Source of the DNA: a virus
Virus record (IMG/VR): IMGVR_UViG_3300042474_001633
Span: 1 to 64,000 of that record
DNA: 64,000 bases
Reading direction: 5' to 3' (one strand)
Shown: in pieces, positions 1 through 64,000 of the stretch
Layout of the letters: the number at the start of each line of letters is the position of its first letter
Numbering within the stretch: position 1 is the stretch's first letter
The notes under the pieces: model-generated
The model's database searches: none
Told to the model about the DNA's origin: nothing
The model's input: only the letters and a program-made list of their open reading frames with translations
Position numbers and translations under genes: made by a program

Positions 1-710
1 CCATTAACGAACCTAAATCTGTAATAACCAGTAGATGGGACTATGCCACTAGACGTAACCCAACCTTGGTTTTGCCCACGTCCATATGAAACTAAAGTTG
101 AAGTAGCACTAGAGCCATAGTCGTATGAGTTCCCACTCGCAGAAACCTCAACTAAGTATCCGTATGCTTCGTAGTCGTCACCACCACCAGCTGCGGCCCA
201 GTCAAAAGAAATTGATTGATTTGCCGTAGCAGGAAACGGCTCGGTCCATATTTCTGGTCCAAACGCCGAACCGTATGTTCCATGATTATTACAAGTATTG
301 GCATAGGAAATAGTGCCAGAAGAGAAGAGACGAATTACTCCACTACGTCCACCATATGCTTCTCCTGTAGATGTTGAGTAGGACAGGTTCTGGGTAGTCG
401 CTTCTTGGCCTTCGTACAACTGCTGTTCTCGCGTGTAGTTCTTGTCGGTTACATAGGAGTAGGAATCGCCAGAGGTGGTATCGGTGCCGGTCATTGTGTA
501 TGGCCCAATGCCCTGCTTGTCTAGAGCCGCACATTGGGTTCGGCTTGCCAACGAACCTAGGGTTACTTTTGCCGCCGCAGTTGACTCAAAAACAGGCGAC
601 AATGCCCTGACTGGAGCAGAAAAACCAAAAATCGACACTAGTAAAAGGAATACCGAAGGTACAGCCATGATGGCTGCGGGCTTGTTTATGCGACGTCTAC
701 CACCGAACAT
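1..710 (-). CDS. Secreted or membrane-anchored protein, runs off left edge (not in ORF track)
   Basis: ATG at 710 after GGAGG SD and a TGcTAGAAT -10. Reads MFGGRRRINKPAAIMAVPSVFLLLVSIFGFSAPVRA (signal-peptide-like) and stays open to position 1 (...GYYRFRFVN). Confidence 0.75.
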   Translation of the reverse strand, partial: MFGGRRRINKPAAIMAVPSVFLLLVSIFGFSAPVRALSPVFESTAAAKVTLGSLASRTQCAALDKQGIGPYTMTGTDTTSGDSYSYVTDKNYTREQQLYEGQEATTQNLSYSTSTGEAYGGRSGVIRLFSSGTISYANTCNNHGTYGSAFGPEIWTEPFPATANQSISFDWAAAGGGDDYEAYGYLVEVSASGNSYDYGSSATSTLVSYGRGQNQGWVTSSGIVPSTGYYRFRFVN

Positions 711-775
711 CTGACCTCCAGAAAAAATACCTCTAATTCTAGCATTTTTTGGAGTTTAAAAATAAGTGAACAATT

Positions 776-2050
776 TTAAATAGCTCTGTCTGCTATGTTC
801 CTTTGTTCAACAGCTACTAGCTTGCCTTCGTGTTTTGCCTGCACGTCTTTTCTAACCCACGTCATTCCGTATGTTGTACTCAATGTCTCTGGACCCTCTC
901 TACGCAATAATCTTTCTGCCATTGACTGAAAGGTCGGGTCATCGCTGAGGTTGAGATAGGCATTGTGCGACCATGGCAGGTCATAAAAGGCAGGGGCATT
1001 TACCAAAAGCGCTCCTGCAGTATTCCAGTGTTCTTCTATTCTTGGGTTCTCATTTACGATTGCTCCGGATAGGCAGTAAGCCGGAACGTCCACACCCACT
1101 AATGGCCTATTTACTTCGAGCATTTTCTCAATAGCGTTGCTATCAAGAGACATGTCGGAATCTATATAAAGTATTGCAGAGTAGTTAACTACGCCGTAAT
1201 TCAATTCGGTACAATCTTCACCCCAGTGATGACCGCTCGTAACCCTGTGTCTTTGGGCAAATTCCCTAATTAGATTTCTGCCAGTCTCTATTCGAATCCA
1301 TCTATTTCCTGAATCGACCTTGGCTTGCATATCGTTTATTGAGTATGTCCAGTAATCCCCGTTTATCTCACGCAGGGCTTCAATCACTTCTGCAAAAGGC
1401 TCTATCCCTCTGTTGTCAACCTCGAATGCAGAAAACCATTTCACATTTGGGAACTTTCGACATATCTCAACTCTGTCTGACAGCCAGTTCAAGTGTTCTT
1501 TAGCGTCACATTTCCAGGCAACAAGCGGTGTTCCAATTACGAAATGTTTGTCATAGTCAATTGGCTTGAATACTGGAGCATCAGGTATCTTGATTTGTGG
1601 TTTATTTAACATCCCAACAAAGTCTGAACAAACACCTGAAAAACCTATTTTCCAATTTGAATCAATTTCCCACCATGAGCGCTCTGGCAGAACATTTATA
1701 CATCTGTCAGATGTTGATTTTTTCCCAGGATAAGCCCAAACATAACCCCTGCTTGTAATTGTGTAGTCGTCTGTATTGTGAAAAAAACAATGCAGCTGAT
1801 AATGTAGTGAAAAGCTAAGAGCCTCTGGATTTTTGCAATGGACCCATAACTGATGCGTCCTATCGATAAGCCATTCTTTAGGCACTGAGTATTGAGGGCC
1901 ATCGTGGCCAAGAAATATCCCAGACTCGTTAACCCAAAGGTCTACTTCTACGTCAAAACCATTTGCTATTGCTTCCTCCACATAGTCTGGACGATTCTCA
2001 AATTCTGGTTTTGGACCTGTTGTGTTTCCTCTGTGAGATATGTAAATCAT
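776..2050 (-). CDS. Glycerophosphodiester phosphodiesterase-like (PLC-like) domain fused to a GT-A-like glycosyltransferase domain
   Basis: N-terminal SHRGN...EN...GFDVEVDLW...LGHD motif; C-terminal half has a YIDSD DxD motif. Confidence 0.65.
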   Translation of the reverse strand: MIYISHRGNTTGPKPEFENRPDYVEEAIANGFDVEVDLWVNESGIFLGHDGPQYSVPKEWLIDRTHQLWVHCKNPEALSFSLHYQLHCFFHNTDDYTITSRGYVWAYPGKKSTSDRCINVLPERSWWEIDSNWKIGFSGVCSDFVGMLNKPQIKIPDAPVFKPIDYDKHFVIGTPLVAWKCDAKEHLNWLSDRVEICRKFPNVKWFSAFEVDNRGIEPFAEVIEALREINGDYWTYSINDMQAKVDSGNRWIRIETGRNLIREFAQRHRVTSGHHWGEDCTELNYGVVNYSAILYIDSDMSLDSNAIEKMLEVNRPLVGVDVPAYCLSGAIVNENPRIEEHWNTAGALLVNAPAFYDLPWSHNAYLNLSDDPTFQSMAERLLRREGPETLSTTYGMTWVRKDVQAKHEGKLVAVEQRNIADRAI

Positions 2051-2754
2051 TTTTCAACCTGAACCCATATCCAGTTCTTGTGGTTATCACCAGGGCCAGT
2101 TGGCCTAATGTCGTATTTAAAGTTCGTGAAACCAATTTTGCCAACCAGGTCATCAAAAAGTGTTTGCTCATCCTGGATGCTTACATCCGAGTGACCATTA
2201 GTGCTTCCGGCGTCATAGTTGTTGTCGTAATAGCCAGCAGTCGGTATTTCACCTTTCCCGCCGTACCCCATCTGAAAACACAACTTTCCGCCTGGCTTCA
2301 AGACTCTGAAGATATCCTTCAGAATATTGAATCTGATTTCATGCACGCAAATATGCTGAAAACAAATAACTGCAAAAACAACATCGTAAATGTCGTCCTC
2401 AATTGCTGAAAGATTATCTCCGCTGGTTACATAAAGATTTGGTTCTGAAATATTGTTTGCTTTTGTATTGATTCTGGCTTTTTCTATATTTACATCAGAT
2501 ATATCAATTCCGTCAACTCGAGCAAATCTGTCTGCAAACTTGACCAAGTTTCTTCCGGGTCCGCATCCATATTCAAGTGCTACAAGACCATTTGTATCAA
2601 AGTCCTTGAATAAAAAATTGTCATAGTCTGACCAGTTATTGTGTGCGTCGTATGAGCCGACAACTGGGTCTCTGAAATCAAGTGACCACTTTGATGCATA
2701 TTCGTCATAATATGAATTCTGCATATCCAGATAATCTTTTTTGTTCTTGCTCAT
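2047..2754 (-). CDS. Class I SAM-dependent methyltransferase
   Basis: ALEYGCGPGR motif I, GIDIS, FRVLKPGG. Confidence 0.9.
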   Translation of the reverse strand: MSKNKKDYLDMQNSYYDEYASKWSLDFRDPVVGSYDAHNNWSDYDNFLFKDFDTNGLVALEYGCGPGRNLVKFADRFARVDGIDISDVNIEKARINTKANNISEPNLYVTSGDNLSAIEDDIYDVVFAVICFQHICVHEIRFNILKDIFRVLKPGGKLCFQMGYGGKGEIPTAGYYDNNYDAGSTNGHSDVSIQDEQTLFDDLVGKIGFTNFKYDIRPTGPGDNHKNWIWVQVEK

Positions 2755-3362
2755 TTGTTGTTCTCCATATTGTAAATAACTGCCGTCATTGATAGTGGTG
2801 CATCTCGGCTGCCTCGATAGAAAACCTCAACAACATCAGCATTTTTTTGAATATATTCTGCTTCATCAGGTAGTGAATATTTTGAAGCCCATCCATTTTT
2901 GTCTATATTTTCCAACAGATTTACAGTTGCTTCCTCGTCTTCGTTTTTGTAACCAAGCCACCACGCATGAAGGTCTTCTATTATGTAAATCTTTGAATAC
3001 TTGAATAAAAAAGAAAAAGACGTTTCCATCAATTCGGGCGTATGTCCACCGTCGTCAACTATCACATCATATATTTGCCCATTTATTGCGGATTCAATTT
3101 GTTCCCTATTTCCTTGGTCAACTTTTAGTACCGAGCATCCTTCTATTTGGGGTATGTCGTCTATATCCCACCCGTGGACCGATGAATCTTCTGGAAGCCA
3201 TTCCCTCCAAGCCCTGAGAGAATAACCCCCTTGTACTCCAATCTCGAGCAGACGTTTAACAGATTCTCTTTTGATATGTCTCTCGTAGACATCCATGTAT
3301 AGGTGTTGTGATTTGTCTGTCCCATGCTTCAGCCCCAAGCTATGAAGCAATCCGCCGCTCAT
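2751..3362 (-). CDS. SAM-dependent (sugar O-)methyltransferase
   Basis: GTDK, LLEIGV.GG.SL, DDGGH and IIEDL motifs. Start moved to ATG 3362, which overlaps the upstream stop (ATGA). Confidence 0.8.
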   Translation of the reverse strand: MSGGLLHSLGLKHGTDKSQHLYMDVYERHIKRESVKRLLEIGVQGGYSLRAWREWLPEDSSVHGWDIDDIPQIEGCSVLKVDQGNREQIESAINGQIYDVIVDDGGHTPELMETSFSFLFKYSKIYIIEDLHAWWLGYKNEDEEATVNLLENIDKNGWASKYSLPDEAEYIQKNADVVEVFYRGSRDAPLSMTAVIYNMENNK

Positions 3363-4732
3363 TTGTTGTTCTCCAAGTAGTAATTTAGGTCTTCTGGTGT
3401 TCCGATTCCCCACATCTTTGGTACTTCCTTAATCCGAATCTTTTTCCCATCTTCAATTGCTTCATTGAACACCGGGCAGACGTAGAACTCATTATTTGTT
3501 CTTATGTTTTTTTCAATCATCTGGTTTGCATATTTAACATAGTCAGAGCCGTGCTTCCAGTAGTAAATGCCAACAGTAGCGTTATCTGAGATTGGGTTCT
3601 TTTCTGCAACTTCATTTACAAGACCATCGTCACCGAGCTTTGCGTACGACCACTTTGGATGGGTCGCCTTGAATGTCAGAATCCCACCATCAACACCTTC
3701 TGCTCCAAATGCGTACAAGCACTCGTTGCTGTTCCAATCCACTATTTGGTCGGAGTTTGCCATTAACAATGGTTCGTCATTGTCTATTAGGCCAGATGCC
3801 AAAAGCGTCGTGCATGCAGCACCTTCAGTCATTCCATCAACTAAAACAATGTCGCATTCTGGTTTGATGAGTCCCAAGACTTGTTTTAGGTTGTATTTTT
3901 CGTAGTGTTCTTTTTGAACAAGGAATATGAAGTGAGCATCAATATTCAAGTTCTCAACAACAACCTGAATCATTGGCTTCCCGTTGACTTCGATTAGTGG
4001 TTTTGGAAACGTATATCCAGCCTGTGCAAATCGCGAACCAGCTCCAGCCATTGGTATTAAAACATTCATTTTTTCGTTCCTCCACGCAACAGGCTTCTTG
4101 CCTCTTGTCTCTATTTCATCAACAAAGCGCATTAAACGTTCTTTGCTTAAGTCGCTGGCGTTCTTTATTGCATGTAGGTTTGCCCCAGAACTAAGCGCAC
4201 CTTCCCTGCCGATATGGGAATCCTCAATAATTATAGTGTTTGCAGGTGATGCATCAAGGGAGACCATGCATTGCCAATACATTTCAGGATGAGGTTTGTG
4301 GTTCCTTACATCTTCATTGCTCATTATGTAACTGACATATTTGAGTACGCCAATTGCATCTAGTGCTGTAATTACAGTGTCTCTTACAGCGTTTGACGCA
4401 ACAGCTATTCGCCAACCCTTTTCTTTAAGGGTCTGCATTATGTCAATGGCTATATAGTTTTTGGGAAAACCTGAAAGTATTTGAAGAGTAGCTTTTTGCT
4501 TGTCTTCCCAGACTTGCTGATGTGCTGACTCTGGTAAACCCTTTTCCTCGGTGAGCATCTTTAGTTTTGTTGTTGTTCCAAGACCGTCGTATTTGGATAG
4601 ATGTTCTTCCTTGGAAATTACATACTCTTGCCCGATTCGACTGAGAGCGATATTTAGAGAGTCATAGTGGACATCGCGCGATTCAATAAGAACGCCGTCA
4701 AGGTCAAAGATGACAAGAAAGTTACTTTTCAT
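3359..4732 (-). CDS. HAD-family phosphatase fused to a nucleotidyltransferase
   Basis: FDLDGVL...KPHP...IEDS..G HAD motifs, then IPMAGAGSRF...PKPLI NTP-transferase motif. Start placed at MKSNF (4732). Confidence 0.85.
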   Translation of the reverse strand: MKSNFLVIFDLDGVLIESRDVHYDSLNIALSRIGQEYVISKEEHLSKYDGLGTTTKLKMLTEEKGLPESAHQQVWEDKQKATLQILSGFPKNYIAIDIMQTLKEKGWRIAVASNAVRDTVITALDAIGVLKYVSYIMSNEDVRNHKPHPEMYWQCMVSLDASPANTIIIEDSHIGREGALSSGANLHAIKNASDLSKERLMRFVDEIETRGKKPVAWRNEKMNVLIPMAGAGSRFAQAGYTFPKPLIEVNGKPMIQVVVENLNIDAHFIFLVQKEHYEKYNLKQVLGLIKPECDIVLVDGMTEGAACTTLLASGLIDNDEPLLMANSDQIVDWNSNECLYAFGAEGVDGGILTFKATHPKWSYAKLGDDGLVNEVAEKNPISDNATVGIYYWKHGSDYVKYANQMIEKNIRTNNEFYVCPVFNEAIEDGKKIRIKEVPKMWGIGTPEDLNYYLENNK

Positions 4733-5378
4733 TTGGATTAGGCCCTGCGTGTCGATGCCACTTGTTGTGACGGACAATGCTGTTTCCGTTGCACTTCATT
4801 ACATATTTATTGCGTACACGCATTGACCATTCAACATCTTCTTCTTCGTTCCATCCGCGCGATTCATCAAGAGGCTCTTCAATCATGACGTGCTTTTTAA
4901 TCATGAAGAATCCACCAGATATGTACATGTATTGAGTCTGCGTCCAGTCGTTGTAGTTAAGGGACCACGCGCGTCCATGTCCAGGCTTATCCCAGAGAGA
5001 CCAATCCATTGGATTTCTCGCACCATTGATTAGGTATTGTGGGCATGAGCAGATTTCCCAGTCGGTGCCAAACTTTTTAAATTCTTCGTACCATCCAGTT
5101 TCAAAAATATGATAATCGTGCATTAAAACGATATTCTCGTACTTAGCGTTTTGAACGAGTATGTTCTTTTTTTTAGTAATCCATCTTGGTTTAATTGATT
5201 CATCAAAATCAATCTTTGAAATGTCAACACCTTCAATTTCGCTTGAATCACCGCCACCAACGAGCAGTATTTCGTACTCTGGAATCCCAAGAGCGCGGAT
5301 ACTCTCTATTATCTGTTTCAATCTATTTATGTCTTCATAAACAGTTATGATTCCAAAGGTAAAGGCGATGTCATTCAT
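4722..5378 (-). CDS. GT2-like glycosyltransferase
   Basis: FTFGIIT...YEILLV...IVLMHDY...GGFF...EEDVEWSMR; GT-A layout. Confidence 0.75.
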   Translation of the reverse strand: MNDIAFTFGIITVYEDINRLKQIIESIRALGIPEYEILLVGGGDSSEIEGVDISKIDFDESIKPRWITKKKNILVQNAKYENIVLMHDYHIFETGWYEEFKKFGTDWEICSCPQYLINGARNPMDWSLWDKPGHGRAWSLNYNDWTQTQYMYISGGFFMIKKHVMIEEPLDESRGWNEEEDVEWSMRVRNKYVMKCNGNSIVRHNKWHRHAGPNPNEK

Positions 5379-5391
5379 GATTTTGTTTCAT

Positions 5392-6501
5392 CTACACAGT
5401 TTCTAATATTTGCTTAAAAGCCATGTCCCATTCAATTCCTCGCACCTGCATTGAAAAAGCATTCAAAATTTCTTTGTTTTTTTCTCTTTCAAAAATTCTT
5501 ATTTTTGGGTCTAAAAGTGAATCTAGGTGTTCCTGCCACTCTGAATCGGATGTTGCAACTTTCCCTATTCCGCAATCAGCGAGATACTGGTACTCGGGGG
5601 AGTATGAAGAGACAAAGGGGATTCCTGCCGCCGCGTACTCCAGACCTTTAATAAACGATTTTGCATGATTGAAAGGCACGTCACTTAAAGGCACAATTCC
5701 AATGTCAAAAAACTTAAAAAGTTGCGGGTATTCAAGAATTGGAGCGAGACCACAAGACCTAAAATGTTTTTTGTTTATTTTTAATAGGTCAAAAACGTTT
5801 GGACTTGACGCACAATGCCCAGAGTGATGGAAGGTGAATTTATGTCTTGCCATATAGTCGCCCATCCATGGCGCGAGCTGCTCAAGGTCATGAGAGCGCC
5901 AATTTGTCGCCCCCACCCAACCTATTGTTGTTCTGTGTTTGGCAGAGTTTCGTGGAGGAAGTGTCCAGCGGTTAGCGGTGCCAATGTCTATGCCATTCCT
6001 GACCAGATATACGTTTTTTCTTTTCGATGAATAATAATCGTAAAGAAATGGCGTACTAACAGTGATTGCAAAAGCGCGATTAATTATTTCCGCGTAAATT
6101 TCCCTGTTGCTGTTTGGGTTATTTTTGGGGTCCGTCGTTTTAAAGGCATGGTTTGACTCTGGCAAACCCTCATACCAATCGTCTACATCTACAACAACTT
6201 TTTGCCCAATGGATTCCGCATAGTCCATCCCCTCCAAGACTTCTCGCTGCATTAAAAGCTTCATAACCACAATGTCCCATCCGTGCACAATTTGCCCTTC
6301 TTGGACTATGAGACCAAAACCTTTTTCCTTGCTAAATCCAGGAAACCCTATTCCGGTAATCCATCCGCGTTTTCCTAGTTCTTCCATGGGGAGCTTGCAG
6401 CGATACCAGGCGCATCCATTTGGTTGTAGCGGCTCAGTACCCCAAGACCAGTCTCCGGTTATATAGCAAATCGTCGGTTTCTTTTTTTGGGTAGGCATCA
6501 A
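5392..6501 (-). CDS. GT-B (GT4-like) glycosyltransferase
   Basis: DVDD, IGWVG and DIGIVPL...FNHAKS.IKGLEYAAAGIP; paralog of 32051..33163. Confidence 0.85.
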   Translation of the reverse strand: MMPTQKKKPTICYITGDWSWGTEPLQPNGCAWYRCKLPMEELGKRGWITGIGFPGFSKEKGFGLIVQEGQIVHGWDIVVMKLLMQREVLEGMDYAESIGQKVVVDVDDWYEGLPESNHAFKTTDPKNNPNSNREIYAEIINRAFAITVSTPFLYDYYSSKRKNVYLVRNGIDIGTANRWTLPPRNSAKHRTTIGWVGATNWRSHDLEQLAPWMGDYMARHKFTFHHSGHCASSPNVFDLLKINKKHFRSCGLAPILEYPQLFKFFDIGIVPLSDVPFNHAKSFIKGLEYAAAGIPFVSSYSPEYQYLADCGIGKVATSDSEWQEHLDSLLDPKIRIFEREKNKEILNAFSMQVRGIEWDMAFKQILETV

Positions 6502-6908
6502 AACTCGGTCTGCTTTCGGGGAAAAAATATCGGCTGCGTCATTTGATAATAGTCGGTGCGCTCTATCGATTCAGTACTATGCCTGTTTGCCAATATTCTT
6601 GACTCAAAGCCAGAAACTATATGTTTATATTCCGTAGATTCAGCTGTTAAGAAAGAATTTTTTTTACAAAAATCATCTAAAGCGTCATTTGGGTTATCGC
6701 CTAGACCAAAGCTTTTCGCTTCCTCGCTGGACCAAAAGTCAAGAGCATCACAGTCGTCTCCTTCGAGATAATCAAAGTATGCATCCGGCAGGGGGGCCCT
6801 TCCTGAATAGCAAAAGAAATGCCCGCCCTCATAGACGCCGCCATAACGCGACTGCTGAACAACTAAGGGGTAGTGCTCGCTCGGTATCTCGTATCCATTA
6901 ATTTTCAT
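6498..6908 (-). CDS. Hypothetical protein, first gene of the leftward cassette
   Basis: 136-aa ORF with ATGA coupling to the next gene; TAATAT -10 lies 6 nt upstream of ATG. Confidence 0.7.
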   Translation of the reverse strand: MKINGYEIPSEHYPLVVQQSRYGGVYEGGHFFCYSGRAPLPDAYFDYLEGDDCDALDFWSSEEAKSFGLGDNPNDALDDFCKKNSFLTAESTEYKHIVSGFESRILANRHSTESIERTDYYQMTQPIFFPRKQTEF

Positions 6909-7032
6909 TAAAAAATATTACCCCAATAATTCAAAGAATTAATTTACGGTGTAAACAATTAAGTGACTGTATTCATTCAGCGGGCAAGAATTGGTGATAC
7001 TCTTGTGTTGGTCAACAAACACAGGAGGACCT

Positions 7033-7248
7033 ATGAGCACTAAATTTATCAAAGACACCGTCGAAAGAGCAGTAATGGCTTTTTTGACCGGCTGGCTGGG
7101 TGCGGCAATGGCAAGTGGGTTAGATTTTGACTCACTTTCGAACACTGACAACCTGAAAATTGGAGTTTCCGCCTTGGCGCTAACAATCGCTGCGGCGCTT
7201 GGGCTCAAGAAGGTTGGACCAAACAAGGACAGTGGTTCGGTTCTTTAA
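7033..7248 (+). CDS. Putative holin
   Basis: AGGAGG SD before ATG 7033; 71 aa with two hydrophobic segments and a F.KD..ERA..(T/A)F motif typical of actinophage holins. Confidence 0.65.
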   Translation: MSTKFIKDTVERAVMAFLTGWLGAAMASGLDFDSLSNTDNLKIGVSALALTIAAALGLKKVGPNKDSGSVL

Positions 7249-7316
7249 GGCGTATTGCCGACCAGGTCGGCGCTTTCTAATCTACAATCTTATAGGTCGA
7301 TGATTGGAGAAAAGCC

Positions 7317-7733
7317 GTGTCAATGGTAGCGGGTAGATACAGAATGGTTTGTGAGCAAGGGTCGACTTTTGATATTCAGTTGACTTTGCAATATTCAAAT
7401 CCTGACTACCCAGCGAATTGTGCCGACCCCGATGATTGTCCTGAATTTTTGCCATGGGATTTGACTGGGTATACAGCAAGAATGCAAGTTAGGAAATATG
7501 TTGAATCAGCAACAACAATTGCTGAATTAACAACTGAAAATGCATCAACTTTTAGAATTACCCTTGGCGACCCAGACCCATCAGACGGTAAGATAACACT
7601 ATTTATTCGACCCGAGGATACGAGAGCTATGCCAACATCTGGCGTTTATGACATCAAGATAACTTCTCCGACAAATGAGGTCGACAGAATAATAGAAGGT
7701 GAATTTATTCTTTCCCCGGAGGTAACACGGTGA
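7317..7733 (+). CDS. Virion structural protein (Ig-like / BppU N-terminal-like)
   Basis: QGSTF...DLTGYTARMQVR...GVYDI...RIIEG.F..SPEVTR, a recurrent phage structural pattern. Confidence 0.6.
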   Translation: MSMVAGRYRMVCEQGSTFDIQLTLQYSNPDYPANCADPDDCPEFLPWDLTGYTARMQVRKYVESATTIAELTTENASTFRITLGDPDPSDGKITLFIRPEDTRAMPTSGVYDIKITSPTNEVDRIIEGEFILSPEVTR

Positions 7734-8158
7734 CGTCAGAAAACACAGTAGATGCCGTATCTCGCAATAGAGTGATAGTAACTACCACGCGTTCTCCTGG
7801 CGTACAGCAGTTTACCTATCAAGTTCAGATTTTCACCGTTCCAGGCACGCTTAGTAGCGGAGTGGGCCGTTCGAAGTTCTTCATCCCCGGACCGATAAAC
7901 ATAGGAAACGTTAGAGCCTCGGTCGGAACTGCCCCAACTGGCGCTGACCTCATAATTGATGTCAATAAAAACGGAACGACAATATTCACAACCCAGATAA
8001 GTAGGCCAAAAATCTTCGCCGGACAAACGACGGTATCCAATAGCACGCCGCAAATAACCCAGTTGACAACAGGAGATTTTTTAACCGTTGACATCGACCA
8101 AGTCGGTTCGTTAAATCCTGGAGCCGACCTAACAGTTCAAATAGAATTCACCCCTTAG
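7730..8158 (+). CDS. Virion structural protein
   Basis: VRASVGTAPTGA...DVNKNGT.IF...GD.LTVDIDQVGS motif seen in tail-associated proteins. Confidence 0.55.
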   Translation: MTSENTVDAVSRNRVIVTTTRSPGVQQFTYQVQIFTVPGTLSSGVGRSKFFIPGPINIGNVRASVGTAPTGADLIIDVNKNGTTIFTTQISRPKIFAGQTTVSNSTPQITQLTTGDFLTVDIDQVGSLNPGADLTVQIEFTP

Positions 8159-8213
8159 GTGATATTCTAGTAGCAAGCGGTGTTAACCGGCCCCTAGCAC
8201 AAAGGTATCAATC

Positions 8214-8582
8214 ATGACAATTTCAAACTTTCTAGAAAACGAACTACTCGATACCTTGGATGGTTCGAGTTCTGCATACTCGGCTTCTGCTACTTATCTC
8301 AAGCTTCATACTGGAGACCCGGGCGAAGCCGGAACATCAAACGCAGCAGCGGAAACAACTCGCAAAGAAGTTGAGTTCAACGTTGCATCTTCTGGCTCAA
8401 AGACATCAACAGCAACCGTTGAGTGGACAAACGTTTCCACAACTGAAACATACTCACACTGGTCTTTGTGGGACAGCTCAACGGCTGGCAACTGCCTCTG
8501 GTACGGTGCTCTTTCGGCAAACGCTGCAGTTACCGCAGGTGACACTTTCGAGATTACCTCTCTTACACTGACACTCGACTAA
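8214..8582 (+). CDS. Virion structural / minor tail protein
   Basis: SNFLENELLD...YLKLHTGDPGEAG...WDSSTAGNCLWYGAL...GDTF; conserved minor-tail-like pattern. Confidence 0.6.
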   Translation: MTISNFLENELLDTLDGSSSAYSASATYLKLHTGDPGEAGTSNAAAETTRKEVEFNVASSGSKTSTATVEWTNVSTTETYSHWSLWDSSTAGNCLWYGALSANAAVTAGDTFEITSLTLTLD

Positions 8583-8604
8583 TCCACAAGGGGAGTAGCC
8601 CCTC

Positions 8605-11600
8605 ATGGATGAACAAGAGATAATTGGTTTCTCGGAGCCATTCCGAGGGACGTCGTCGTTCTATGTAGGATTCAAAACTGTATCGGAGACTGCCTCCGCT
8701 ACAGCAAGTGGTTCTTCGTCCGTATCTCAACTTTATACGGCGATAAGAAATGCTTCAACATCTGCTACATCTGGACACTTCATTGTCTCAGTTCGCGTTT
8801 CTCTACGAGGGGCCACTGGCTCTGGTTCTGCCACAGCAGGAGACCAAGCAATTGGTCTACATATATCTCCGAGACAAGCATCTTCTTCGGCCAACGGAGA
8901 TAGCAGCGTTGTTGTTCTACACGCAGCCCTACGAAGTGCAACAGGGAGCGGAACCGGCTCTTCAAGCAACCTGAGTGAAGTAATAACATTCCTTAGAGCT
9001 GCAAGTGCATCAGGTGGTGCAACCGCAGGCGACGAATCAATTGGCCTTCATACGGCTCCTAGAGGGGCAACTGGTTCTGGTCAGTCCAGTGAATCGTCAA
9101 CTAGAGTTAGAACGGCTGTTGTTTCAGCTACTGGCTCTGCTATCAGCGGTTCTACTGCGATTGGCCTACACACTGCTTCAAGAACGGCTTCTGCCTCTGG
9201 ACAGTCAAACGAATCTGCAGTACGACTTATTGTTTCCCCAAGAAGTGTTACTGGTTCAGGAAATGGCGATTCTCTTGTTCTCGCCCTTCACACACATTTA
9301 CGAACTGCATCTGCTGGTGGTTCTGGAACTTCAAATAACTCTATTCTTTACTCAAACCTTAGAACCGCTCAAGGTTCAGGTTCAGCAACAGCTGGCGATA
9401 CAGCACTAGTTCTCCATTCACATCTAAGAGCCGCAAATGCATCCGGAAACGGCTCAGAGAATTCATCATCGTTCAAGACACCGCTGAGAACTATAAATGA
9501 TTCTGGACAAGGCTCTGAATCTGCAAATGGTCTGCATACATCTCCAAGAACGGCAACAGGTTCTGGTTCTGGAAATTCATCATCATCGATAGTAACTACG
9601 TTTATCAGAACGGCTTCTGCTGCTGGTAATGGAACATCAAACAACTCAATAGTTCATTCAAACCTACGAACAGCCCAGGGCTCTGGTTCTGCAACGGCAG
9701 GAGATGAAGCAACAATACTTCATTCAAGTCTTAGAATCGCAAGTGCTTCTGGAAATGGTTCTGAAAATTCATCATCATTCAAGACTCCGCTCAGAATGGC
9801 TTCTGCGGCAGGACAATCTTCTGATTCTTCAACCGGTCTGCATACTGCACTAAGAACGGCAAGCACTTCTGCAACTGGAAATTCATCATCTTCAATAGTT
9901 ACTACATTTATCAGAACAGCTTCTGCTGCTGGTAATGGCTCATCAAACAACTCAGTCCTGTATTCAAATATCAGAACGGCTCAAGGCTCTGGCTCTGCAA
10001 CCGCTGGCGATGAAGCAACAATTCTTCACTCATCACTCAGAACTGCATCTGCTAGTGGAACTGGTTCAGAAAGTTCTGAAGAAAAGAACACATTCCTTAG
10101 AACAGCTTCCGAAAATGGAATCGGCTCTTCAACCTCCAATGAGCTGCGCAGTGTTTACAGAACTGGCTCGGCCATTGGCTCTGGTTCATCAAACAACTCA
10201 GTCCTCTACTCAAACCTCAGAACCGCTCAAGGCTCTGGTTCGGCAACAGCAAATGACGAAGCAACAATTCTTCATTCTTCACTTAGGGCAGCATTTGCAA
10301 GCGGATTGGGTTCAGAGAACTCGGAAGAGAAGAGCACATTCGTTAGAACTGTTTCAGATAATGGAAGTGGTTCTTCAATCTCGGAAGAATTGCGCACAAT
10401 TCACAGAAACGCCTCAGCAGCAGGACAGTCTGGTTCGCTTGTTTCAGTTAGGTATGGAATACTAAGAACTGCATTTGCATCTGGCGGAGCAACGGCCAAC
10501 GATGAAGCTCTCATCCGTCACACCTCAATAAGAACAGCCAGTGCTGGTGGTGATGGTTCTTCGTCATCAAACGGTCTACATACTGCACCAAGAGATGCAA
10601 GCGGTTCAGGTCTCGGCGATTCAGTAGCTTCTATTGTTACAACATTCATTAGAACTGCATCTGGTTCCGGTGCTGGCTCATCAAACAACTCTGTTCTGTA
10701 TTCAAATATCAGAACAGCCCAAGGTTCTGGCTCGGCGACTGCTGGAGATGAAGCGCTAACACTTCATTCAAGTCTCAGAGCTGCAAGTGGTTCTGGTGAC
10801 GGTTCCTCGTTTAACTCGTCATTCAAAACGCCAGTAAGAACCGCAAGTGCGAATGGTGATGGTTCTTCAACATCATCTGCGTTCAAAATTTCAAGAAGGA
10901 CTGCAAACGCTTCTGGTCAGGGTTCTGAAGTTTCAATTGGATTGCATATTGCACCAAGGACTGCAAGTGGAAGCGGTTCTGGAAGTTCATCTGTATTAAT
11001 AGTCACTACATTCCTCAGAACTGCATCTGCATCAGGAGTTGGTTCATCAAACAACTCTGTTCTGTACTCAAATATCAGAACGGCTCAGGGTTCGGGTTCA
11101 GCGACTGCTGGAGACGAAGCACTCATTCTCCATACGCACATCAGGGCGGCGTTGGCTTCAGGCGATGGTACATCTAGTGCTCAGTCGTTCAAAACTCCGT
11201 GCAGAAGTGCTAGCGCGTCAGGTGCTGGTTCCGAATCATCAGAAGGACTACATACTGCACCACGAGAAGCTACTGGGTCTGGTTTGGGCGCTGCCTCGAC
11301 TTCAATTATTACGACCTTCATTAGAAATGCTTTCGCTGCTGGAACGGGAAGTTCAAATAACTCTGTTCTATATTCAAACATTAGAACAGCTCAGGGCTCT
11401 GGTTCGGCAACTGCAGGAGATTCTGCAATCGGTTTGCACACTCACCTTCGCTCTGCAACCGGTGAAGGAACTGGCGGTTCTAGCAATACAACTCTCCAAA
11501 GTAATATTCGTTCAGCAAGCGCCTCGGGTGGTGCAACTGCAGGAGATGCGGCAACGGGTCTACACACTGCCCCTAGAGCTGCAGACGGCAATGGAACCAG

Positions 11601-13110
11601 TAACTCAACGGCATCAATTGTAACTACATTCATCAGAACGGCATCTGGTTCTGGTGCTGGTTCGTCAAACAACTCAATTCTTTATTCAAATCTAAGAACA
11701 GCTCAGGGTTCAGGTTCTGCAACAGCTGGCGACGAAGCAGTTGGGTTGCATTCACATCTCCGAAATGCAAATGGTTCAGGTGCTGGAAACTCATTTGTTT
11801 CTCAACTGTTCACACACCTTAGAATAGCATCAACTTCTGGTCAAGGCTCTGAATCTGCAAATGGACTACATACAGCACCAAGAGATGCTGATGGTAATGG
11901 AAATGGTGACTCGACAACATCAATTGTAACTACATTCATCAGAACAGCATCTGGTTCTGGTGCTGGTTCGTCGAACAACTCAATAGTTCACTCCAACCTC
12001 AGAACGGCCCAAGGTTCAGGTTCAGCAACAGCTGAAGATGAAGCCATTGGATTGCACACCGCACCTCGAACGGCAACTGGCGAAGGGACTGGTGGCTCTA
12101 GTGCCTCAATCCTTTATACCAATCTTCGTTCCGCAAGTGCATCAGGTGGAGCGACAGCTGGAGACGAAGCAGTTGGCCTACACACAGCTCCAAGAAACGC
12201 AACTGGTTCTGGCTCTGGCACGGAGAGCACGAATGAATTCAAGATTCTTTATAGAACATCTGTATCTGCTGGAACATCAAGTCAAACAGCAACTGGTCTA
12301 CACGTTGTACCAAGAGCTGCTACTGGTTCTGGTTCTGCCACAGCTGGAGATACTGCAGTTGGCCTGCATACAGCACCAAGAACTGCAACCGGCAATGGAA
12401 TAAGCGGTTCAAGCAATGCGACTCTACAAAGCAATCTTCGTTCAGCAACTGCTTCTGGCGGTGCGACTGCAGGCGATACAGCAAATGGTCTTCATATTGC
12501 ACCAAGAACCGCAGATGGAAATGGAACTGGAGATTCGGCGACATCAATCGTCACAACATTTATCAGAACGGCATCTGGTTCTGGTTTTGGAAATTCAAAC
12601 AACACCATCTTGTACTCAAACCTCAGGACAGCTTTGGGTACTGGTTCTGCAACAGCTGGCGACGAAGCAGTTGGGTTGCATTCACATCTCCGAAATGCAA
12701 ATGGTTCCGGAACAAGCGGTTCATTTGCCTCAAGTCTTCACAGCAATCTCCGTCAGGCAACAGCATTTGGTGGGGCCGCGGCTGGCGATGAAGCGAACGG
12801 CCTGCATACTGCACCAAGAGGCGCAAGTGGAAATGGAACTGGTTCATCATCATTAGCTCAATTGCTAACGATTATCAGAACCGCATCAGTAAGTGGTCAG
12901 AGTTCTCAATCAGCAACGCAATTAATAACAACACCGCTTACTGCAACTGGTCAAGGTGGAGCAACCGCAGGAGACACTGCAGTTGGATTGCACACCGCAC
13001 CAAGAACCGCGAGTGGAACAGGCCATTCAAGCGAAACAGCAAGTTACGACACAGACCCAATCCAGGGAATTACAGCTGGATACTGGGGTATTCAGGCCCT
13101 TGTCAGCTGA
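8605..13110 (+). CDS. 1501-aa Ser/Gly/Ala/Thr-rich repeat protein, probably a virion fibre
   Basis: About 70 units of 20-22 aa (GLHTAPRxAxGxG, IVTTFIRTASGSG, LYSNxRTAQGSGSATAGD), among structural genes. Confidence 0.75.
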   Translation: MDEQEIIGFSEPFRGTSSFYVGFKTVSETASATASGSSSVSQLYTAIRNASTSATSGHFIVSVRVSLRGATGSGSATAGDQAIGLHISPRQASSSANGDSSVVVLHAALRSATGSGTGSSSNLSEVITFLRAASASGGATAGDESIGLHTAPRGATGSGQSSESSTRVRTAVVSATGSAISGSTAIGLHTASRTASASGQSNESAVRLIVSPRSVTGSGNGDSLVLALHTHLRTASAGGSGTSNNSILYSNLRTAQGSGSATAGDTALVLHSHLRAANASGNGSENSSSFKTPLRTINDSGQGSESANGLHTSPRTATGSGSGNSSSSIVTTFIRTASAAGNGTSNNSIVHSNLRTAQGSGSATAGDEATILHSSLRIASASGNGSENSSSFKTPLRMASAAGQSSDSSTGLHTALRTASTSATGNSSSSIVTTFIRTASAAGNGSSNNSVLYSNIRTAQGSGSATAGDEATILHSSLRTASASGTGSESSEEKNTFLRTASENGIGSSTSNELRSVYRTGSAIGSGSSNNSVLYSNLRTAQGSGSATANDEATILHSSLRAAFASGLGSENSEEKSTFVRTVSDNGSGSSISEELRTIHRNASAAGQSGSLVSVRYGILRTAFASGGATANDEALIRHTSIRTASAGGDGSSSSNGLHTAPRDASGSGLGDSVASIVTTFIRTASGSGAGSSNNSVLYSNIRTAQGSGSATAGDEALTLHSSLRAASGSGDGSSFNSSFKTPVRTASANGDGSSTSSAFKISRRTANASGQGSEVSIGLHIAPRTASGSGSGSSSVLIVTTFLRTASASGVGSSNNSVLYSNIRTAQGSGSATAGDEALILHTHIRAALASGDGTSSAQSFKTPCRSASASGAGSESSEGLHTAPREATGSGLGAASTSIITTFIRNAFAAGTGSSNNSVLYSNIRTAQGSGSATAGDSAIGLHTHLRSATGEGTGGSSNTTLQSNIRSASASGGATAGDAATGLHTAPRAADGNGTSNSTASIVTTFIRTASGSGAGSSNNSILYSNLRTAQGSGSATAGDEAVGLHSHLRNANGSGAGNSFVSQLFTHLRIASTSGQGSESANGLHTAPRDADGNGNGDSTTSIVTTFIRTASGSGAGSSNNSIVHSNLRTAQGSGSATAEDEAIGLHTAPRTATGEGTGGSSASILYTNLRSASASGGATAGDEAVGLHTAPRNATGSGSGTESTNEFKILYRTSVSAGTSSQTATGLHVVPRAATGSGSATAGDTAVGLHTAPRTATGNGISGSSNATLQSNLRSATASGGATAGDTANGLHIAPRTADGNGTGDSATSIVTTFIRTASGSGFGNSNNTILYSNLRTALGTGSATAGDEAVGLHSHLRNANGSGTSGSFASSLHSNLRQATAFGGAAAGDEANGLHTAPRGASGNGTGSSSLAQLLTIIRTASVSGQSSQSATQLITTPLTATGQGGATAGDTAVGLHTAPRTASGTGHSSETASYDTDPIQGITAGYWGIQALVS

Positions 13111-13133
13111 TATGGGGTAAACTAGGAGTAATC

Positions 13134-13766
13134 ATGGCAGCATATACACGCAAACAATATTCGGGCGCGGCTCGCAATACGTTAACGACGACACTCTTGA
13201 CGAATGTTGGAACAACTGTTGACATTGCGGCGACCACTGGGTGGCCATCCGTTGCTGGCATCCCTTTTTACGTCGTAATTCAGCCGGCTTCAATCCATGA
13301 AGAAAAGTGCCTTGCAACCATCTCTGATTCAACACTTACCTTAACAAGAGCCCAAGATGACACGACTGCATCTGAGCACCCAATTGGTTCGGTCATTTAC
13401 CCGGTATTTACTGCAAATGATGCTGACGAAGCTAATGAACTCGTAAGCAAACTTACTACTAAAGGCGACCTGCTCACTACTGATGGAACAAATCTCCTGC
13501 GACTTGGAGTTGGTCCAAACGGATACTTTCTAAAAGCAAGCACTTCGGCATCTGCCGGCGTTGAGTGGGCATCGATACCGACAATCAACAGCCTTAATGA
13601 CATTGGTGATGTAATCCTTGTCAGTGCCAGCATTGGGCAGGTTTTGACATATGACGGAACAAACTGGGTTAATCAAAACTCCAGTATTGGTAGTGGTAAT
13701 CTTGATGGTGGTAGTGCCGTGTCTAACTACGGAACAATTACCGCGCTAGACGGAGGTTCGGCATAA
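13134..13766 (+). CDS. Virion structural / fibre-associated protein
   Basis: AGGAG SD; LTRAQDDT.A..H..GS, TTKGDLL...RLGVG.NG..L, and L.DIGDV repeat elements. Confidence 0.65.
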   Translation: MAAYTRKQYSGAARNTLTTTLLTNVGTTVDIAATTGWPSVAGIPFYVVIQPASIHEEKCLATISDSTLTLTRAQDDTTASEHPIGSVIYPVFTANDADEANELVSKLTTKGDLLTTDGTNLLRLGVGPNGYFLKASTSASAGVEWASIPTINSLNDIGDVILVSASIGQVLTYDGTNWVNQNSSIGSGNLDGGSAVSNYGTITALDGGSA

Positions 13767-16700
13767 TGGCTGTGAGAATTCAGATAAGACGCGATACGGC
13801 CAGCAACTGGACCTCTACTAATACCGTTCTTGCTGATGGTGAAATTGGTCTCGAAACAAACACCAGCAAAATCAAAATTGGTAATGGCTCTACTGCTTGG
13901 AACTCTCTTTCCTACTTTGTCGGCCATCTGCCCGGAGCAACACTCGATGCGCTCGGCGACGTAAATATAACGAGTGTTTCGAATGGCGATTTTCTTCGTT
14001 ACAGCAGTTCTGCTTCAGCCTGGATTAATGACCCAGTAAACCTTTCAACCGACACGGTCGGAGACTATGTCCAGAGTCTGGTTGCTGGAACTGGCGTCAC
14101 CGTAACAAACAACTCTGGGGAAGGAACAACGCCGACAGTTGCTATCGGTCAGGCTGTTGGAACTTCTGCTTCTGTAACTTTTGCAAATGTAACAGCAGAC
14201 CTTGTCGGAGATGTTACTGGAAATTCCTCTACGGCAACGACACTTGAGACATCGCGAACAATCTCGCTTACTGGCGATGTGTCTGGTTCCGTATCATTCA
14301 ACGGCTCTTCTGACGCAAGCATTACTGCAACGATTCAGCCAAACTCTGTCACCCTCGGCACCGACACAACAGGGAACTATGTAAACGATGTAACCGCTGG
14401 AACTGGCGTTTCGGTTACACACACCCCTGGTGAGGGTTCAAGCCCAACCATCGCAATTGGTCAGGCAGTTGGAACTTCATCATCAGTGCAATTTGCTGCA
14501 GTTACTGCGCCGTTGGTTGGTAATGCCTCTACCGCAACCACCCTGGAAAATGCACGAACAATCTCTTTGGGTGGAGATGTCAGCGGCTCTGTTTCATTCA
14601 ATGGCTCTTCCGATGTGACGATTAACGCAACCGTACAGCCAAACGCTGTCACTCTCGGTACAGACACCACTGGAGATTATGTTTCATCCCTGGTTGCAGG
14701 AACTGGCGTAGCCCTCACCAATAATACTGGAGAGTCAGCAACCCCTACCGTCGCAATTGGTCAGGATGTTGGGACTTCTGCTTCGGTCACATTTGCCCAT
14801 GTCTCTGCTCCAATCACTGGAAATGTAACTGGAAATGTTACTGGAAGTTCAGGTTCTACCACTGGAAACGCTGCGACTGCAACCGCCCTACAAAACGCAC
14901 GCACCATATCACTTTCTGGTGATGTATCAGGTTCGGTTTCGTTTGACGGAACCAGCAACGTTTCAATTAGCGCAACAGTTGAGCCAAACTCGGTTGCGCT
15001 CGGTACCGATACAACTGGAAACTATGTCAATGACCTGACAGCCGGTACTGGTGTTTCGATAACCCACACACCCTCAGAGGGCTCAAGCCCAACCGTAGCC
15101 ATTGGTCAATCGGTAGCAACTAGCGCATCTGTAACTTTTGCAAAAGTTGATACAACTGGCGACATTACCGTTGGCGGAAACCTGACAGTAAACGGAACCA
15201 CAACCACTCTTAACACAGAGACGCTGGCGATTGAGGACAACATTGTTGTTCTGAACAGCAATGTCACTGGCTCACCAGCAACCAATGCTGGTATCGAAGT
15301 AGAGCGAGGCGACTCTGCAAATGTTGTTCTGCGCTGGAACGAGTCGACCGATAAGTGGGAAACCACCAATGATGGTTCTGCATATTCCGTAATTGCAACG
15401 AACGGAAACATTGCTCTAGGAACAGACACGACTGGCAACTATGTTAATGATTTGACCGCTGGAACGGGCGTTACTGTAACGCACACTCCTGGCGAAGGTT
15501 CTTCTCCAACGGTAGCAATCGGACAGGCTGTAGGAACCTCATCGTCGGTACAATTCGCTGCAGTTACCGCTCCATTAATTGGCAATGCCTCTACGGCTAC
15601 AACTCTTGCTACTTCACGAACAATTGAACTAACTGGCGATGTGTCTGGCTCTGTATCGTTTAACGGTTCCGCAGATGCAAGCATCTCGGCGACAATTCAA
15701 CCGAATTCGGTATCACTTGGCACCGACACAACTGGCAACTATGTTAATGATTTGACCGCTGGAACCGGCGTCACCGTAACTCATACACCTGGGGAAGGCT
15801 CAAGTCCGACCGTAGCAATTGGTCAGGATGTATCAGCATCGGTTGCTCCAACATTTGCTGGTTTGAATCTAAACGGAAGCATTGTTTTTGAAGGAGCAAC
15901 TGCCAACGAGTTTGAAACAACTCTTTCAGTCACTGACCCAACCGCAGACAGAACTATTACCTTGCCTGATGCATCAACGACTTTGGTTGGAACAGACACC
16001 ACTCAAACTCTTTCTAATAAAACACTTACTACTCCAACCATAAATGGACCAGAAATCACGGCTACTGGTGGGACTCCGAGAATTCATGGTATCTATCTTC
16101 CAGAACCACATTTCATTACATTTGAGGGTGCAACAACAGATGAGTTTGAAACAGTACTCACCGTTGTTAACCCAACTGCCGATAGAACCGTAAGCCTTCC
16201 CGATGCAAGCGGAACAGTTGCACTGAGTGGAACTATTGCTCTTGGAACGGACACCACTGGAAACTATGTAAACGACCTGACAGCGGGCACGGGCGTTACC
16301 GTAACGCACACACCAGGAGAAGGCTCCAGCCCGACCGTGGCTATTGGTCAGTCGGTAGCCACGAGCGCGTCCGTAACATTCGCTCATGTTTCGGCACCAG
16401 TAACTGGAAACGTTACCGGTGATGTTTCTGGAAATGCAGGAACCGCTACAGCACTACAAAACCCACGCGCGATTAGTCTTGGTGGTGACCTCAGTGGGTC
16501 AGTATCATTCAATGGAACATCCGATGTAACTATCACCGCAACAGTTCAACCAAATTCAGTAGCACTTGGGACCGACACATCTGGAGATTACGTTCAGTCG
16601 CTTGTCGCTGGTACTGGCGTAACACTTACCAACAACTCTGGTGAAACTTCTACCCCAACGGTAGCCATTGGACAAGCCGTTGGGACAAGCGCCTCGGTTA

Positions 16701-18583
16701 CATTTGCCAAAGTTGATACAACTGGCGATGTAGTTGTCGGTGGAAACCTTACGGTGAACGGAACAACGACCACGCTCAATACAGAAACACTCGCCGTTGA
16801 GGACAACATCATTGTTCTTAATAACGGCGTTACTGGCTCGCCGACAACAAATGCTGGGATTGAAGTTGAGCGCGGAACATCTGCAAATGTCGCTCTTCGC
16901 TGGAATGAGACATCGGATAAGTGGGAACTCACTGAAGATGGAGCCACATACAATGAAATCGCAACCAACGATGAGGTAAGTGCAATAACCATCTCCATAC
17001 TTGATGACATTGGTGATGTGTCTGCATCAGCAGCGGCTTCTGGCGACTTCCTCAAGTACAATGGCGCTGCGTGGGTCAACGACCCAATCAACCTAGGAAC
17101 AGACACTGTTGGAAACTATGTCGCTGATGTTGTTTCAGGTACGGGAATCACCATCTCGCACACCCCTGGAGAAGGTTCATCGGCATCTGTTGCCCTTAAC
17201 GCGACGCTGGATGACCTCAGCAATGTCACTGCTCCATCACCATCTGACGGAAACTTCCTCAAGTATGTTTCTGCTTCATCTGCATGGGTTCCTGCATCAA
17301 TTCCGACCATCAACGCTCTTGACGATATTGGCGATGTCTCTGCTGCAGCGCCGACAACTGGACACTTCTTGCAGTGGAACGGTACTGCATGGATTCCTGC
17401 TGCTGCTGGTGGGGCACTTACTACGACATCTATTACGACAACTTCTGCAACTGAAATTTTTTCATTCGACCCAACTTTACATGGAACCGCAGAAGTAACA
17501 TTACAAATTAAACAAGGTGCTAAAAAAACTTCATCTCGTGCATTGGTGAATCATGACGGTTCATCAACCGCCCTATTGACACAGTATGCAAAATTGGAAC
17601 ATGGTTCTCCAGTAATTCCAGTAACGCTTGCGGCAAATTACGATACACAAGGGTCTTGGACTACACGTACCTCAAACTTTGGCAATACACACATCGACTC
17701 CGTGGCTTACGGCAACAACCTCTGGGTTGCCGGTGGAAACTATGGTCAACTTCGCACCTCCACTAACGCAACAACTTGGACTACAAGAACGTCAAACTTT
17801 GGTAATACAGACATCAACTCCATCGCGTACGGCAACAACCTGTGGGTTGCTGCTGGAGACGCTGGTCAACTCCGTACATCCACAGACGCAATTACGTGGA
17901 CCACACGCACATCAGACTTTACGAATCAGTACGGTCCTACGAACATCTTCGCCGTTGCCTACGGAAACAGCCTTTGGGTCGCTGGTGGAGATTATGGTAA
18001 ACTTCGCACTTCAACCGACGCTATTACTTGGGATGAGCAAACCTCAAACTTTGGTAATACAGCCATCTTATCCGTCGCCTACGGGAACAATCTTTGGGTT
18101 GCTGGTGGCAATGATGGTCAACTTCGCACCTCGACCGACGCTATTACTTGGGTAACACGAACCTCAAACTTTGGCGTTTATACAATTACGTCCGTCGGTT
18201 ACGACAGCAACCTCTGGGTTGCTGGTGGTACTGCTGGTCTAATTCGTACCTCAACAGACGGTACAACTTGGACAACCAGAACATCTAACTTCCTTTTTAG
18301 CATCAAATCTATTGACTACGGCAACAACCTTTGGGTGGCTGCGGGGTATTACGGAGACATGCGTACCTCAACAGATGCAATAACTTGGGTAACACAAACT
18401 TCAAACTTTACTTCAACAATCCGCTCCGTCGCCTACGGCAACAGCCTCTGGGTTGCTGCTGGATATAGCGGTCAACTCAGAACATCTGTAGATTCAGATA
18501 AAGTTATAGTTACTGCAACTATTACAGACGCAAACGTAACTACTGCAACAAGTAAAGCAACTATCGTGTTGACGGAGGAATAG
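13766..18583 (+). CDS. Long tail fibre / receptor-binding protein with C-terminal 7-bladed beta-propeller
   Basis: N-terminal IQIRRDT..NW...L.DGEIGLET...KIG.G..AWNSL.Y (Mtd N-terminal-like); LGTDTTGNYV shaft repeats; seven 40-aa WTTRTSNF repeats near the C-terminus. Confidence 0.85.
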   Translation: MAVRIQIRRDTASNWTSTNTVLADGEIGLETNTSKIKIGNGSTAWNSLSYFVGHLPGATLDALGDVNITSVSNGDFLRYSSSASAWINDPVNLSTDTVGDYVQSLVAGTGVTVTNNSGEGTTPTVAIGQAVGTSASVTFANVTADLVGDVTGNSSTATTLETSRTISLTGDVSGSVSFNGSSDASITATIQPNSVTLGTDTTGNYVNDVTAGTGVSVTHTPGEGSSPTIAIGQAVGTSSSVQFAAVTAPLVGNASTATTLENARTISLGGDVSGSVSFNGSSDVTINATVQPNAVTLGTDTTGDYVSSLVAGTGVALTNNTGESATPTVAIGQDVGTSASVTFAHVSAPITGNVTGNVTGSSGSTTGNAATATALQNARTISLSGDVSGSVSFDGTSNVSISATVEPNSVALGTDTTGNYVNDLTAGTGVSITHTPSEGSSPTVAIGQSVATSASVTFAKVDTTGDITVGGNLTVNGTTTTLNTETLAIEDNIVVLNSNVTGSPATNAGIEVERGDSANVVLRWNESTDKWETTNDGSAYSVIATNGNIALGTDTTGNYVNDLTAGTGVTVTHTPGEGSSPTVAIGQAVGTSSSVQFAAVTAPLIGNASTATTLATSRTIELTGDVSGSVSFNGSADASISATIQPNSVSLGTDTTGNYVNDLTAGTGVTVTHTPGEGSSPTVAIGQDVSASVAPTFAGLNLNGSIVFEGATANEFETTLSVTDPTADRTITLPDASTTLVGTDTTQTLSNKTLTTPTINGPEITATGGTPRIHGIYLPEPHFITFEGATTDEFETVLTVVNPTADRTVSLPDASGTVALSGTIALGTDTTGNYVNDLTAGTGVTVTHTPGEGSSPTVAIGQSVATSASVTFAHVSAPVTGNVTGDVSGNAGTATALQNPRAISLGGDLSGSVSFNGTSDVTITATVQPNSVALGTDTSGDYVQSLVAGTGVTLTNNSGETSTPTVAIGQAVGTSASVTFAKVDTTGDVVVGGNLTVNGTTTTLNTETLAVEDNIIVLNNGVTGSPTTNAGIEVERGTSANVALRWNETSDKWELTEDGATYNEIATNDEVSAITISILDDIGDVSASAAASGDFLKYNGAAWVNDPINLGTDTVGNYVADVVSGTGITISHTPGEGSSASVALNATLDDLSNVTAPSPSDGNFLKYVSASSAWVPASIPTINALDDIGDVSAAAPTTGHFLQWNGTAWIPAAAGGALTTTSITTTSATEIFSFDPTLHGTAEVTLQIKQGAKKTSSRALVNHDGSSTALLTQYAKLEHGSPVIPVTLAANYDTQGSWTTRTSNFGNTHIDSVAYGNNLWVAGGNYGQLRTSTNATTWTTRTSNFGNTDINSIAYGNNLWVAAGDAGQLRTSTDAITWTTRTSDFTNQYGPTNIFAVAYGNSLWVAGGDYGKLRTSTDAITWDEQTSNFGNTAILSVAYGNNLWVAGGNDGQLRTSTDAITWVTRTSNFGVYTITSVGYDSNLWVAGGTAGLIRTSTDGTTWTTRTSNFLFSIKSIDYGNNLWVAAGYYGDMRTSTDAITWVTQTSNFTSTIRSVAYGNSLWVAAGYSGQLRTSVDSDKVIVTATITDANVTTATSKATIVLTEE

Positions 18584-18585
18584 AC

Positions 18586-19812
18586 ATGGCCTTATCAAAT
18601 TTTGTAGTTAGTGAAAATGTTATTGCGGACAATTTGCCCTCATTTGACGAGGTCGCAGTTTCGGCATCTACAGTAACAACCATTTCATCTTTTAATAAAG
18701 ATGTTGCAGACAATGTTGAATTCACCGTAAAAGTCACACAGGGTATCCGCAGGTATTCATCGAAGTCCCTTGCGCTGCACGATGGTTCAACTGTTGATTT
18801 GGCTCAGTATGGGGAACTGTCGATTGCTGGCTATAATCCACCTAGCACTTGGACCACCCGAACTTCAAACTTTGGTAATACGACCATCCGCTCCGTCGCA
18901 TACGGAAATAACCTGTGGGTCGCTGCAGGTGGATATAGTCCCGTACTCGCCACATCCACAGACGCGGTCACATGGACCACACGAACATCAAACTTTGGTT
19001 CCTACAACATCAACTCTGTCGCCTACGGAAACTTATGGGTCGCTGGTGGGAACGAAGGTAGACTGCGCACCTCAACGGACGGAACAACTTGGACTACAAG
19101 AACTTCAAACTTTGGTAATACACACATCAAATCCGTCGCTTTTGGCAATAATCTATGGGTTGCGGGTGGATACTATGGTCAACTTCGTACATCAACAGAC
19201 GCAGTAACTTGGACAACCAGAACATCAAACTTTGGTAATACACACATCCTCGCCGTCGCTTATGGCAACAACCTCTGGGTCGCTTCTGGATACTCTGGAC
19301 AAATTCGTACCTCTACAGACGGAACAACCTGGACGACCAGAACATCCAACTTTGGTAATTCACGCATCCTCTCCGTTGCCTACGGAAACAACCTTTGGGT
19401 CGCTGGTGGGGATGGTAGTGAAGTAAGAACCTCAACCGATGCAGTAACTTGGACAACCAGAACATCAACCTTTTCTAGTAACAACAGTATTAAGTCCATT
19501 GCTTTTGGCGCCAGTTTCTGGGTTGCTGCTGGGTACAACAACGGTCAACTGTCTACCTCAAGCGATGCCATTACCTGGACCACACAAACCTCAAACTTTG
19601 GTAATACAAACATCCACTCACTCGCTTACGGCAATAATCTTTGGGTGCTTGGTGGTGGCTACGGTCAAATCCGCACATCAGCCGTAGCATCGATAGCAAT
19701 ACCACTGACACTCTCCGCTGACATTTCTGGTTCAGATGTTCGACTGCGTGCAACTATTACAGACGCGAATACATATGGTGCCACGGTAAAGGTGCTTAAG
19801 ACAGTCCTCTAG
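18586..19812 (+). CDS. Beta-propeller (7 blades) virion/adhesin protein
   Basis: Seven repeats inserted between HDG...QYGEL and LSADISGSDVRL carrier segments. Confidence 0.8.
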   Translation: MALSNFVVSENVIADNLPSFDEVAVSASTVTTISSFNKDVADNVEFTVKVTQGIRRYSSKSLALHDGSTVDLAQYGELSIAGYNPPSTWTTRTSNFGNTTIRSVAYGNNLWVAAGGYSPVLATSTDAVTWTTRTSNFGSYNINSVAYGNLWVAGGNEGRLRTSTDGTTWTTRTSNFGNTHIKSVAFGNNLWVAGGYYGQLRTSTDAVTWTTRTSNFGNTHILAVAYGNNLWVASGYSGQIRTSTDGTTWTTRTSNFGNSRILSVAYGNNLWVAGGDGSEVRTSTDAVTWTTRTSTFSSNNSIKSIAFGASFWVAAGYNNGQLSTSSDAITWTTQTSNFGNTNIHSLAYGNNLWVLGGGYGQIRTSAVASIAIPLTLSADISGSDVRLRATITDANTYGATVKVLKTVL

Positions 19813-19865
19813 TATTAAGTAGTATTATTTATTAAAACCATACACCTCGGGGAGAATGAACTGAG

Positions 19866-21173
19866 ATGGCTGATAAAAACTTCAAGGTAAAAAACGGCTT
19901 AGACATTGGCGACAGTAGGATAGAACCTACGACCACTTCGGTTACTACAAATAACGAAACAACTATTGCGACATTTGATAAATCAACAGCAAAATCCGCA
20001 GAGTTTATTGTCGAGGTCGGTCAAGGCGAACGAGCATATTCTGCAAAGGTTTTTACACTGCACAACGGAACGACTGCTGATTTTACAAAATACGGAGATT
20101 TATCATTTTCTGCTGTTGAATTAGACTTTACCACTGTTGGGATAACATGGACTACGCAACAATCAAACTTTGGAAGCAGCAACATCCGCTCCGTTGCTCA
20201 CGCCAACAACCTCTGGGTTGCTGCTGGAGATAGTGGCGCACTCGGCACATCAACCGATGCAATCACCTGGACCACAAGAACATCAAACTTTGAACCTAAT
20301 GTTATGGGCAACATCTTCTCCGTGGCATACGGCAACAGCCTTTGGGTTGCTGGTGGATACGGAGGTCAAATCCGTACCTCAACTGATGCAATCACCTGGA
20401 CGACGCAAACATCGAACTTTGGTAATACAACCATCCGCTCCGTTGCCTACGGAAATAATCTCTGGGTTGCGGGTGGACGCAGTGGTCAACTCAGAACTTC
20501 AACTGATGCAATTACTTGGACAACAAGAACCTCTAACTTCCCATCCAATTTTACTGGAGATATTTTCACCGTCTCATACGGTAACAACCTGTGGGTCGCT
20601 GGCGGATATTACGGTCAACTTCGTACCTCAACTGACGCAATAACCTGGACCACAAGAACATCAAACTTTGGTAATTACAACGTCCGCTCCGTTGCCTACG
20701 GAAATAATCTCTGGGTTGCTGGTGGAGAGGTTGGTGAACTCCGTACATCCACCGATGCAATCACTTGGACAACACGGACTTCCACCTTTGGTTATAGAAG
20801 AATTATTTCTGTCGCCTACGGCAATAACCTTTGGGTGGCTGCTGGCTACGATGGTCAAATCCGCACCTCAACCGACGCAATCACCTGGACTACTAGAACT
20901 TCAAACTTTGAAACTGATTCTATGGGCAACATCTTCTCCGTCGCCTATGGCAACAACCTTTTTGTTGCTGGTGGGAGATTTGGAAACCTCCGCACCTCTC
21001 TTCCAGGTAGTTCCTCGCGTTATGTCGGCGGTTTAACATCATCTGCATCAGCAACATTCAACGCCGATATATCAGGTTCCGATGTGCGTCTTCGTATTAC
21101 AATTCCTGATGCTGCAACAATGAACGCAACTGTTAATGTTTTGACAACAACCGTAGGAGAATCGCAATCATGA
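19866..21173 (+). CDS. Beta-propeller (7 blades) virion/adhesin protein
   Basis: MADKNFKVKNGL N-terminus, seven repeats, FNADISGSDVRL C-terminus. Confidence 0.8.
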   Translation: MADKNFKVKNGLDIGDSRIEPTTTSVTTNNETTIATFDKSTAKSAEFIVEVGQGERAYSAKVFTLHNGTTADFTKYGDLSFSAVELDFTTVGITWTTQQSNFGSSNIRSVAHANNLWVAAGDSGALGTSTDAITWTTRTSNFEPNVMGNIFSVAYGNSLWVAGGYGGQIRTSTDAITWTTQTSNFGNTTIRSVAYGNNLWVAGGRSGQLRTSTDAITWTTRTSNFPSNFTGDIFTVSYGNNLWVAGGYYGQLRTSTDAITWTTRTSNFGNYNVRSVAYGNNLWVAGGEVGELRTSTDAITWTTRTSTFGYRRIISVAYGNNLWVAAGYDGQIRTSTDAITWTTRTSNFETDSMGNIFSVAYGNNLFVAGGRFGNLRTSLPGSSSRYVGGLTSSASATFNADISGSDVRLRITIPDAATMNATVNVLTTTVGESQS

Positions 21174-22429
21174 CCGAAAAAAACTTTGTTGTTTCTAAAA
21201 ACATTGTGGCGCAGAACACCCCCGTCTTTAACCAAACCACTATCTCAACAGTATCAGAAACAACTATCGCCACATTCAATAGCACTGCCGCGGAATCTGC
21301 GGATTGTATTGTAAAAGTAGAACAAGGCAACCGCCGATTCTCTGGTAAATTACTTGTTGTTCATAATGGAACTACAGCAAATGCTACAAAGTACGGTGAC
21401 TCGTCTATTGCTGAAACAGCAGCGGGCTTGACAATTTGGACTACTAGAACCTCAAACTTTGGCGATACACAGCACCGCGCTGTCGCCTTTGGCAACAATC
21501 TCTGGGTTGCTGGTGGGTACTCGGGTCAAATCCGTACTTCTACCGACTCAATTACTTGGACAACCCGTACCTCAAACTTTGGGTTTGACATTATCCGCTC
21601 CGTTGCCTACGGCAATAACCTTTGGGTTGCTGGAGGTGGTTACGGTCAAATACGTACCTCAACCGACGCAACAACCTGGACTACCAGAACATCAAACTTT
21701 GGTAATACACGCACCCGCACCGTAGCCTTTGGCAACAATCTCTGGGTTGCTGGTGGGTACTCGGGTCAACTCCGTACTTCGACAGATGGCACCACTTGGA
21801 CAACACGGACCTCAAACTTTGGAGCCACAGCCATCCTTTCCGTCGCCTTTGGCAACAACCTGTGGGTTGCTGGTGGTAGTGCTGGTCAACTCCGAACCTC
21901 TACAGACGCTGTAACTTGGACCACAAGGACTTCGAACTTTGGTAATTATGGCATCAACGTCGTAGCCTACGGAAACAATCTTTGGGTTGCTGGTGCTGGT
22001 GGTGGTCGACTTCGGACATCGACTGACGGTACAACTTGGACCACAAGGACTTCGAACTTTGGTAATTATTCCATCGTCTCCGTTGCCTACGGAAACAACA
22101 TTTGGACGGCTGGCGGCAGCAACAATGAAATCCGCACCTCTACCGATGCAATAACTTGGACCACGAGAAACTTCAACGTTACTGGGTCAAATATAATCTG
22201 GTCCATCGCCTACGGCAACGGAGTTTGGGTCGCTGTATCTGGCAATGATATGCGCACCTCTCTTGGAGATAGTGCCGCATATTATGTCGGCGGTTTGACA
22301 TCTGCTCCATCGGTGACATTCAACGCCGATATATCAGGTTCCGATGTGCGCATTCGTATGGCAATTCCCGATGCCGACTCAAACAACGCAACTGTTAATG
22401 TTTTGACAACAACGGTAGCAGAATCGTAA
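21170..22429 (+). CDS. Beta-propeller (7 blades) virion/adhesin protein
   Basis: Seven repeats; C-terminus shares an identical 35-nt stretch with the preceding gene. Confidence 0.8.
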   Translation: MTEKNFVVSKNIVAQNTPVFNQTTISTVSETTIATFNSTAAESADCIVKVEQGNRRFSGKLLVVHNGTTANATKYGDSSIAETAAGLTIWTTRTSNFGDTQHRAVAFGNNLWVAGGYSGQIRTSTDSITWTTRTSNFGFDIIRSVAYGNNLWVAGGGYGQIRTSTDATTWTTRTSNFGNTRTRTVAFGNNLWVAGGYSGQLRTSTDGTTWTTRTSNFGATAILSVAFGNNLWVAGGSAGQLRTSTDAVTWTTRTSNFGNYGINVVAYGNNLWVAGAGGGRLRTSTDGTTWTTRTSNFGNYSIVSVAYGNNIWTAGGSNNEIRTSTDAITWTTRNFNVTGSNIIWSIAYGNGVWVAVSGNDMRTSLGDSAAYYVGGLTSAPSVTFNADISGSDVRIRMAIPDADSNNATVNVLTTTVAES

Positions 22430-22516
22430 TCACTACTAAAAAAATAAAGGTATCTTGCCTAGATTTGGAATCAACAGCAATTATGAAAAAAGAAACAATA
22501 TTCCAATAGGTTCTTT

Positions 22517-23437
22517 TTAGATATTCTTAATAACCTGTTCCCACTGGTCTACAATTCTGTCCCATGAGTAAAAGTGATTAAAGTATCGTGACTGCTGTTT
22601 AAGCATGGGTTCATAATCCCAGTAGTTATCAATGGCTTGGTTTAGTGCAGAAGCGTATTTTTCTGCAATGCTTTTTTTATCAATCTGAATAGGAACCAGT
22701 GTCGCAAACTCTGCTCCAGTTTCAGCCAACGCCCCAAGATTCTGCCCGATAATTTTGCAACCAGCCGCACCAGCCTCAATCATCGCTAGGCAACAAGTTT
22801 CTTCAAACATGCTTGGGTAGGCAAAGATGTGTGCTTGCTGGAGAGCGGCAGTAACTTCGGTGTTTGGCGCGTACCCCATATAAAACACATTCTTCATGTT
22901 CTTTGCTCGCTCAAAAAGCGCCGTGTATTCACTGCCATGCTTTAGGTCGTAATCGGTGCCATAGACAATGGTTGATGAATAGACATAGAGTTCTACATCG
23001 TCACGGTCAAGCAACTCAAACGAGTCAAGCAATACATCTAGTCCACGGAAAGGCGCAGATGTATAGATGAGGCGAATCTTCTCGCCCTTCTTGCGCTGTT
23101 GGTATTCAACTGGCTCAATGGCGTTCTTAATTACATGTGCATTATCGACTGGGATATGGTACACATAGCGGAACTTCTCGTGCTGCCAGTGAGATACATA
23201 GACATAAGCATCGATGCAGCGGGTGAAGAATTTGTTGGTCATTCCCTGTGTTAGCGGCTCGTTGTAGTTGAGGTGCTGCCAAAGGATGTTCTTTTTGCTC
23301 ATGTCAATCTGGTCTTCAGTGCACCGTGAAAGAATAAGGTTGACATTGTAGTCATCAAAGTTAATCCTCTTACGGAGTCCATCTTCCATGATGTCCGAAC
23401 CTCCCCGTGGAGGAAGTTTGGCGCTCAACTCGGCCAT
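22517..23437 (-). CDS. GT4 glycosyltransferase
   Basis: IYTSAPFRGL...AHIFAYPS.FEET.CLAMIEA.AAG (E-x7-E motif). Confidence 0.88.
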   Translation of the reverse strand: MAELSAKLPPRGGSDIMEDGLRKRINFDDYNVNLILSRCTEDQIDMSKKNILWQHLNYNEPLTQGMTNKFFTRCIDAYVYVSHWQHEKFRYVYHIPVDNAHVIKNAIEPVEYQQRKKGEKIRLIYTSAPFRGLDVLLDSFELLDRDDVELYVYSSTIVYGTDYDLKHGSEYTALFERAKNMKNVFYMGYAPNTEVTAALQQAHIFAYPSMFEETCCLAMIEAGAAGCKIIGQNLGALAETGAEFATLVPIQIDKKSIAEKYASALNQAIDNYWDYEPMLKQQSRYFNHFYSWDRIVDQWEQVIKNI

Positions 23438-24096
23438 CGCAACTTCACTGTCTTTTGATGACCAACACGAACAAGTGGGTCAACCCAGATATCAATTCCC
23501 ATCTGGTGAACCTTTTCGCACCACGACAAGTCTTCTCCCATGAGCGGGAACTTGTACTCATCTTGACCAGTCTCTGGGTTCTGAACTGTCACATGTGTTG
23601 ACGAGAACCATGGGCGCGGAAGGCTCTCAAATACGCCAGAAGCAACTGCCAAGAAACCGAATCCAACTCCACGAGTGGTAAACGGCGCTTTGAGTTTTAA
23701 GATGTCATCTCGATGTAGAGGTGGTCCGAGTGGTACTGGGTAAACAGTGACCTCTTCGCTTTCCATCATGTAGCACCCAGAAATAACTTGCTTGTCTGAA
23801 TTCAGGAGCCTAAAGAAGTCATCTGGCTCCCACTCAATGTCGGAGTCAATCCAGAACAACTTGTCGTATGTCCATTCCCCATTGGCAGGCTTTTGGCATG
23901 TCTTGTCATTGAAGGCACTTCCACCCAGCGTGCGCTCTCTGGCGTCAGCGACATGCGAAGAATACTCCGTCATGAAGTTCCAGGTGATGTTGTTCTGGTT
24001 CATGTAATAGGTGACCTTTAGCAGGCTCCGTACATAAGACGGGGTCATGCTTGAGCCTGGTGTGCAGATAACTACATTGAAGTGTGGGATTGTCAT
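23425..24096 (-). CDS. GT-A-like glycosyltransferase
   Basis: FWIDSDI, GFGF, PRPWF and GEDLSWC motifs; paralog of 30499..31179. Start moved to MTIPH (24096), 7 nt after a TAGAAT -10. Confidence 0.75.
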   Translation of the reverse strand: MTIPHFNVVICTPGSSMTPSYVRSLLKVTYYMNQNNITWNFMTEYSSHVADARERTLGGSAFNDKTCQKPANGEWTYDKLFWIDSDIEWEPDDFFRLLNSDKQVISGCYMMESEEVTVYPVPLGPPLHRDDILKLKAPFTTRGVGFGFLAVASGVFESLPRPWFSSTHVTVQNPETGQDEYKFPLMGEDLSWCEKVHQMGIDIWVDPLVRVGHQKTVKLRWPS

Positions 24097-24158
24097 AAAA
24101 GCCATTCTATACAGGATATATTGCAATACGGGCACCGATTTGTGTTACAATTTGGTCT
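24097..24158. promoter_or_regulatory. Divergent pair of leaderless promoters
   Basis: Minus-strand TAGAAT (24104-24109) and plus-strand TGtTACAAT (24143-24151) each lie 7 nt before an ATG, with no SD. Confidence 0.65.
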
Positions 24159-24809
24159 ATGAAACTCCACGGAACTTACGCCTTTGATGAGGCTTTCGCA
24201 GCAACAATCTCCACAGCCCTGAATGCTTCGTATTCAGACAAGGCATCTGGTCATGGGTACGACAAGGTATTCGCCCACCTGTTTGAGGGTAAGACTGTGG
24301 ATAACTTTCTTGAAATTGGTTTATTTTTAAACGAACTTCAGCACACCGACCTCAATGCATGGGCTTCGGTATTCCCATCTGCGAACATCTACGGAGCAGA
24401 CAAGAAAGAGTCGCAATTGTTTAATTCTGGGAAAATCAGCACGCATGTTATTGACCAGGAAGTTGCAGCATCATTTGATGCCCTAAAGGCAGCCTTCGCT
24501 GTTGAATTTGATGTAGTCCTTGACGACGCATCGCACATCTACGCCAATACGGTCACTACATTTGAAGCGCTTTTCCCAGCGGTTAAGACTGGCGGAATGT
24601 ATCTGATTGAAGACATTCAAGACGCTGGCGCACACGCTAACGATTGGCAGCAAACGCTTGTCCAACTAGAAGCGTACATGACCGCAGAAGGACACACATA
24701 TGAGGTGTTTCAGTCGGCTGTTCCTCGAAAAGTCATGGACCGCGAAACTATGGAACCAACAGAAGAAGATGCGGTTTCTGATAGTTACATCCTCTGCGTT
24801 TATAAGTAA
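24159..24809 (+). CDS. SAM-dependent (sugar O-)methyltransferase
   Basis: SDK..HGY...FLEIG...LDDASH...GGMYLIED; same family as 2751..3362. Confidence 0.8.
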   Translation: MKLHGTYAFDEAFAATISTALNASYSDKASGHGYDKVFAHLFEGKTVDNFLEIGLFLNELQHTDLNAWASVFPSANIYGADKKESQLFNSGKISTHVIDQEVAASFDALKAAFAVEFDVVLDDASHIYANTVTTFEALFPAVKTGGMYLIEDIQDAGAHANDWQQTLVQLEAYMTAEGHTYEVFQSAVPRKVMDRETMEPTEEDAVSDSYILCVYK

Positions 24810-24877
24810 AAAGAGAGTTTTACTATGTTGCTAATTTTAGGCGCGCGATTCAGTCTAGGTGAACGGAGTACCCGTTC

Positions 24878-26992
24878 ATGGCTGATAAAAACTTCAAGGT
24901 AAAAAACGGACTGAGCATTGGCGACAATGTCGCTACCTATGTCACAAAAGTTACAATTAACTCCAATAGCGAAACAACCCTTGACTCCGTTCTGACTGGG
25001 ACTGTAGAGTCAGTGGACTATTCATTGACCCTGTATCAGGGTGATGGAGCGATATTAAAGAAGTACCTATCAGTAGAAAACGGCTCTTCTGTTTCGGCAC
25101 ATGAATACGCATCTGGCAGTGTTAACAGAAGTGAATACTCTGGTGCATGGAACTGGACTACTCGCACCTCAAACTTTGGCAACACACACATCCGCTCCCT
25201 TGCCTACGGAAATAATTTATGGTCCGCTGGTGGGGAGTATGGCCAACTCCGCACATCCACCGACGGCACAACATGGACTACACAGACCTCAAACTTTGGC
25301 AACGCACCCATTTTGACCCTCGCCTATGGTAATAACCTTTGGGTTGCTGCTGCTACGTCGGGTGGACTCCGCACCTCTACCGATGCCGTTACTTGGACTA
25401 CGAGAACATCAAACTTTGGTGCATCGGGTGTTATTTGGTCAGTTGCAAACGGAAACAGTTTATGGGTTGCTGTTGGTCGATATGGAAATATCCGCACCTC
25501 GACTGATGGAATAACCTGGGTTACACGAACATCGAACTTTTCTAACACTGAAATCTACACCGTAGCCTTCGGAAACAGCCTTTGGGTCGCTGCTGGAAGT
25601 GGTGGCCAACTTCGTTCCTCGACAGATGCAGTAACGTGGACTACAAGAACATCAAACTTTGGTGATACACACATTATGTCCGTCGCATACGGCAACAGCC
25701 TTTGGGTTGCTGGTGGAGAGGCTGGGCAACTCCGCACATCCACCGACGGTACCACTTGGACCACAAGGACTTCAAACTTCGATACTGTAGGGCCTTCACG
25801 CATCCGCTCAATCGCCTACGGAAACAACCTTTGGGTTGCGGGTGGATACTATGGTGAACTCCGAACCTCTACCGATGCAATTGCCTGGACCACAAGCAAG
25901 ACCAACTTTGGAAATACACGAATCCGCGCCGTTGCTTACGGAAATAGCCTTTGGGTCGCTGCTGGGTACTCTGGTCAAATCCGCACCGCTGTCGATTTGA
26001 ACCCATCTGCGGCCGTTCCAGCAACAGTGTCAATAAGCCTGCAACAAACCTGGACAACCCGTACCTCAAACTTTGTTCATAATGTTTTTGGTATACAAAA
26101 CATCCGTTCGGTTGCCTACGGCAGTAACTTTTGGGTCGCTGTTGGAAATTATGGAACACTTCGTACATCAACTGATGCTGTTAGTTGGATTACACGTACA
26201 TCAGGATTTGGCAACACAGCCATTCACTCCGTCGCCTTCGGAAACAATCTTTGGGTTGTTGCTGGCACCAATGGTCTGCTCCGCACCTCGACCGACGAAA
26301 CTAGTTGGACCGCCCGCACATCAAACTTTGGTGCCACAACCCATATCAATTCAGTTGCCTTCGGAAATAGTTTGTGGGTCGCAGGTGGTCAGACTGGCCA
26401 ACTCCGTACATCCACAGATGCAATAACTTGGACCACTCGAACCTCGAACTTTGGTACTACACATATTAACTCCGTAGCCTTCGGAAACAGCCTTTGGGTC
26501 GCTGCTGGCTACAACGGTGAACTAAGAACTTCAACAGATGCTACAACCTGGACTACTAGAACCTCCAATTTTGGCACCACGCGCATCCAGTCCGTAGCCT
26601 TTGGCAACAGTCTGTGGGTTGCTGGTGGATATAATGGTCAACTGCGAACCTCAACGGATGGAACCACCTGGACCACTCGAACTTCAAACTTTGTTTCAAC
26701 AATCCTCTCAGTCACCTACGGCAACAACCTTTGGGTTGCTGGTGGTCGATATGGAAATATCCGTACCTCCACCGATGCAATTACCTGGGTTACACAAACA
26801 TCCAACCTTACAACAACCATCCGCTCCGTCGCCTACGGAAACAGCCTTTGGGTCGCTGCTGGGTACAACGGTCAAATCCGCACCGAAAACCCAGCAGAAA
26901 GAACGCTCAAATTAACGGCAACCGTTACTAGCGCAGGAGTAATTGGTTCTGAAGCAACAGCCATTTTAATTAAGGAAACTGTTGTGGCATAA
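24878..26992 (+). CDS. Double beta-propeller (2x7 blades) virion/adhesin protein
   Basis: MADKNFKVKNGL start; 14 repeats in two blocks of seven. Confidence 0.8.
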   Translation: MADKNFKVKNGLSIGDNVATYVTKVTINSNSETTLDSVLTGTVESVDYSLTLYQGDGAILKKYLSVENGSSVSAHEYASGSVNRSEYSGAWNWTTRTSNFGNTHIRSLAYGNNLWSAGGEYGQLRTSTDGTTWTTQTSNFGNAPILTLAYGNNLWVAAATSGGLRTSTDAVTWTTRTSNFGASGVIWSVANGNSLWVAVGRYGNIRTSTDGITWVTRTSNFSNTEIYTVAFGNSLWVAAGSGGQLRSSTDAVTWTTRTSNFGDTHIMSVAYGNSLWVAGGEAGQLRTSTDGTTWTTRTSNFDTVGPSRIRSIAYGNNLWVAGGYYGELRTSTDAIAWTTSKTNFGNTRIRAVAYGNSLWVAAGYSGQIRTAVDLNPSAAVPATVSISLQQTWTTRTSNFVHNVFGIQNIRSVAYGSNFWVAVGNYGTLRTSTDAVSWITRTSGFGNTAIHSVAFGNNLWVVAGTNGLLRTSTDETSWTARTSNFGATTHINSVAFGNSLWVAGGQTGQLRTSTDAITWTTRTSNFGTTHINSVAFGNSLWVAAGYNGELRTSTDATTWTTRTSNFGTTRIQSVAFGNSLWVAGGYNGQLRTSTDGTTWTTRTSNFVSTILSVTYGNNLWVAGGRYGNIRTSTDAITWVTQTSNLTTTIRSVAYGNSLWVAAGYNGQIRTENPAERTLKLTATVTSAGVIGSEATAILIKETVVA

Positions 26993-29124
26993 TGGCTGAT
27001 AAAAACTTTAAAGTAAAAAACGGACTGAGCATTGGCGACAACGTCTCTACATACGTGACCAGTGTTGTAATCAACACTGGCGAAGAAACGACACTTGATT
27101 CTGTACTGACTGGCACAACGGAGTCTAATGATTATTCATTGACGATTTACCAGGGTGCTGGGGTTATCTCAAAAAAGATACTTGCAACGGAAAACGGCGC
27201 AGGAGCATCAACCCATGAGTATGGCTCGGTTTCTGTAAACAGAAGTGAATACTCTGGTGCATGGAACTGGACTACTCGCACCTCAAACTTTGGCATGACA
27301 GAAATCGCTGTACTCGCCTACGGTAACAACCTCTGGGTTGCTGGTGGATATGGCGGTCAACTCCGCACCTCTACCGATGCTACAACCTGGACGACCAGAA
27401 CCTCAAACTTTGGTAATACAGTTATTTACACTATTGCGTTCGGCAACAACCTCTGGGTTGCTGGTGGGTATCAAGGTTTTATTCGAACCTCAACTGATGC
27501 AATAACCTGGACGACACGAACATCGAACTTTATTGACGATGGTGGCAATACCGCCTATGCACGAGTACGCTCACTGGCTTATGCCAATGGCATATGGGTC
27601 GCTGGGGGTTACTACGGTCAACTTCGCACATCGACCGACGGTACCACTTGGACAACAAGAACTTCAAACTTTGGCAATCAACACATAAAATCCGTTGCCT
27701 TTGGCAATAATTTATGGGTTGCTGGTGGAGGTTACTCTCCTGGGCAAATCCGAACCTCCACCGACGGAACCACCTGGACAACACAAACTTCAAACTTCGG
27801 TTCAGGTTTAGCCATTGATACAGTCGCCTACGGTAATAACTTATGGGTTGCTGGTGGGTATGGTGGAGGAATTCGAACCTCAACTGATGCAATAACCTGG
27901 ACGACACGAACATCAAACTTTGGCACTACATTCATCCGCTCCATCTCCTACGGGAATGGTTTGTGGTTCGCAGTTGGAAGCGCTGGTCAAATCCGTAATT
28001 CGACTGACGGAATTACATGGACCACGCGCACCTCAAACTTTGGTGTTACAAACATCAACTCCATTGCTTACGGTAACAGTCTTTGGGTTTCTGGTGGTAT
28101 AACTGGCCAAATCCGTACCGCCAGTGAAATTAATACACCAGCGGCCATCCCAGTGACAACCTCAATTGTTCTAGGGCAAACCTGGACAACCCGCACCTCA
28201 AACTTTGGCAATACGTCAATTGAATCCGTGGCCTTCGGAAACAACCTCTGGGTTGCTGGTGGGTACACGGGCCAAATAAGAACTTCAACCGACGCAGTCA
28301 CCTGGACAACCAGAACCTCAAACTTTGGGAATACCCAAATCAAATCCGTCGCCTACGGCAACAACCTTTGGGTTGGTGTTGGTGGTGCTTTTGGGACTTC
28401 TGGTGAAATTCGTACATCAACTGATGCCGTCACTTGGACCACAAGAACATCCAACTTTGGAACTACGCGCATCCAGTCAGTAGCCTACGGGAACAGCCTT
28501 TGGGTGGCTGGAGGGGACACTGGTCAACTCCGTACTTCAACTGACGGTACAACCTGGACTACAAGAACATCAAACTTTGGTAACAGCGCCATATTCTCCG
28601 TCGCTTACGGCAATAACCTCTGGGTCGCTGGCGGAGACAGTGGTCAACTACGCACCTCAACCGACGGTACAACTTGGACGACACGAACATCAAACTTTGG
28701 CACTACATTCATCCGCTCCATCGCCTATGGCAATAACCTTTGGGTTGCTGGTGGCCATTATGGTCAACTCCGCACCTCCACCGACGGAACCACCTGGACA
28801 ACACAAACTTCAAACTTTGGTGGTACTACTCATATCATCTCCATTGCATACGGAAACAGTTTGTGGGTTGCTGCTGGTAATACTGGTCAACTTCGTACCT
28901 CAACAGACGCAATCACTTGGAACACCACCACTTCAAACTTTACAACAAGTATTCTCTCCGTCGCCTTTGGCAACAGCCTTTGGGTTGCTGCTGGACGAAC
29001 TGGTCAACTCCGCACAGAAAATCCAGCAGAGCGACAACTAAGACTCGCAGCAACCGTTACCAACGGCAATGTGGCTGGTTCGGAAGCAACAGCGATTCTA
29101 AAGAAAAAAACGGTTGTTGCATAA
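26992..29124 (+). CDS. Double beta-propeller (2x7 blades) virion/adhesin protein
   Basis: Tandem paralog of the previous gene (58 identical nt at 25124-25181 and 27238-27295); 14 repeats. Confidence 0.8.
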   Translation: MADKNFKVKNGLSIGDNVSTYVTSVVINTGEETTLDSVLTGTTESNDYSLTIYQGAGVISKKILATENGAGASTHEYGSVSVNRSEYSGAWNWTTRTSNFGMTEIAVLAYGNNLWVAGGYGGQLRTSTDATTWTTRTSNFGNTVIYTIAFGNNLWVAGGYQGFIRTSTDAITWTTRTSNFIDDGGNTAYARVRSLAYANGIWVAGGYYGQLRTSTDGTTWTTRTSNFGNQHIKSVAFGNNLWVAGGGYSPGQIRTSTDGTTWTTQTSNFGSGLAIDTVAYGNNLWVAGGYGGGIRTSTDAITWTTRTSNFGTTFIRSISYGNGLWFAVGSAGQIRNSTDGITWTTRTSNFGVTNINSIAYGNSLWVSGGITGQIRTASEINTPAAIPVTTSIVLGQTWTTRTSNFGNTSIESVAFGNNLWVAGGYTGQIRTSTDAVTWTTRTSNFGNTQIKSVAYGNNLWVGVGGAFGTSGEIRTSTDAVTWTTRTSNFGTTRIQSVAYGNSLWVAGGDTGQLRTSTDGTTWTTRTSNFGNSAIFSVAYGNNLWVAGGDSGQLRTSTDGTTWTTRTSNFGTTFIRSIAYGNNLWVAGGHYGQLRTSTDGTTWTTQTSNFGGTTHIISIAYGNSLWVAAGNTGQLRTSTDAITWNTTTSNFTTSILSVAFGNSLWVAAGRTGQLRTENPAERQLRLAATVTNGNVAGSEATAILKKKTVVA

Positions 29125-29126
29125 TT

Positions 29127-29783
29127 TTAGTTAAATAAATCGTTGTCAATTCTTCGCTGCAGGCTGTATTGGCCAGCATCTTTTGCTCCAGGAGAATTAA
29201 ACTTTTCCTGCCAGTATTTATAGTTTGACTCGTTTGTCGAAATATTGCGGCTAAACAGTTCTTGAGTATCCTGAATAGTAGTTGCTGCACCATACGCAAT
29301 GACATTGATGTCTGCGCTTACCGATGAGCCTCTCAATCCGAGCCTGTCCATCCGAGCCTCGTAGTCGTTGTCTTCATAGTATGCAGGGTGGTAGTTCTCA
29401 TCAAAGAGTCCAACGGTTTTTACAATGTTTCTACCGATAGAGAAAGAAGACCACGCCTGAGATGTCTTAATAAGAACATCTGGACTTGATTTATCCGCAA
29501 GTTTTTGTAGTTCTCCTGGAGCGTACTTTATGTCGTTTGAAGCAACAACCCAATATGGCGCAAAAGGGAATGACTTAATCCCGAGGTTCCACGAGCCAGC
29601 AACACCTAGATTCGCTGGCATATTGAGAACAGTTGCCTTGCCGCCGTATAGACCAGAAGGCATCGAGTATTGCCCGCTGTTATCGATTACAAGCAAATGC
29701 TCAACCGCGCAATCAATTGACGAGATGCACTCTTCAAGCAAATCAAACCTATTGAGTACTGGGATTATTACTGCTGGAATCAC
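29127..29783 (-). CDS. GT2 glycosyltransferase
   Basis: VIIPVLNR...VIDNS...NLGVAGSWN...GLFDE...YYEDNDY. Confidence 0.85.
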   Translation of the reverse strand: MIPAVIIPVLNRFDLLEECISSIDCAVEHLLVIDNSGQYSMPSGLYGGKATVLNMPANLGVAGSWNLGIKSFPFAPYWVVASNDIKYAPGELQKLADKSSPDVLIKTSQAWSSFSIGRNIVKTVGLFDENYHPAYYEDNDYEARMDRLGLRGSSVSADINVIAYGAATTIQDTQELFSRNISTNESNYKYWQEKFNSPGAKDAGQYSLQRRIDNDLFN

Positions 29784-30502
29784 TTGTAGGACTTCTTCTT
29801 CCAGAACTGTAGTTGATATGAGCGGATAATTTTAGACTTTAAGGCAAAGCCATTCTTCTTGTTTGCTTCTTCATCAAATTCAACGGTTGAACTTGTCCAG
29901 TCATCTCGGCGGAATGGAATCACCTGACAAATCGGTGTTCCCTTTTCCAGAATGACAACATCCTTTTTGGTGTCAAGAAGCCTAAAAGGAAACTCAACTC
30001 CGAGTTTGTAGGAGTCTGTATCAACAACGCCAGACAGTGTCGCAAACGGCAAGTCAAAGTGGTTGAGCGGGTGTGTGTACAGGCAACTGTACCCAGGAGG
30101 AGTGATTACCCTCCAGCCTGGACTCCACTTGAGAATGCTTGGGCTTGCACCAAATGGCATAGGAAGTCCTGGTGCTTGGTCTGGACCGTGCTGTCCTACA
30201 AAGTTGATGTTGGTTGCCCAACGAAGACCAATCATTCCCTTTTCATTCCTGCGCAACTCCATATCAAATGGGAGAACAAACATGTATCCAGATGTCATTG
30301 CATCAAGAAACGGCATGCATCCTTTTAGCGTTAGGTTGCTGACTGCAACTCCGTCTGGGCTTAGTCCTGTTGTTTTTTCTCCAGGTAGGTGAAGCGGCAT
30401 ATCTCGGTACCATGTCGGAAGGTATTCCGCTGCAGGGCGAGGCTGTTCAAAAAGACTCTGCGCTTCATCTGATGTTGGTTCAAACTGGAGTTTCTTGGTC
30501 AT
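29780..30502 (-). CDS. Conserved phage hypothetical protein (possibly dUTPase-like beta fold)
   Basis: KGCMPFLDAMTSGY...TPPGYS.L..HP.N...GVVDTD...GTPICQVIPF.R; no catalytic motif assigned. Confidence 0.55.
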   Translation of the reverse strand: MTKKLQFEPTSDEAQSLFEQPRPAAEYLPTWYRDMPLHLPGEKTTGLSPDGVAVSNLTLKGCMPFLDAMTSGYMFVLPFDMELRRNEKGMIGLRWATNINFVGQHGPDQAPGLPMPFGASPSILKWSPGWRVITPPGYSCLYTHPLNHFDLPFATLSGVVDTDSYKLGVEFPFRLLDTKKDVVILEKGTPICQVIPFRRDDWTSSTVEFDEEANKKNGFALKSKIIRSYQLQFWKKKSYK

Positions 30503-31179
30503 GGCTTTATTACAACTTTCTTATGGTGAGACACATTTACGGTTGGGTCAATATAAATAGAAAAGCCACACTCTCTGGCAGATATGCACCAAGAGAAGTC
30601 TTCTCCGTATGGAACAAACATATCCTTGCCAGTCTGTTCGTCAACAACCTTTTCAAACTTTTCAACAAACCACGGCCTTGGCATATCCTCAAATACGCCC
30701 TGCTTCACACATACAAACCCAAAGCCAACAGCGCCGACTTCTACTGGGTCAAACGTATTCAGCAGTTTTTTGGGGTCTGAACTCTTGTCCAGCGCCGCGA
30801 ACATATGTACGCCCCTATCGCTTAGATATACGCCAGACACAATATTCTTGTCAGATTCATACAGCGCTAGAAAGTCTGATGGAGTCCAAGAGATGTCTGA
30901 ATCTATCCAGAAAATCTTTCCGTACTCAACTTCTCCACGGAGCGGAGCGCGGTTAAATGCATCAAGGTAATCGGAATCCATTGTTGTTGCTTCACGGGCA
31001 GACGCAACTCTTGGAGAGTACCTATTTGAGAATTTCCAAGTAATGCCCTTTTGTTCTAGAACATGGATTGTCTCAACAAGACTCCGCACATAGGCCGCTT
31101 CCATTGAGCGACCTGGAGTAGCAATAACTACATCAACTTTATTAGATTCCACGGTTTCTCCAGAATTCCATATTTGCAT
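30499..31179 (-). CDS. GT-A-like glycosyltransferase
   Basis: FWIDSDI, GFGF, PRPWF, GEDFSWC. True start may be GTG at 31152. Confidence 0.75.
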   Translation of the reverse strand: MQIWNSGETVESNKVDVVIATPGRSMEAAYVRSLVETIHVLEQKGITWKFSNRYSPRVASAREATTMDSDYLDAFNRAPLRGEVEYGKIFWIDSDISWTPSDFLALYESDKNIVSGVYLSDRGVHMFAALDKSSDPKKLLNTFDPVEVGAVGFGFVCVKQGVFEDMPRPWFVEKFEKVVDEQTGKDMFVPYGEDFSWCISARECGFSIYIDPTVNVSHHKKVVIKP

Positions 31180-32023
31180 ATTGGAATATTACCGATTGAG
31201 GTAAAACCTTTGCGATGTCTACATTGCTGCGAGAAATATTCTGACCGACATCATGCATTCCCTTGAGGCCATAGATGGCGTCATTTTCATGAAACTTATT
31301 ATGGATTGAAGAAAGGTCATGCTCAAACCTATCCATCTCCAGGAAGTCATAAATCCCATTCATCACTTCTTCTGTGTTGGATACCAGACTGTCGTACTCA
31401 ACGAAATGGAAGAACCTTCTGTTCTCTGGCTGACAGGCAAACATCACGCCATAAAGAGCGTTGTCGATTGGTCCCTGTGGGCGCATCAGGCTTGAACAGC
31501 GCACCTCGTCTGGGTGCTTGTAGAAATGAGCGCTTTTGTGCGCTTCAATTTCTTTGTCAATAAAAGAAACTCTGCCCTCATTCTCATGGACAAGATTAAT
31601 GAAGGATGCAAGTATCTCGACTATTGACCTAACCGTCACGATGATTCGTGGCTCGTATGGCATGTTCCTCTGAAGGAGTTCAAAGTTCTGAGGCATTGCC
31701 CATTCACGATTTTTGTCTATGACGAGTTTGCAGTCGGTGTCTGCGTAGAATGCTTCAAGCACACCTCGCACCACGCCTGGCAGGACATCTGGTTTCGGAT
31801 ACGCGGTCCACGGCTCGCTGACAATGATGCTTTGTTCCAAGTGCCACATCATTCCGCAAATGGGTGAATTAGGACCAGAGTGAACCTCTGGGTTTTGATT
31901 AAGGAGCGACCCTAGTAGGGTGCTTCCAGAGCGTGGCAATCCAGATAGAAATGCATACCGTTTTCCGGCTGTATTTTGTTTTTGGATGGGATTTGGTGTG
32001 CTTCCAGATACGATTATTTCCAT
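31142..32023 (-). CDS. Sulfotransferase
   Basis: GLPRSGSTLL 5'-PSB loop, R-x7-S 3'-PB motif (RSIVEILAS), VEYD.LV. Leaderless TATACT -10 lies 7 nt upstream. Confidence 0.85.
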   Translation of the reverse strand: MEIIVSGSTPNPIQKQNTAGKRYAFLSGLPRSGSTLLGSLLNQNPEVHSGPNSPICGMMWHLEQSIIVSEPWTAYPKPDVLPGVVRGVLEAFYADTDCKLVIDKNREWAMPQNFELLQRNMPYEPRIIVTVRSIVEILASFINLVHENEGRVSFIDKEIEAHKSAHFYKHPDEVRCSSLMRPQGPIDNALYGVMFACQPENRRFFHFVEYDSLVSNTEEVMNGIYDFLEMDRFEHDLSSIHNKFHENDAIYGLKGMHDVGQNISRSNVDIAKVLPQSVIFQYANMEFWRNRGI

Positions 32024-32050
32024 GCCTGGTAGTATAGTCGCATTACGCTT

Positions 32051-33163
32051 ATGGGCGCGTCCAAGTTTTCAGTCGGTTTTGTCTCCCAGGACTGGTCTCG
32101 TGTCAATGAGGTCAATATCCCAAACGGGTGCACGTGGTACCGCTGTGCAGTACCGGCATCAATCCTCAATTCCGCTGGTTACTCTGCGCATGTCGGAATG
32201 GCTTCTTCTACCGAACAGGGCCGTCTTGCCATATATCTAACCCCACCGTTTTACAAGCAACAGGGAATGATTTCTGGACATGACATCATCGTTTTAAAAG
32301 TTGTCATGAACCGTAAAACAAAAGAAATTGTCGAAGCAGAAATGCGGGCTGGTAAAAAAATAGTTGTTGACATTGATGACTGGTTTGACGACCTTCCTGA
32401 TACAAATAGGGCAAAACAGACGACTGACCCCGAAAAAAACCCCGACAATAACCGAGATATTTATTTTGAAATAATCGACATGGCTCATGCCATTATTTGC
32501 TCAACCCAATTTCTATATGACCAGTATTCAGCGCGGTACCCATCAAAGCCCGTCTTTATGGTCAGGAATTCAATCGATATTGCTCGCTGGCCGCAGCGGA
32601 AAATGCAGCCCAAACTCCCAGTCATCGGGTGGTGCGGTGCCACACCGTGGAGAGCAAATGACCTTGAGCAATTGGCGCCATTCATGAATGACTACCTAAA
32701 GTCGCGGCATCTCACATTCCATCATGCAGGGCACATCCAGAACGCGCACAGCGTAGCAGAATTGATGCAGGTTGACCCAAGTATTGTGTGTCTTGAGCCA
32801 ATGCAACCAATAACCAATCTTCCACAAATGTTGCAAAAGATAGACATCGGAATCGTCCCACTGAATGACCTACCATTCAATCACGCCAAGTCGTATCTAA
32901 AGGGTCTTGAATACGCTGCAGCGGGTATCCCTTTTGTTGCTTCTGACCTACCGGAATACAGGTTGCTTGCAAAAAACGGAGTGGGACGAATCGCAACTAC
33001 AGCAGAAGAATGGATTAAACATCTTGATGAACTTCAGGAATACAAATTGCGCTTTGAAGAAGCACAAAATAACTACGGCATTGTTAAAGATAAATACTCA
33101 ATGACTTCAATGAGCAATAAATGGCTTTCTGTATTTCGTGAAATTATGGACATGAAGGTTTAG
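32051..33163 (+). CDS. GT-B (GT4-like) glycosyltransferase
   Basis: NGCTWYRC, DIDDW, DIGIVPL..FNHAKSYLKGLEYAAAGIP; paralog of 5392..6501. Confidence 0.85.
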   Translation: MGASKFSVGFVSQDWSRVNEVNIPNGCTWYRCAVPASILNSAGYSAHVGMASSTEQGRLAIYLTPPFYKQQGMISGHDIIVLKVVMNRKTKEIVEAEMRAGKKIVVDIDDWFDDLPDTNRAKQTTDPEKNPDNNRDIYFEIIDMAHAIICSTQFLYDQYSARYPSKPVFMVRNSIDIARWPQRKMQPKLPVIGWCGATPWRANDLEQLAPFMNDYLKSRHLTFHHAGHIQNAHSVAELMQVDPSIVCLEPMQPITNLPQMLQKIDIGIVPLNDLPFNHAKSYLKGLEYAAAGIPFVASDLPEYRLLAKNGVGRIATTAEEWIKHLDELQEYKLRFEEAQNNYGIVKDKYSMTSMSNKWLSVFREIMDMKV

Positions 33164-33326
33164 GGGCCAAAAACCGTGGCACTGCGCTACGACGCTTATT
33201 TCAAAAAACTTCTCACCCTTTGGGGTGATGGCTGGCATTCGGTTTAAAACATTACATCTAAGAAAAAAACAATGCCACACTCTGCAGAAACAAACGCAGA
33301 CAGGCAAGCCCCCAGAATTGATAAAT

Positions 33327-33935
33327 TCAGCCGACTACTGGGGCCTCTTCTTGACCAAATTCAATAACATAATCCTCCAATTTTTTAAGCCTCTCGTCTA
33401 GTTCTCCGGTTAATGGCTTATTTGTCCATCCGGAGATAATTGAATAACGTGTTGAGCCAGAAACAGGACTCACGCCATGTGAATGCTCGTTTTCCGTTTT
33501 AGCCACATAAATTGAGCCGGTTTTGGGCGTTACAATTTTTCCAAAATCTGGATACAAGGCCTCACCACCATCAAAATCGTCATTCAAAAAAACTACGCTT
33601 TCTGCAACTCGGCCAATTTCTGTTGCGAAATATTTAAACATAGGCTGTTGAGCTCCTGGTTCAATACGCAGAATCGCCATGAATTCTACATTTACATCAT
33701 GGCCAATAAATTTAGAAACATAATCCTGCATTTTACGAAAAATCTGCAAACATAGTCTATGTGATTGAACGGAAGAACAGCGGCGATGTTGAAGCGTGGT
33801 AAAAAAATCTATAATTCTTTCATCAAGAAATGAACCAGGATAATTGTCCCAATCATTTTGGCATTCGGCCATCAAAATTAATAGGTCGCACTCATCAGGG
33901 CTCAGAAAATCTTCTTTTTGTGCAATTGTTTTCAT
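33327..33935 (-). CDS. 2OG-Fe(II) oxygenase-like protein, probably catalytically degenerate
   Basis: FLNDDFDGGE...HGVSPV..TRY is present, but the HxD iron ligands are absent (QQPMFKY at that position). Confidence 0.7.
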   Translation of the reverse strand: MKTIAQKEDFLSPDECDLLILMAECQNDWDNYPGSFLDERIIDFFTTLQHRRCSSVQSHRLCLQIFRKMQDYVSKFIGHDVNVEFMAILRIEPGAQQPMFKYFATEIGRVAESVVFLNDDFDGGEALYPDFGKIVTPKTGSIYVAKTENEHSHGVSPVSGSTRYSIISGWTNKPLTGELDERLKKLEDYVIEFGQEEAPVVG

Positions 33936-33942
33936 TTTATTG

Positions 33943-34590
33943 TTAACCCCGATTAATTATTTGACCCTTTAGGAGACTTCTCCTAAAGCTGCTGTATTCA
34001 TTATTGTAATCAAACATGGTTACCGCAGCATACTTGGTTCCCGTAATCACTGGCAGGCTTGCGTGGGAATAAATAAATGTTGACGGGAAAACAATAACAT
34101 CCCCAGCGGTTGGCTTGAGTTTGAGGTTCAACTTATCGAAAGATAATTCTCCACCTTCGTAATTATCGTTGTAATAAGCGATTGTTGAGATGGTGCACAC
34201 ATAATGATGCGCATGGTCTGAGTGGTAAGAAAAATGAGTTCCCTGTTTGTATTTTACAAAATTTACTGCTTCCATATAATTCATACTTATGCCGTATGAC
34301 CGAGAATAATCTTCAACGCAACCTCTAACTTGACTAATTGTTTCTTCATAAACTGAGACAATTTTGTCCTGCACATATGGGATTTCATTTGTTCCCATTT
34401 TAAAATCTTGACAATTTCTGTAACTTTCGTCTGGTACCTGCTCGTATCCAACAAGCGCAAGCGACCATTTATTGCACGACTGCTCATCGGTAAGGCACTG
34501 ATTTAGTAGTTCTGATGAGTCTGGGCCGAGTGTGGATTTATAAATTCTTATCCCCAGTTCTGGTGGTCCTAGGTTAACAAAGTCCATCAC
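33943..34590 (-). CDS. 2OG-Fe(II) oxygenase (prolyl 4-hydroxylase-like)
   Basis: HSD...YYNDNYEGGEL...FPS...H...GTKY. Confidence 0.88.
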   Translation of the reverse strand: MMDFVNLGPPELGIRIYKSTLGPDSSELLNQCLTDEQSCNKWSLALVGYEQVPDESYRNCQDFKMGTNEIPYVQDKIVSVYEETISQVRGCVEDYSRSYGISMNYMEAVNFVKYKQGTHFSYHSDHAHHYVCTISTIAYYNDNYEGGELSFDKLNLKLKPTAGDVIVFPSTFIYSHASLPVITGTKYAAVTMFDYNNEYSSFRRSLLKGQIINRG

Positions 34591-35408
34591 ATATTCCAGT
34601 TCGGGATTAAATTTCCAGTTTCTTCAACTGCGCCCATCATCCATTTTGATTCTTTGAATTCGCGAGCAAGCCTGTCCTTCTCCATTTCGCCCCAAATATC
34701 TTTGCCGTATTTGGTTTCGTTTGCTTTCCAACTATCGCTACCGTCATACTCGTATCCCCAGAACATGCGTATGAATAACTTACGGCTAGAGAGTGTTTTG
34801 CATACACCGTGGTAATACGGGTGATGTGCCGGGAGAATCAGCATATCGCCTGCCCGAGGTTTGTATTTAAAATGGACAAATGGGTCATTTTCAGAAATGT
34901 TATTTTCATCTGCGAATACCTTAAAAGCTATTTCTCCACCCTGGTAATCATCATTTACATAAAGTAGGCAGGTTATCCAAAATTTATAACCTGGGTTGTG
35001 TGTTTCGGCCATTTTGAAATCCGTGTGATACTGCATAGCAAGCGTTCCGTCTATTGGTTTTGCAGAATGAGTCAGCAAGAATGGGCCATAGTGCGACCAA
35101 TTGGGAATTTCAATTCCATATTTGGATACATACTGATTAGTAGTTTCATAAAAAATTGATGCAGTTTCCATTGCTACTGGGTTATTTGATATTATTGAAT
35201 AATTTGATTCCCATTCGTGTTTTGTTGGAAATGATGTAGAAAAGAAATTTGGATATCCGATAAAGTGGGTTTCTTTGCCGAGATTGTACCAATCGGTCCA
35301 GGGGTGAACATGCGGGGAACCGTCCGCTAATAGCGATTCAAAATTTTTCGAGTCCCCAATTGTGTCACGGAAGACAACTATTTTTGGATAAAGCTCTTCT
35401 TGATTCAC
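34587..35408 (-). CDS. 2OG-Fe(II) oxygenase (prolyl 4-hydroxylase-like)
   Basis: HTD...YVNDDYQGGEI...PYYHGV. Confidence 0.85.
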   Translation of the reverse strand: MNQEELYPKIVVFRDTIGDSKNFESLLADGSPHVHPWTDWYNLGKETHFIGYPNFFSTSFPTKHEWESNYSIISNNPVAMETASIFYETTNQYVSKYGIEIPNWSHYGPFLLTHSAKPIDGTLAMQYHTDFKMAETHNPGYKFWITCLLYVNDDYQGGEIAFKVFADENNISENDPFVHFKYKPRAGDMLILPAHHPYYHGVCKTLSSRKLFIRMFWGYEYDGSDSWKANETKYGKDIWGEMEKDRLAREFKESKWMMGAVEETGNLIPNWNM

Positions 35409-35998
35409 AAAACACTCCGAATTCCTGTCACTGTCCAGAACGTGGACACTGTGTATCTTATCCCATCGGTAACCGTATTGACTCCATGGATAAAGTTTAT
35501 GTCGCCGGGGAAAATTATCAGCATGTTTCTGACTGGTTTTGCTGTGAATGATTGAATCGGGAAAAATATTTCTCCTCCTTTGAAATCATTATTGAGATAA
35601 AATACTGACGATAGGTCGTATGTTGGACAACAGTTTTTGCTTCCATCAAGTTCCTGTTTATCGGCATGTGGTGCTTGCTCATCACCAACTTGCCATCTAT
35701 TTAGCTGAGCTCCAGTTGAGTCGGCCAAAATGTCAAACGTAGTTTGAAGTATGTTTTTCGTTTTGATATATAGATTTTCGTAAATGTTCTTCGCTATAGG
35801 CTCAGTAAAATCTCTATGTACCCTGTCGGACCATTGATGATGGCCGTATACGGCAGACCAATCGTCATTACACTTTGCATAGCGAAGCAATTCTGCGAGC
35901 TCATCGGTCGGTAGTAAATTTTCAAAAATGTGTATATTGTCCACAGAATCACCCCAATACCCAGAGGGGGTTAGCTCAATTCTGGTGCTGTAATTCAT
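35405..35998 (-). CDS. 2OG-Fe(II) oxygenase (prolyl 4-hydroxylase-like)
   Basis: HAD...YLNNDFKGGE...HGV..GIRY. Start placed at MNYSTR (35998). Confidence 0.88.
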   Translation of the reverse strand: MNYSTRIELTPSGYWGDSVDNIHIFENLLPTDELAELLRYAKCNDDWSAVYGHHQWSDRVHRDFTEPIAKNIYENLYIKTKNILQTTFDILADSTGAQLNRWQVGDEQAPHADKQELDGSKNCCPTYDLSSVFYLNNDFKGGEIFFPIQSFTAKPVRNMLIIFPGDINFIHGVNTVTDGIRYTVSTFWTVTGIRSVL

Positions 35999-36491
35999 AA
36001 TTAACTGATGGGTTTTTTGTTTCGCTGCCATAAACAAAACATGTCAACATATACCTAGTTCCACTAGAAACAGTGCTGACCAGGTGTGGCTCATCACCGG
36101 CATGAACAACCAATTGTGATGCAGATGGTCGCCAAACAGTGTTAAGACGCGGGTACACGAGGTCCCCACCCTCAAAGTTATCATTCAGATATACAACGCA
36201 TCCGAATCTGCATGTCTTCTGATAGTTGTCAGTGTGTTCTCCCATTCCACCACCCTGGGAGATTCTTTGTATTCCACAAAATGGGCTTATAAAATCATAA
36301 TCATCAAAATATAATTTAATTCGCTCATTTAACAAATCAAATATTGGTGATTGAAATGGGAATCTATTGCCAACCCAATATTCCCCACCACCATTTTGTA
36401 TTGACCAATCACTGCTACTCGCAGAATATGCGGTGCAGAGCAACTCAAGTCTTTCGTCTTCAGTTAGAAAAGAGTCGATGTGTAAAAGCAT
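35976..36491 (-). CDS. 2OG-Fe(II) oxygenase (prolyl 4-hydroxylase-like)
   Basis: HTD...YLNDNFEGG...H.V..GTRY. Confidence 0.88.
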   Translation of the reverse strand: MLLHIDSFLTEDERLELLCTAYSASSSDWSIQNGGGEYWVGNRFPFQSPIFDLLNERIKLYFDDYDFISPFCGIQRISQGGGMGEHTDNYQKTCRFGCVVYLNDNFEGGDLVYPRLNTVWRPSASQLVVHAGDEPHLVSTVSSGTRYMLTCFVYGSETKNPSVNYELQHQN

Positions 36492-36512
36492 GTATGGAAC
36501 CGCATTCCACTA

Positions 36513-36758
36513 TCACCACTTGTTTAGTGGGCAAACTGCAGTATTGAGTTTTGTCTTTAATGACATGAAGCAGCCACACTCTTTGCATTGTTTTGTCAAC
36601 TTAATTAATTTTGGGCACGCTTCGCAAATCTGCATTCTAGTACTGGCAATTTCGTCTGTTGTGTAATTTGACTTATCCAACAAGTCGGTTGGCAATACCT
36701 TTGCCCCATTTTGTAATTGCATTTGTCTTCTTTTTTTGAATTCCTCGTAGGCGGTCAT
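36513..36758 (-). CDS. Small Cys-rich, probably metal-binding protein
   Basis: R..ICEAC...QCKECGCFM..K......CP..KW. Confidence 0.7.
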   Translation of the reverse strand: MTAYEEFKKRRQMQLQNGAKVLPTDLLDKSNYTTDEIASTRMQICEACPKLIKLTKQCKECGCFMSLKTKLNTAVCPLNKW

Positions 36759-37225
36759 TATGTCACTGCTCCTGGTTCGTTGAATTTTTTAACATATTTA
36801 TTCGCAAAATTAGCGCTTGCCAGTGTCACAGTAGTGTCTGACCATGATTTTTTGTAGTCAAAGTCTTCTGTTTCTTCGTTTTCAAGAATGTAGTCAGCAA
36901 CTTTTGTTCCTATTCCTTGTCGTTGGTGGTCTGGGTGAACATCAAAAATAAAGGGTTTATATATATTTTGTTCTTCGTTATAGTATCTAGCTACTACACA
37001 AAGAAGTTGTCCATCTTCTCCTCGATACAGGAAGGTTTCTACATTTATTTCATTATTGTGACCGAAAATATTGGGGAATCTTGCTGGAAGTATTTGTTTA
37101 GAGAAGCCTGGGGTGCCAAATTCCCCAAATTTTGCTTCAAAGAAAGACCATGTAGTGAAAAAACTTTCCTCTGTTCTTTCTATAGTTGGCAGCAAATCTT
37201 GCCATGATGCATTTTTTTTAATCAT
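36758..37225 (-). CDS. GNAT acetyltransferase
   Basis: VHPDHQRQGIGT acetyl-CoA-binding motif A. Confidence 0.75.
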   Translation of the reverse strand: MIKKNASWQDLLPTIERTEESFFTTWSFFEAKFGEFGTPGFSKQILPARFPNIFGHNNEINVETFLYRGEDGQLLCVVARYYNEEQNIYKPFIFDVHPDHQRQGIGTKVADYILENEETEDFDYKKSWSDTTVTLASANFANKYVKKFNEPGAVT

Positions 37226-37282
37226 AAGTCAATCATTCGCTCCCATCTTTTTTGTGTCGTATATTTTTATTCACCGACCACA

Positions 37283-37984
37283 TTATAGGCATCCTTCCTC
37301 GCCATTTCCCTTGATGTCAATGCATCCTGAACCGCTGCCACCGCCACAGGAGGCACAGTTGCCGGTCGGTGGAAAACTGGGCGTTGGAAAACTGGGCGTT
37401 GGAAAACTGGGGGTTGGAAAACTGGGGGTTGGTGCCACATAGCCACAGCAACCATTTCTAAGCGCTCCGTAATACCCACCCTCATAACCCGGACAACCTT
37501 GACACCAGTATTCATATGAAGTCTCGCCGGAGCAAGTATATCCGCAGCCATCGCCGTCAACACACCCGGCGTTACCGCCGCAACTCCTCGAGCAGTTGCT
37601 GGATGGCGGGTCTCCGGTTGGATACCCAGGGGGTGGACAGCTTGCTGGCGGGAAGGAAGGCGCTGGCGGGAAAGAAGGAGCTGGCGCCGCCGGTGTGGCC
37701 GAGTTGGATGCAGTTGATACAGCGCTCACCCCGTATCCAGTAACCGTGGTGACCGTAAATGTGTAAGCAGTTCCATTGCTTAAACCAGTCACCGTTATGG
37801 GCGAACTAGAACCACTTCCCGTAAAACCTCCGGGGGATGAAGTTGCCACATAGGTTGCAACACCTTTACCGTCGTATGCTGGAAGAGTAAAAGAAACAGT
37901 TGCTTGACCGTTGCCCGCACTAGCCGAAACAGATGTCGGCGCATCAGAGAACTTTCCCTGACTAGAAGTATTTCCCGGTATCAT
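37283..37984 (-). CDS. Fibronectin type III protein with Pro-rich (PSFP) repeats and Cys-rich segments
   Basis: APTSVSA.AGNGQATVSF...ITVTGLSNGTAYTFTV (FN3); APSFPP x2 and TPSFP x4. Confidence 0.8.
   Translation of the reverse strand: MIPGNTSSQGKFSDAPTSVSASAGNGQATVSFTLPAYDGKGVATYVATSSPGGFTGSGSSSPITVTGLSNGTAYTFTVTTVTGYGVSAVSTASNSATPAAPAPSFPPAPSFPPASCPPPGYPTGDPPSSNCSRSCGGNAGCVDGDGCGYTCSGETSYEYWCQGCPGYEGGYYGALRNGCCGYVAPTPSFPTPSFPTPSFPTPSFPPTGNCASCGGGSGSGCIDIKGNGEEGCL
37371..37430. repeat. 15-nt tandem repeat x4 (encodes TPSFP on the minus strand)
   Basis: ggaaaactggg(c/g)gtt repeated four times. Confidence 0.9.
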
Positions 37985-39042
37985 GAAGCACTCAAGTCAC
38001 CCATCAACATCCAGGTGTTCGCCGCGGCGCACTTCAGCAAAGTTGCCGATGAATATTGTGCACGTAAGTAGGCGCCAGGAGTTGAATAAAGTATTACTGA
38101 CCCCGAGGCACCAACAATTTGCGTCTTGCCTGTTCCGTATTGAATAATATGAATCTGTGCGCCTTCAGGGAAGGTAACTGTTGAGTCAAGAGGAACGGTA
38201 ACAGTATTTGCGGTGCTTGTTATGTTCATTTTAATGAACTTGTTCTTGTCTGTGAGTTGAAGTGTGTAGTTTCCTGTTTTGATGTCAATAGTCGCATCAG
38301 CCAATTTACCTAAGCCAATTGCAGCGGTTGTGCTGATGTCTGCATCGACAATGGTTTGATTAGCAATCATTGTTGATGTAACAGTTCCGCTATCTCCAGC
38401 AGTAATTGCTGTTCCAGAAATCTTGGTCTTGTCAATCGCTGCAGATGCATTTATATCTGCGTCGACTATTTTACCTGGCCCAATCTCAACGACGCCAGAA
38501 GAGTCGATTGTCACATCTCCAGAAATTGTTGTATAGGTAGGGGTTCCAGAACTGTTGGCTATTACAACCTGTGCTGCGGTTCCGGAAGCAATCTTACTTA
38601 ATGCTATCGCTGCATTGTTTGCAACGTCAGCATTGGTAATCGTTGAATCAAGAATTGCCACAGAAGTAATTCCAGTTAAAACCCAGTTGTTTGTTTCGCG
38701 CTTAACCAACTGTGCTTTTTGCCATGCAGAAGTCAAAGAGGTTATTCCTCCAGTTGCTTCGATTGTCACTCCAGTGTCACCAAAAATCTGCACCGTTGCA
38801 GAAGAACTGCTAATTATCTCAAGCACATCGCCAAGACTGAAGGCAACGGATGAGTTGGTCGGTATCGTTACGGTCGTTCCACCAGCATTTTGGAACTCAA
38901 GAAGCTGACCACGGTCTTCAAGAACGGCCGTGTATGTCGCCGCGGTAACTATTTTTCTCGTATAGTTAAAATCGCTTGCCTGCAGCGCATTCATTGCGCC
39001 GGCCGTCAACGTCTGTCCAGCTGTAAATTGTTGAATAGCCAT
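37981..39042 (-). CDS. Tail fibre / baseplate-attached fibre protein
   Basis: F.AGQTLTA..MN N-terminus, I.DADI...AAI repeats, and two YT..L.D...VT.P...F..G...W.L.G domains; follows the baseplate genes. Confidence 0.7.
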   Translation of the reverse strand: MAIQQFTAGQTLTAGAMNALQASDFNYTRKIVTAATYTAVLEDRGQLLEFQNAGGTTVTIPTNSSVAFSLGDVLEIISSSSATVQIFGDTGVTIEATGGITSLTSAWQKAQLVKRETNNWVLTGITSVAILDSTITNADVANNAAIALSKIASGTAAQVVIANSSGTPTYTTISGDVTIDSSGVVEIGPGKIVDADINASAAIDKTKISGTAITAGDSGTVTSTMIANQTIVDADISTTAAIGLGKLADATIDIKTGNYTLQLTDKNKFIKMNITSTANTVTVPLDSTVTFPEGAQIHIIQYGTGKTQIVGASGSVILYSTPGAYLRAQYSSATLLKCAAANTWMLMGDLSAS

Positions 39043-39096
39043 AAATCACCTGCCAAATATCGTTGATTTAATATTGTACTTCATATAACGCCTTTA

Positions 39097-39345
39097 CTAA
39101 TTTTCCAAATCTTCGTCTTCTGAGCGGTTAAAGTCTCCGGCCATCATCATTTGTTGTGCATACCTTAGCATTCCATCTGCAGCCCACGGAGAAAGACCCT
39201 CTGAAACAGAAACTGAAAGCTCGCTTGTCTCTTCGTCTGCGACCTCGGCAACGATAATAAAATTAGTGACAAGTCTTGACGGCATAATATTTTTCATAAT
39301 CGAATTAAACAAGTTTTGCAGTGTCTGGTCTTCATCTTCCTGCAT
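39097..39345 (-). CDS. Small acidic hypothetical protein
   Basis: 82-aa ORF in the operon with GGAG SD. Confidence 0.6.
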   Translation of the reverse strand: MQEDEDQTLQNLFNSIMKNIMPSRLVTNFIIVAEVADEETSELSVSVSEGLSPWAADGMLRYAQQMMMAGDFNRSEDEDLEN

Positions 39346-39347
39346 GT

Positions 39348-40592
39348 CTACTCCACGTACTCATGGGTTATTTTCGTGCCAAGTGGTCTTGCGGGTTCGA
39401 TAGATTCAAGAATTATTACCGAAGATTGCCCAATCACCTCAGGACCGATGGCCCCAATGGTCTCGGACCATTTTGTTTGTATATTTATTTCATAAGGCGC
39501 AGTGTCGTAGTCATATGTGACATATACCGTCTTGGTGTTGATTAACTGAAGTTTGGCCGCTTCAGTTAATGCATTTAGAGTTCCCGCATTCTTTCCGTAG
39601 TATCCAGTTTCGAGCTGCCATCTGAGCAACGTCTCTTGAGCATCGATGTCGAGAAGTGGCGGATTAAGCTCGGTAAAACTGGTTAAACGTAATTGGTCTT
39701 CTGAATTCAAGTCGCTACTCCCCAGAATAAATGCATCGGAAACTATCTCTGGAGAAAAATCAAATCTGGTTATCGGCTGTGTTCCGCTAAATTTGCATAG
39801 CCAAATCAATGTTTCGAGTTCCGCGACCGAAGAATCCACAAGGGTGCTTTTTGTCAGCGAGTCAGAAAAAGAAAATCCCTCTTCTGTATCGACATACGCA
39901 AATTCACGTGTTAACTCCAATGATTCCCCAAGACCCAAGGTTGCTATGTCTATTAGTCGCAACATTGCCCTGTCTGGAGTTGTTTCTGCATCCAAATCTG
40001 CTTGAAACATAACGTCCGGCAAGAAAGAAGCAACTAAAGCTACTGACTCGTTCGCCGAAGAAAATTCGTAGGCGGGGTAAACCGCTGGGGTTGTAAAATA
40101 AAATGTTTCGTCAGGGTTGTTCGGCTCAAATATTATATCAATATTTATTGCGGGGAGTTGTTGGTTGCTTTCAAGTTGGAACATGTTGCTTCTAAAGATG
40201 TTCCATTGTGGTGAGAGTATTCCTGGAGCATTAATTACCGCATCCGATTGACTCAAATTCAATGCTGTTGTTGTTGTTGTTCCACTAACTAGGTCAACGT
40301 CGGAAATACTGCAAGTAACCAGTCCCCCAGATGGCATTTTTACAGCAAACAAAAAAACAATATCCTGATTAAAATCTCCCACTTCGAGTTGAATGTCTTC
40401 GTGGAAGAGTGTTCCAGATTGATTGCCGGCTGAAACTTTTAGCGATATTTGTTTGAATTCGGAAAAGCCATCAAACAATTCAGACGAACCGCCTTGCCCA
40501 ATTTCGAGATTTGAAACACTCCAAAAATCTTCATCATAAATATTTTGGAGTTTTGCCAGGGAATTGGTAAGTCGGTTACGAACTCCAACCAT
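39348..40592 (-). CDS. Baseplate wedge protein (P2 gpI-like C-terminal region)
   Basis: Follows gpJ; L.WL..F.G, AGT..AL..AAK and ARPLG motifs. Confidence 0.6.
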   Translation of the reverse strand: MVGVRNRLTNSLAKLQNIYDEDFWSVSNLEIGQGGSSELFDGFSEFKQISLKVSAGNQSGTLFHEDIQLEVGDFNQDIVFLFAVKMPSGGLVTCSISDVDLVSGTTTTTALNLSQSDAVINAPGILSPQWNIFRSNMFQLESNQQLPAINIDIIFEPNNPDETFYFTTPAVYPAYEFSSANESVALVASFLPDVMFQADLDAETTPDRAMLRLIDIATLGLGESLELTREFAYVDTEEGFSFSDSLTKSTLVDSSVAELETLIWLCKFSGTQPITRFDFSPEIVSDAFILGSSDLNSEDQLRLTSFTELNPPLLDIDAQETLLRWQLETGYYGKNAGTLNALTEAAKLQLINTKTVYVTYDYDTAPYEINIQTKWSETIGAIGPEVIGQSSVIILESIEPARPLGTKITHEYVE

Positions 40593-42083
40593 TTAGAGCA
40601 CTACCACTTCTACCGTGGCTCGAGGGAGTACGCCGTAATACCCAATCTCATAGCCAATTATGCTTCCAGCAAGATTAACTTCTGTTCCCAGAAGCTCATT
40701 TCCTGGATACTCCGCCGCAGGATAAGTTGGAACACTGGTTCCAACACTGTAAACATAATCAACGCCGGCAACTTTGCTAGCAGCCACAACAATGTCAAAT
40801 ATTCTTACTGTGGTATTCCAGTTTGGCCATTCTGCGAGAGAAAGCAATGTTTCTATTTCTGACGCTACGGCAGTTGCAACGGAGTTGGCTCCAAACTCTG
40901 GATTGATAGAAATTGTCGCTGTCACCGCTATGTCAAACGGGTAGGCGTCGAGGAGCGAAAATTCTAGACCCGCAGGTATGCGCTCGGCTACCGCTTCAAC
41001 AATCTCTGCTTTTAGGGTGGATGTTAATGGTGAGCCCCCAGAGTCGCACGCATATATCACGAAGTATCCCGGGGAGTCACCTTCGAAGGCATGTTCGATT
41101 GAGTTCATTGAAACAACCGATATTGGTCCAGCGACGCCGCTTGCCGCAGTATTTATATTCGTGAACTCAACACTTGAGCTACCAGAAGATGCACCCTGAT
41201 AAACACCTGTTTTAATTATTGATTGATACGTGGTGTCCCCGTAGTAGTCGGGCGCCAACACCATAAAAAGGTCGGTATTAAAGTCATTGCACAGGTCAAT
41301 GAAATCAGCACTGGTTGAAACGGTGGCCACATCAGATTCGCTGTTGAAACCATTTAAAAATCCCGCGGAAGCAGAGAAATTAACGGCTTTCGAGACGTCA
41401 TAGACCTTGCATCTATACACATCAACAAAGTTGGTAAGAATGTATTTTTCTACTTGGGAACCAGTTGCAAGCACTGAGCTAAGGCTTTCCAAGTGAGACG
41501 TTCCCCTACTGAAATACTCAGTTGTTGTCTCGGCTAGCGAGCCCTGCGAAACATTGCCACTGGTGTGAACATCCAGGATTGCTGCACTTGGTTGAGCCAG
41601 GACAAGCTGTGTCCCAGAAGCAATTGTCGGCAGGACTCCAGCAGTCAGCGACGTTGCGTTGACGGTCACCGTTGTAGAGGCTGAATTAGCAACTACGGTG
41701 CTATCGGTTGAAAATGGATACTGAATAACATCGTCACCACTAACTATTTCATATACCGCCAACGTTTCGGCTGGAACAATACCACCAGCTTCAGACAAGG
41801 TAAATTCCAGCCCGACAGAGCCAAAAGTTGCTTCTTTGCGCAAAATGTCCAGGTACCTAAGAACGCCCTCCATAATTCCATCAGGCAGACGATTTATGTT
41901 TCCAAGATTCAACGAACCTATATAGGCACCCGCCTGAAGTATGGCATCTTCGATTGTCCCTGGTCTTGGCGAAAATTCAGGCATTGCAAGGCGCGCATAA
42001 TCAACAGCCTCGTCATATATGTCACCGGGCTGTTTGTCGTTAATCGTGAGGTCGATGTAGTCTGAAAAATCTGGTGATGGCAT
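40593..42083 (-). CDS. Baseplate J-like wedge protein
   Basis: PEFSPRPGTIE, GI.VPAET.., G...ETT.EY..R and V.GVDYV motifs; position in baseplate module. Confidence 0.8.
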   Translation of the reverse strand: MPSPDFSDYIDLTINDKQPGDIYDEAVDYARLAMPEFSPRPGTIEDAILQAGAYIGSLNLGNINRLPDGIMEGVLRYLDILRKEATFGSVGLEFTLSEAGGIVPAETLAVYEIVSGDDVIQYPFSTDSTVVANSASTTVTVNATSLTAGVLPTIASGTQLVLAQPSAAILDVHTSGNVSQGSLAETTTEYFSRGTSHLESLSSVLATGSQVEKYILTNFVDVYRCKVYDVSKAVNFSASAGFLNGFNSESDVATVSTSADFIDLCNDFNTDLFMVLAPDYYGDTTYQSIIKTGVYQGASSGSSSVEFTNINTAASGVAGPISVVSMNSIEHAFEGDSPGYFVIYACDSGGSPLTSTLKAEIVEAVAERIPAGLEFSLLDAYPFDIAVTATISINPEFGANSVATAVASEIETLLSLAEWPNWNTTVRIFDIVVAASKVAGVDYVYSVGTSVPTYPAAEYPGNELLGTEVNLAGSIIGYEIGYYGVLPRATVEVVVL

Positions 42084-42084
42084 A

Positions 42085-42384
42085 TTAGTTACCTACCACA
42101 AAGTCGATGAGGATTCTTTGCTCGCCAGTATTTTTCGGTTTATCCCTAGCAATAAGGGTAAGCTGTATTTCTGGCCAAAATTGACTAATCGTGTACCTTA
42201 TTTCTGATTCTCTGAGCTGTGCAAAAGTTGGGTCTTTCGTTCCGTAGGTTCTCTCAAGCGGCAATTCCCCACGCTCAATTCTGCAAGCAAGAGCAATTAT
42301 CTGCGAATAGTAAGGACGCGTTCCTTCAGACAGGGTCGCAGCCGTGCCTCGCTCAAATGTCATTGGTAGTTTTAATGTGTCCAT
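42085..42384 (-). CDS. Baseplate gp25/gpW-like protein
   Basis: 99 aa; GELPL..TYG..DP.F motif; lies between the spike and gpJ. Confidence 0.7.
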   Translation of the reverse strand: MDTLKLPMTFERGTAATLSEGTRPYYSQIIALACRIERGELPLERTYGTKDPTFAQLRESEIRYTISQFWPEIQLTLIARDKPKNTGEQRILIDFVVGN

Positions 42385-42387
42385 AAA

Positions 42388-42765
42388 TCAGTCAAAATTC
42401 TGGTCGACGTAGTTTTTAAGATTTTGTATCACTAGGTCAACATAGCTTTTATTTGCTGCGTCGCTAGATGCCATTGGCGTGTCGACCTCCTTAATAATTT
42501 TACTAGTAGTTTCCCTTCCAAGAATGACGACTTCTTCAAATCTGTTGTCAAGGAATCCACATAACACTTTTTGCCCAGCAATTGGATACGCAGAAAACAC
42601 AGTGCACGGGCCAAATACCGTTTGAGCTGCGACTTTAGGGATACTTACAAAAACGCCCTGAGCCCCAGCCCTAACAACCGTGCCCAGGTACAGTCCACCT
42701 GGCACGGGTTTTCGAGAAGAGGCTTTTTTTGAATTAGAAAACCTTGAGGTTGGGTCGTAAAGCAT
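42388..42765 (-). CDS. Baseplate spike (gpV-like OB fold)
   Basis: GLYLGTVV...V.IP...P.AGQKVLCGF...VVILG. Confidence 0.65.
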   Translation of the reverse strand: MLYDPTSRFSNSKKASSRKPVPGGLYLGTVVRAGAQGVFVSIPKVAAQTVFGPCTVFSAYPIAGQKVLCGFLDNRFEEVVILGRETTSKIIKEVDTPMASSDAANKSYVDLVIQNLKNYVDQNFD

Positions 42766-42767
42766 GA

Positions 42768-44201
42768 CTAAAAGATACCAGGGCTCGAGCCGACCCTAGG
42801 CTTGATTGGTTTGCCTTTTTGGTCTTTGGGTTCTTCCGGAGTACGAAATGATATTCGAGCAGATTCTGGAGAACCCTCACTAAAACTAACCTCCGTTATT
42901 AGGTAGCCCCCAAAAAAATAATTAGGCAAGGGTCCACAAACAGCAGTATGTCCTGGTCTTAAAGCTCCACCCTGTGGCATTAGAACGCTGCAGCTTCCGG
43001 TTGCGGCAAGCGGTTCGTTATCTGATGAATTGAAATCATGCCAAGTTTCTAGTTGAAATAATTCACTAGAGTCTCCGAGCATTGCATTTGCAAATAAATC
43101 TTTTGGGTCTCTGTTCGGATAGAAAAGCAATGGAACAAATTTACGAACACCATTTGCCGGACTGGTCCAGCTAGAACTGCCAAATTTCCACATCAACCAT
43201 TCTTGCGATGCGTAGACCAAAACGCCATCAACCTCAAACACGACAAACTGATTGTCTCCAGCAGTCCTGGTGAGGACGTCCCAGACCGACTCTTCACCGT
43301 CACCGGTTCGAGCTTTAAAAGTTGACTTTGTTTTAGCTGATTTTTGCCCGACAAACTCCAGGCCGAACTTCTTGGCCGCGTTTCCGGCATACTCGTAACC
43401 AGAGCCACCAGTAACCGAATTCGGAAACTTATCGCGTCTCATCTGTTGAAGAGCCTTGTTGCGAGCTTTGATTACTACGGTGGGCGAACCTCCCGGTCCT
43501 GGCTTGGCCGAAACATCGGCTATCTCGTATCTTCTTCCCCTGTATGTAACATCTCGTCTAATAATGAAATAATTTGAATCGAACATTTTGTAATCTTCAT
43601 CAACTATTTCAATAGATATTTCAGGGTTTAGGTCCATGGAATAATTAACCGAAACCGATACAAGATTATTTTTAAAATCTTCAGTAGCAGCACCAAAAAG
43701 GTCTGTTATTTGCAAAATCCCGCCAAGGTTTCTATTCGACGGCTCAATAATCTGGTCAATTGGATACCAGGTCTTTTCGCCAACTAGGTAATCAGGATTA
43801 TTCTTTATTTGTTCTTTGTAACGTTTATTTTCTTGTGCAGACAGGGCCTTGGCATAAGTATTGGCAATTCTCAGAGTGGCAAATTTGCCGAGATGCCTTC
43901 CACTTTTGTTATAAATTAATCTTGCTTCTTTTTCCGGCACAACCACGCCGTCATCGCTAATCGTTGGTATTAAAGAAAAACATAGTTTTCCAGAAATTGT
44001 GTCCTGAATTGTTATTGAGACAAGTGTGGCGATTTGACCATTTTTCAACTTAACAATAGGTCGAAGATTTAAATTTATGTTGCCATATTCAAACACATCG
44101 GCCTCGGACATGCTCAAAGACTGCATGGATGGATATTCTGGCCGTTTTTGTAATGACATAATTTCTGCGTTTCTATTATTACTACTTTGAAGCTTCGGCA
44201 A
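42768..44201 (-). CDS. Baseplate hub (gpD/gp27-like) with an extra N-terminal domain
   Basis: A.KFGL..., ESVWDVL.R.AG...F..DGVL, LRPG...G.YLITEV; module position. Confidence 0.65.
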   Translation of the reverse strand: MPKLQSSNNRNAEIMSLQKRPEYPSMQSLSMSEADVFEYGNINLNLRPIVKLKNGQIATLVSITIQDTISGKLCFSLIPTISDDGVVVPEKEARLIYNKSGRHLGKFATLRIANTYAKALSAQENKRYKEQIKNNPDYLVGEKTWYPIDQIIEPSNRNLGGILQITDLFGAATEDFKNNLVSVSVNYSMDLNPEISIEIVDEDYKMFDSNYFIIRRDVTYRGRRYEIADVSAKPGPGGSPTVVIKARNKALQQMRRDKFPNSVTGGSGYEYAGNAAKKFGLEFVGQKSAKTKSTFKARTGDGEESVWDVLTRTAGDNQFVVFEVDGVLVYASQEWLMWKFGSSSWTSPANGVRKFVPLLFYPNRDPKDLFANAMLGDSSELFQLETWHDFNSSDNEPLAATGSCSVLMPQGGALRPGHTAVCGPLPNYFFGGYLITEVSFSEGSPESARISFRTPEEPKDQKGKPIKPRVGSSPGIF

Positions 44202-44931
44202 GCTCTAATGCGTAATACTCTATGGCCTTGACATTACCAGCAGCTCTAGCTGCATTTAGCTTTGCTGTAAGCGCCTTGATGTGGTCCGCCCCACCATTCT
44301 CATCATTGCCGGTTGATTTTTTGTTTGCAGGCACAAATTTCCCATGCTTAAAACGCGGCAATAGAATCATCGTTTTCCTACGTGGTATAAACTCGATAAG
44401 CGATAAGCTGACCGTAGCGCTCGTGGTGTTTGCTTGAAGGTTCTGCCTACCATGATTTATCGTGCACTCGTCTATGTACCATTTGGGAATAGCGAGAGCT
44501 GGATGAACATTTATGAACTCAACTGGAATAGCAAAATCTGCAATTGATTGAATAAACCTAAGCTGGTCATCGATTGATTCATAGAAGTCTTGATAAGTCT
44601 GCGAAGAAGGCTTACCGTCTTCCCCTGTAAGGGTGTTAATTCTTTTTGGTGGCGCAACAAGGAACTCGAAAGAACACCGCTCCGCCTTGCCGCTTGTTAT
44701 ATCCACAATCGGCGTCGAATAGGGGCGATTGATTTCGTTGAATGTTGGCCCGTATCCACTGTGGCTAAAAGTCGTCGGAGGAAAATAGAATTCATAAGCA
44801 AGTTCAGGGCCTGCAACTTGGCGCATTTCCCTAATGTCGGAGGTATTACGCAGAACAGTAGCTGATTTTTGAAACTGAAACTTGCCCGAAATTTGACTCG
44901 GTATTTGTTTGCCGATTATTGAAATTGCCAT
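44182..44931 (-). CDS. Tail tube initiator (gpU-like)
   Basis: Directly after the tape measure; INRP...P, W.I....I, ATVSLSL.E. Confidence 0.55.
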   Translation of the reverse strand: MAISIIGKQIPSQISGKFQFQKSATVLRNTSDIREMRQVAGPELAYEFYFPPTTFSHSGYGPTFNEINRPYSTPIVDITSGKAERCSFEFLVAPPKRINTLTGEDGKPSSQTYQDFYESIDDQLRFIQSIADFAIPVEFINVHPALAIPKWYIDECTINHGRQNLQANTTSATVSLSLIEFIPRRKTMILLPRFKHGKFVPANKKSTGNDENGGADHIKALTAKLNAARAAGNVKAIEYYALELAEASK

Positions 44932-47900
44932 TATATTCTCTGTTTCACATTTCTTTGAATCTGAAGAATTTCGTTAGCAACTGCACGCGCCGTAACCTGA
45001 GGTGTTGACGATTCATTGACCGTGATGTTAAAAGTGTCCCCGCCACTAGAGCCTCCAGATGGGATTGAGCCCGTCATCTTCGCAAGGATACTCGTGGAGG
45101 TATCTCCCATTGGACCAACAGGGGGAACTACGTGCAAGTGGCGCGCACCACCAGTTCCGTGGAATTCAGCAAACCCGCCAGATGCATTGACTAGTGATGA
45201 ATATTTGCCAAGGTTGTCACCAACCAGGTCGTAAGCATGTCCGGTTGCGTGGTCTGAATTATTTGAACCAAGTGCAAAGTTCCTTAGTGAACTTGTTACC
45301 GTGCGCTTACCGGGAACAGCGCCATCAAACATGCCATGCTTGCCCATTGTCTTACCTAAAACCTTGGGCGTATCGGTGTCACCCATTGGGACAAGTTTGT
45401 CAATTACGCCGTTTTTGAGTTGAACCTCAAATCCATTAGTCCACCAGCTTGGTGCATCATTCCACCACTTAGGTGTGTCTGTTGATTCAAAGAATTCTTG
45501 GCGAACAGCGTTCGTGAACTCCTCTCTCATCAATGCGGCTTCTGCGGTCAGAATATCTTTGTATGGGTCTAGTTCTCCTGACATCTCGGGCTTTAATTTT
45601 GTTCCAAACAGATTATTTCCCAGAGCCCCACTACCTAAAAGTTTTGAACCAATAATTGAAGCTATGGCATCTTGTCCTTTGCCTTGAAACGCGACACCCC
45701 TAGAAAGCATTCCTTCAAGGTCTCTTATCTGAGCGGTTGCGGCCTCATCGCCACCCATTGCCTTTGTTATCAGGGCGTTTATTTGTGTTTGTGCTCCGCT
45801 AAATGCTTTTTCTCCATCCTCAAAGACAAAACCGGCTTCTCCGGCCATAGCCAGAAGTTGTTTTGTCATTTCAGTTGCTGAGCCTGAAGCAGTCTGTTTT
45901 TGCGCCTGACCGATGAGCCCCTTAGCTTCGTCCCCCATAACGACGCCCGAAAGAGGACCTCCTGGACCAAACGCGGAACCTGCGCCCACATTCGCACCAG
46001 TGCCAAAGGCTTGGGCTTGAGCTATCGAATTGAGAAGGGGTGAGTCCGGGGAGATGTAGTTTGAATAATCGAGATATTTTGTGTAGTAATCGAGGAATGC
46101 TTCCGTTGATGTATCTCCACCAGTCAAGTTATCCCCAGAAGCCTGAAGGGCGTCTTTCATGGCTTTGTTTTCGGAGAATCTCTTAAACACGTCCATGGCT
46201 CTAATTTGCACATCCCTAAGAGCATCCGAGAATTGTTTTGAAGTCTTGGTCATCCCGACGCCGAGAGCTTTGGTTGCATCATTGAGTTTAAGAGTGGTGC
46301 TGTAGAGGTCTACATTGCGCTCCATGGCGAGTTTATATATTTCCTCGGAAGTCATTCCTGTTGTTTGTTTCAGGGAATTCATGATTGAATCAAATTGATT
46401 AAAAGCCGGAGTCAATGCCTGGTCCATGTTTTTGGATGTTTTTGCAAGAGCTTTTTGGGCGTCTTCAGCATTGTCTCCAAGCGCAAGGCTGAGTTCATTC
46501 CCGCCAATCACTCCAGCGTCAATGAAAGGTTGCAAAACCTTTTTTCTATCTTCCTTTGTTTCGGCCTTCGTAAAATCGCGAGTCATGTTTCGAGATGCCG
46601 CAAGTACGGCGCGAGCCTCGGTAGTGCTTCCTGCTTGACCACCTTTTGCCGCCGCCGCAGCTATTCCGGATATCTGAGCAAGACCCACCTTGCCCATTGC
46701 CCCTTCTGCCATCTTCTTTTGGTTGCGTTTTGCTGCCAGGAAGCCGAGACCAGCACCAAGCACGCCACCAACTGCTGCTCCAAGTGGACCAGCAATCATT
46801 GCGCCGACTGCTGCACCACTGACTGCACCAGCAATCGCCCCACCTTTTTTGGTCTTGGATGAAAACGCTGTCAAACCAGCACCTACCGCAAGACCAAGCA
46901 TTGGGTTAATGGCCATCAGAGACGCGCCCATTTGCATTCCGCCCTGTGCTTCTTCTGTGCCATATCTGCTAGCCAACGCGCTGGCCCCCATGCCAGCAAT
47001 CATGCCTGCGCCGCTCAAGCTATACTTTGCACCAGCTTTCATCCCTTGAAGCCTGCTGAACTTTGCGTTTGCAGGAATTTGTCCAGCCTTCTTGGCTTCA
47101 TTAAAATTCAATCTTGCGTTTCTGTATCCCTGACCAAAGTTCCCACCCTTTGCGGAATTGTAGGCTCTACCCAATAAGCCATTACCGGGTCCCAACTGCC
47201 CCATTCCGCTTTGGTTTCTGATTGTATCCCTGAATCCTCTATAGCCACCTTCGTTATAAGACTGGCCAAGCAGTGTTCTTCCAGCAAAACCACGAAGACC
47301 ACCTCTTCTGGCGGTGTTGTTGTAATTGTTTGTTCCGGTTCCGGCAGCCTGTTGTCCGGTTATGCCACCCATCCCGCCCATCGCGCCAGAAACAGTTGGG
47401 GTGCCGTTGAGCAAAAAACTGCCATAGCTTTTTGCTCTACCAAGCAATTTTTTCTCAAGTTCAACTACGCCGGGCAGTGCATCAATGCGGCTAGGGATTG
47501 CCGCAAGACGCCCCCTAATGCCTTGTCGAATCGGCCTGCCAGGAAAAAACCCAGACGCCTGGAGGGACTGGTCTGTTCTGTACCTAAACGCAGAATTGTC
47601 CATCAGATTACTATGCGGTCCCTGTGGGGCATTCGGCCTAAGCTTCATCCTCCTCATACGCTCGGAAGCCTGGTATTGCTCACGCGTCATCATTCTCTGA
47701 CCTATGTTTTCATAGTCTGGTGTGACGCCACGTCGTCTACCAAAAATGTTTGTAGAATCTTGGTCTTTGCGGCCGAGAAGGTCTTTTGCTGACCGATTCA
47801 TGCCTAAACTCGGAGCCTTATACCCTCTTTGCTCTAGGGGTAAGTCGGTTACACCTCGATTCCTCGTGACGAATGCATTGACATCGCGCTGGTAGTCTGC

Positions 47901-49877
47901 ATTTGATTGTCCTGGTTTTCTCGCCGGCAATCTTGTGTATCTTCCGGTTGCTCTGTCAACCGCCCCACCACCCATTCCACCACGGAGGGTTCCTCCCATT
48001 GCCGCGCCGGTAATGGCAGCCGCAGCACCCTGAAGAGATGCGCCGGCGGCAGTCAACGCGCTTGCCCCTGGCGCTATAGCAGCACTTGCTGCTGTCCCTG
48101 CTGCCTGTCCGGCGCTAGACATCGCTCCAGCTATCGAGCCGAGCTGGCCTTGATTGGCGGCCCCACCTCCACCAACATTCGTTCCCATTGTTGAGAATTT
48201 ATGGCCAGAGTAGATTGCTTGCTTCGAAGAAAGACCCACGTTGCCAAATTCATCACCCATGCCCCTGCTGCGCTGAAACCTTGCTGCACGACGTCCTTTA
48301 AATGCAAACATTCCCAGTAGCGCAACAATTGCCGAAGAGCCACCGCTTCCAGTCTTGCCGCTAAGCGTATTAATGATGGTTGCAAGAGTTGACATGAGCT
48401 TGCCGAGCGCAGCGACGACCGGGTTTATTATCGGTAGCGCTCTGGCGAACACCTCTCGAAGTGCTCGCATAATTTCGAAAAATCCGACAACTACGCTCTT
48501 CATTGAGTCACCAAATGCAAGGAATAACGGTTCATATTTAACCGCTTGTGCAGCAAGCGCTTGTACGCCAAGCCCAATTTGCTTAAATATTTCAACAATC
48601 GGTTTTCCGAAAGTCTTAATCACTATGGAGCCACCCTCGCGCAGGGGGTCCAAGGCGTCACGAACTTCTCTAAAATAAATTGCAAAGCCCTTAAAAAAAT
48701 CGGTTGTTCTTCTCCAAAAACCCTCTGTCGCAGGAAGAAATTTTCTAAACAAAACGACAGTAAAATCTTCTAGTTTCTCTGTGAACTTCACCAACGAGGA
48801 CAAAAACGGACCCTGTCCAAATGTGACGAGGTCCCCAGAAATTCTTCTAAATGTTCGTTCTAGGCCGAAGTAAATGTCAGACATTGCCTTCTTGATTGGC
48901 TCGAGTACACGAACACCAACATCAGACATTTCTACCAACGCCGAACTCAGATAAGTTCTGAATTGACCAACCAAGGTCCGAGCCATAGTCCCAGATTGCC
49001 CAGAGACTCCAGCGTCTAGGGCTAGCTTCCCGCTTTGAAGGTCTTCCAAGAACTTTCTGTAGTCCTTGTAATTTCCTTTTTTAAATGCTTTTTCAAACTC
49101 CGGACTAATTGCTTTTACTGCTTGAAGAGCTTCGGCAGTAAACTTCTTTTCTTTTTGCAATATTCCCACCAAAGAACCAGCCGCCTGTAGAGCATTTTGG
49201 GGGTCGCCGCTTGATTGCACAAAGTCAGCCATGGCTTTTAGGGCCGCCTTAGAGGCCGGAGTGAAAGCGGAATGCTTATTCACAGCAGCAAAAGCACCAG
49301 CAAGTGCTTGCACACCCATTGAGGCCAACGTGGCATCCTTGTATAAACTTCTTAGCCCAGAGCCAGACTGGTCAAGAGCGGAGCCGAGCTCTTTTGAATC
49401 TTTGTATCTAAATGCATACTGGGCTGCTTGGAATTCCTTAAACGCTGCAGCTGCACCAATCGCCGCAACTCCAACCGCAGCAACGGTCCCAGCCAGGGCT
49501 TGCATTAAATAGTTATATGCCTGCGCAACAATTTTCCCAACAGCAAAAGCAGCGTTAACGCTTGCCAACGCAAGGGCTGAAATACCGAATTCAATTCCCA
49601 AGGCTATGACGCTAAACATGAGTAGGCGGGCCATTTTCAAAAATTTGGCACCAATTTTTTCGACGAGATTCAGCTGCTTGGAAAACTTTGTGACGCCTTT
49701 GCTTGTGGTCGTCATCTGCAGGTTCAGCCTGCCCATAGCACCAGTAAGTCGATTGGTTCTGTTCTCTAAGCGTTTTGATGCAGCATCGAGGGCCGTAAGT
49801 TTTGCCGCGGTAGTAAGTAGCTTATTATCACCTTTGACGTCAACGTCAACATTTAAATTTACGATTTCGTCAGCCAT
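44931..49877 (-). CDS. Tape measure protein with C-terminal peptidase M15-like domain
   Basis: 1648 aa, Ala/Gly-rich helical, after the chaperone; C-terminal SDHATGHAYD...HLHV. Confidence 0.85.
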   Translation of the reverse strand: MADEIVNLNVDVDVKGDNKLLTTAAKLTALDAASKRLENRTNRLTGAMGRLNLQMTTTSKGVTKFSKQLNLVEKIGAKFLKMARLLMFSVIALGIEFGISALALASVNAAFAVGKIVAQAYNYLMQALAGTVAAVGVAAIGAAAAFKEFQAAQYAFRYKDSKELGSALDQSGSGLRSLYKDATLASMGVQALAGAFAAVNKHSAFTPASKAALKAMADFVQSSGDPQNALQAAGSLVGILQKEKKFTAEALQAVKAISPEFEKAFKKGNYKDYRKFLEDLQSGKLALDAGVSGQSGTMARTLVGQFRTYLSSALVEMSDVGVRVLEPIKKAMSDIYFGLERTFRRISGDLVTFGQGPFLSSLVKFTEKLEDFTVVLFRKFLPATEGFWRRTTDFFKGFAIYFREVRDALDPLREGGSIVIKTFGKPIVEIFKQIGLGVQALAAQAVKYEPLFLAFGDSMKSVVVGFFEIMRALREVFARALPIINPVVAALGKLMSTLATIINTLSGKTGSGGSSAIVALLGMFAFKGRRAARFQRSRGMGDEFGNVGLSSKQAIYSGHKFSTMGTNVGGGGAANQGQLGSIAGAMSSAGQAAGTAASAAIAPGASALTAAGASLQGAAAAITGAAMGGTLRGGMGGGAVDRATGRYTRLPARKPGQSNADYQRDVNAFVTRNRGVTDLPLEQRGYKAPSLGMNRSAKDLLGRKDQDSTNIFGRRRGVTPDYENIGQRMMTREQYQASERMRRMKLRPNAPQGPHSNLMDNSAFRYRTDQSLQASGFFPGRPIRQGIRGRLAAIPSRIDALPGVVELEKKLLGRAKSYGSFLLNGTPTVSGAMGGMGGITGQQAAGTGTNNYNNTARRGGLRGFAGRTLLGQSYNEGGYRGFRDTIRNQSGMGQLGPGNGLLGRAYNSAKGGNFGQGYRNARLNFNEAKKAGQIPANAKFSRLQGMKAGAKYSLSGAGMIAGMGASALASRYGTEEAQGGMQMGASLMAINPMLGLAVGAGLTAFSSKTKKGGAIAGAVSGAAVGAMIAGPLGAAVGGVLGAGLGFLAAKRNQKKMAEGAMGKVGLAQISGIAAAAAKGGQAGSTTEARAVLAASRNMTRDFTKAETKEDRKKVLQPFIDAGVIGGNELSLALGDNAEDAQKALAKTSKNMDQALTPAFNQFDSIMNSLKQTTGMTSEEIYKLAMERNVDLYSTTLKLNDATKALGVGMTKTSKQFSDALRDVQIRAMDVFKRFSENKAMKDALQASGDNLTGGDTSTEAFLDYYTKYLDYSNYISPDSPLLNSIAQAQAFGTGANVGAGSAFGPGGPLSGVVMGDEAKGLIGQAQKQTASGSATEMTKQLLAMAGEAGFVFEDGEKAFSGAQTQINALITKAMGGDEAATAQIRDLEGMLSRGVAFQGKGQDAIASIIGSKLLGSGALGNNLFGTKLKPEMSGELDPYKDILTAEAALMREEFTNAVRQEFFESTDTPKWWNDAPSWWTNGFEVQLKNGVIDKLVPMGDTDTPKVLGKTMGKHGMFDGAVPGKRTVTSSLRNFALGSNNSDHATGHAYDLVGDNLGKYSSLVNASGGFAEFHGTGGARHLHVVPPVGPMGDTSTSILAKMTGSIPSGGSSGGDTFNITVNESSTPQVTARAVANEILQIQRNVKQRI

Positions 49878-49906
49878 GACCCTACCTAGGTAATAAATCT
49901 CATTCG

Positions 49907-50595
49907 CTAATACCCCTGAGACTTACGCTCAGCTGCCTCACGGTCTGCCTCAATAACTTTAGCACACGCAAGGCGTATTATCCATTCTTCGAATGAGCAA
50001 TCTAGAATTCTTATTGGGTCCGTCCCAAACACCTCCCCTAGTCGGGCGGCTGTAACTATTCGACTATCGTCGGTTAATTCGTTGAGGACGGATTCGTAGG
50101 GTTTTCTTGCTGTTCAACCGTATCACCGAAGCCCGCTGCATCAATAATTGTTAACGCTGCTGCCTCTACGTGTGGGTCAAGTCCAAAAAACTTCTGAACT
50201 GCATCCGGTAGTGCTCGCGCTGCACCGGTCATTTTAAGAATTGCCGGAGAAGCAAATCCAAGAGATTTCCCATTCTCTAGAACCTCTTCACTGTTGAAGT
50301 AAATTCCTCTTGTGGTGTGACCAATGACTTGACATGCAAATCTTGTTGCGTCAAGACCAGTCTTTGAATCAGAACCAGCATTCTTTTGCCATGCTTTAAC
50401 TTGCTGCTGCGTGATGTTTGGGCTGATGAGCAGAGTTACGCCTGGTCGCTCTGGGACATTGATGAATACATCAGGTCGCGAAACCTTCTTGCTAATCACG
50501 GCTGTGAGTTGCTCCAGAACGTTGTCTGAATCTTCACCAGACACGCCAGAATCTAAAGAGGAATTTGAGTCTTCTGAGTAAAATGAGTTTGTCAT
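49907..50595 (-). CDS. Tail assembly chaperone GT, -1 frameshift product
   Basis: A-AAC-CCT heptamer (50098-50104). The -1 frame is open for 64 sense codons (PYESVLNELTDD...KSQGY) to TAG at 49907. Confidence 0.7.
50074..50595 (-). CDS. Tail assembly chaperone (G-like)
   Basis: Between tube and tape measure; slippery heptamer near its end; leaderless TGcTAGTGT -10 lies 7 nt upstream. Confidence 0.75.
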   Translation of the reverse strand: MTNSFYSEDSNSSLDSGVSGEDSDNVLEQLTAVISKKVSRPDVFINVPERPGVTLLISPNITQQQVKAWQKNAGSDSKTGLDATRFACQVIGHTTRGIYFNSEEVLENGKSLGFASPAILKMTGAARALPDAVQKFFGLDPHVEAAALTIIDAAGFGDTVEQQENPTNPSSTN

Positions 50596-50652
50596 GTGGC
50601 AAACACTAGCACTAGCACTAGGCCAGTAGTGGATGTCAATTGGATATTTTGA

Positions 50653-51102
50653 TTATGCCTGAGCGGGAACACCGGAGATTGCAAACGTAAGAGCAATCGT
50701 CGCTGGTGCACCAGATGAGGCATCGCCTTCTGGCTCCGATAGACCAACAAGCAAGGCACCTGCATAAACACGCTCCGACTGAAGATTCTTCAGGTCGCAG
50801 TCAGTGTCGTAAATCTTGATGTCATAGTAAGCACGACCAACAACAGGACGAACCTGGTTGATTAGGACACGCATGTCGGCATCATAATGCTTGGTTAGCG
50901 TGACGTCGCCTACTTCTGATGGGGCGCAAAGAACTTCCGGGAAAGCCTGCCCACCGATGTAAATTTTTTCTACAGCGGCTGTGATTTCTCCACCGGACAC
51001 CTGAGCGAAATACCCAGAAAGGGTCGGCCCAGTAACCGCGCCGCTAACTGGCGTGATTTCTGCGATGATTTGTCGCTGTGCCAATTTTGTGGAAATTGCC
51101 AT
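50653..51102 (-). CDS. Tail tube protein (T4 gp19-like)
   Basis: F.QVSGGE...GG...GDVTLTK; follows the sheath; GGAGG SD. Confidence 0.8.
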   Translation of the reverse strand: MAISTKLAQRQIIAEITPVSGAVTGPTLSGYFAQVSGGEITAAVEKIYIGGQAFPEVLCAPSEVGDVTLTKHYDADMRVLINQVRPVVGRAYYDIKIYDTDCDLKNLQSERVYAGALLVGLSEPEGDASSGAPATIALTFAISGVPAQA

Positions 51103-51130
51103 AATTCCTCCGTGTCTTTACTTTATTTTC

Positions 51131-52588
51131 TTAGACCAATGTTGAAGTCAGGTTTGACTTTGTAATCTCGACCTCAATCGTGTCACCGATTGAAGAAACT
51201 CGAGCGCCAACCTTGGCCTTGATTACGCCAGTTGCCAACTGAGTAAGCGGGTTGTTTGCATTGTTCACCTGAACTGTGTAGCCAGGGTCAAGCTGCTTAC
51301 CGTTTGCATCAAACGCCTCGTACAGACCGCCAGCCAAACGGATTCTTTCCATGATGGCTGTCAGTGTTGCGCGAACTCGTGAGAATGTCGACTGTCTTCC
51401 GTCGATTGGCAAGAAGAGGAGAGCCTCAAGTGCGCTCTCTGCCTCATAGACAATCTGATTCAGAACCTCGCGAGAGATGATGAATCTAAAGTTTGCTGTG
51501 TCGTCAGAGGCGGAACGAGCTCCGTAGATTCTCGCACTGCCATTGATGATTTTAATCGCGTTGATAAAGTTCTCATCAAGGTTGTCTGAATCTGTCTTTG
51601 AGAGCGATGTCTCAAGGCCAGTCACAAATGTAGCTTCTGTTCTTTCACCTGCATAAGGGTTCCACGGACCGTAAAGATTATGTACGCGTGCTCTCTTGGC
51701 AGCAACATAACCTTCTGGTGGAACCATCATTGTGAGTGTTCCGTTTGGAATCTTTACCCATGGGTAGAAAAACGCACCATATGGCGCATTATCGTCGCCA
51801 GTGTGATTTGCAGCCTCGGAGATTGCTGTAGCAACAGACGTGCCCTCATCGAATGATGTCAAAGCGATTCTGTTATTGGAAGCTGCGTGAGCAAATACCA
51901 AATCTCTCATTGCCTCTGCGTAGAAGCCCGGAGCAGCAACTGCACCTGGTCCAAGATTGTTGGTGAATGTGTCCAACGCATCTTCTAGGTCTGCTGCAAC
52001 TAACGAGCTTCCATTTGTGCCACCAGTAAAGTTTGTTGCGGCAACAACAGCAGGAATATTCGTTGATGCACCAGTCGTGGCCGTTAAGTACAGGGCAGCT
52101 GTTGCGCTGTTATTGATTTCATTAACAGCATTTGCTGGGCTTGTGTGATTTTCTGTCGTGTAAACCAGGGTTCCGTTAACGCGAACTTTAATTCTGAAAT
52201 TCACGCTCGCAGTTGGTTGCTCAACCTGAGCAGTCAATCCACCGCTGTTAGCCCAAGTGCCAGTTCCGGAGGCAAGAAGGTTTATGCATGTTGCAGCAGA
52301 GGAATCGGCAAGAGCAAGGCTTGCCTCATTGGCCGATTCATCAACGACGCGCGAAACATAAGCACGTGCGCCGCCTTCTTCGAAAAATGTTTCAATCGTC
52401 TGGTGTGTGTAACCGGATGATGTGTACCCGCCAAAAATATCTTCGAAATCCGAAAGGCTGGTAACGAGGTGCGAGGTGCCATCTGGCCCCCTCTCCGTTA
52501 CTCCAGCAACAAACAACGTCGCTGTTGGCGCGGTTTGCGTATTGGTTGGACCAGTGCGGACCGCCGTTGTAACAACTATACCTGGCAT
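51131..52588 (-). CDS. Contractile tail sheath protein
   Basis: MPGI.V, F.AGVTERGP, FFEEGG.RAYVSRV, FYPWV, PP.GYVA and IYGARS motifs. Confidence 0.93.
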   Translation of the reverse strand: MPGIVVTTAVRTGPTNTQTAPTATLFVAGVTERGPDGTSHLVTSLSDFEDIFGGYTSSGYTHQTIETFFEEGGARAYVSRVVDESANEASLALADSSAATCINLLASGTGTWANSGGLTAQVEQPTASVNFRIKVRVNGTLVYTTENHTSPANAVNEINNSATAALYLTATTGASTNIPAVVAATNFTGGTNGSSLVAADLEDALDTFTNNLGPGAVAAPGFYAEAMRDLVFAHAASNNRIALTSFDEGTSVATAISEAANHTGDDNAPYGAFFYPWVKIPNGTLTMMVPPEGYVAAKRARVHNLYGPWNPYAGERTEATFVTGLETSLSKTDSDNLDENFINAIKIINGSARIYGARSASDDTANFRFIISREVLNQIVYEAESALEALLFLPIDGRQSTFSRVRATLTAIMERIRLAGGLYEAFDANGKQLDPGYTVQVNNANNPLTQLATGVIKAKVGARVSSIGDTIEVEITKSNLTSTLV

Positions 52589-52654
52589 TTTTCCTCCGTC
52601 CCATTTCTTTCAGGAACTATTTCGTATGAGACTACTGAAATTATAGGTGGTTAC

Positions 52655-53017
52655 TCAAGGTGTTTGGCGTACGTTTTTGTCTGGACCCTCAAAAAGATGA
52701 CTTAAGTTTTCAAGTACGTGGTCTTGGTGCGCTTCTATTTCTTTTTTGACTTTTTTGCGAGATTTTGGTTTCTCGACATGTTTTACTGCTTTTGCAGCTG
52801 GGGTTTCAACCAGGAGAACCAAACCTTTGTCAATTAAAATTAATACTTTTTCGTTGTCGGCTTTCACCAAAGCAGACGCCCGGCTTAGCAAATAGGCGTC
52901 GTTGGTTACTTTGAGCATTTTTGGGGAAAGGTTTTGAATTTGCATAAATCCTGCATATTCAACAGGTATTTCGTTTATTTTTTCCCCAAGACCAACAAAG
53001 TCGATTTCACCACTCAT
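52655..53017 (-). CDS. Hypothetical protein
   Basis: 120-aa ORF in the operon upstream of the sheath. Confidence 0.55.
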   Translation of the reverse strand: MSGEIDFVGLGEKINEIPVEYAGFMQIQNLSPKMLKVTNDAYLLSRASALVKADNEKVLILIDKGLVLLVETPAAKAVKHVEKPKSRKKVKKEIEAHQDHVLENLSHLFEGPDKNVRQTP

Positions 53018-53021
53018 GATT

Positions 53022-53657
53022 TTACTCGCCTATTGAAATGCTTGCCGCGTTTGTAAAATTAGAAATAAGTGCAGTTAGTGGGTTTTGACCAACAGTTAAG
53101 CCGAATTCAATAACCTCATCAGCAATATTGTCGCGAGCTATAACTTCGTCAATAGATAAGTCATACCCTATGTAGGCTCCAGCAAGAACTCGGTCGCCCT
53201 TCAACATCGTAAGGTCGGAGAACTCTTCAACCACGGTAGTTTCCTCTATGCGAGCCTCCCTCTCTGCGCCCTCCCGCTGCAGACATGGGTAATCCAAAAG
53301 AGCAGAGCGGACGACGGTGGTGAGTCTGTCTCGCATCTCGGTGGTTTCTTTTGAGCCATCGGTTCTTACCCAAATATATGTTCTCATTGAGTAATTCACT
53401 TTATATACCGGGTCAGCCCCTATACCATACCCGACGCGATTAAACGAGCGCGTAGATATGGCAACAGTAATTATCGTTGGCCAAGAGTCGAGAGCAACTG
53501 GCTCATATGTTAGATACTCTGCCGGGTCTGGAAGTTCATCCTCGGATAGATTCCAACCATTTCTATATCTAATTAATCTGCGCGGAATGTCGTCGGTTAA
53601 ATAGTCGTTTACGAATGACTTTGCAAATTGAGCTCCGTACATTAATTCTGCTGGCAT
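53022..53657 (-). CDS. Tail terminator / completion protein
   Basis: Position between neck and sheath genes; P..WPTI...Y...TYIWVR. Confidence 0.55.
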   Translation of the reverse strand: MPAELMYGAQFAKSFVNDYLTDDIPRRLIRYRNGWNLSEDELPDPAEYLTYEPVALDSWPTIITVAISTRSFNRVGYGIGADPVYKVNYSMRTYIWVRTDGSKETTEMRDRLTTVVRSALLDYPCLQREGAEREARIEETTVVEEFSDLTMLKGDRVLAGAYIGYDLSIDEVIARDNIADEVIEFGLTVGQNPLTALISNFTNAASISIGE

Positions 53658-54118
53658 CAGAACACCTCGCCGTTTGCAATGTATGAAACAGTATCGCCGC
53701 CGAGCTTTTTGGCAAACAGCGGTGGCTCAAATACAATTTTTCTTTTTGGCATTTTTGTAGTTCCATACTGATGAAACTTTGCATATTCCACAGACGTTCC
53801 AGTAGAAAAAGATGTATTCGTCATTGTGTCAATCGAGCCGTTGGCACCAGAAAGAGATGCGAATAATTTTCCAGTCCTTATCATCGGTGGCATACCGGGG
53901 AATCGAGTCATCTTCCACGATGCATATTGAGCATCAAGCGGTCTCCACCCGCCAACCAGGAGACCATTACTTGTAAAGTTTGCAGCATTTGCCATACGCA
54001 CTTCTTGTTTTGCTTTTATCAACACCGGAGTGAGCACTTGAGCGCGAGAATACATGGCCCCAAGCCTGGCAATGGCGGACCCCATTCCCCTGGTACTTAC
54101 GCCTATTTCAATGTCCAT
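53657..54118 (-). CDS. Virion morphogenesis (tail completion, P2 gpS / Mu gpG-like) protein
   Basis: W.PL...RTG.L..SL...GT.VEYA.FHQYGT.KMPKR. Start at 54118 via TAATG overlap. Confidence 0.8.
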   Translation of the reverse strand: MDIEIGVSTRGMGSAIARLGAMYSRAQVLTPVLIKAKQEVRMANAANFTSNGLLVGGWRPLDAQYASWKMTRFPGMPPMIRTGKLFASLSGANGSIDTMTNTSFSTGTSVEYAKFHQYGTTKMPKRKIVFEPPLFAKKLGGDTVSYIANGEVF

Positions 54119-54972
54119 TAAATGCGTCGCCTTCTCCACCTACGTAGAGCAAGAAGTTCTCTCTCTGAAAAACCAGTTTCAAGAGGGGCAACATTTCTTG
54201 TCGTTAAGTCTTTAACTCCAACAACGTCATCGTGCATATTTTGCATTTCTCTTGTGGCAGCACGAAGAATAAATAGTTTAAACATCTGAATCGCTTCACC
54301 ATCAAGGCCGCCGGTGTAGACAATTTCAACAACGTCGTTAGGAAAACCTCTGTACAACTCAATTCCGTATCTATGAACTGTGTAGTCGTTTCCGGTTGCA
54401 GTTACGGTTCCGCCAGATACATAAGCGGACAACCCGCTCTGATAACCGCCAACAGAAAAAGTTGTACTTGTTACTGCGGTAATTTCAAATGAAGATTTAT
54501 TGTATGAGTTTGGAGTTACTCCTGTAACAACAACTCTCTGACCCTTCGTGAAAGTATTTGCAGCGCTAAATGTGACCACCGTTCCAGACTGTGATGCACC
54601 GGTTATTGTCGCTGTACGCATCTTTGCTTCGGCCATGAATATTGGCACTTGTGAAAGATTTCCAATCGAAACACTTTTTACGGTTACGACAGGTGTGTTT
54701 CTTAAGCTAAGAACAATCGAAGGCTGAATATAGTTCAATCCACTATCCGTAGTGTCCAGCGATTGGTCGTAGAAAAAAGAAGTGGCTGGAACTCCTTGAA
54801 AATAACTTGGTATTACATGTTGCTCCGTATGCTCGGCAACTTCTACCGGCCTACGCAAAAAAGCCTCAAGCTCACTCTGGAGACCATTCAGCACAAATTC
54901 AGCAGCATCAAGTTGCCGCAAACTGAACTTAACGTCCATATAGATTGCTAAATCAGAAGCCGTAACAAGCAT
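54118..54972 (-). CDS. Head-tail connector with inserted beta-barrel domain
   Basis: LVT..DL..Y...LE.FL.R N-terminus and V.IVYTGG...L..WRR C-terminus, with a Thr-rich insert. Confidence 0.65.
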   Translation of the reverse strand: MLVTASDLAIYMDVKFSLRQLDAAEFVLNGLQSELEAFLRRPVEVAEHTEQHVIPSYFQGVPATSFFYDQSLDTTDSGLNYIQPSIVLSLRNTPVVTVKSVSIGNLSQVPIFMAEAKMRTATITGASQSGTVVTFSAANTFTKGQRVVVTGVTPNSYNKSSFEITAVTSTTFSVGGYQSGLSAYVSGGTVTATGNDYTVHRYGIELYRGFPNDVVEIVYTGGLDGEAIQMFKLFILRAATREMQNMHDDVVGVKDLTTRNVAPLETGFSERELLALRRWRRRRI

Positions 54973-54979
54973 TAAGACC

Positions 54980-55195
54980 TCACGTAGCTCTTGCCAGATT
55001 CAGCCTTCGTCTTTCCCTCAAAAGCGCTCGACCGGTGCCGGACTGCGTTGTTCTTTGACCAGACACGGCGTCAGCAAGACGATTCAAGCCGTAGGCTGTG
55101 GCCCGACGCCACCATGCAGGACGATTACCTCCGGTTATCGGATTTCTTCTTGTCAATGCACCGATTTCTCTATCTCTGACGGTGTTCTGTTCCAT
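54980..55195 (-). CDS. Small Arg-rich basic protein
   Basis: 71 aa; GAGG SD and TAAACT -10 upstream. Confidence 0.55.
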   Translation of the reverse strand: MEQNTVRDREIGALTRRNPITGGNRPAWWRRATAYGLNRLADAVSGQRTTQSGTGRALLRERRRLNLARAT

Positions 55196-55247
55196 GGCTA
55201 CCTCTTCAGCGTTTGACTAAAGTTTACACCATTGGATTCTAGGTGTG

Positions 55248-55802
55248 TCAACGGTCCTGATTTGGTGGCTTCTCTAACACGATTTTGTCAGATGATTTTG
55301 CAGGTGCTTCGATTGGAACCCACGCACTCGAGTAGACGTGCTCTTTAACCTTGCGCATTTTAACCAGTGAACCGTCGAGCATCATGTCGGATTCCTGAAC
55401 GGTCATATTGAAAATCTCGTCTAGTTCATCCATCGAATAAACTCTACTTTGATGTATCTTCTTGACAATGTCGGACATCCGTTTTGCAACAACCGAACCG
55501 CGACCTCGATTTATTTGGACGTGAAGAATCATCGCGTCCAAATCTGATACGTCCAATTCGACGCAGGTGATTGATTTTGAGTACCGCTTGGCTAGCGCCT
55601 TGGATTGAGATATTGCAATCACTCTTTGATGGCCATCAATTATCACGTTTGATTTTTTCTGCACAATGATTGGGCTTAAAAGTCCGTATTTTTCGATTGA
55701 AGAAATAAGCACTTTAAGGTCAGGCTTGAGAATATAATTTGCCCTCCATGTAGCCGGCTTCAGCAAAGAAGGATTAATTAAAGATGTTTCTGTGTTATTC
55801 AC
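55248..55802 (-). CDS. ParB N-terminal domain protein (IbrB-like)
   Basis: L..SI..YGLL.PIIV...IIDGHQR...INR.RG. Confidence 0.8.
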   Translation of the reverse strand: MNNTETSLINPSLLKPATWRANYILKPDLKVLISSIEKYGLLSPIIVQKKSNVIIDGHQRVIAISQSKALAKRYSKSITCVELDVSDLDAMILHVQINRGRGSVVAKRMSDIVKKIHQSRVYSMDELDEIFNMTVQESDMMLDGSLVKMRKVKEHVYSSAWVPIEAPAKSSDKIVLEKPPNQDR

Positions 55803-55804
55803 TT

Positions 55805-56155
55805 CTAAACCTGGGCGCGGACATTGGCGTTGAGGGTTCGCAAGGCATCAATACTCGTCCTGAGTGAAAGAAGTTTTTCTCGCTTTGCCCTAACTAGTGC
55901 TTCCGCGATTTCGTAATCCTCTTTCATTTGTTCCATCTTGTAATGAGACCATTGCTCTCTGTCGGTGATTGTTCTGTGCCCCTTGCCAGCAGCTCCTAGA
56001 TATTCTTTTGCCCATTCCGCCTTGTACCTGGCGTCTTTTTTTGCAGCGTCCACGGCGAGTATTTCAAAGTTTTCAGTTTCTTTTTCGAGCAGGTCGAGCA
56101 GTCTCATCATTTCTCGTTCAATGTCCACCTGGCTGATTGGTTGACTTCTATTCAT
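55805..56155 (-). CDS. Hypothetical coiled-coil protein
   Basis: 116-aa helical ORF overlapping the end of the RuvC-like gene. Confidence 0.65.
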   Translation of the reverse strand: MNRSQPISQVDIEREMMRLLDLLEKETENFEILAVDAAKKDARYKAEWAKEYLGAAGKGHRTITDREQWSHYKMEQMKEDYEIAEALVRAKREKLLSLRTSIDALRTLNANVRAQV

Positions 56156-56678
56156 TTTCTATCCCTTCGAGTGGGGACCAGTCTATCTTCTCTAGCGCCG
56201 AGAGAGAAATGTTTGACCACTTATATTTTGCATTTCCAATTTTTGCCAAAACCATTTCTTCAAGAACCCACGCATCGCACATATCATCAGCATGCCCCCC
56301 TTTCCAAACTATTCCCGTAATAGCTGATATTGCAGATATGACTTCTGACTTGCCAGCGTTCCCTTTGCCTGTGGCAAATTTTGCTCGACAAGTAGGAGGC
56401 ACGATTATGTATGGAATATCAAGATTTAGCAAGGCAACCCTGACAACACCGCCAAGCTCCCCAATTGAGTGAGCCTGAGAATTTCTTGATGCAAAAGAAT
56501 AACCCTCTATGGCTACCAATTGTATTTTGTTGGAAACCGCAATATTGCCAATTTCGCTGGCTATTTTCCTCAATCTTTCAGCTCCAGATAAATCAAAAGA
56601 AAGATAACCAGCTTCTCCAGCATGGCAATACCCAGTGGATGTAAGTGATAGGTCGAGACCTAGGATGTTCATGGGCAC
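56148..56678 (-). CDS. RuvC-like Holliday junction resolvase
   Basis: ILGLDLSLTSTG, VAIEGY, ELGGV, KFATGKGNA.K and DD..DA RNase H-fold acidic residues. Confidence 0.88.
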   Translation of the reverse strand: MPMNILGLDLSLTSTGYCHAGEAGYLSFDLSGAERLRKIASEIGNIAVSNKIQLVAIEGYSFASRNSQAHSIGELGGVVRVALLNLDIPYIIVPPTCRAKFATGKGNAGKSEVISAISAITGIVWKGGHADDMCDAWVLEEMVLAKIGNAKYKWSNISLSALEKIDWSPLEGIENE

Positions 56679-56693
56679 GCAAAACTCTACCCC

Positions 56694-56728
56694 ACAAACA
56701 AAGACCCGCCGGGTGTAATCCCGACGGG
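56694..56728 (-). terminator. Intrinsic terminator closing candidate sRNA B
   Basis: CCCGUCGGG-AUUACA-CCCGGCGGG (9 bp, one G.U that forms only on the minus strand) followed by UCUUUGUUUG. Confidence 0.7.
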
Positions 56729-56822
56729 AATTAACACAGACAGACGTCCATGTCTACTTTGCGTAGTTATTCACCACTAGACCTTGGACCACCTGCCTTT
56801 CTTTTCTCAGAAACGGCTGTAA
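56695..56822 (-). ncRNA. Candidate sRNA B with 16S rRNA 3'-end (anti-SD) complement
   Basis: Extended -10 TGgTACTCT (56829-56837); AGAAAGGCAGGUGGUCCAA at 56784-56802; internal hairpins; terminator; no ORF longer than a few codons behind the SD-like tract. Confidence 0.55.
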
Positions 56823-56881
56823 GACCTTAGAGTACCATTACAAAATTATTAGCTCAGGTAAAGAGATGTTGGCGCGCACAT

Positions 56882-56942
56882 AAAAAAAGAGACGCAAGAA
56901 CCGGGGGCTGCACGTTGCCCTGTGCCCCCGGCCCTCGCGCCT
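56882..56942 (-). terminator. Long intrinsic terminator hairpin (3' part of sRNA A; could also end HNH transcription)
   Basis: AGGCGCGAGGGCCGGGGGC pairs with GCCCCCGGUUCUUGCGUCU, then CUUUUUUU. Confidence 0.8.
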
Positions 56943-56958
56943 ATAACGGTCCTAAGGA
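56882..56958 (-). ncRNA. Candidate sRNA A with 5' complement of 23S rRNA helix 69
   Basis: TAGAAT -10 (56964-56969); CCUUAGGACCGUUAUAG (56941-56957); 19-bp stem with four G.U pairs; U7 tract. Confidence 0.6.
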
Positions 56959-57009
56959 TATTAATTCTACAACTGAAATGTCTTTCGTGTTGTAAACGCA
57001 AGTAATGTT

Positions 57010-57312
57010 TTAACGTTCCCAGCCGTGCTTGGCTAAACCTAAATCAAAAGCAAGCTGCGGATAGTTTCCAATTCGATTGTGACATGGCCTGCATACCGCA
57101 AGAAGATTTTCCTCATCGAGTATCGACCCACCCTGAGAGCGTCTAATTATTTCGTGAATGTCGCAACTTCTGTTACGAACATATGTCAACTTCTCGTCAT
57201 GTTCAGCAAATACAGGACACGCTTCGCAAAATGGTTTTTTTGACAAAAGTTTTTCTACGAGCGGGCGCCTCAGCAAATACTCTTCTTGTTTCTTTTTTGA
57301 ACGATATTTCAC
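57010..57312 (-). CDS. HNH endonuclease
   Basis: CEAC...DIHE...RSQGGS....NL..VCRPCHN. Confidence 0.88.
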   Translation of the reverse strand: MKYRSKKKQEEYLLRRPLVEKLLSKKPFCEACPVFAEHDEKLTYVRNRSCDIHEIIRRSQGGSILDEENLLAVCRPCHNRIGNYPQLAFDLGLAKHGWER

Positions 57313-57794
57313 TCAGGAGATGTTACATCGTCGAACTGCCATTTATTTTCTAACGATGCCCACAGGGCGACATCGATGTCGGTTGGCTCCATGTCGAACT
57401 CATCCATTAGTGACTTGTGCTTCAAGATTGCTGACTCAAGGAAATTGGCACGAGAGAGTGCGCCCTCGTCTTCGCCCAAGGAGACAACGTAATCGAGACG
57501 CTTGTTAACAAAGAACCTGAAGCGTTCAATTTTTGCTAGCCTGCCGTCGTAAGATTGCATTGCTTCGGCTAGCAGTACCGTGCCGTCGGAACCCAAATCC
57601 GCGTATCTCTGGGAATCAAGTTCTTTATCGTCTTTGATGTCAGCAATTTGCTCATCAAGGTTCCGCACCAGCGCGAGAAGGGCTCGCTTCCAACGCTCGC
57701 GATTTTGGGGCAAATGAATGTATTCGCTCTGTGTGTCTGATACTCGGTTTTTAACATCCTCTGCAACAAGGCGAGCAAACATATCATCATTCAT
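57309..57794 (-). CDS. Hypothetical helical protein
   Basis: Likely start MNDDMF (57794), overlapping the end of the upstream gene. Confidence 0.65.
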   Translation of the reverse strand: MNDDMFARLVAEDVKNRVSDTQSEYIHLPQNRERWKRALLALVRNLDEQIADIKDDKELDSQRYADLGSDGTVLLAEAMQSYDGRLAKIERFRFFVNKRLDYVVSLGEDEGALSRANFLESAILKHKSLMDEFDMEPTDIDVALWASLENKWQFDDVTSPE

Positions 57795-58572
57795 CTTTTG
57801 GGTTCCAATATGTACAGAGATTTGTTTTGAAGTGGCACCAATTGCAGAGGTTTGATGGAATTGCTGTCCATGTTGAATTGTCATATGAATTTACTATCTC
57901 CTTCTTTGTTGTTGTTATTGTATTTCTTGTGCTTACAAAATCATCTGCCGTTGGCAAATGTTTTTTCGCAACACCATCTTTTAGGTATAAAAGCTCCAGA
58001 TTGAATGATTTCTTATTCTCTAGTTCGGCAAGAAGAATCGCGTACAGGCTGAGCTGAAACCATTTATCCGCCATGTACTTGGGTGCTGGGGTTTTCCCCG
58101 TTTTGTAGTCCGTGATTGTCACAACCCCATCGATTTCCGTCCACCTGTCGATGAATCCCTTAATAAGAACGCCATCTATCTCGCCAAGGACTTCGTATTC
58201 AATACCAGAAGGCTGAACCAGAGACGGGTTTTCAAGAAGGAAAATGTTCTCCACGCACCACCATGCGCTCCATCGAAAATCGTTGATTGGCGTTCTCTTC
58301 AGATAAGGGGCAACCCTGTCTGCCCAACCGCCACTGGACCATACGTGAGTACATGCGTGTCGAGCAGACACAACAGTCCTCTCTTCCGGCTGATAGGCGG
58401 CGTAGAAATGCTCCAGCACATCGTGTACGAAATTTCCCAACAATGTCTGCATCGTTGGCGGCTCTTGAATTTTGTCGACACGAGACAGCTTAAACTTCAG
58501 CGGACACTGAATGTACGTTTGAATTGACGAAGCTGAAAGGTGTGCTGGAAGCTCTGGTTTTACATCGCTCAC
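57787..58572 (-). CDS. PD-(D/E)XK exonuclease (RecB / Cas4-like)
   Basis: HLSASSI..Y.QCP...G..VH..LE...GFIDR...DYKTG...QL..YA...CNWC.F...C. Start placed at GTG 58572 (GTGA overlap). Confidence 0.88.
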   Translation of the reverse strand: MSDVKPELPAHLSASSIQTYIQCPLKFKLSRVDKIQEPPTMQTLLGNFVHDVLEHFYAAYQPEERTVVSARHACTHVWSSGGWADRVAPYLKRTPINDFRWSAWWCVENIFLLENPSLVQPSGIEYEVLGEIDGVLIKGFIDRWTEIDGVVTITDYKTGKTPAPKYMADKWFQLSLYAILLAELENKKSFNLELLYLKDGVAKKHLPTADDFVSTRNTITTTKKEIVNSYDNSTWTAIPSNLCNWCHFKTNLCTYWNPKDE

Positions 58573-59240
58573 TTGGCAGGCGCTTCTATGATTGTCCCAC
58601 CAAATGTTAAACGAGTTGCTTCTGTAAGGAGAAAATTTGCCTGTTCTTCGGTAACGGTGTCTTTTGTGGGTGTTGGCTTGCCGTCGCTCCACTGTGTCCA
58701 CGCAGAACGCAACTGTTCCTTTTGGTCTTTGCTCAAACCCTTACTTACAGACATGAAGCTTTCCCAGGTCATCTTTGATGGCGAGGGTGGCTCCGAGGCA
58801 GTAACCATCTCGGCCTCCATTACCTGTTCGATTTCGATTGCGTCGTCAGTACGAGATAAGTACAAACCGACACCAAGGCTTTGGGCTGCTTTCTTGAACG
58901 CGTTTGACTCTGCGCTCTTGTACGCATCGCCAAGGTCGACAATCTGACCTTGCTTGGTGCGCATAATCTTTGCTGCATCAATTCCATCGCGAGATACGGC
59001 TGGGTGCTCATCCGTTGCAAGCCAAGTAATGCGGACATGAGCCATAATCCAGTCAGTATCAATTGCGTCGCGTTCACACTTGATTACCTTGCGCGACCAC
59101 TTCCCAACACCGAGAACCTTATTGAGACGGTTGGTTACTTCGGTAACTGGGATGTATAGAAGATTCGTTCCACTTTTATTAACTGAACGCACCATCTCTG
59201 GTGGGAACGACTCTGATAGTTGTTGGTATATGTCTGACAT
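58569..59240 (-). CDS. Rad52/Rad22-like single-strand annealing protein (Sak-type)
   Basis: YI....V..RLN.VLG...W...K.AESNAFKKAA..LGVG.YL. Confidence 0.85.
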   Translation of the reverse strand: MSDIYQQLSESFPPEMVRSVNKSGTNLLYIPVTEVTNRLNKVLGVGKWSRKVIKCERDAIDTDWIMAHVRITWLATDEHPAVSRDGIDAAKIMRTKQGQIVDLGDAYKSAESNAFKKAAQSLGVGLYLSRTDDAIEIEQVMEAEMVTASEPPSPSKMTWESFMSVSKGLSKDQKEQLRSAWTQWSDGKPTPTKDTVTEEQANFLLTEATRLTFGGTIIEAPAK

Positions 59241-59241
59241 T

Positions 59242-59760
59242 TTATTTAGCCTTTCGTACGATAATGCTTGTTTTGGATTCGCTCACTTCACAAAAGCTAT
59301 CTGCAGATACTCCAATTTTGGCAAGTTCTTTTATTCGCCAGTATGAAACTGCTGCAAAGTCGAGCATTTTTACCATCATGTCCTGTGGGGTCATGATTAC
59401 CTCTCCAGTATCAAGGTCAACCGCCATGTCATTGATTCGACTAGCAACATTCTTTGCAAGGCCTTCGTGGTCCCACTTCTTCCTGTCAGAACCACCCTTT
59501 TTCTCGATTAAACTTCCGTCGCTAGATGACACTTCTGGGACGTTGGCCATTTTGCCAATCATGGAATGACAAACCGAGTCGTACATAACTGACATTTCTG
59601 CCTTAAGAGCATGAACGCTCACCATTGCATCAGCGACTTCGGAAAGCGGTTCATCGCTCAAACACATTTCCTTGAACAATTTATCCAAAGTCATGAAGTC
59701 CCCTGTCATTTTTGCGACAAGTTCTTTAAACTCGGACGTAGTGATGTTTTCGTTACTCAT
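59242..59760 (-). CDS. Hypothetical protein of the recombination module
   Basis: 172-aa ORF with DLDTGEV motif and AAGGGG SD. Confidence 0.65.
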   Translation of the reverse strand: MSNENITTSEFKELVAKMTGDFMTLDKLFKEMCLSDEPLSEVADAMVSVHALKAEMSVMYDSVCHSMIGKMANVPEVSSSDGSLIEKKGGSDRKKWDHEGLAKNVASRINDMAVDLDTGEVIMTPQDMMVKMLDFAAVSYWRIKELAKIGVSADSFCEVSESKTSIIVRKAK

Positions 59761-59789
59761 ATATACCCCTTGCTCTAGTTGATACTTTG

Positions 59790-61094
59790 TCAGATGATTA
59801 TAGACACCGGACGCCGCTGCGGCAACCCCAAGCCAGCTAAAAATGAAAAAGCTCCAACCGCCGAGTCCACCTGGTCGTCGTGGTCACAGGCCTCAGGGAA
59901 GGATGAAAATTCGTCGAACCAGTCGGTTAGCCATGAGCCTCGCACGACACGGACATTGCCATTTGCAACCGCTGCGGAAAAGGGTCGGGAACGGGTTAGC
60001 TTGTCTCCAGTGGAGCGTATTCCTTGAAAATCATACCCAGGAACGACATATCGGGCATATTGGTCAACTAGAGCCTTTCCAGACGAACCCGGTTCTTGCT
60101 CCATCCTGATTGCAACAGAGTGACCATCTTCATAAGCTGTTTGCGCAATTAGCTGTTCTACTTTTTCGTTTTTAACTCTCTGTCTGCGCACATCCAGAAC
60201 ATAGGCAATGCCCTGGTCGAAAAGCATCAGTGTTCCAACGGTGTAGTCGGGGTTCGGATTGCTAGACGATGGCTCGGTGGCCGCCAAGTCCCAGAATCTC
60301 ACGGCACGTGCAGATGACAACACCTGTGGAACTTCAGAGGAATCAATAACAACAAAATTAGTTCTATCAAAAAGAGTTCCTAAAGTAGTAGCCCACCAGT
60401 CGCCCATCTCGAGCCTTCTGCGCTCAATCGGGTCCAGGGCGGACAGGGCCTGACGATATGAGTCAGCATCGATTCCGGGGTTGTCAGTAAGCATCGACGG
60501 AACGAAAATCCTCCCAGAATCCGCTCCCTCCACGATGAATCTTTGTCTGACCCAGTTGGGTGCTGGGTTTGAAGCCGCCCTCATCCTCAGCGGAACCTTG
60601 GAAAGCTCGCCTGTTGCTGGTCGGCGCAAGCGAGAGAACAGGTATCGATAATCAGATTCCCTGATTTCGGTCACCTCATCCATTCCAATAAATTGAAATT
60701 CCGAACCTTTATATCGAAGGTAGTCATTGGTGTTGTTCAGATACCCGAATGATATTCGAGCCCCAGACGGAAAGGTGGCTACATAGGTGCTGCCATTCCA
60801 ATGGACTTCGTCATAATTTGAAATCCATGAGCGGAATCGGTCCATTAGGGCGCCAGGGAGCGCGAGGTCTGCGTAAGTCTTTCTAAAGAGAATCGCTGAA
60901 TACCCAGGGATGTCAACGTATTGCATGGCCGACATAAGTAGGGCTGAACTCTTGCCTCCGCCAGCAGCCCCACCGAATAATGCCTCTATAGAGTAAGAAC
61001 GCAAAAATACTTTCTGAGTTATGGATGGCGCCTCAGGACAATAAAGCGGTTCCTTCGGTTTTAGATATTCGAGAACTTTGTCCCAATTCGTCAT
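59790..61094 (-). CDS. Terminase large subunit
   Basis: GGAAGGGKS Walker A, IGMDE Walker B, WDLAA and HDDQVD nuclease motifs. Confidence 0.95.
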   Translation of the reverse strand: MTNWDKVLEYLKPKEPLYCPEAPSITQKVFLRSYSIEALFGGAAGGGKSSALLMSAMQYVDIPGYSAILFRKTYADLALPGALMDRFRSWISNYDEVHWNGSTYVATFPSGARISFGYLNNTNDYLRYKGSEFQFIGMDEVTEIRESDYRYLFSRLRRPATGELSKVPLRMRAASNPAPNWVRQRFIVEGADSGRIFVPSMLTDNPGIDADSYRQALSALDPIERRRLEMGDWWATTLGTLFDRTNFVVIDSSEVPQVLSSARAVRFWDLAATEPSSSNPNPDYTVGTLMLFDQGIAYVLDVRRQRVKNEKVEQLIAQTAYEDGHSVAIRMEQEPGSSGKALVDQYARYVVPGYDFQGIRSTGDKLTRSRPFSAAVANGNVRVVRGSWLTDWFDEFSSFPEACDHDDQVDSAVGAFSFLAGLGLPQRRPVSIII

Positions 61095-61173
61095 TTATAA
61101 GCCTGCTCTCTGCCGAGAATGATAAACCATACTAGTATTAAATTATGCAATGTTCTGTTTTTGATGAGGAGAC

Positions 61174-61338
61174 ATGAAAATAGTACAATGGTTTACTAGG
61201 GCAAGAGCTGCCAATCTCCTTATGGGGTCATTTATAATTATGACTACAACAGGTGCGTTTATTTTTAGCATTCCGGTCGGATTCTTAGTGGCTGGCGTGT
61301 GCTGTGGGGCTGTTGGCCTGCTGCTCGGACTGGATTAA
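61174..61338 (+). CDS. Small membrane protein upstream of the portal (54 aa, not in ORF track)
   Basis: GAGGAG SD; MKIVQWFTRARAANLLMGSFIIMTTTGAFIFSIPVGFLVAGVCCGAVGLLLGLD. Confidence 0.7.
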   Translation: MKIVQWFTRARAANLLMGSFIIMTTTGAFIFSIPVGFLVAGVCCGAVGLLLGLD

Positions 61339-61347
61339 TCATAAAAC

Positions 61348-63636
61348 ATGGCTTGGAACTCAACCAATAACAAATCTGCTTCATCGTCAGGGCAAAAGTC
61401 CGCTATTGGACCTGGCGCCCCAGTTGCATACAACACCGGTCTTCAAGGTAAACCCTATAGGGACTCTTGGGATATCGAACGTGCATACAGAGAGGGAATG
61501 CAGAAGGTCACATGGGTTAATAGGTGTATTGACGCAATAGCAGGGAACCAAGCAAGACTTCCAGCAATACTCCGCGAAGACAATTCTCCAGACGGAAAAA
61601 TTGTAACAAATAACAGAGACCATAAAATTCTCAATTTGCTAAACACTAAAGCAAATATTGGCGAAAACTCTTTTGTATTCAGATACAGGCTTTCTTCTCA
61701 GCTACTCATGTCAACCAGGGGTGCATTTATTGAGAAGGTTAGAGGGAGAAATGGTGGAGTCATAGCGCTACACCTTCTTCCACCGCAACACACATCCCCA
61801 ATTCCAGATGCAAAAAATTTCATTGCAGGTTTTGAAGTGGACATGCGGAACGGCACTAAAGCAATTCTAAAACCGCAAGATGTCATATGGATTCGCAAGC
61901 CTCACCCCCTAGACCCATATCTGTCACTGACTCCACTTGAATCAGCTGGTGTCGCTATTGAAATAGAAAATCTTTCAAAAATTTATAACAGGAATTTCCT
62001 GCTCAACGACGGCAGGCCGGGTGGTTTGCTTGTTGTGCGAGGGGAAATAGATGACGACGACAAAGATGAATTGCGTAGTCGTTTCCGTGGAAATATAAAT
62101 CGCGCCGGTGCAGTGACTGTCGTCTCATCAGACGAAGGTGTCGACTATGTGGATACTGGCTCAAATCCTCGTGACGCCAACTACATCCAGATGCGACAAA
62201 TCACCAAAGAAGAAATTCTTGCTTCCTTCGGAGTTCCAGAGTCAGTCATCGGCAATGCATCAGGAAGAACCTTCAGTAATGCCGCAGAAGAGCATCGAGT
62301 GTTTTGGAATGAAACAATGCTGCCGCACATGGAGCTGATTGGGCGCGGCCTAGATGAGCTAGATGATGAGTACTACATTGACTTTGACACTTCGGAAGTT
62401 CCAATTCTTGTTCTTTACAAGCAAGAAAGAGAACGTTATTTGCTTGATGAATTTCAGAACGGTCTCATTAGTGGAAATGAATACAGAAGAGAAACGGGTC
62501 GAAAGAAAATTGATTCCGACCTAATGCAAGCAATGCTTGCCAATCCAAACCTCACGCCGATTGGATACACCGATAAGAAGTTTGATTCAACACAACAGGC
62601 AGCACAAATGGCGGCTGCGGGTGGCGCGCAGCCGGGAATGCCCGGTGTTGCGGCGGCAGGAATGGTTCCAGATGGACAACCACCAGCACCCGGACAAGAA
62701 CCCACAGGGCAACCAGAACAGCCGGCTGCGCCAGGTGAGATACCTGCTCAATTAGTTAATTTTAATGAAAAACCGAGCACCATGACTGAAGCGCTTGCCG
62801 CAGAAGGACAGGGGCAGCAGCAACCAGTGATGGCTTCGCCGACCGCACTATCAGCGTTTGATAACGGAATGCAGTTCAAGTCTGCCAATAAAGAACTTTC
62901 TGAGTGGGAGCAAAAAGCCGTTGAAAACGCGGACCGATGGGTTGAAATTCTTGATAGAAATGTTGAAAGATTCATGGAGCGACAGCAGCGTGTCGTGATG
63001 GAAAAAGCTTCTGGAGCAAAATCAAAAAAACTAATCACCTCTGGCACCTTGACTGTAGAAAACATCTTTGATGAGCAGGTCTGGAATAAGCAGCTTGAAG
63101 AAGATGTAAAGCCAGTTATCGCAGGTATTTCTGCTGATGCCACGCGATTGGTGAGCGAACAAGCAGGAATGCCCGCGGACGAAAACTCAGAAGAAATGCA
63201 ACAAGATATCGAATCGCAGATGGAGCGAATGAAGAAAATAAATTCAACAACCAAAGATGAAATAGCTTCAGCAATTCTTATCGCTCTTGCTCTTGCAGAT
63301 GACGAGGATAGGGTTGGAATGTTGAAAGCAGCCTTGCTCGCAATATTCATGAACCTGCTTTCGAAGCGCCGCAGGATAATCGCGGAACATGAGTCCCAAA
63401 CTGCCTATAACTCTGGCGTTTATCATGCTGCCAAAGGGATAGGCGCATCGACGAAGACCTGGATTGCAAATAAGGATGCTCAGGTCAGGCCGGAACATAG
63501 ATTGCTCGACGGAAATACAACATCGATTGATTCGGCGTTTAGTGTTTCAGGCAAGGACATTAGATTCCCAGGAGACCCACTGGCTCCGCCGCACCTAACA
63601 ATTAACTGCAGGTGCAGACTGTCGTTCTCAATCTGA
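61348..63636 (+). CDS. HK97-type portal protein fused to a Mu gpF / SPP1 gp7-like head morphogenesis domain
   Basis: V.RCIDAIA, LSPL-like LTPLESA, N.GRPGG, I...FGVP..VIG; C-terminal KTW...D..VRPEH...FPGDP...INCRC. Confidence 0.92.
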   Translation: MAWNSTNNKSASSSGQKSAIGPGAPVAYNTGLQGKPYRDSWDIERAYREGMQKVTWVNRCIDAIAGNQARLPAILREDNSPDGKIVTNNRDHKILNLLNTKANIGENSFVFRYRLSSQLLMSTRGAFIEKVRGRNGGVIALHLLPPQHTSPIPDAKNFIAGFEVDMRNGTKAILKPQDVIWIRKPHPLDPYLSLTPLESAGVAIEIENLSKIYNRNFLLNDGRPGGLLVVRGEIDDDDKDELRSRFRGNINRAGAVTVVSSDEGVDYVDTGSNPRDANYIQMRQITKEEILASFGVPESVIGNASGRTFSNAAEEHRVFWNETMLPHMELIGRGLDELDDEYYIDFDTSEVPILVLYKQERERYLLDEFQNGLISGNEYRRETGRKKIDSDLMQAMLANPNLTPIGYTDKKFDSTQQAAQMAAAGGAQPGMPGVAAAGMVPDGQPPAPGQEPTGQPEQPAAPGEIPAQLVNFNEKPSTMTEALAAEGQGQQQPVMASPTALSAFDNGMQFKSANKELSEWEQKAVENADRWVEILDRNVERFMERQQRVVMEKASGAKSKKLITSGTLTVENIFDEQVWNKQLEEDVKPVIAGISADATRLVSEQAGMPADENSEEMQQDIESQMERMKKINSTTKDEIASAILIALALADDEDRVGMLKAALLAIFMNLLSKRRRIIAEHESQTAYNSGVYHAAKGIGASTKTWIANKDAQVRPEHRLLDGNTTSIDSAFSVSGKDIRFPGDPLAPPHLTINCRCRLSFSI

Positions 63637-63720
63637 CTTTACTAAAACTCGAGAATAGTTTCGCCAGAACTGTCTCATAATTGTTTATCATTGGATAAAC
63701 ACTATGGAAAGCGCCACAAC

Positions 63721-64000
63721 ATGAGCAATATTGCCAATGACTTTACTGAAACTCAATACAAAGCGATTCCTGGGCAAATCAACACGATTGAATCAAAGGG
63801 AATAGTTGAGTGTTTTGTTGCGGGCATTGGCAATAAGGACAGCGTAGGGGACATATGCCTACCTGGTTGCTTCAATGGCTCTCTTGGACGACGCAAGCCT
63901 CGCGTTGTATGGGGCCACAACTGGAACGAACCAATTGGAAAAGTTCTTGAAATTTACGAAGTTGGACCAAACGACCCACGTCTTCCAGCGAAGATGAAAG
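63721..64000 (+). CDS. Prohead protease (HK97 family), runs off right edge
   Basis: G.VECFVAGIGNKDSVGD...PG.F..SL.....VVWGHNWNEPIGK. Confidence 0.85.
   Translation, partial: MSNIANDFTETQYKAIPGQINTIESKGIVECFVAGIGNKDSVGDICLPGCFNGSLGRRKPRVVWGHNWNEPIGKVLEIYEVGPNDPRLPAKMK

Follow-up and report, generated by a model that had tools for sequence, protein, structure and literature searches.

The lake phage of this IMG/VR record has a genome of 160 kb, and the window analysed here is a stretch of 64 kb of it. Within this window a gap of 331 bp (positions 56679–57009) between an HNH and a RuvC-like gene holds two RNA genes, RNA1 and RNA2, arranged in tandem on the minus strand with the sequence and coordinates originally predicted. 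The HNH endonuclease gene (57010–57312, minus strand; 100 aa; Pfam HNH, E = 2.7e-5; phrog_15522, E = 7.6e-12) is the upstream neighbour and the gene for a RuvC-like Holliday junction resolvase (56148–56678, minus strand; 176 aa; phrog_159, E = 5e-34) the downstream neighbour; both lie outside the RNA system. The RuvC-like gene begins with GTG, and a −10 box, TAGAGT, lies 5 nt ahead of it (56676–56689, minus strand) in a layout shared with relatives; this box is predicted to be a leaderless-type promoter forming a unit separate from RNA2. We rejected the idea of a riboswitch or attenuator leader of the RuvC gene because this box stands between the RNA2 hairpin and the RuvC start, and also because the order of the two units is swapped in some relatives (L009, L012 and L041) and RNA1 can adjoin unrelated genes. 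The host is probably an actinobacterium, since the phage encodes two WhiB genes.

A tRNA/tmRNA scan of the 64-kb window found neither kind of RNA, and Rfam 15 gave no match in it at the gathering score; at a relaxed E-value the best sub-threshold Rfam matches in the gap were at chance level (E = 0.56 to 8.7), and none of the Rfam families matched RNA1 or RNA2 in five relatives. No relative of the HNH-RuvC gap locus was found among cultured phages (INPHARED). The RNA1 units of two relatives, compared with the same collection, matched only rRNA contaminant records and Paenibacillus phage Pd_22F, the latter through a long collinear antisense 23S rDNA fragment (>250 nt) and not an sRNA. The folds of RNA1 and RNA2 are both more stable than those of shuffled sequences (z = −5.2 and −3.6).

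Anatomy of the two RNAs

The RNA1 unit, with an RNA of about 78 nt, is composed in order of a −10 box, an unpaired 5′ tract, a 16-bp hairpin and a U-run. The −10-like box TAGAAT (56964–56969, minus strand), with a TG directly upstream, was recognized from the placement of TAnnnT in the family: such a box ends 8–9 nt before TTAGG in 55 of 71 members, as against 10–19 of 71 at control offsets. Its position would make the tract CCUUAGGACCGUUAUAG (56941–56957, minus strand), which is unpaired in the fold, the 5′ end of the RNA. A −10 box had been proposed for each unit; the family comparison supports it for RNA1 while that of RNA2 is putative, and a sigma-70 scan called no promoter within the gap. 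The hairpin (56890–56940, minus strand) was defined by covariation and has 16 conserved base pairs, including four G•U pairs; 99.6% of cells are paired and compensatory changes occur at 14 of the 16 pairs, which was matched by none of 500 shuffles. Sequence and fold identify the U-run that closes RNA1 (56880–56889, minus strand) as a likely intrinsic terminator tail. It is clean in this phage and in many relatives, whereas many others have no clean U-run after the hairpin. The fold consists of this single hairpin with no further ones, and the RNA1 sequence has neither a C box (RUGAUGA) nor a D box (CUGA). The argument that the G•U pairs betray the transcribed strand proved sound: with the covariance model of RNA1 the minus strand obtains 72.7 bits, and matches to the opposite strand in relatives reach only 12–29 bits and cover the hairpin alone.

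RNA2 is a multi-helix RNA of about 130 nt. It is preceded by a promoter-like region (56829–56862, minus strand) with TTTACC, a 16-nt spacer, TAATGG and then TACTCT, a layout conserved in relatives that may contain the promoter. The tract AGAAAGG-C-AGGUGGUCCA (56785–56802, minus strand), half of which is base-paired within RNA2, is followed by the sequence UCUAG, unchanged in 34 aligned relatives, and the hairpin P2 (GUGGU/ACUAC; both within 56763–56781, minus strand), for which the comparison of relatives revealed at least 10 different compensatory stems. According to the folds, GCAAAG (56757–56762, minus strand) pairs with the 3′ tail CUUUGU (56698–56703) to close a junction around two hairpins; this closing helix has 5–7 bp in every relative checked, with some compensatory changes. 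The RNA ends with a GC-rich 3′ hairpin (CCCGUCGGG/CCCGGCGGG, one G•U pair) and a U-rich tail (56695–56728, minus strand), detected by the terminator scan and by covariation, with compensatory changes at 7 of 10 pairs. RNAalifold on a MAFFT alignment recovered the 3′ hairpin alone and the remaining helices were checked by script; P2, P4 and the closing helix all covary. Both terminator-like hairpins that had been predicted are present, and the terminator scan finds only the second (stem 56728–56705), the loop of the first being too long.

The RNA2 tract does not behave like a ribosome-binding site. No ATG, GTG or TTG occurs at the appropriate spacing (5–10 nt) after it and no ORF follows; the invariant UCUAG puts a stop in one frame, and the ATG found in one relative (L015) is missing from its close relative L020.

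Conserved complements of 23S and 16S rRNA

The RNA1 tract CCUUAGGACCGUUAUAG is an exact complement of 17 nt of E. coli 23S rRNA (rrlH), from C1914 to G1930, a segment that takes in the loop of helix 69, the 3′ strand of that helix and the linker leading to helix 70. A complement of helix 69 had been noticed before, with a length of 15 nt. The 17-nt complement is the longest match between phage and rRNA in the whole 160-kb genome, the next longest being 15 and 14 nt. By our own arithmetic about 0.09 matches of 17 nt with rRNA are expected by chance per genome, and the match in one genome taken alone is suggestive. It becomes significant because the tract is conserved across phages. The chance that a conserved 17-nt tract would match 23S rRNA is about 3e-7 (again our own arithmetic). 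The exact tract is present in more than 117 viral contigs, also in unrelated gene contexts, beside ferredoxin, denV-like and endolysin genes. Among 68 unique RuvC-upstream gaps, picked by protein similarity, exact rRNA matches of at least 13 nt were antisense in 26 cases, all within 23S 1910–1930, and sense in one.

The complementarity to 23S rRNA varies in length from 13 to 42 nt across the family. In this phage identity ends at 17 nt on both sides, and in some relatives it is lengthened to 21–28 nt; the longest case (L108; 42 aligned nt) was placed by BLAST on annotated 23S genes (E = 1e-4). Two variants, L108 and L161, extend to positions 1941–1952 while L033 has a different seed covering 1941–1951. 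We discarded a captured rDNA fragment as the origin of the tract, since long collinear identity to rRNA genes beyond the core is absent. Substitutions within the tract tend to preserve pairing: transitions that keep a wobble pair occur at 7 of 8 A/C sites and pair-breaking transitions at 2 of 9 G/U sites (p = 0.015, a rough value as the sequences are not phylogenetically independent), and no G-to-A change was seen. Some variants do have true mismatches, namely U-to-C changes opposite A1916 and A1919 and the types represented by L010 and L044. That the change opposite A1916 tracks a change in host 23S rRNA is unsupported, the 23S of one planctomycete differing at 1918 instead. The helix 69–71 target itself is free of base substitutions in the five further lineages of bacteria for which intact 23S copies were retrieved. 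A scan of bacterial genomes for the RNA1 tract returned mostly 23S genes with variants and coding coincidences; a few matches resemble sRNA units, in Myxococcus and in one deltaproteobacterial MAG, with 21–23 nt of complementarity.

The RNA2 tract is the complement of the last ~17 nt of 16S rRNA (...UGGAUCACCU/CCUUUCU-3′), forming a duplex with one bulged C and one G•U pair. The 16S 3′ end was taken from the E. coli record (L082, the same as for rrlH) and from PMC12274833, which gives the actinobacterial end as ...CACCUCCUUUCU. The complement of the anti-Shine–Dalgarno sequence had originally been seen in AGGTGGTCCA at 56785–56794; as a bare 10-mer this is within chance, a match occurring in 22 of 100 shuffles, but the complementarity to the actinobacterial 16S end is longer and covers 56785–56802. 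A search pattern that did not include the tract retrieved RNA2 relatives which all carry a two-part complement of the 16S tail. Among them the bulge is found after G7, A8 or G9, or is replaced by a mismatch, while both flanks stay in register. The duplexes of the relatives with the 16S tail reach −22 to −29 kcal/mol, compared with −3 to −17 for unrelated matches. Within this genome the RNA2 tract ranks only third for duplex energy with the 16S tail, and energy scans are generally non-discriminating, as chance duplexes with variable parts of rRNA also attain −25 to −30 kcal/mol. Within the tract, conservation is highest in GGUGRUC. The plain AGGUG core that had been stressed earlier turned out not to be invariant, and the AGG facing the core anti-Shine–Dalgarno is the portion broken by the bulge. 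It had been anticipated that the guide tracts would be conserved while the stems covary. This is clearly the case for RNA1, where the major-allele frequency is 0.91 in the tract and 0.75 in the stems, and takes a different form in RNA2 with its moving bulge.

The distance between the two tracts, thought to be about 140 nt, measures ~150–160 nt. Both RNAs occur together at 22 loci, RNA1 alone at 15, RNA2 alone at 8 and neither at 24. A 9-bp complementarity between RNA1 and RNA2 in this phage is not kept in relatives, and we consider it coincidental. Large phages from nutrient-poor lakes commonly carry members of the family.

Proposed action on the ribosome and alternative explanations

We favour, with some confidence, the interpretation that the two genes in the gap specify independent, trans-acting antisense RNAs directed against host rRNA. 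Since both complementarities persist across many diverged phages, these phages probably act on host rRNA directly with RNA. The earlier idea of two RNAs directed at the two ribosomal subunits is supported by the sequences as far as complementarity and covariation are concerned; transcription, pairing in vivo and its consequence are what we infer from them. As to how general this might be, we see an even chance that many large-phage lineages carry natural antisense RNAs seizing conserved host rRNA sites, i.e. 23S helix 69–71 and the 16S 3′ tail, often as a pair.

In the proposed mechanism RNA1 would be a 5′-seed small RNA whose transcription starts at the 17-nt seed or 1–2 nt before it. The seed would first meet the exposed loop of helix 69 (1914–1918), and pairing would then spread along the 3′ strand of this helix and on through the linker before helix 70, up to position 1930. 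In RNA2, the single-stranded AGGUGGUCCA might serve as a toehold that pairs with UGGAUCACCU of the 16S rRNA, after which the purine run AGAAAGG, half hidden in a hairpin, would open and pair with the terminal CCUUUCU-3′. Two exposed single-stranded elements would thereby become duplexes, one of them located where the subunits meet and the other being the 3′ tail of 16S rRNA in the 30S subunit. The targets would most likely be free subunits or rRNA in late assembly, not translating 70S ribosomes. In mature 50S subunits helix 69 is a closed stem that RNA1 would have to invade, which counts against the mechanism.

If pairing occurs, its consequence could tentatively be interference with subunit joining, Shine–Dalgarno recognition or late subunit maturation, amounting to a takeover or shut-off of host translation. 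A shield against single-strand-specific rRNA-cutting toxins and exonucleases would be possible, if rather doubtful; some other consequence appears unlikely and the triggering of rRNA decay more unlikely still. The favoured interpretation faces the objection that masking of helix 69 cannot distinguish phage from host translation. Moreover, about 20–30% of the phage ORFs have a strong Shine–Dalgarno 5-mer, and therefore a full block of the 16S tail would harm the phage too.

Taken as an explanation of the whole system, counter-defence is unlikely. The RNAs would make the 16S tail and helix 69–71 double-stranded and thus block toxins of the MazF and RelE types, as well as 3′ exonucleases, on host ribosomes that the phage needs. 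Mycobacterial MazF-mt11 cuts between C and ACCU, removing the last 11 nt of 16S rRNA, while MazF-mt3 cuts between U and CCUU and MazF-mt6 between UU and CCU, all MazF toxins requiring single-stranded RNA (PMC12274833); mycobacterial RelE1 clips the same 16S tail (PMC12620021). MazF-mt3, MazF-mt11 and RelE1 act exactly on the tail that RNA2 would cover (PMC12274833, PMC12620021), GGUGRUC is positioned precisely opposite the MazF-mt11 site and the tract extends to the extreme 3′ end; the two WhiB genes, pointing to an actinobacterial host, and the patchy, moron-like distribution typical of counter-defence genes also fit. In E. coli, rRNA decay begins with trimming of the 16S 3′ end and an RNase E cut of 23S rRNA after position 1942 (PMC4931109), and the RNA1 variants L108 and L161 reach 1941–1952 while the other seed of L033 covers 1941–1951. 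However, the common RNA1 ends at 1930, short of the known toxin site in helix 70 (1939–1944) and of the RNase E site. The shielding role suggested earlier has gained support from the probable actinobacterial host and the toxin sites in the 16S tail, with the helix 70 site reached only by variant relatives. In addition, neither the 16S tail nor helix 69 can function while masked, a shield requires roughly one RNA per subunit, and RNA1 is also found in phages of other kinds of hosts, where such toxins are not known.

It is quite improbable that the duplexes form on nascent or free rRNA in order to recruit RNase III or quality-control decay, which would stop the synthesis of new ribosomes and free nucleotides for a 160-kb genome. 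During ribosome assembly the two targeted sites reach their mature form late and are not yet paired in nascent rRNA, the perfect 17-bp RNA1 duplex is near the size of an RNase III substrate, and abundance in large phages of nutrient-poor lakes would suit such a strategy. But direct support is absent, the conserved bulge makes it less plausible that the RNA2 duplex is built for RNase III, and the phage needs ribosomes until late infection. We give a comparably low weight to the view that the tracts are protein-binding or structural elements whose rRNA complementarity is incidental, or that the units serve the HNH and RuvC operons merely as terminators or leaders. The RNA1 hairpin could indeed end the HNH operon, and RNA2 has other invariant single-stranded motifs (UCUAG and GGCAAR) without an rRNA complement. 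Yet incidental complementarity is difficult to reconcile with the ~3e-7 chance of a conserved 23S match, the independent lineages that lengthen the match along 23S rRNA, the 26:1 excess of antisense over sense matches and an RNA2 bulge that moves while the register to the 16S tail stays; own −10 boxes, other gene contexts and swapped order oppose terminators or leaders. Least probable, to the point of being remote, is that RNA1 is a guide RNA steering an RNA-guided nuclease of the Cas9, IscB or TnpB type, belonging to the host or to the phage, to host 23S rDNA, much as phage sgRNAs redirect Cas9. A 7-nt likeness between the RNA1 tract and the Cas9 tracrRNA nexus is presumably coincidental. A guide-like 5′ tract directly followed by a long hairpin, the flanking HNH and RuvC genes and a report of phage-encoded sgRNAs (preprint 10.64898/2026.06.01.729453) would be in its favour. 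Nevertheless, the HNH protein next to the gap is an ordinary endonuclease of 100 aa and the RuvC-like one a Holliday junction resolvase of 176 aa, RNA1 is also found without these neighbours, and its hairpin varies freely by compensatory changes and so is not a fixed protein-binding scaffold. Nor is there a nexus or any further tracrRNA-like hairpin; the bias for keeping G•U pairs fits RNA–RNA pairing, and the length of complementarity is variable.

Relation to known systems and implications

As originally suspected, a literature search found no described phage system of this kind: it yielded no sRNA of a phage or bacterium reported to pair with rRNA, and no paper describing RNA1 or RNA2. The C/D-box guide RNAs of archaea and eukaryotes likewise have 10–21 nt antisense to conserved functional rRNA regions, but RNA1 has no C or D box and no known partner proteins. 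To our knowledge, bacteria have no C/D-box guide system. CopA/CopT of plasmid R1 is a loop-initiated antisense RNA system, and as there pairing would plausibly start at an exposed loop and spread into a stem; in the present case it is the target, helix 69, that provides the loop, and a linear 5′ end would act as antisense partner. PNA work targeting helix 69 reportedly exists. Synthetic antisense oligomers and PNAs against rRNA (PMC12828698) similarly place a short antisense at helix 69 or the 16S tail; they are man-made, while the phage RNAs would be a natural virus-encoded version.

The closest likeness in architecture is to the trans-acting 5′-seed sRNAs of bacteria and phages (PMC12197685), with which the RNAs described here would share a promoter of their own, a short conserved single-stranded 5′ seed, a moron-like placement among phage genes and, in this phage, a terminator hairpin followed by a U-run. 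Those known RNAs pair with mRNAs or other sRNAs (PMC12197685), whereas the conserved complement of RNA1 and RNA2 is rRNA. Also unlike them, the RNA1 seed stays constant among phages that share only 55–64% identity in RuvC, because its target is universal. The phage sgRNAs directed at Cas9 (preprint 10.64898/2026.06.01.729453) also have a 5′ guide-like tract and then a hairpin, but their guides correspond to the cas9 promoter and are joined to a Cas9 scaffold, in contrast to the rRNA match and freely covarying hairpin of RNA1. Phage-encoded bS21 and the sequestration of the 16S 3′ tail in Bacteroidia (PMC9723584, PMC7797042) provide another case of a phage-borne factor at the 16S tail, and both bS21 and RNA2 possibly alter the choice of start sites; bS21 is a protein component of the ribosome, however, while RNA2 would pair with the tail itself. 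The mycobacterial toxins MazF-mt3, -mt6, -mt11 and RelE1 (PMC12274833, PMC12620021) act in the same two parts of rRNA, around the 16S tail and around helix 70 of 23S, and in the same host phylum. These host endonucleases cut the sites that the phage RNAs would cover.

Regulation of mRNAs by sRNAs and attack of ribosomes by viral proteins are known; a natural RNA pairing with helix 69 and the anti-Shine–Dalgarno tail would be new and, among bacteria and their viruses, the first known case of a natural regulatory RNA directed at rRNA. The RNAs are directly testable in E. coli or Mycobacterium smegmatis since both targets are nearly universal, and they would be natural templates for antisense antibacterials. 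They may also bear on the arms race with rRNA-cutting toxin–antitoxin defences and, the family being common in lake phages, may matter for exploiting slow-growing, ribosome-poor hosts. If the interpretation is true, these phages would possess an RNA-only way of taking over, protecting or dismantling ribosomes, and thereby a new form of viral control, protection or destruction of the host translation machinery.

Genomic setting and probable host

The whole IMG/VR phage record is 160,282 bp long, the window being its first 64 kb. A minus-strand recombination/packaging operon runs from the large terminase through a Rad52-like protein, a PD-(D/E)XK exonuclease and a 191-aa ORF to the HNH gene (57010-57312, minus strand), its last gene before a 331-bp gap (56679-57009). 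The RuvC-like resolvase gene (56148-56678, minus strand) follows the gap and precedes a ParB-like gene. Two WhiB-family genes lie outside the window (L290, genome 111570-111767, and L289, genome 142570-142761; PF02467, each above the cut-off with E about 4e-14), while among 14 control genomes the family was found in Corynebacterium only. Many of the phage's genes also carry a -10 box a few bases ahead of the start codon. The host is therefore most likely a freshwater actinobacterium; the sequencing runs containing this stretch are all lake-water metagenomes.

The RuvC-like mRNA itself looks leaderless, because its -10 box (TAGAGT, 56676-56689) is positioned only 5-7 nt before the start codon, as in nearly all relatives (L003-L059). 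A TGGGnTAnnnT motif upstream resembles actinobacterial extended -10 boxes. The leaderless-type layout occurs in about 14% of the phage ORFs versus 4% of controls, and a strong Shine–Dalgarno 5-mer in 20-30% of the phage ORFs. ARAGORN found five tRNA genes (Ile-TAT, Met-CAT, Arg-TCT, Asn-GTT and Thr-TGT) at genome 114526-152302 and none within the window. The 12-mer GTTTGATGTTCT is present at least 7 times in genome 134,600-150,700, likewise outside the window.

RNA1 and helix 69 of 23S rRNA

Reading the minus strand of the gap, RNA1 comprises a -10 box (TAGAAT, 56969-56964), the tract CCUUAGGACCGUUAUAG (56957-56941) and a long hairpin (56940-56890) followed by a U-run. Compared with E. coli rrlH, the tract complements 23S C1914-G1930 without a mismatch over 17 nt, and no longer match between phage and rRNA occurs anywhere in the genome. 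Taken alone this match is only suggestive, and it is the relatives that decide the matter. In 55 of 71 RNA1 units the end of a TAnnnT box lies 8-9 nt ahead of TTAGG, so that the tract is the predicted 5′ end of the RNA.

We collected 80 related loci by RuvC protein similarity, a sample that is independent of the RNA because it was chosen by protein. In 43 of these loci a covariance model, built from the RNA1 family itself, gave exactly one plus-strand match, immediately ahead of RuvC; matches on the reverse strand reached only 12-29 bits and covered the hairpin alone. The window copy scores 72.7 bits, and the model detected no second RNA1 copy in the 160-kb genome. Exact rRNA matches of at least 13 nt in 68 unique gaps were antisense in 26 cases, all to 23S 1910-1930, versus sense in one, and the exact tract is found in >117 viral contigs. 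The 16-bp hairpin was compared across 64 distinct units: 99.6% of cells are paired, and compensatory double changes affect 14 of its 16 pairs. No shuffle out of 500 matched the observed pairing and covariation, and slid controls paired at only 35-55%. In the protein-ascertained set the major-allele frequency is 0.91 for the tract versus 0.75 for the stems. Transitions within the tract that keep G.U pairing occur at 7 of 8 A/C sites versus pair-breaking ones at 2 of 9 G/U sites (Fisher p = 0.015), no G-to-A change being present among the substitutions examined. Helix 69-71 showed zero base substitutions in five other bacterial lineages retrieved with intact 23S copies. The observation behind the original prediction holds, and across the family it exceeds chance by a wide margin.

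Several lineages lengthen the complement 5′-ward along 23S, its end always remaining at C1914. Three retrieved sequences (L166, L226 and L227) have 21-23 nt complementary to 23S, and L108 has 28 nt including one G.U; in L108 and L161 the alignment reaches 42 nt, with three wobble-type and zero pair-breaking transitions, and BLAST matches the L108 stretch to annotated 23S genes (E 1e-4). The longer forms adjoin a ferredoxin, a denV-like or an endolysin gene, showing that RNA1 is not tied to HNH or RuvC. In another phage the same slot upstream of RuvC (L033:2880-2990) is occupied by a small hairpin RNA-like unit of another kind. The 5′ tract of this unit, ACCCGACAAGG, is complementary to 23S 1941-1951, in the helix 70/71 region with the RNase E site and MazF sites.

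Tracts of 21-23 nt of the GCTACCTTAGGACCGTTATAG type, antisense to 23S and outside rRNA genes, were also seen on chromosomal contigs of Myxococcus genomes (L226, L233) and of a deltaproteobacterial MAG (L227); they may belong to the RNA1 family, carried either by prophages or by the hosts themselves. The cultured Paenibacillus phage Pd_22F (L288, MZ092003.1 about 83,060-83,340) carries an unannotated stretch that reads as antisense 23S rDNA, >250 nt in the part examined; its origin may lie in captured host DNA or in an assembly error. At L047:2580-3000 and L073:2580-3000 the RuvC-upstream gap contains ~350 nt of GC-rich sequence lacking both an Rfam match and any ORF of at least 70 aa, perhaps a further structured RNA.

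RNA2 and the 16S tail

RNA2, of ~130 nt, lies downstream of a TTTACC/TAATGG promoter-like region. In its 5′ hairpin a purine run is base-paired to a pyrimidine strand; the other parts are a single-stranded stretch whose end is an invariant UCUAG, hairpin P2 (at least 10 different compensatory stems), a junction closed by pairing of GGCAAR with the 3′ tail YUUUGCU, a variable hairpin, and a GC-rich 3′ hairpin with double changes at 7 of 10 pairs. In relatives (e.g. L003, L011, L015, L009 and L050) the 3′ hairpin loops frequently hold short palindromes (GCUAGA, CUGCAG, CACGUG, GAGCUC) that are absent from the window copy, and CUAG recurs at two other conserved places; loop-loop or pseudoknot contacts may be reflected here.

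The tract AGAAAGG, a bulged C and AGGUGGUCCA (56802-56785, minus strand) complements ...UGGAUCACCU/CCUUUCU-3′ to the very last base, the mycobacterial 16S end implied by the removal of 11 terminal nucleotides by MazF-mt11, which cuts between C and ACCU (PMC12274833). The 10-mer of the original prediction is by itself within chance; the actual tract is this longer, bulged one. Among relatives retrieved by a pattern without the tract, every true RNA2 member has the two-part complement, and unrelated matches pair far worse. Depending on the lineage, the interruption falls after G7 (C, CG, CA or UC), after A8 (C or U) or after G9 (A), or gives way to a single mismatch, and the register of the two flanks with the continuous 16S tail is kept throughout. 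A bulge that shifts while the register is kept is difficult to account for unless pairing with the 16S tail is under selection. As caveats, the purine half of the tract is paired within RNA2, the bulge sits in the portion facing the CCUCC core, and duplex energy alone is non-discriminating. The tract has no start codon at ribosome-binding-site spacing, and no conserved ORF was found.

Possible action of the two RNAs

Both RNAs are present in 22 of 69 unique RuvC-upstream regions, RNA1 only in 15, RNA2 only in 8 and neither in 24 (naive odds ratio 4.4, without phylogenetic correction). Their order is reversed in some loci, and the units thus appear as separate modules tending to travel together. 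In this phage GGUCCAAGG of RNA2 (56783-56791) can pair with CCUUAGGACC of RNA1 (56948-56957) over 9 bp with one bulge, probably a coincidence since it is not conserved in relatives.

No Rfam family matches either RNA, and in literature searches no sRNA of phages or bacteria that pairs with rRNA came up; a phage sgRNA identity was weighed and judged unlikely. RNA1 shares its architecture with 5′-seed small RNAs but differs in target class, and synthetic antisense oligomers against rRNA are among the nearest known things. Phage bS21 is aimed at the same 16S tail as RNA2 but is a protein, rRNA-clipping toxins are the host's own agents at the same sites, and C/D-box guide RNAs are likewise antisense to rRNA but differ by boxes and partner proteins that are absent here.

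The anatomy of both units fits trans-acting antisense RNAs, and we infer every step after transcription. For RNA1, contact by the seed would begin at the exposed helix 69 loop (1914-1918) and spread by invasion into the stem's 3′ strand and the linker. RNA2 would bind UGGAUCACCU through its single-stranded toehold, after which its hairpin would open and pair with the terminal CCUUUCU. Helix 69 forms the central bridge that joins the subunits, and Shine–Dalgarno sequences are read by the 16S tail; the RNAs might hinder both functions. A leaderless-looking RuvC gene and a similar layout in about 14% of phage ORFs would suit such interference, but 20-30% of the ORFs carry a strong Shine–Dalgarno 5-mer and masking of helix 69 would be non-selective. 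The RNAs might instead cover these sites against single-strand-specific toxins and decay. Toxins of the host phylum, MazF-mt3, -mt6 and -mt11 (PMC12274833) and RelE1 (PMC12620021), cleave in precisely these neighbourhoods and require single-stranded RNA. Decay of rRNA in E. coli begins with 16S 3′-end trimming and an RNase E cut of 23S after 1942 (PMC4931109), and an rRNA-degrading abortive-infection RNase has been reported (preprint 10.1101/2024.05.05.592566). Against such cover, the common RNA1 ends at 1930. The comparative test called for in the original prediction, with a 23S tract nearly fixed as its hairpin covaries and a 16S register that is kept, supports the proposal that the pair is antisense to both ribosomal RNAs.

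Follow-up and report, generated by a model that had tools for sequence, protein, structure and literature searches.

Between the HNH endonuclease and RuvC-like resolvase genes of an uncultured phage from a lake lies a unit of ~125 nt, from promoter to terminator, which on the strength of its signals, its conserved hairpins and the conservation of its complement to 16S rRNA is a discrete RNA gene, here called sRNA B. We give about even weight to the proposal that it is an independently transcribed RNA that would dock on the free 16S tail like an over-long Shine-Dalgarno (SD) sequence, geneless in this phage. From the sequence we infer transcription of sRNA B, its binding to ribosomes, an effect on translation and, as had been put forward in the preliminary description of this DNA, trapping of 30S subunits. 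sRNA B probably acts jointly with a neighbouring RNA, sRNA A, and these phages probably target host ribosomes with RNA.

The putative sRNA B unit and its genomic setting

The source record is a 160,282-bp IMG/VR virus, and the window, i.e. the whole stretch of DNA analysed (64,000 nt), is its first 64 kb. The 331-nt intergenic gap between the HNH and RuvC-like genes is occupied by two tandem minus-strand units, A and B, with a terminator at the end of each, and the genes around the gap encode recombination functions (Rad52, a PD-(D/E)XK nuclease and a ParB-like protein). The coordinates and sequences given in the preliminary description were all found correct on re-reading. The features are listed in the order of minus-strand transcription:

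57010-57312, minus strand: HNH endonuclease gene
56885-56957, minus strand: sRNA A, with the 5'-terminal CCUUAGGACCGUUAUAG antisense to 23S rRNA 1914-1930 (helix 69) and a long terminator after it
56829-56837, minus strand: extended -10 promoter TGG-TACTCT of sRNA B, by match to the consensus, with the predicted start near 56822
56809-56817, minus strand: 5' strand of helix P1, GCC(G)UUUCU, a mimic of the 16S tail within the RNA itself, masking block 1
56784-56802, minus strand: seed AGAAAGGCAGGUGGUCCAA, read from the sequence as AGAAAGG-C-AGGUGGUCCAA
56796-56802, minus strand: seed block 1, AGAAAGG, complementary to the last 7 nt of 16S rRNA (CCUUUCU-3')
56795, minus strand: linker C, bulged opposite the anti-SD and paired with G56817 in P1
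56787-56794, minus strand: seed block 2, AGGUGGUC, complementary to 16S G1530-U1537 (GAUCACCU) with one G.U
56784-56786, minus strand: CAA, extending the complement into helix 45 (16S 1527-1529) in this subfamily only
56777-56781, minus strand: UCUAG, invariant in all versions
56763-56777, minus strand: hairpin P2, GUGGU-GAAUA-ACUAC, followed by the conserved G(G)CAA (56762-56758)
56734-56753, minus strand: hairpin P3, ACAUGGAC-GUCU-GUCUGUGU, variable across the family
56695-56728, minus strand: intrinsic terminator from a terminator scan, with the stem at 56728-56705 and the U-run at 56704-56695
56678-56689, minus strand: TAGAGT -10 box and GUG start of the RuvC-like gene, 5 nt apart and directly after the sRNA B terminator
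56148-56678, minus strand: RuvC-like resolvase gene

No ORF of at least 40 aa was found on either strand over 56679-56848, and none of the Rfam, tRNA and tmRNA models matched sRNA B at the gathering score; at E <= 10 the highest-ranking Rfam hit, to McaS, lay on the opposite strand and had 19 bits vs the threshold of 42. The phage has no DNA similarity to cultured phages (50,697 records), and a search of the literature found no account of such a phage RNA. The exact 19-mer seed is also present in 13 IMG/VR contigs, in which the flanks have diverged. With the use of a covariance model, a motif scan and RuvC-anchored loci, ~38 distinct versions of sRNA B were gathered from IMG/VR lake-phage contigs, in every case with RuvC a short way downstream.

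In the 37 distinct relatives with enough upstream sequence, a TANNNT box is always present 31-53 nt ahead of block 2, with a TGN extension in 19. At the other end of the unit the terminator proposed earlier was upheld by compensatory changes, its consensus comprising 8-10 pairs of which six show such changes. On these consensus signals and covariation, sRNA B shares with trans-acting sRNAs the possession of its own promoter and intrinsic terminator.

RNAalifold applied to MAFFT alignments recovered the terminator and parts of P1 and P2; since register slips in those alignments mask the remainder, P2 was counted on an anchor-based alignment. Across 30 distinct versions its four outer pairs are canonical in 100 % of cases, vs 32 % after a shift of the partner strand by one position. 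Pairs 2, 3 and 4 show compensatory changes, the observed value was equalled in 0 of 2000 strand shuffles, and the G.U pairs of P2 are compatible with the minus strand only. P2 is thereby the conserved fold, and the small hairpin CUAC-GCAAA-GUAG described before is not conserved. Comparison of P3 with its counterpart in L084, by eye only, gave one compensatory change of C-G to U-A and one change of U.G to C-G. Every version carries, unchanged, UCUAG ahead of P2 and G(G)CAA behind it, and neither motif is explained by 16S pairing or by a conserved helix.

Among 69 distinct regions upstream of RuvC, taken without bias, both RNAs are present in 26 (18 with A before B and 8 with B before A), B only in 8, A only in 7 and neither in 28. 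In many of the last group HNH abuts RuvC; the HNH stop abuts or overlaps the RuvC start in loci L029, L039, L045, L056, L065, L072, L075, L080 and L081. Because HNH abuts RuvC in relatives, the sRNA module gives the impression of having been inserted into a pre-existing HNH-RuvC pair. This insertion-like character and the flanking genes for an HNH endonuclease and a resolvase could also suit an element acting at the DNA level, e.g. a site for homing or recombination next to the HNH gene, instead of an RNA gene. Such an element is extremely improbable, as the hairpins are kept by compensatory changes and by G.U pairs that fit one strand only, and the promoter and terminator signals are conserved. 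A split IscB-like system composed of HNH, RuvC and guide-like RNAs was considered as well and dropped, since both proteins are ordinary small phage enzymes and many relatives are devoid of the RNAs.

The RuvC-like gene appears, from its start region, to be leaderless with its own promoter, and the RuvC starts of the relatives have the same layout of TANNNT, 5 or 7 nt, start. The starts of both the RuvC-like and the HNH gene (57312, minus strand) lie 5-7 nt past TANNNT and have no SD, i.e. they show the leaderless layout. In the whole phage genome leaderless-type starts constitute 14 % of first starts vs 2.3 % of control codons, and a candidate SD at -8 kcal/mol or better was found for 84 of 183 phage ORFs (~46 %).

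Complementarity to the 16S rRNA tail and its conservation

The actinobacterial 16S tail GCGGCUGGAUCACCUCCUUUCU was found in 224 of 401 sampled Actinomycetes genomes, in 150 of 150 among the matches listed, and also in five streamlined genomes of 1.3-1.5 Mb. The tally takes in one unpublished genome, G374, on which no claim depends. With this tail the seed forms 7 + 10 bp flanking one bulged C, with one G.U, and with the UUGG-type tail (as in E. coli) it forms 18 bp. An extended complement of 17-18 bp with one bulged C and one G.U had been noticed in the first reading, and its strength was confirmed: the seed gives -27.6 kcal/mol, in comparison to -11.6 kcal/mol for a strong ordinary SD and -31.1 kcal/mol for a perfect complement, which makes the pairing ~2.4 times as stable as that of a strong SD. 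The seed site is the top tail complement on both strands of the 160-kb genome, with the runner-up at -21.1 kcal/mol (a gap of 6.5), and the best SD of any phage gene, at about -15 kcal/mol, is far weaker. Composition-preserving shuffles of the seed gave a mean of -11.4 +/- 3.1 kcal/mol and 0 of 300 were as strong as the seed.

The complement is conserved while its flanks diverge. All 27 distinct seeds hold 14-17 bp with the tail at -21.5 to -28.9 kcal/mol. Block 1 is all-purine throughout the family (RGRRRGG), its sole changes being A<->G opposite U, and GGUGGUC of block 2 is invariant with the exception of L054 (GGUGAUC). The linker, opposite the central U, varies freely in both length and identity (C, U, CA, CG, AC, AU, CGA, CAA or UCA); since it is never a plain A, GGAGG is never restored and the SD core is interrupted in every family member. 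The conserved complement corresponds exactly to the free 16S tail, from G1530 to the 3' end (E. coli numbering). The reach into helix 45, part of the original observation, stands for this subfamily, in which it is provided by CAA (56786-56784), and is not kept in distant relatives, which have AAA, CCG, CUA, UUA or GAA in its place.

Part of the seed can be masked within the RNA. In P1, which is contained in the RNAalifold consensus, pairing is possible between GCCGUUUCU (56817-56809) and AGAAAGGC (56802-56795), one G being bulged. The purine block is paired upstream in 32 of 38 MFE folds vs 26.8 +/- 2.6 for shuffled sequences, a modest excess. In several relatives the 5' strand pairs with most of the seed, in differing registers, and in L054 an A->G change of the seed is matched by an upstream U->C change, compensatory in P1. 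Block 2 lies outside every conserved helix of the consensus fold. The notion of a seed half hidden by fold-back is in this way extended to the whole family, with P1 varying in register. The interruption of the SD core together with the masking of most of the seed in several relatives would lower the affinity for the tail.

Seed duplexes of similar energy are predicted elsewhere in the phage genome, two of them with the strand opposite terminator hairpins. Taken with the classic build of promoter, conserved seed, hairpins and terminator, and with the unexplained invariant UCUAG and GGCAA that could be a protein site, such duplexes would be in line with an ordinary sRNA that acts by base pairing, or with a protein sponge; its target would be a host or phage mRNA or an RNA-binding protein, and its SD likeness would be incidental. 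We consider this improbable. These duplexes are at the chance level for 320,000 windows, the 19-mer has no perfect match on either strand in one genome each of 185,579 prokaryote species, and a two-block match to one pre-specified 15-nt site with wobble-only changes is hard to call incidental. Copies of GAAAGGCAGGTG at 129726 and 126376 (minus strand, outside the window) were rejected as unrelated loops or stems of ordinary terminators. The hairpins of these terminators hold the seed 12-mer GAAAGGCAGGUG, with a stem formed with CACUUGC and a GAAA-type loop, and the occurrence of this 12-mer is most likely a coincidence.

The single G.U wobble of block 2 finds an explanation at the DNA level in the avoidance of GATC, since a Watson-Crick A at this position would give the perfect complement GGTGATC and thereby create a GATC site. 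GATC has 0 occurrences in the 160-kb genome vs about 497-621 expected, and it is absent from 30 of 38 related contigs, the other 8 showing normal counts. The only version with the Watson-Crick A, L054, resides in a GATC-tolerant contig, and the 7 other tolerant contigs keep G; the distribution of the A variant (1 of 8 tolerant vs 0 of 30 GATC-free contigs) is suggestive, not significant. GATC avoidance therefore accounts for the wobble without proving its cause. The lack of GATC points to hosts with a GATC-cutting restriction system, and a wobble driven by it would be a clean case of restriction avoidance shaping the sequence of a functional RNA.

Start codons and RNAs of similar build

The triplet directly ahead of UCUAG is AGG (56784-56782) in the window and AUG, GUG or UUG in some relatives. 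The preliminary description had left a choice between a decoy without a gene and a mini-ORF RNA, and each part of it holds for some of the family. In 15 of 38 versions the triplet is a start codon (AUG in 12, UUG in 2 and GUG in 1) that opens an ORF of 13-19 codons, mostly 14; these versions make up the subfamily with B before A, plus L054. The other 23 versions, the window included, have no start after the site, the triplet being AGG, AAG, GAG, GAA, AAA, ATA, AGT or CAA.

The first group could reflect a tiny mRNA, in which a long SD loads or stalls ribosomes on an ORF of ~14 codons and translation itself is the function; the window copy would then be a start-less derivative. The three triplets found there are all start codons, the ORFs occur in three diverged subgroups with different peptide tails, and the AGGUGGUCCA-AUG geometry is that of genuine ribosome-binding sites of unrelated phages, e.g. 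GAAAGGAAGGTGATCCA-ATG. rreB, an RNA of similar build (see below), likewise encodes 14 aa. We nevertheless regard a tiny mRNA or its derivative as rather unlikely, as 23 of 38 versions have no start codon, yet the nucleotides surrounding the triplet are invariant. The peptide is not conserved, as judged by the frameshift after MSSGF in L054. The 7-codon ORF MVNNYAK pointed out earlier does begin with GUG at 56777, 12 nt after AGGUG, and ends in a stop, but it is not conserved: several relatives have GUA or GCG instead of its GUG, and the length of the ORF varies erratically. This subfamily has no conserved ORF. To the question posed at the outset, whether homologues conserve the complement or the peptide, the answer is the complement, kept in 27 of 27 seeds, with MVNNYAK lost.

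Among the genuine ribosome-binding sites of unrelated IMG/VR phages (loci L095-L201), GAAAGG-N-AGGTGATCCA with ATG, GTG or TTG immediately after it is common. Since these sites serve genuine phage genes, long SDs of such geometry drive real genes.

The closest known RNAs to the proposed 16S-docking RNA are the small mRNAs rreB and rreR and the STAB-SD element. rreB of Alphaproteobacteria (Hahn et al. 2016) carries a 17-nt complement with a short single-stranded seed and a part concealed by a hairpin; the RNA sediments together with 30S subunits (PMC5711450). Its overexpression does not slow growth, which was ascribed to ribosomes far outnumbering the RNA (PMC5711450). The likeness of rreB/rreR and sRNA B is one of build, not of sequence homology: these are short RNAs running from promoter to terminator, with a ~17-nt complement to the 16S 3' end placed partly in a hairpin and a short single-stranded toehold, which is predicted in the case of sRNA B. 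The 16S complementarity of at least 16 nt of the rreB/rreR type is found in sRNA B, with its 17 bp, and the AUG-bearing relatives of sRNA B have mostly 14 codons, in comparison to the 14 aa of rreB. There are also differences. The complement of sRNA B is always broken by a bulge or mismatch of 1-3 nt, whereas that of rreB is uninterrupted, and the window copy has AGG instead of the sORF which in rreB/rreR lies at the end of the complement. rreB and rreR are alphaproteobacterial chromosomal genes; sRNA B is phage-borne, with its 19-mer absent from the 185,579 species genomes, and unlike rreB/rreR it is paired with an anti-23S small RNA.

STAB-SD, located in the cry3A leader of Bacillus thuringiensis, is an SD-like sequence with no translation start; it base-pairs to the 3' end of 16S rRNA and stops RNase J1 (PMC4113751), which shows that geneless SD sites can work by 30S binding. 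In the window copy sRNA B similarly has an SD-like site complementary to the 16S 3' end with no start codon. By analogy, a 30S subunit bound near the 5' end could block the 5'-3' decay by RNase J of sRNA B itself or of read-through transcripts. The seed lies ~20-40 nt from the predicted 5' end, as would suit such a stabiliser, and STAB-SD sets the precedent of blocking RNase J1 by 30S pairing without a translation start. STAB-SD, however, belongs to a long mRNA, which it protects from within the 5' UTR; the seed of sRNA B is followed within ~100 nt by a strong covarying terminator and the next gene has its own -10 box. In type II loci, moreover, the unit after sRNA B is sRNA A, not a protein gene, and the protection of an RNA without any other function would explain nothing. 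A role as stabiliser is for these reasons of low probability.

Two other factors that would act on the small subunit are more remote. Phage-encoded bS21 (PMC9723584) resembles sRNA B as a phage factor aimed at the anti-SD region on the 30S platform, and differs from it in being a protein, from other phage lineages and hosts. Val-tRF of Haloferax volcanii (PMC11009984) resembles sRNA B as a small RNA whose binding to the small subunit would compete with that of mRNA; it is a cellular tRNA fragment acting at the decoding site, not via an SD/anti-SD helix.

The partner RNA and the proposed action on the ribosome

The 5'-terminal 17-mer of sRNA A is an exact antisense of E. coli 23S 1914-1930. Helix 69 is an element of the subunit bridge B2a. 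sRNA A is itself conserved. A and B are encoded on the same strand, within ~180 nt of each other in most relatives and in either order. Antisense 10-mers to rRNA cluster at 23S 1900-1950 only, and the sense-strand control shows no such cluster. A pairing of A with B (GGUCCAAGG with CCUUAGGACC, 9 bp) is present in this subfamily only.

If sRNA B docks on the 16S tail as proposed, the exposed half of the seed (AGGUGGUC, with CAA in this subfamily) would serve as a toehold on GAUCACCU. Pairing would then spread to the last seven nucleotides of the tail, displacing the tail-mimicking 5' strand of the RNA itself, and the anti-SD of the bound 30S subunit would be occupied. Together with its anti-helix-69 neighbour sRNA A, it could sequester free subunits during infection, whereby initiation that depends on an SD would be damped or re-routed. 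We put forward more tentatively that A and B form a two-RNA module gripping the anti-SD tail of 16S and helix 69 of 23S rRNA, which would hold free 30S and 50S subunits and might switch, hibernate or protect the ribosome pool.

A general block of translation would hurt the phage as well, since a candidate SD precedes 84 of its 183 ORFs. Nor can a clean switch to leaderless messages be taken for granted, because removal of the anti-SD in mycobacteria halts nearly all translation (PMC12274833). The same work demonstrated that MazF-mt11, a toxin of Actinomycetota, cleaves 30S subunits at C/ACCU, immediately ahead of the anti-SD, and attacks single strands only (PMC12274833), which shows that the 16S tail is a physiological target in Actinomycetota. 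sRNA B might accordingly be imagined as a shield, keeping the 16S tail double-stranded and so protected from single-strand nucleases of the host that are involved in abortive infection or toxin-antitoxin systems. The invariant block 2 covers exactly the MazF-mt11 site, and counter-defences are common among phages; but no such toxin is known from the host, and a shielded tail would also be unable to read SD sites.

The partner RNA fits a shield poorly, as it matches helix 69, which to our knowledge is not a reported MazF site. Protection of the tail thus seems quite unlikely.

If sRNA B binds ribosomes, phages of abundant freshwater Actinomycetota would steer translation by RNA and not by protein, and the two sites that decide on initiation and subunit joining would be targeted. 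sRNA B would then provide, in natural form, an anti-SD ligand that is compact and tunable and is designed around a bulged toehold masked by the RNA itself. The puzzling class of rreB and STAB-SD would be extended to viruses, and the old question of what a geneless SD site does would become testable. Should the two-RNA module be real, it would represent a natural class of trans-acting antisense RNAs directed against functional centres of both subunits.

Other small promoter-to-terminator units with register-shifted anti-23S seeds were observed in the same slot in L010, L013 and L044 (~130 nt upstream of RuvC) and in L034 (~100 nt). One such seed, UCGCUACCUGAGGACC, is antisense, apart from one mismatch, to approximately 23S 1922-1937; another, ACCCGACAAGG, is antisense to 23S 1941-1951 and, being an 11-mer, could be due to chance.

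Follow-up and report, generated by a model that had tools for sequence, protein, structure and literature searches.

A conserved guide-and-hairpin RNA module of uncultured phages with complementarity to helix 69 of 23S rRNA

The locus between the HNH and RuvC genes

The window analysed here, a stretch of 64 kb (64,000 nucleotides), constitutes the first part of a 160,282-bp IMG/VR virus record (IMGVR_UViG_3300042474_001633) of an uncultured lake phage. The genes that surround the element described below are all encoded on the minus strand, in the order large terminase, Rad52-like annealing protein, PD-(D/E)XK exonuclease, a 191-aa protein without family match, HNH endonuclease, a spacer of 331 bp, RuvC-like resolvase and ParB-like protein. 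The HNH endonuclease gene (100 aa, positions 57010 to 57312, minus strand; Pfam HNH, phrog_15522) stands immediately upstream of a guide-and-hairpin element, called module A in the following, and the gene of the RuvC-like resolvase (176 aa, 56148 to 56678, minus strand; phrog_159 at 5e-34, Pfam RuvC), the protein that served as anchor and query for retrieving related loci, lies downstream of it. The small HNH and the RuvC-like genes form a conserved pair (seen for example in loci L029, L039, L040, L045 and L080), HNH being the upstream neighbour with or without RNA modules. Since HNH ends directly at the RuvC start or within RuvC in many relatives, the RNA modules can be regarded as insertions at the HNH-RuvC junction, and HNH appears to be a fixed partner of RuvC rather than a mobile homing gene. 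A 50-aa open reading frame that overlaps module A (56849-57001) was considered as a gene and discarded, as it has no family match and the loop length varies among relatives.

A second RNA module, module B (56705 to 56862, minus strand), is placed between the U-tract of module A and RuvC. It consists of a promoter-like TTTACC N16 TAATGG, internal hairpins, the core AGAAAGGCAGGUGGUCC (56786-56802, minus strand) and a terminator (56705-56728, minus strand). The core is conserved in about 38 unique related loci, over which it follows the pattern A(A/G)GG, one or two variable bases, GGUGGUC, and it complements what we take to be the 3' tail of a Gram-positive-type 16S rRNA, with one bulged C and one G-U pair. 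The two modules are separable, as A is found without B and B without A, and their order is reversed in some phages, B coming first. We also considered whether module A might pair with module B or the RuvC ribosome-binding region, and rejected this because no conserved complementarity was apparent on inspection.

The same record encodes two WhiB-family proteins above the Pfam cut-off (111570-111767 and 142570-142761, outside the window), and its terminase (TerL) is nearest to Gordonia phage terminases, which together make an actinobacterial host likely. The genome has a GC content of about 45%, and the host is probably a freshwater actinobacterium. A search among GenBank phages found no DNA match to this phage and no close cultured relative.

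Guide, hairpin and promoter-like region of module A

Module A carries the 17-nt guide CCUUAGGACCGUUAUAG (56941 to 56957, minus strand), a perfect complement of a 23S rRNA segment that we take to be 1914-1930 in E. coli numbering, consistent with the alignment of the genuine 23S gene on contig L175 and with Rfam. The plus strand at 56941-56957 accordingly reads CTATAACGGTCCTAAGG. Its identity with the universal 23S segment, claimed in an earlier sequence-only reading of this DNA, can be read directly, and the natural setting of the segment, GTAA-CTATAACGGTCCTAAGG-TAGCG, is seen in L175. In the Rfam LSU consensus the match spans the 3' part of the loop of helix 69 (H69), the 3' strand of H69 and the short junction thereafter. 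The window contains no genuine 23S fragment at this place, as the flanks differ from 23S (GTAA on one side, TAGCGAAATTCC on the other), and CTATAACGGTCCTAAGG is a single copy when up to two mismatches are allowed in the window or up to one in the whole record. No exact match longer than the 17-mer exists between this genome and the L175 fragment of 23S (about 2.5 kb), and for 30 shuffles of that fragment the longest match to the genome was 13-16 nt. The earlier estimate that a 17-mer match would arise by chance with a probability of about 0.03 is a fair one. Within a single genome the match is mildly unusual, and how much weight it deserves depends on its conservation in other phages, not on single-genome statistics. 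Another sequence of the window, the 12-mer GTTTGATGTTCT, also matches 23S, in this case by chance; its seven copies (minus-strand reading, at 19219, 20277, 20655, 21686, 25403, 25646 and 28564) each have about 60 nt of similar flank and resemble a repeated coding domain in the large genes there.

The guide leads into a long hairpin (56890 to 56942, minus strand, from the fold; family consensus stem 56892-56940) and then into a U7 tract (56882 to 56888, minus strand, read directly) that completes the shape of an intrinsic terminator. The sequence-only reading had described a 19-bp hairpin and U7 downstream of the guide, and both are present on the minus strand: the stem comprises 19 consecutive pairs, and a fold of 96 nt reaches -44.1 kcal/mol (z = -3.5). 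RNAalifold on 31 diverse members of the family yielded a consensus stem of 14 pairs that starts one base after the motif, with compensatory double changes in 13 of the 14. G-U pairs are frequent in the stem, the first pair being G-U in 25 of the 31. Moreover, in 30 of the 31 sequences folding of the gene strand is more favourable than that of the complement by about 10 kcal/mol. This strand-specific stability and the covariation indicate that the functional RNA is the strand antisense to 23S. The opposite candidate, an rRNA mimic made from the sense strand, was rejected on account of the poorer folding of the complement.

Two extra basal pairs in the hairpin of the window take in the last two bases of the guide, A and G. 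The proposal that these bases sit in the base of the hairpin, where they would be hidden from m3-pseudoU1915, therefore holds for the window but not as a feature of the family, for which the consensus stem begins beyond the motif. Positions 1-15 of the guide are predicted to be unpaired with a probability of 0.93 in this RNA and a mean of 0.64 in the family; for positions 16-17 the family mean is 0.40. When only secondary structure is considered, the predicted energy of the 17-bp duplex between guide and 23S is -28.1 kcal/mol, and the predicted opening costs are +5.6 kcal/mol for the target and +3.7 kcal/mol for the guide, or +0.25 kcal/mol for its first 15 nt. The modelled secondary-structure energetics would thus favour pairing of guide and 23S, tertiary contacts, ribosomal proteins and m3-pseudoU1915 lying outside the estimate.

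Upstream of the guide a promoter-like -10 box, TG followed by TAGAAT (56964 to 56971, minus strand), occupies -14 to -7, counted from the first base of the guide. As had been pointed out before, and as is read directly on the minus strand, 6 nt separate TAGAAT (56964-56969) from CCUUAGGACCGUUAUAG, which comes next. Among 47 unique family members T-12 is found in 40, A-11 in 39, T-7 in 39 and G-13 in 38, and TAnnnT at -12 to -7 corresponds to the canonical numbering of a -10 hexamer if the guide starts at +1. A consensus scan for a canonical sigma-70 -35/-10 pair found none for module A; a -35-like hexamer is situated 21-22 nt upstream. Actinobacterial promoters depend mainly on the -10 box, and -10 boxes without canonical -35 are common there. 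The placement of TAnnnT fits such promoters, and the region may be considered a putative promoter. Since a second -10-like hexamer is present at -6 to -1, transcription could also start inside the guide. A promoter of T7/SP6 type was envisaged as well, because the motif ends with TATAG and contains TTAGG, and was discarded since the motif occurs as a single copy in 160 kb and the hairpin follows immediately.

Conservation and variation in other phages

Related loci were fetched by the RuvC protein alone, the motif playing no role in the retrieval. Among the best 80 loci obtained in this way, in most of which RuvC is only 55-64% identical, the exact 17-mer is found in 17 and the motif with up to four mismatches in 41, always on the strand of RuvC and always upstream of it; conservation across homologous loci, which the sequence-only reading had named as a check on the guide, is thereby borne out. 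In two further RuvC-anchored sets the motif is present within five mismatches in 85 of 158 loci. For the RuvC-retrieved loci the information content amounts to 1.3-2.0 bits at guide positions 2-17 and falls below 0.85 bits just upstream, indicating that the conserved block starts where the complementarity to rRNA starts. In the other direction the conserved block continues from the guide into the covarying stem. As about half of the related loci do not have the element, it must be dispensable.

It had also been considered that the hairpin might be nothing else than the terminator of the HNH gene, in which case the 17-mer could be absent from relatives. The 17-mer is kept, as just described, and the hairpin tracks the motif. 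In the closest RuvC relatives (L003, L004, L006 and L007) HNH is present and motif and hairpin are both absent, and in other relatives without the motif HNH abuts or overlaps RuvC with nothing between them. Since HNH-bearing relatives that do not have the motif do not have the hairpin either, the hairpin is not simply an HNH terminator, and motif and hairpin are, as judged from these comparisons, gained and lost jointly as one module.

A scan of IMG/VR with the exact motif retrieved at least 115 contigs, and L175 is, among the matches listed, the only real 23S gene, so that in at least 114 phage contigs the motif is not part of a 23S gene. The architecture of guide and long hairpin is common to most of the exact-motif contigs listed; one subgroup differs in its promoter region and is longer by 14-15 nt at the 5' end. 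Fourteen contigs present the motif in other, unrelated gene contexts, for example with ribonucleotide reductase (RNR) on one side and DNA polymerase on the other, next to an endolysin gene where an operon ends, in the vicinity of a ferredoxin-like gene, or beside a nuclease and polynucleotide kinase. On L106, L145 and L182 a 22-nt match runs against the direction of the adjacent genes; unless a separate promoter exists, the mRNA made there would contain a sense 23S-like sequence. In GenBank phages a 30-nt query matched the 17-mer only as 23S contamination. One of these cases is Paenibacillus phage Pd_22F (MZ092003.1, about 83.0-83.3 kb), a record labelled 'complete' with a real stretch of 23S near its end, which probably came in as host DNA during assembly or by transduction.

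In several separate lineages the complementarity to 23S reaches, in differing ways, beyond the 17-mer. In L141 it comprises 28 nt (1914-1941) with one G-U pair, in L082, L147 and the L010 subgroup 23 nt, and in L104 and L106 20-22 nt; L087 has an additional 6 nt of complementarity across a one-base bulge. The L010 subgroup at the same time has four mismatches within the 17-nt core and has lost part of its 3' half. The chance of a six-base extension is 1 in 4096 each time, and chance would not produce it repeatedly; selection for pairing or repeated antisense capture of rDNA is required, and both of these tie the element to 23S. On a more sceptical view the extended matches could have been inherited from captured rDNA and not been selected for pairing. 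A sub-lineage (L044, L053, L010 and L013, upstream of RuvC) keeps UCGCUACCU, the complement of 23S 1928-1936, together with the hairpin and has lost the 3' half of the 17-mer, suggesting that the addressed stretch of rRNA can shift towards H70.

Some lineages have guides with two to four mismatches. It could be imagined that such guides have adapted to variant hosts, and co-variation of guide and target was considered for the L035 variant CTATAGCGGCCCTAAGG; in a collection with one genome per species (185,579 species) it has nine matches, none of them in a 23S gene. The guide variants are therefore tolerated drift against an invariant target, not an adaptation to variant hosts. Among transitions within the guide, with lineages counted by eye, about 10 events keep a G-U pair with 23S and about three create A-C mismatches. 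The pairing-keeping events include C1 to U (three lineages), A8 to G (two) and C9 to U. With a neutral expectation of 8 of 17 for pairing-keeping transitions, the binomial p is about 0.03 for these lineages counted by eye, and the bias towards RNA-RNA pairing is suggestive, not conclusive.

Possible roles of module A

How could such a module act? Across diverged neighbours and unrelated gene contexts a stretch of 17 nt, single-stranded by prediction, is held invariant, and the only partner that would account for this is the rRNA, itself invariant. We therefore consider it somewhat probable that module A is a phage RNA that pairs with 23S 1914-1930, and 23S rRNA is the only long complementary partner that was identified for the guide. 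The comparisons show its sequence, conservation, strand-specific structure, modular nature and spread among unrelated contexts; that it is transcribed from the predicted start, that it pairs with rRNA in the cell and that it affects the ribosome is what we infer. In this phage the transcript would be about 75 nt long and made up of a guide at or near its 5' end, positioned by the -10 box, the covarying hairpin and the U7 terminator. The guide would pair with 23S 1914-1930 on the free 50S, on which H69 is exposed, or on 23S under assembly. H69 makes up bridge B2a and is in contact with tRNAs and recycling factors. Pairing would open the helix and thereby disturb bridge B2a and subunit joining, or the maturation of the 50S; alternatively, the duplex would mark the rRNA for an RNase that depends on double strands or on 5' ends. 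The sequence-only reading had inferred an RNA that invades H69 and affects the joining or recycling of subunits. Tertiary contacts probably hold the junction bases 1925-1930 once the 50S is folded, and m3-pseudoU1915 would block one pair. Moreover, as the phage itself needs working ribosomes, a plain inhibitor would require dosing or timing.

The ribosome-directed reading is strengthened by the neighbourhood of module B, since the complementarity of the two adjacent modules concerns functional parts of both subunits, the large one for A and the small one for B. In an extended form, which we put forward tentatively and with some doubt, A and B would make up a two-part RNA toolkit against the host ribosome, A pairing with H69 of 23S and B with the 3' tail of 16S, the anti-Shine-Dalgarno sequence, so that they jointly re-programme or shut down translation or assembly.

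The element could also act in cis, as 5' leader or as processing or stability element of the RuvC operon (a 3' UTR element elsewhere), its single strand binding a protein or phage RNA and the rRNA match being a relic of captured rDNA without function. A U-run after the hairpin is present in some relatives and absent in many. In the short-form loci, which have no U-run, RuvC starts about 60 nt after the motif and about 25-35 nt after the hairpin, so that the element there would be the 5' leader of the RuvC mRNA and not a terminated sRNA. The guide-plus-hairpin RNA on the minus strand that the sequence-only reading had postulated is strongly backed by conservation, covariation, strand specificity and TAnnnT, but not as an sRNA that is terminated throughout, as it is a RuvC leader in many phages. 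With its 17-19 bp the stem is reminiscent of a site for RNase III or of an element that stabilises mRNA, and dispensability among relatives would suit a cis element as well. Yet the same guide recurs in unrelated gene contexts with unrelated flanks, in the window a terminator and module B separate module A from RuvC, and the 160-kb genome contains neither a second copy nor a complementary site to which the single strand could bind. A relic, in addition, would not remain exact over 17 nt beside upstream sequence that is not conserved. Overall we hold a purely cis-acting role to be unlikely.

A further alternative accepts the pairing and replaces the steric block by destruction, the duplex or the guide's 5' end recruiting RNase III or RNase E/J to the rRNA of the host or its precursor, with the consequence that synthesis of new ribosomes is shut down and nucleotides are released. 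The guide is located at the extreme predicted 5' end, and from such a position sRNAs with a 5'-monophosphate can activate RNase E at the RNAs they target. A double-strand RNase would be suited by complementarity that reaches 28 nt, as in L141, although a duplex of 17 bp is short for RNase III. A precedent is the cis-antisense RNA of H. pylori that pairs with the leader of the 23S-5S precursor, whereupon the duplex is cut by RNase III (PMC6582327). Like module A in the reading proposed here, this is a natural RNA that pairs with rRNA in bacteria, in this case with the precursor; in contrast to module A it is non-viral, encoded by the host opposite the rRNA leader and fully complementary by position, and it targets a leader that is later removed and not the mature core, whereas the target of module A would be a universally conserved functional helix. 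Cleavage and steric block are indistinguishable from the present data, and we judge destruction as the principal action to be improbable.

It has to be asked as well whether the motif is conserved as DNA, that is, as target or decoy of an endonuclease or recombinase that recognises rDNA, or as the core of an attachment site, with the hairpin as an unrelated terminator. The 17-mer lies inside the recognition sequence of I-CeuI, an HNH gene adjoins the motif, and this stretch of rDNA is described as a hot spot for introns and homing endonucleases (PMC2602781). The I-CeuI site, however, is double-stranded DNA within the 23S gene, whereas the phage motif is isolated, belongs to the predicted transcribed, antisense strand and is fused to a covarying hairpin. 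The juxtaposition of motif and hairpin is fixed across lineages with different flanks, the hairpin is strand-specific and rich in G-U pairs, and substitutions in the guide lean to transitions compatible with G-U, which would be meaningless for a DNA site. Furthermore, HNH is present with or without the motif and there is no integrase nearby, and a DNA site is to our judgement very unlikely. A mere coincidence, a 17-mer that arose beside the terminator of the HNH gene, can practically be dismissed, for even though match lengths of up to 16 nt are reached with shuffled 23S and scans of many windows yield some chance 17-mers, chance would not account for the conservation of the exact stretch, the extended matches in other lineages and the co-occurrence of motif and hairpin.

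For the preferred reading, an RNA that pairs with H69, several known systems offer comparisons. Like the trans-acting seed-plus-terminator sRNAs of bacteria and phages (RybB, OmrA/B and MicC type), module A would be a short transcript with a single-stranded 5' seed and a structured 3' part, in this phage a hairpin and U-run, and its seed is far more conserved than the rest. Unlike in these sRNAs the partner would be the mature core of 23S and not an mRNA, the complementary stretch is 17-28 nt as opposed to 7-12 nt, and many relatives of module A have no terminator and head an mRNA. The probable host group, the actinobacteria, is not known to have Hfq. The C/D and H/ACA snoRNAs of archaea and eukaryotes are also small RNAs that pair with conserved functional rRNA, and H69 itself is heavily modified. 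By eye, no C/D or H/ACA boxes and no pseudouridylation pocket were noted in the 76-nt RNA, and among the Rfam snoRNA families none reached threshold and none overlapped the element, a weak sub-threshold match to SNORA52 lying elsewhere in the spacer. We know of no partner proteins of the C/D or H/ACA type in bacteria or phages. Rfam families as a whole gave no match at gathering scores in the entire window, and permissive settings on 56600-57050 produced chance-level matches only, all with E > 0.5. A literature search that included the literal sequence and covered mostly journals outside subscription found no published description of module A; papers with the 17-mer sequence deal only with I-CeuI sites, primers and rRNA.

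A parallel to a concerted action of A and B is man-made. Synthetic PNAs against H69 (Kulik et al. 2017) and against the place on 16S where mRNA binds (Hatamoto et al. 2009) inhibit bacterial growth, in the case of H69 that of E. coli (PMC7038079). PNAs address by plain complementarity the same two rRNA sites as modules A and B; they are short, artificial molecules with a neutral backbone, whereas module A is a natural virus-encoded RNA, known here from its sequence. If both modules pair as proposed, nature would have chosen the same two sites, H69 and the anti-Shine-Dalgarno sequence, that designers of antisense antibiotics found effective. A two-part toolkit, if true, would correspond to antisense antibiotics in a natural form that a virus encodes and would be a hitherto undescribed way of taking over the host, by which for instance leaderless or phage messages could be favoured.

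Taken together, module A is by sequence comparison a real, conserved and widespread phage RNA module with highly specific complementarity to helix 69 of 23S, for which we infer the mechanism outlined above. Because every bacterium shares the universal target, these 17 nt would be effective in all of them, which would explain the conservation and makes testing in model organisms easy. Even if the effect should turn out to be a different one, module A represents a widespread family of structured RNAs of uncultured phages for which no description was found and whose evident partner can be put to the test. The tools that phages are known to direct against the ribosome are proteins. These phages probably use RNA to act on the large ribosomal subunit of their hosts, and if this is true, phage RNAs would base-pair directly with the most conserved functional RNA of the ribosome, which would constitute a new class of virus-host interaction.
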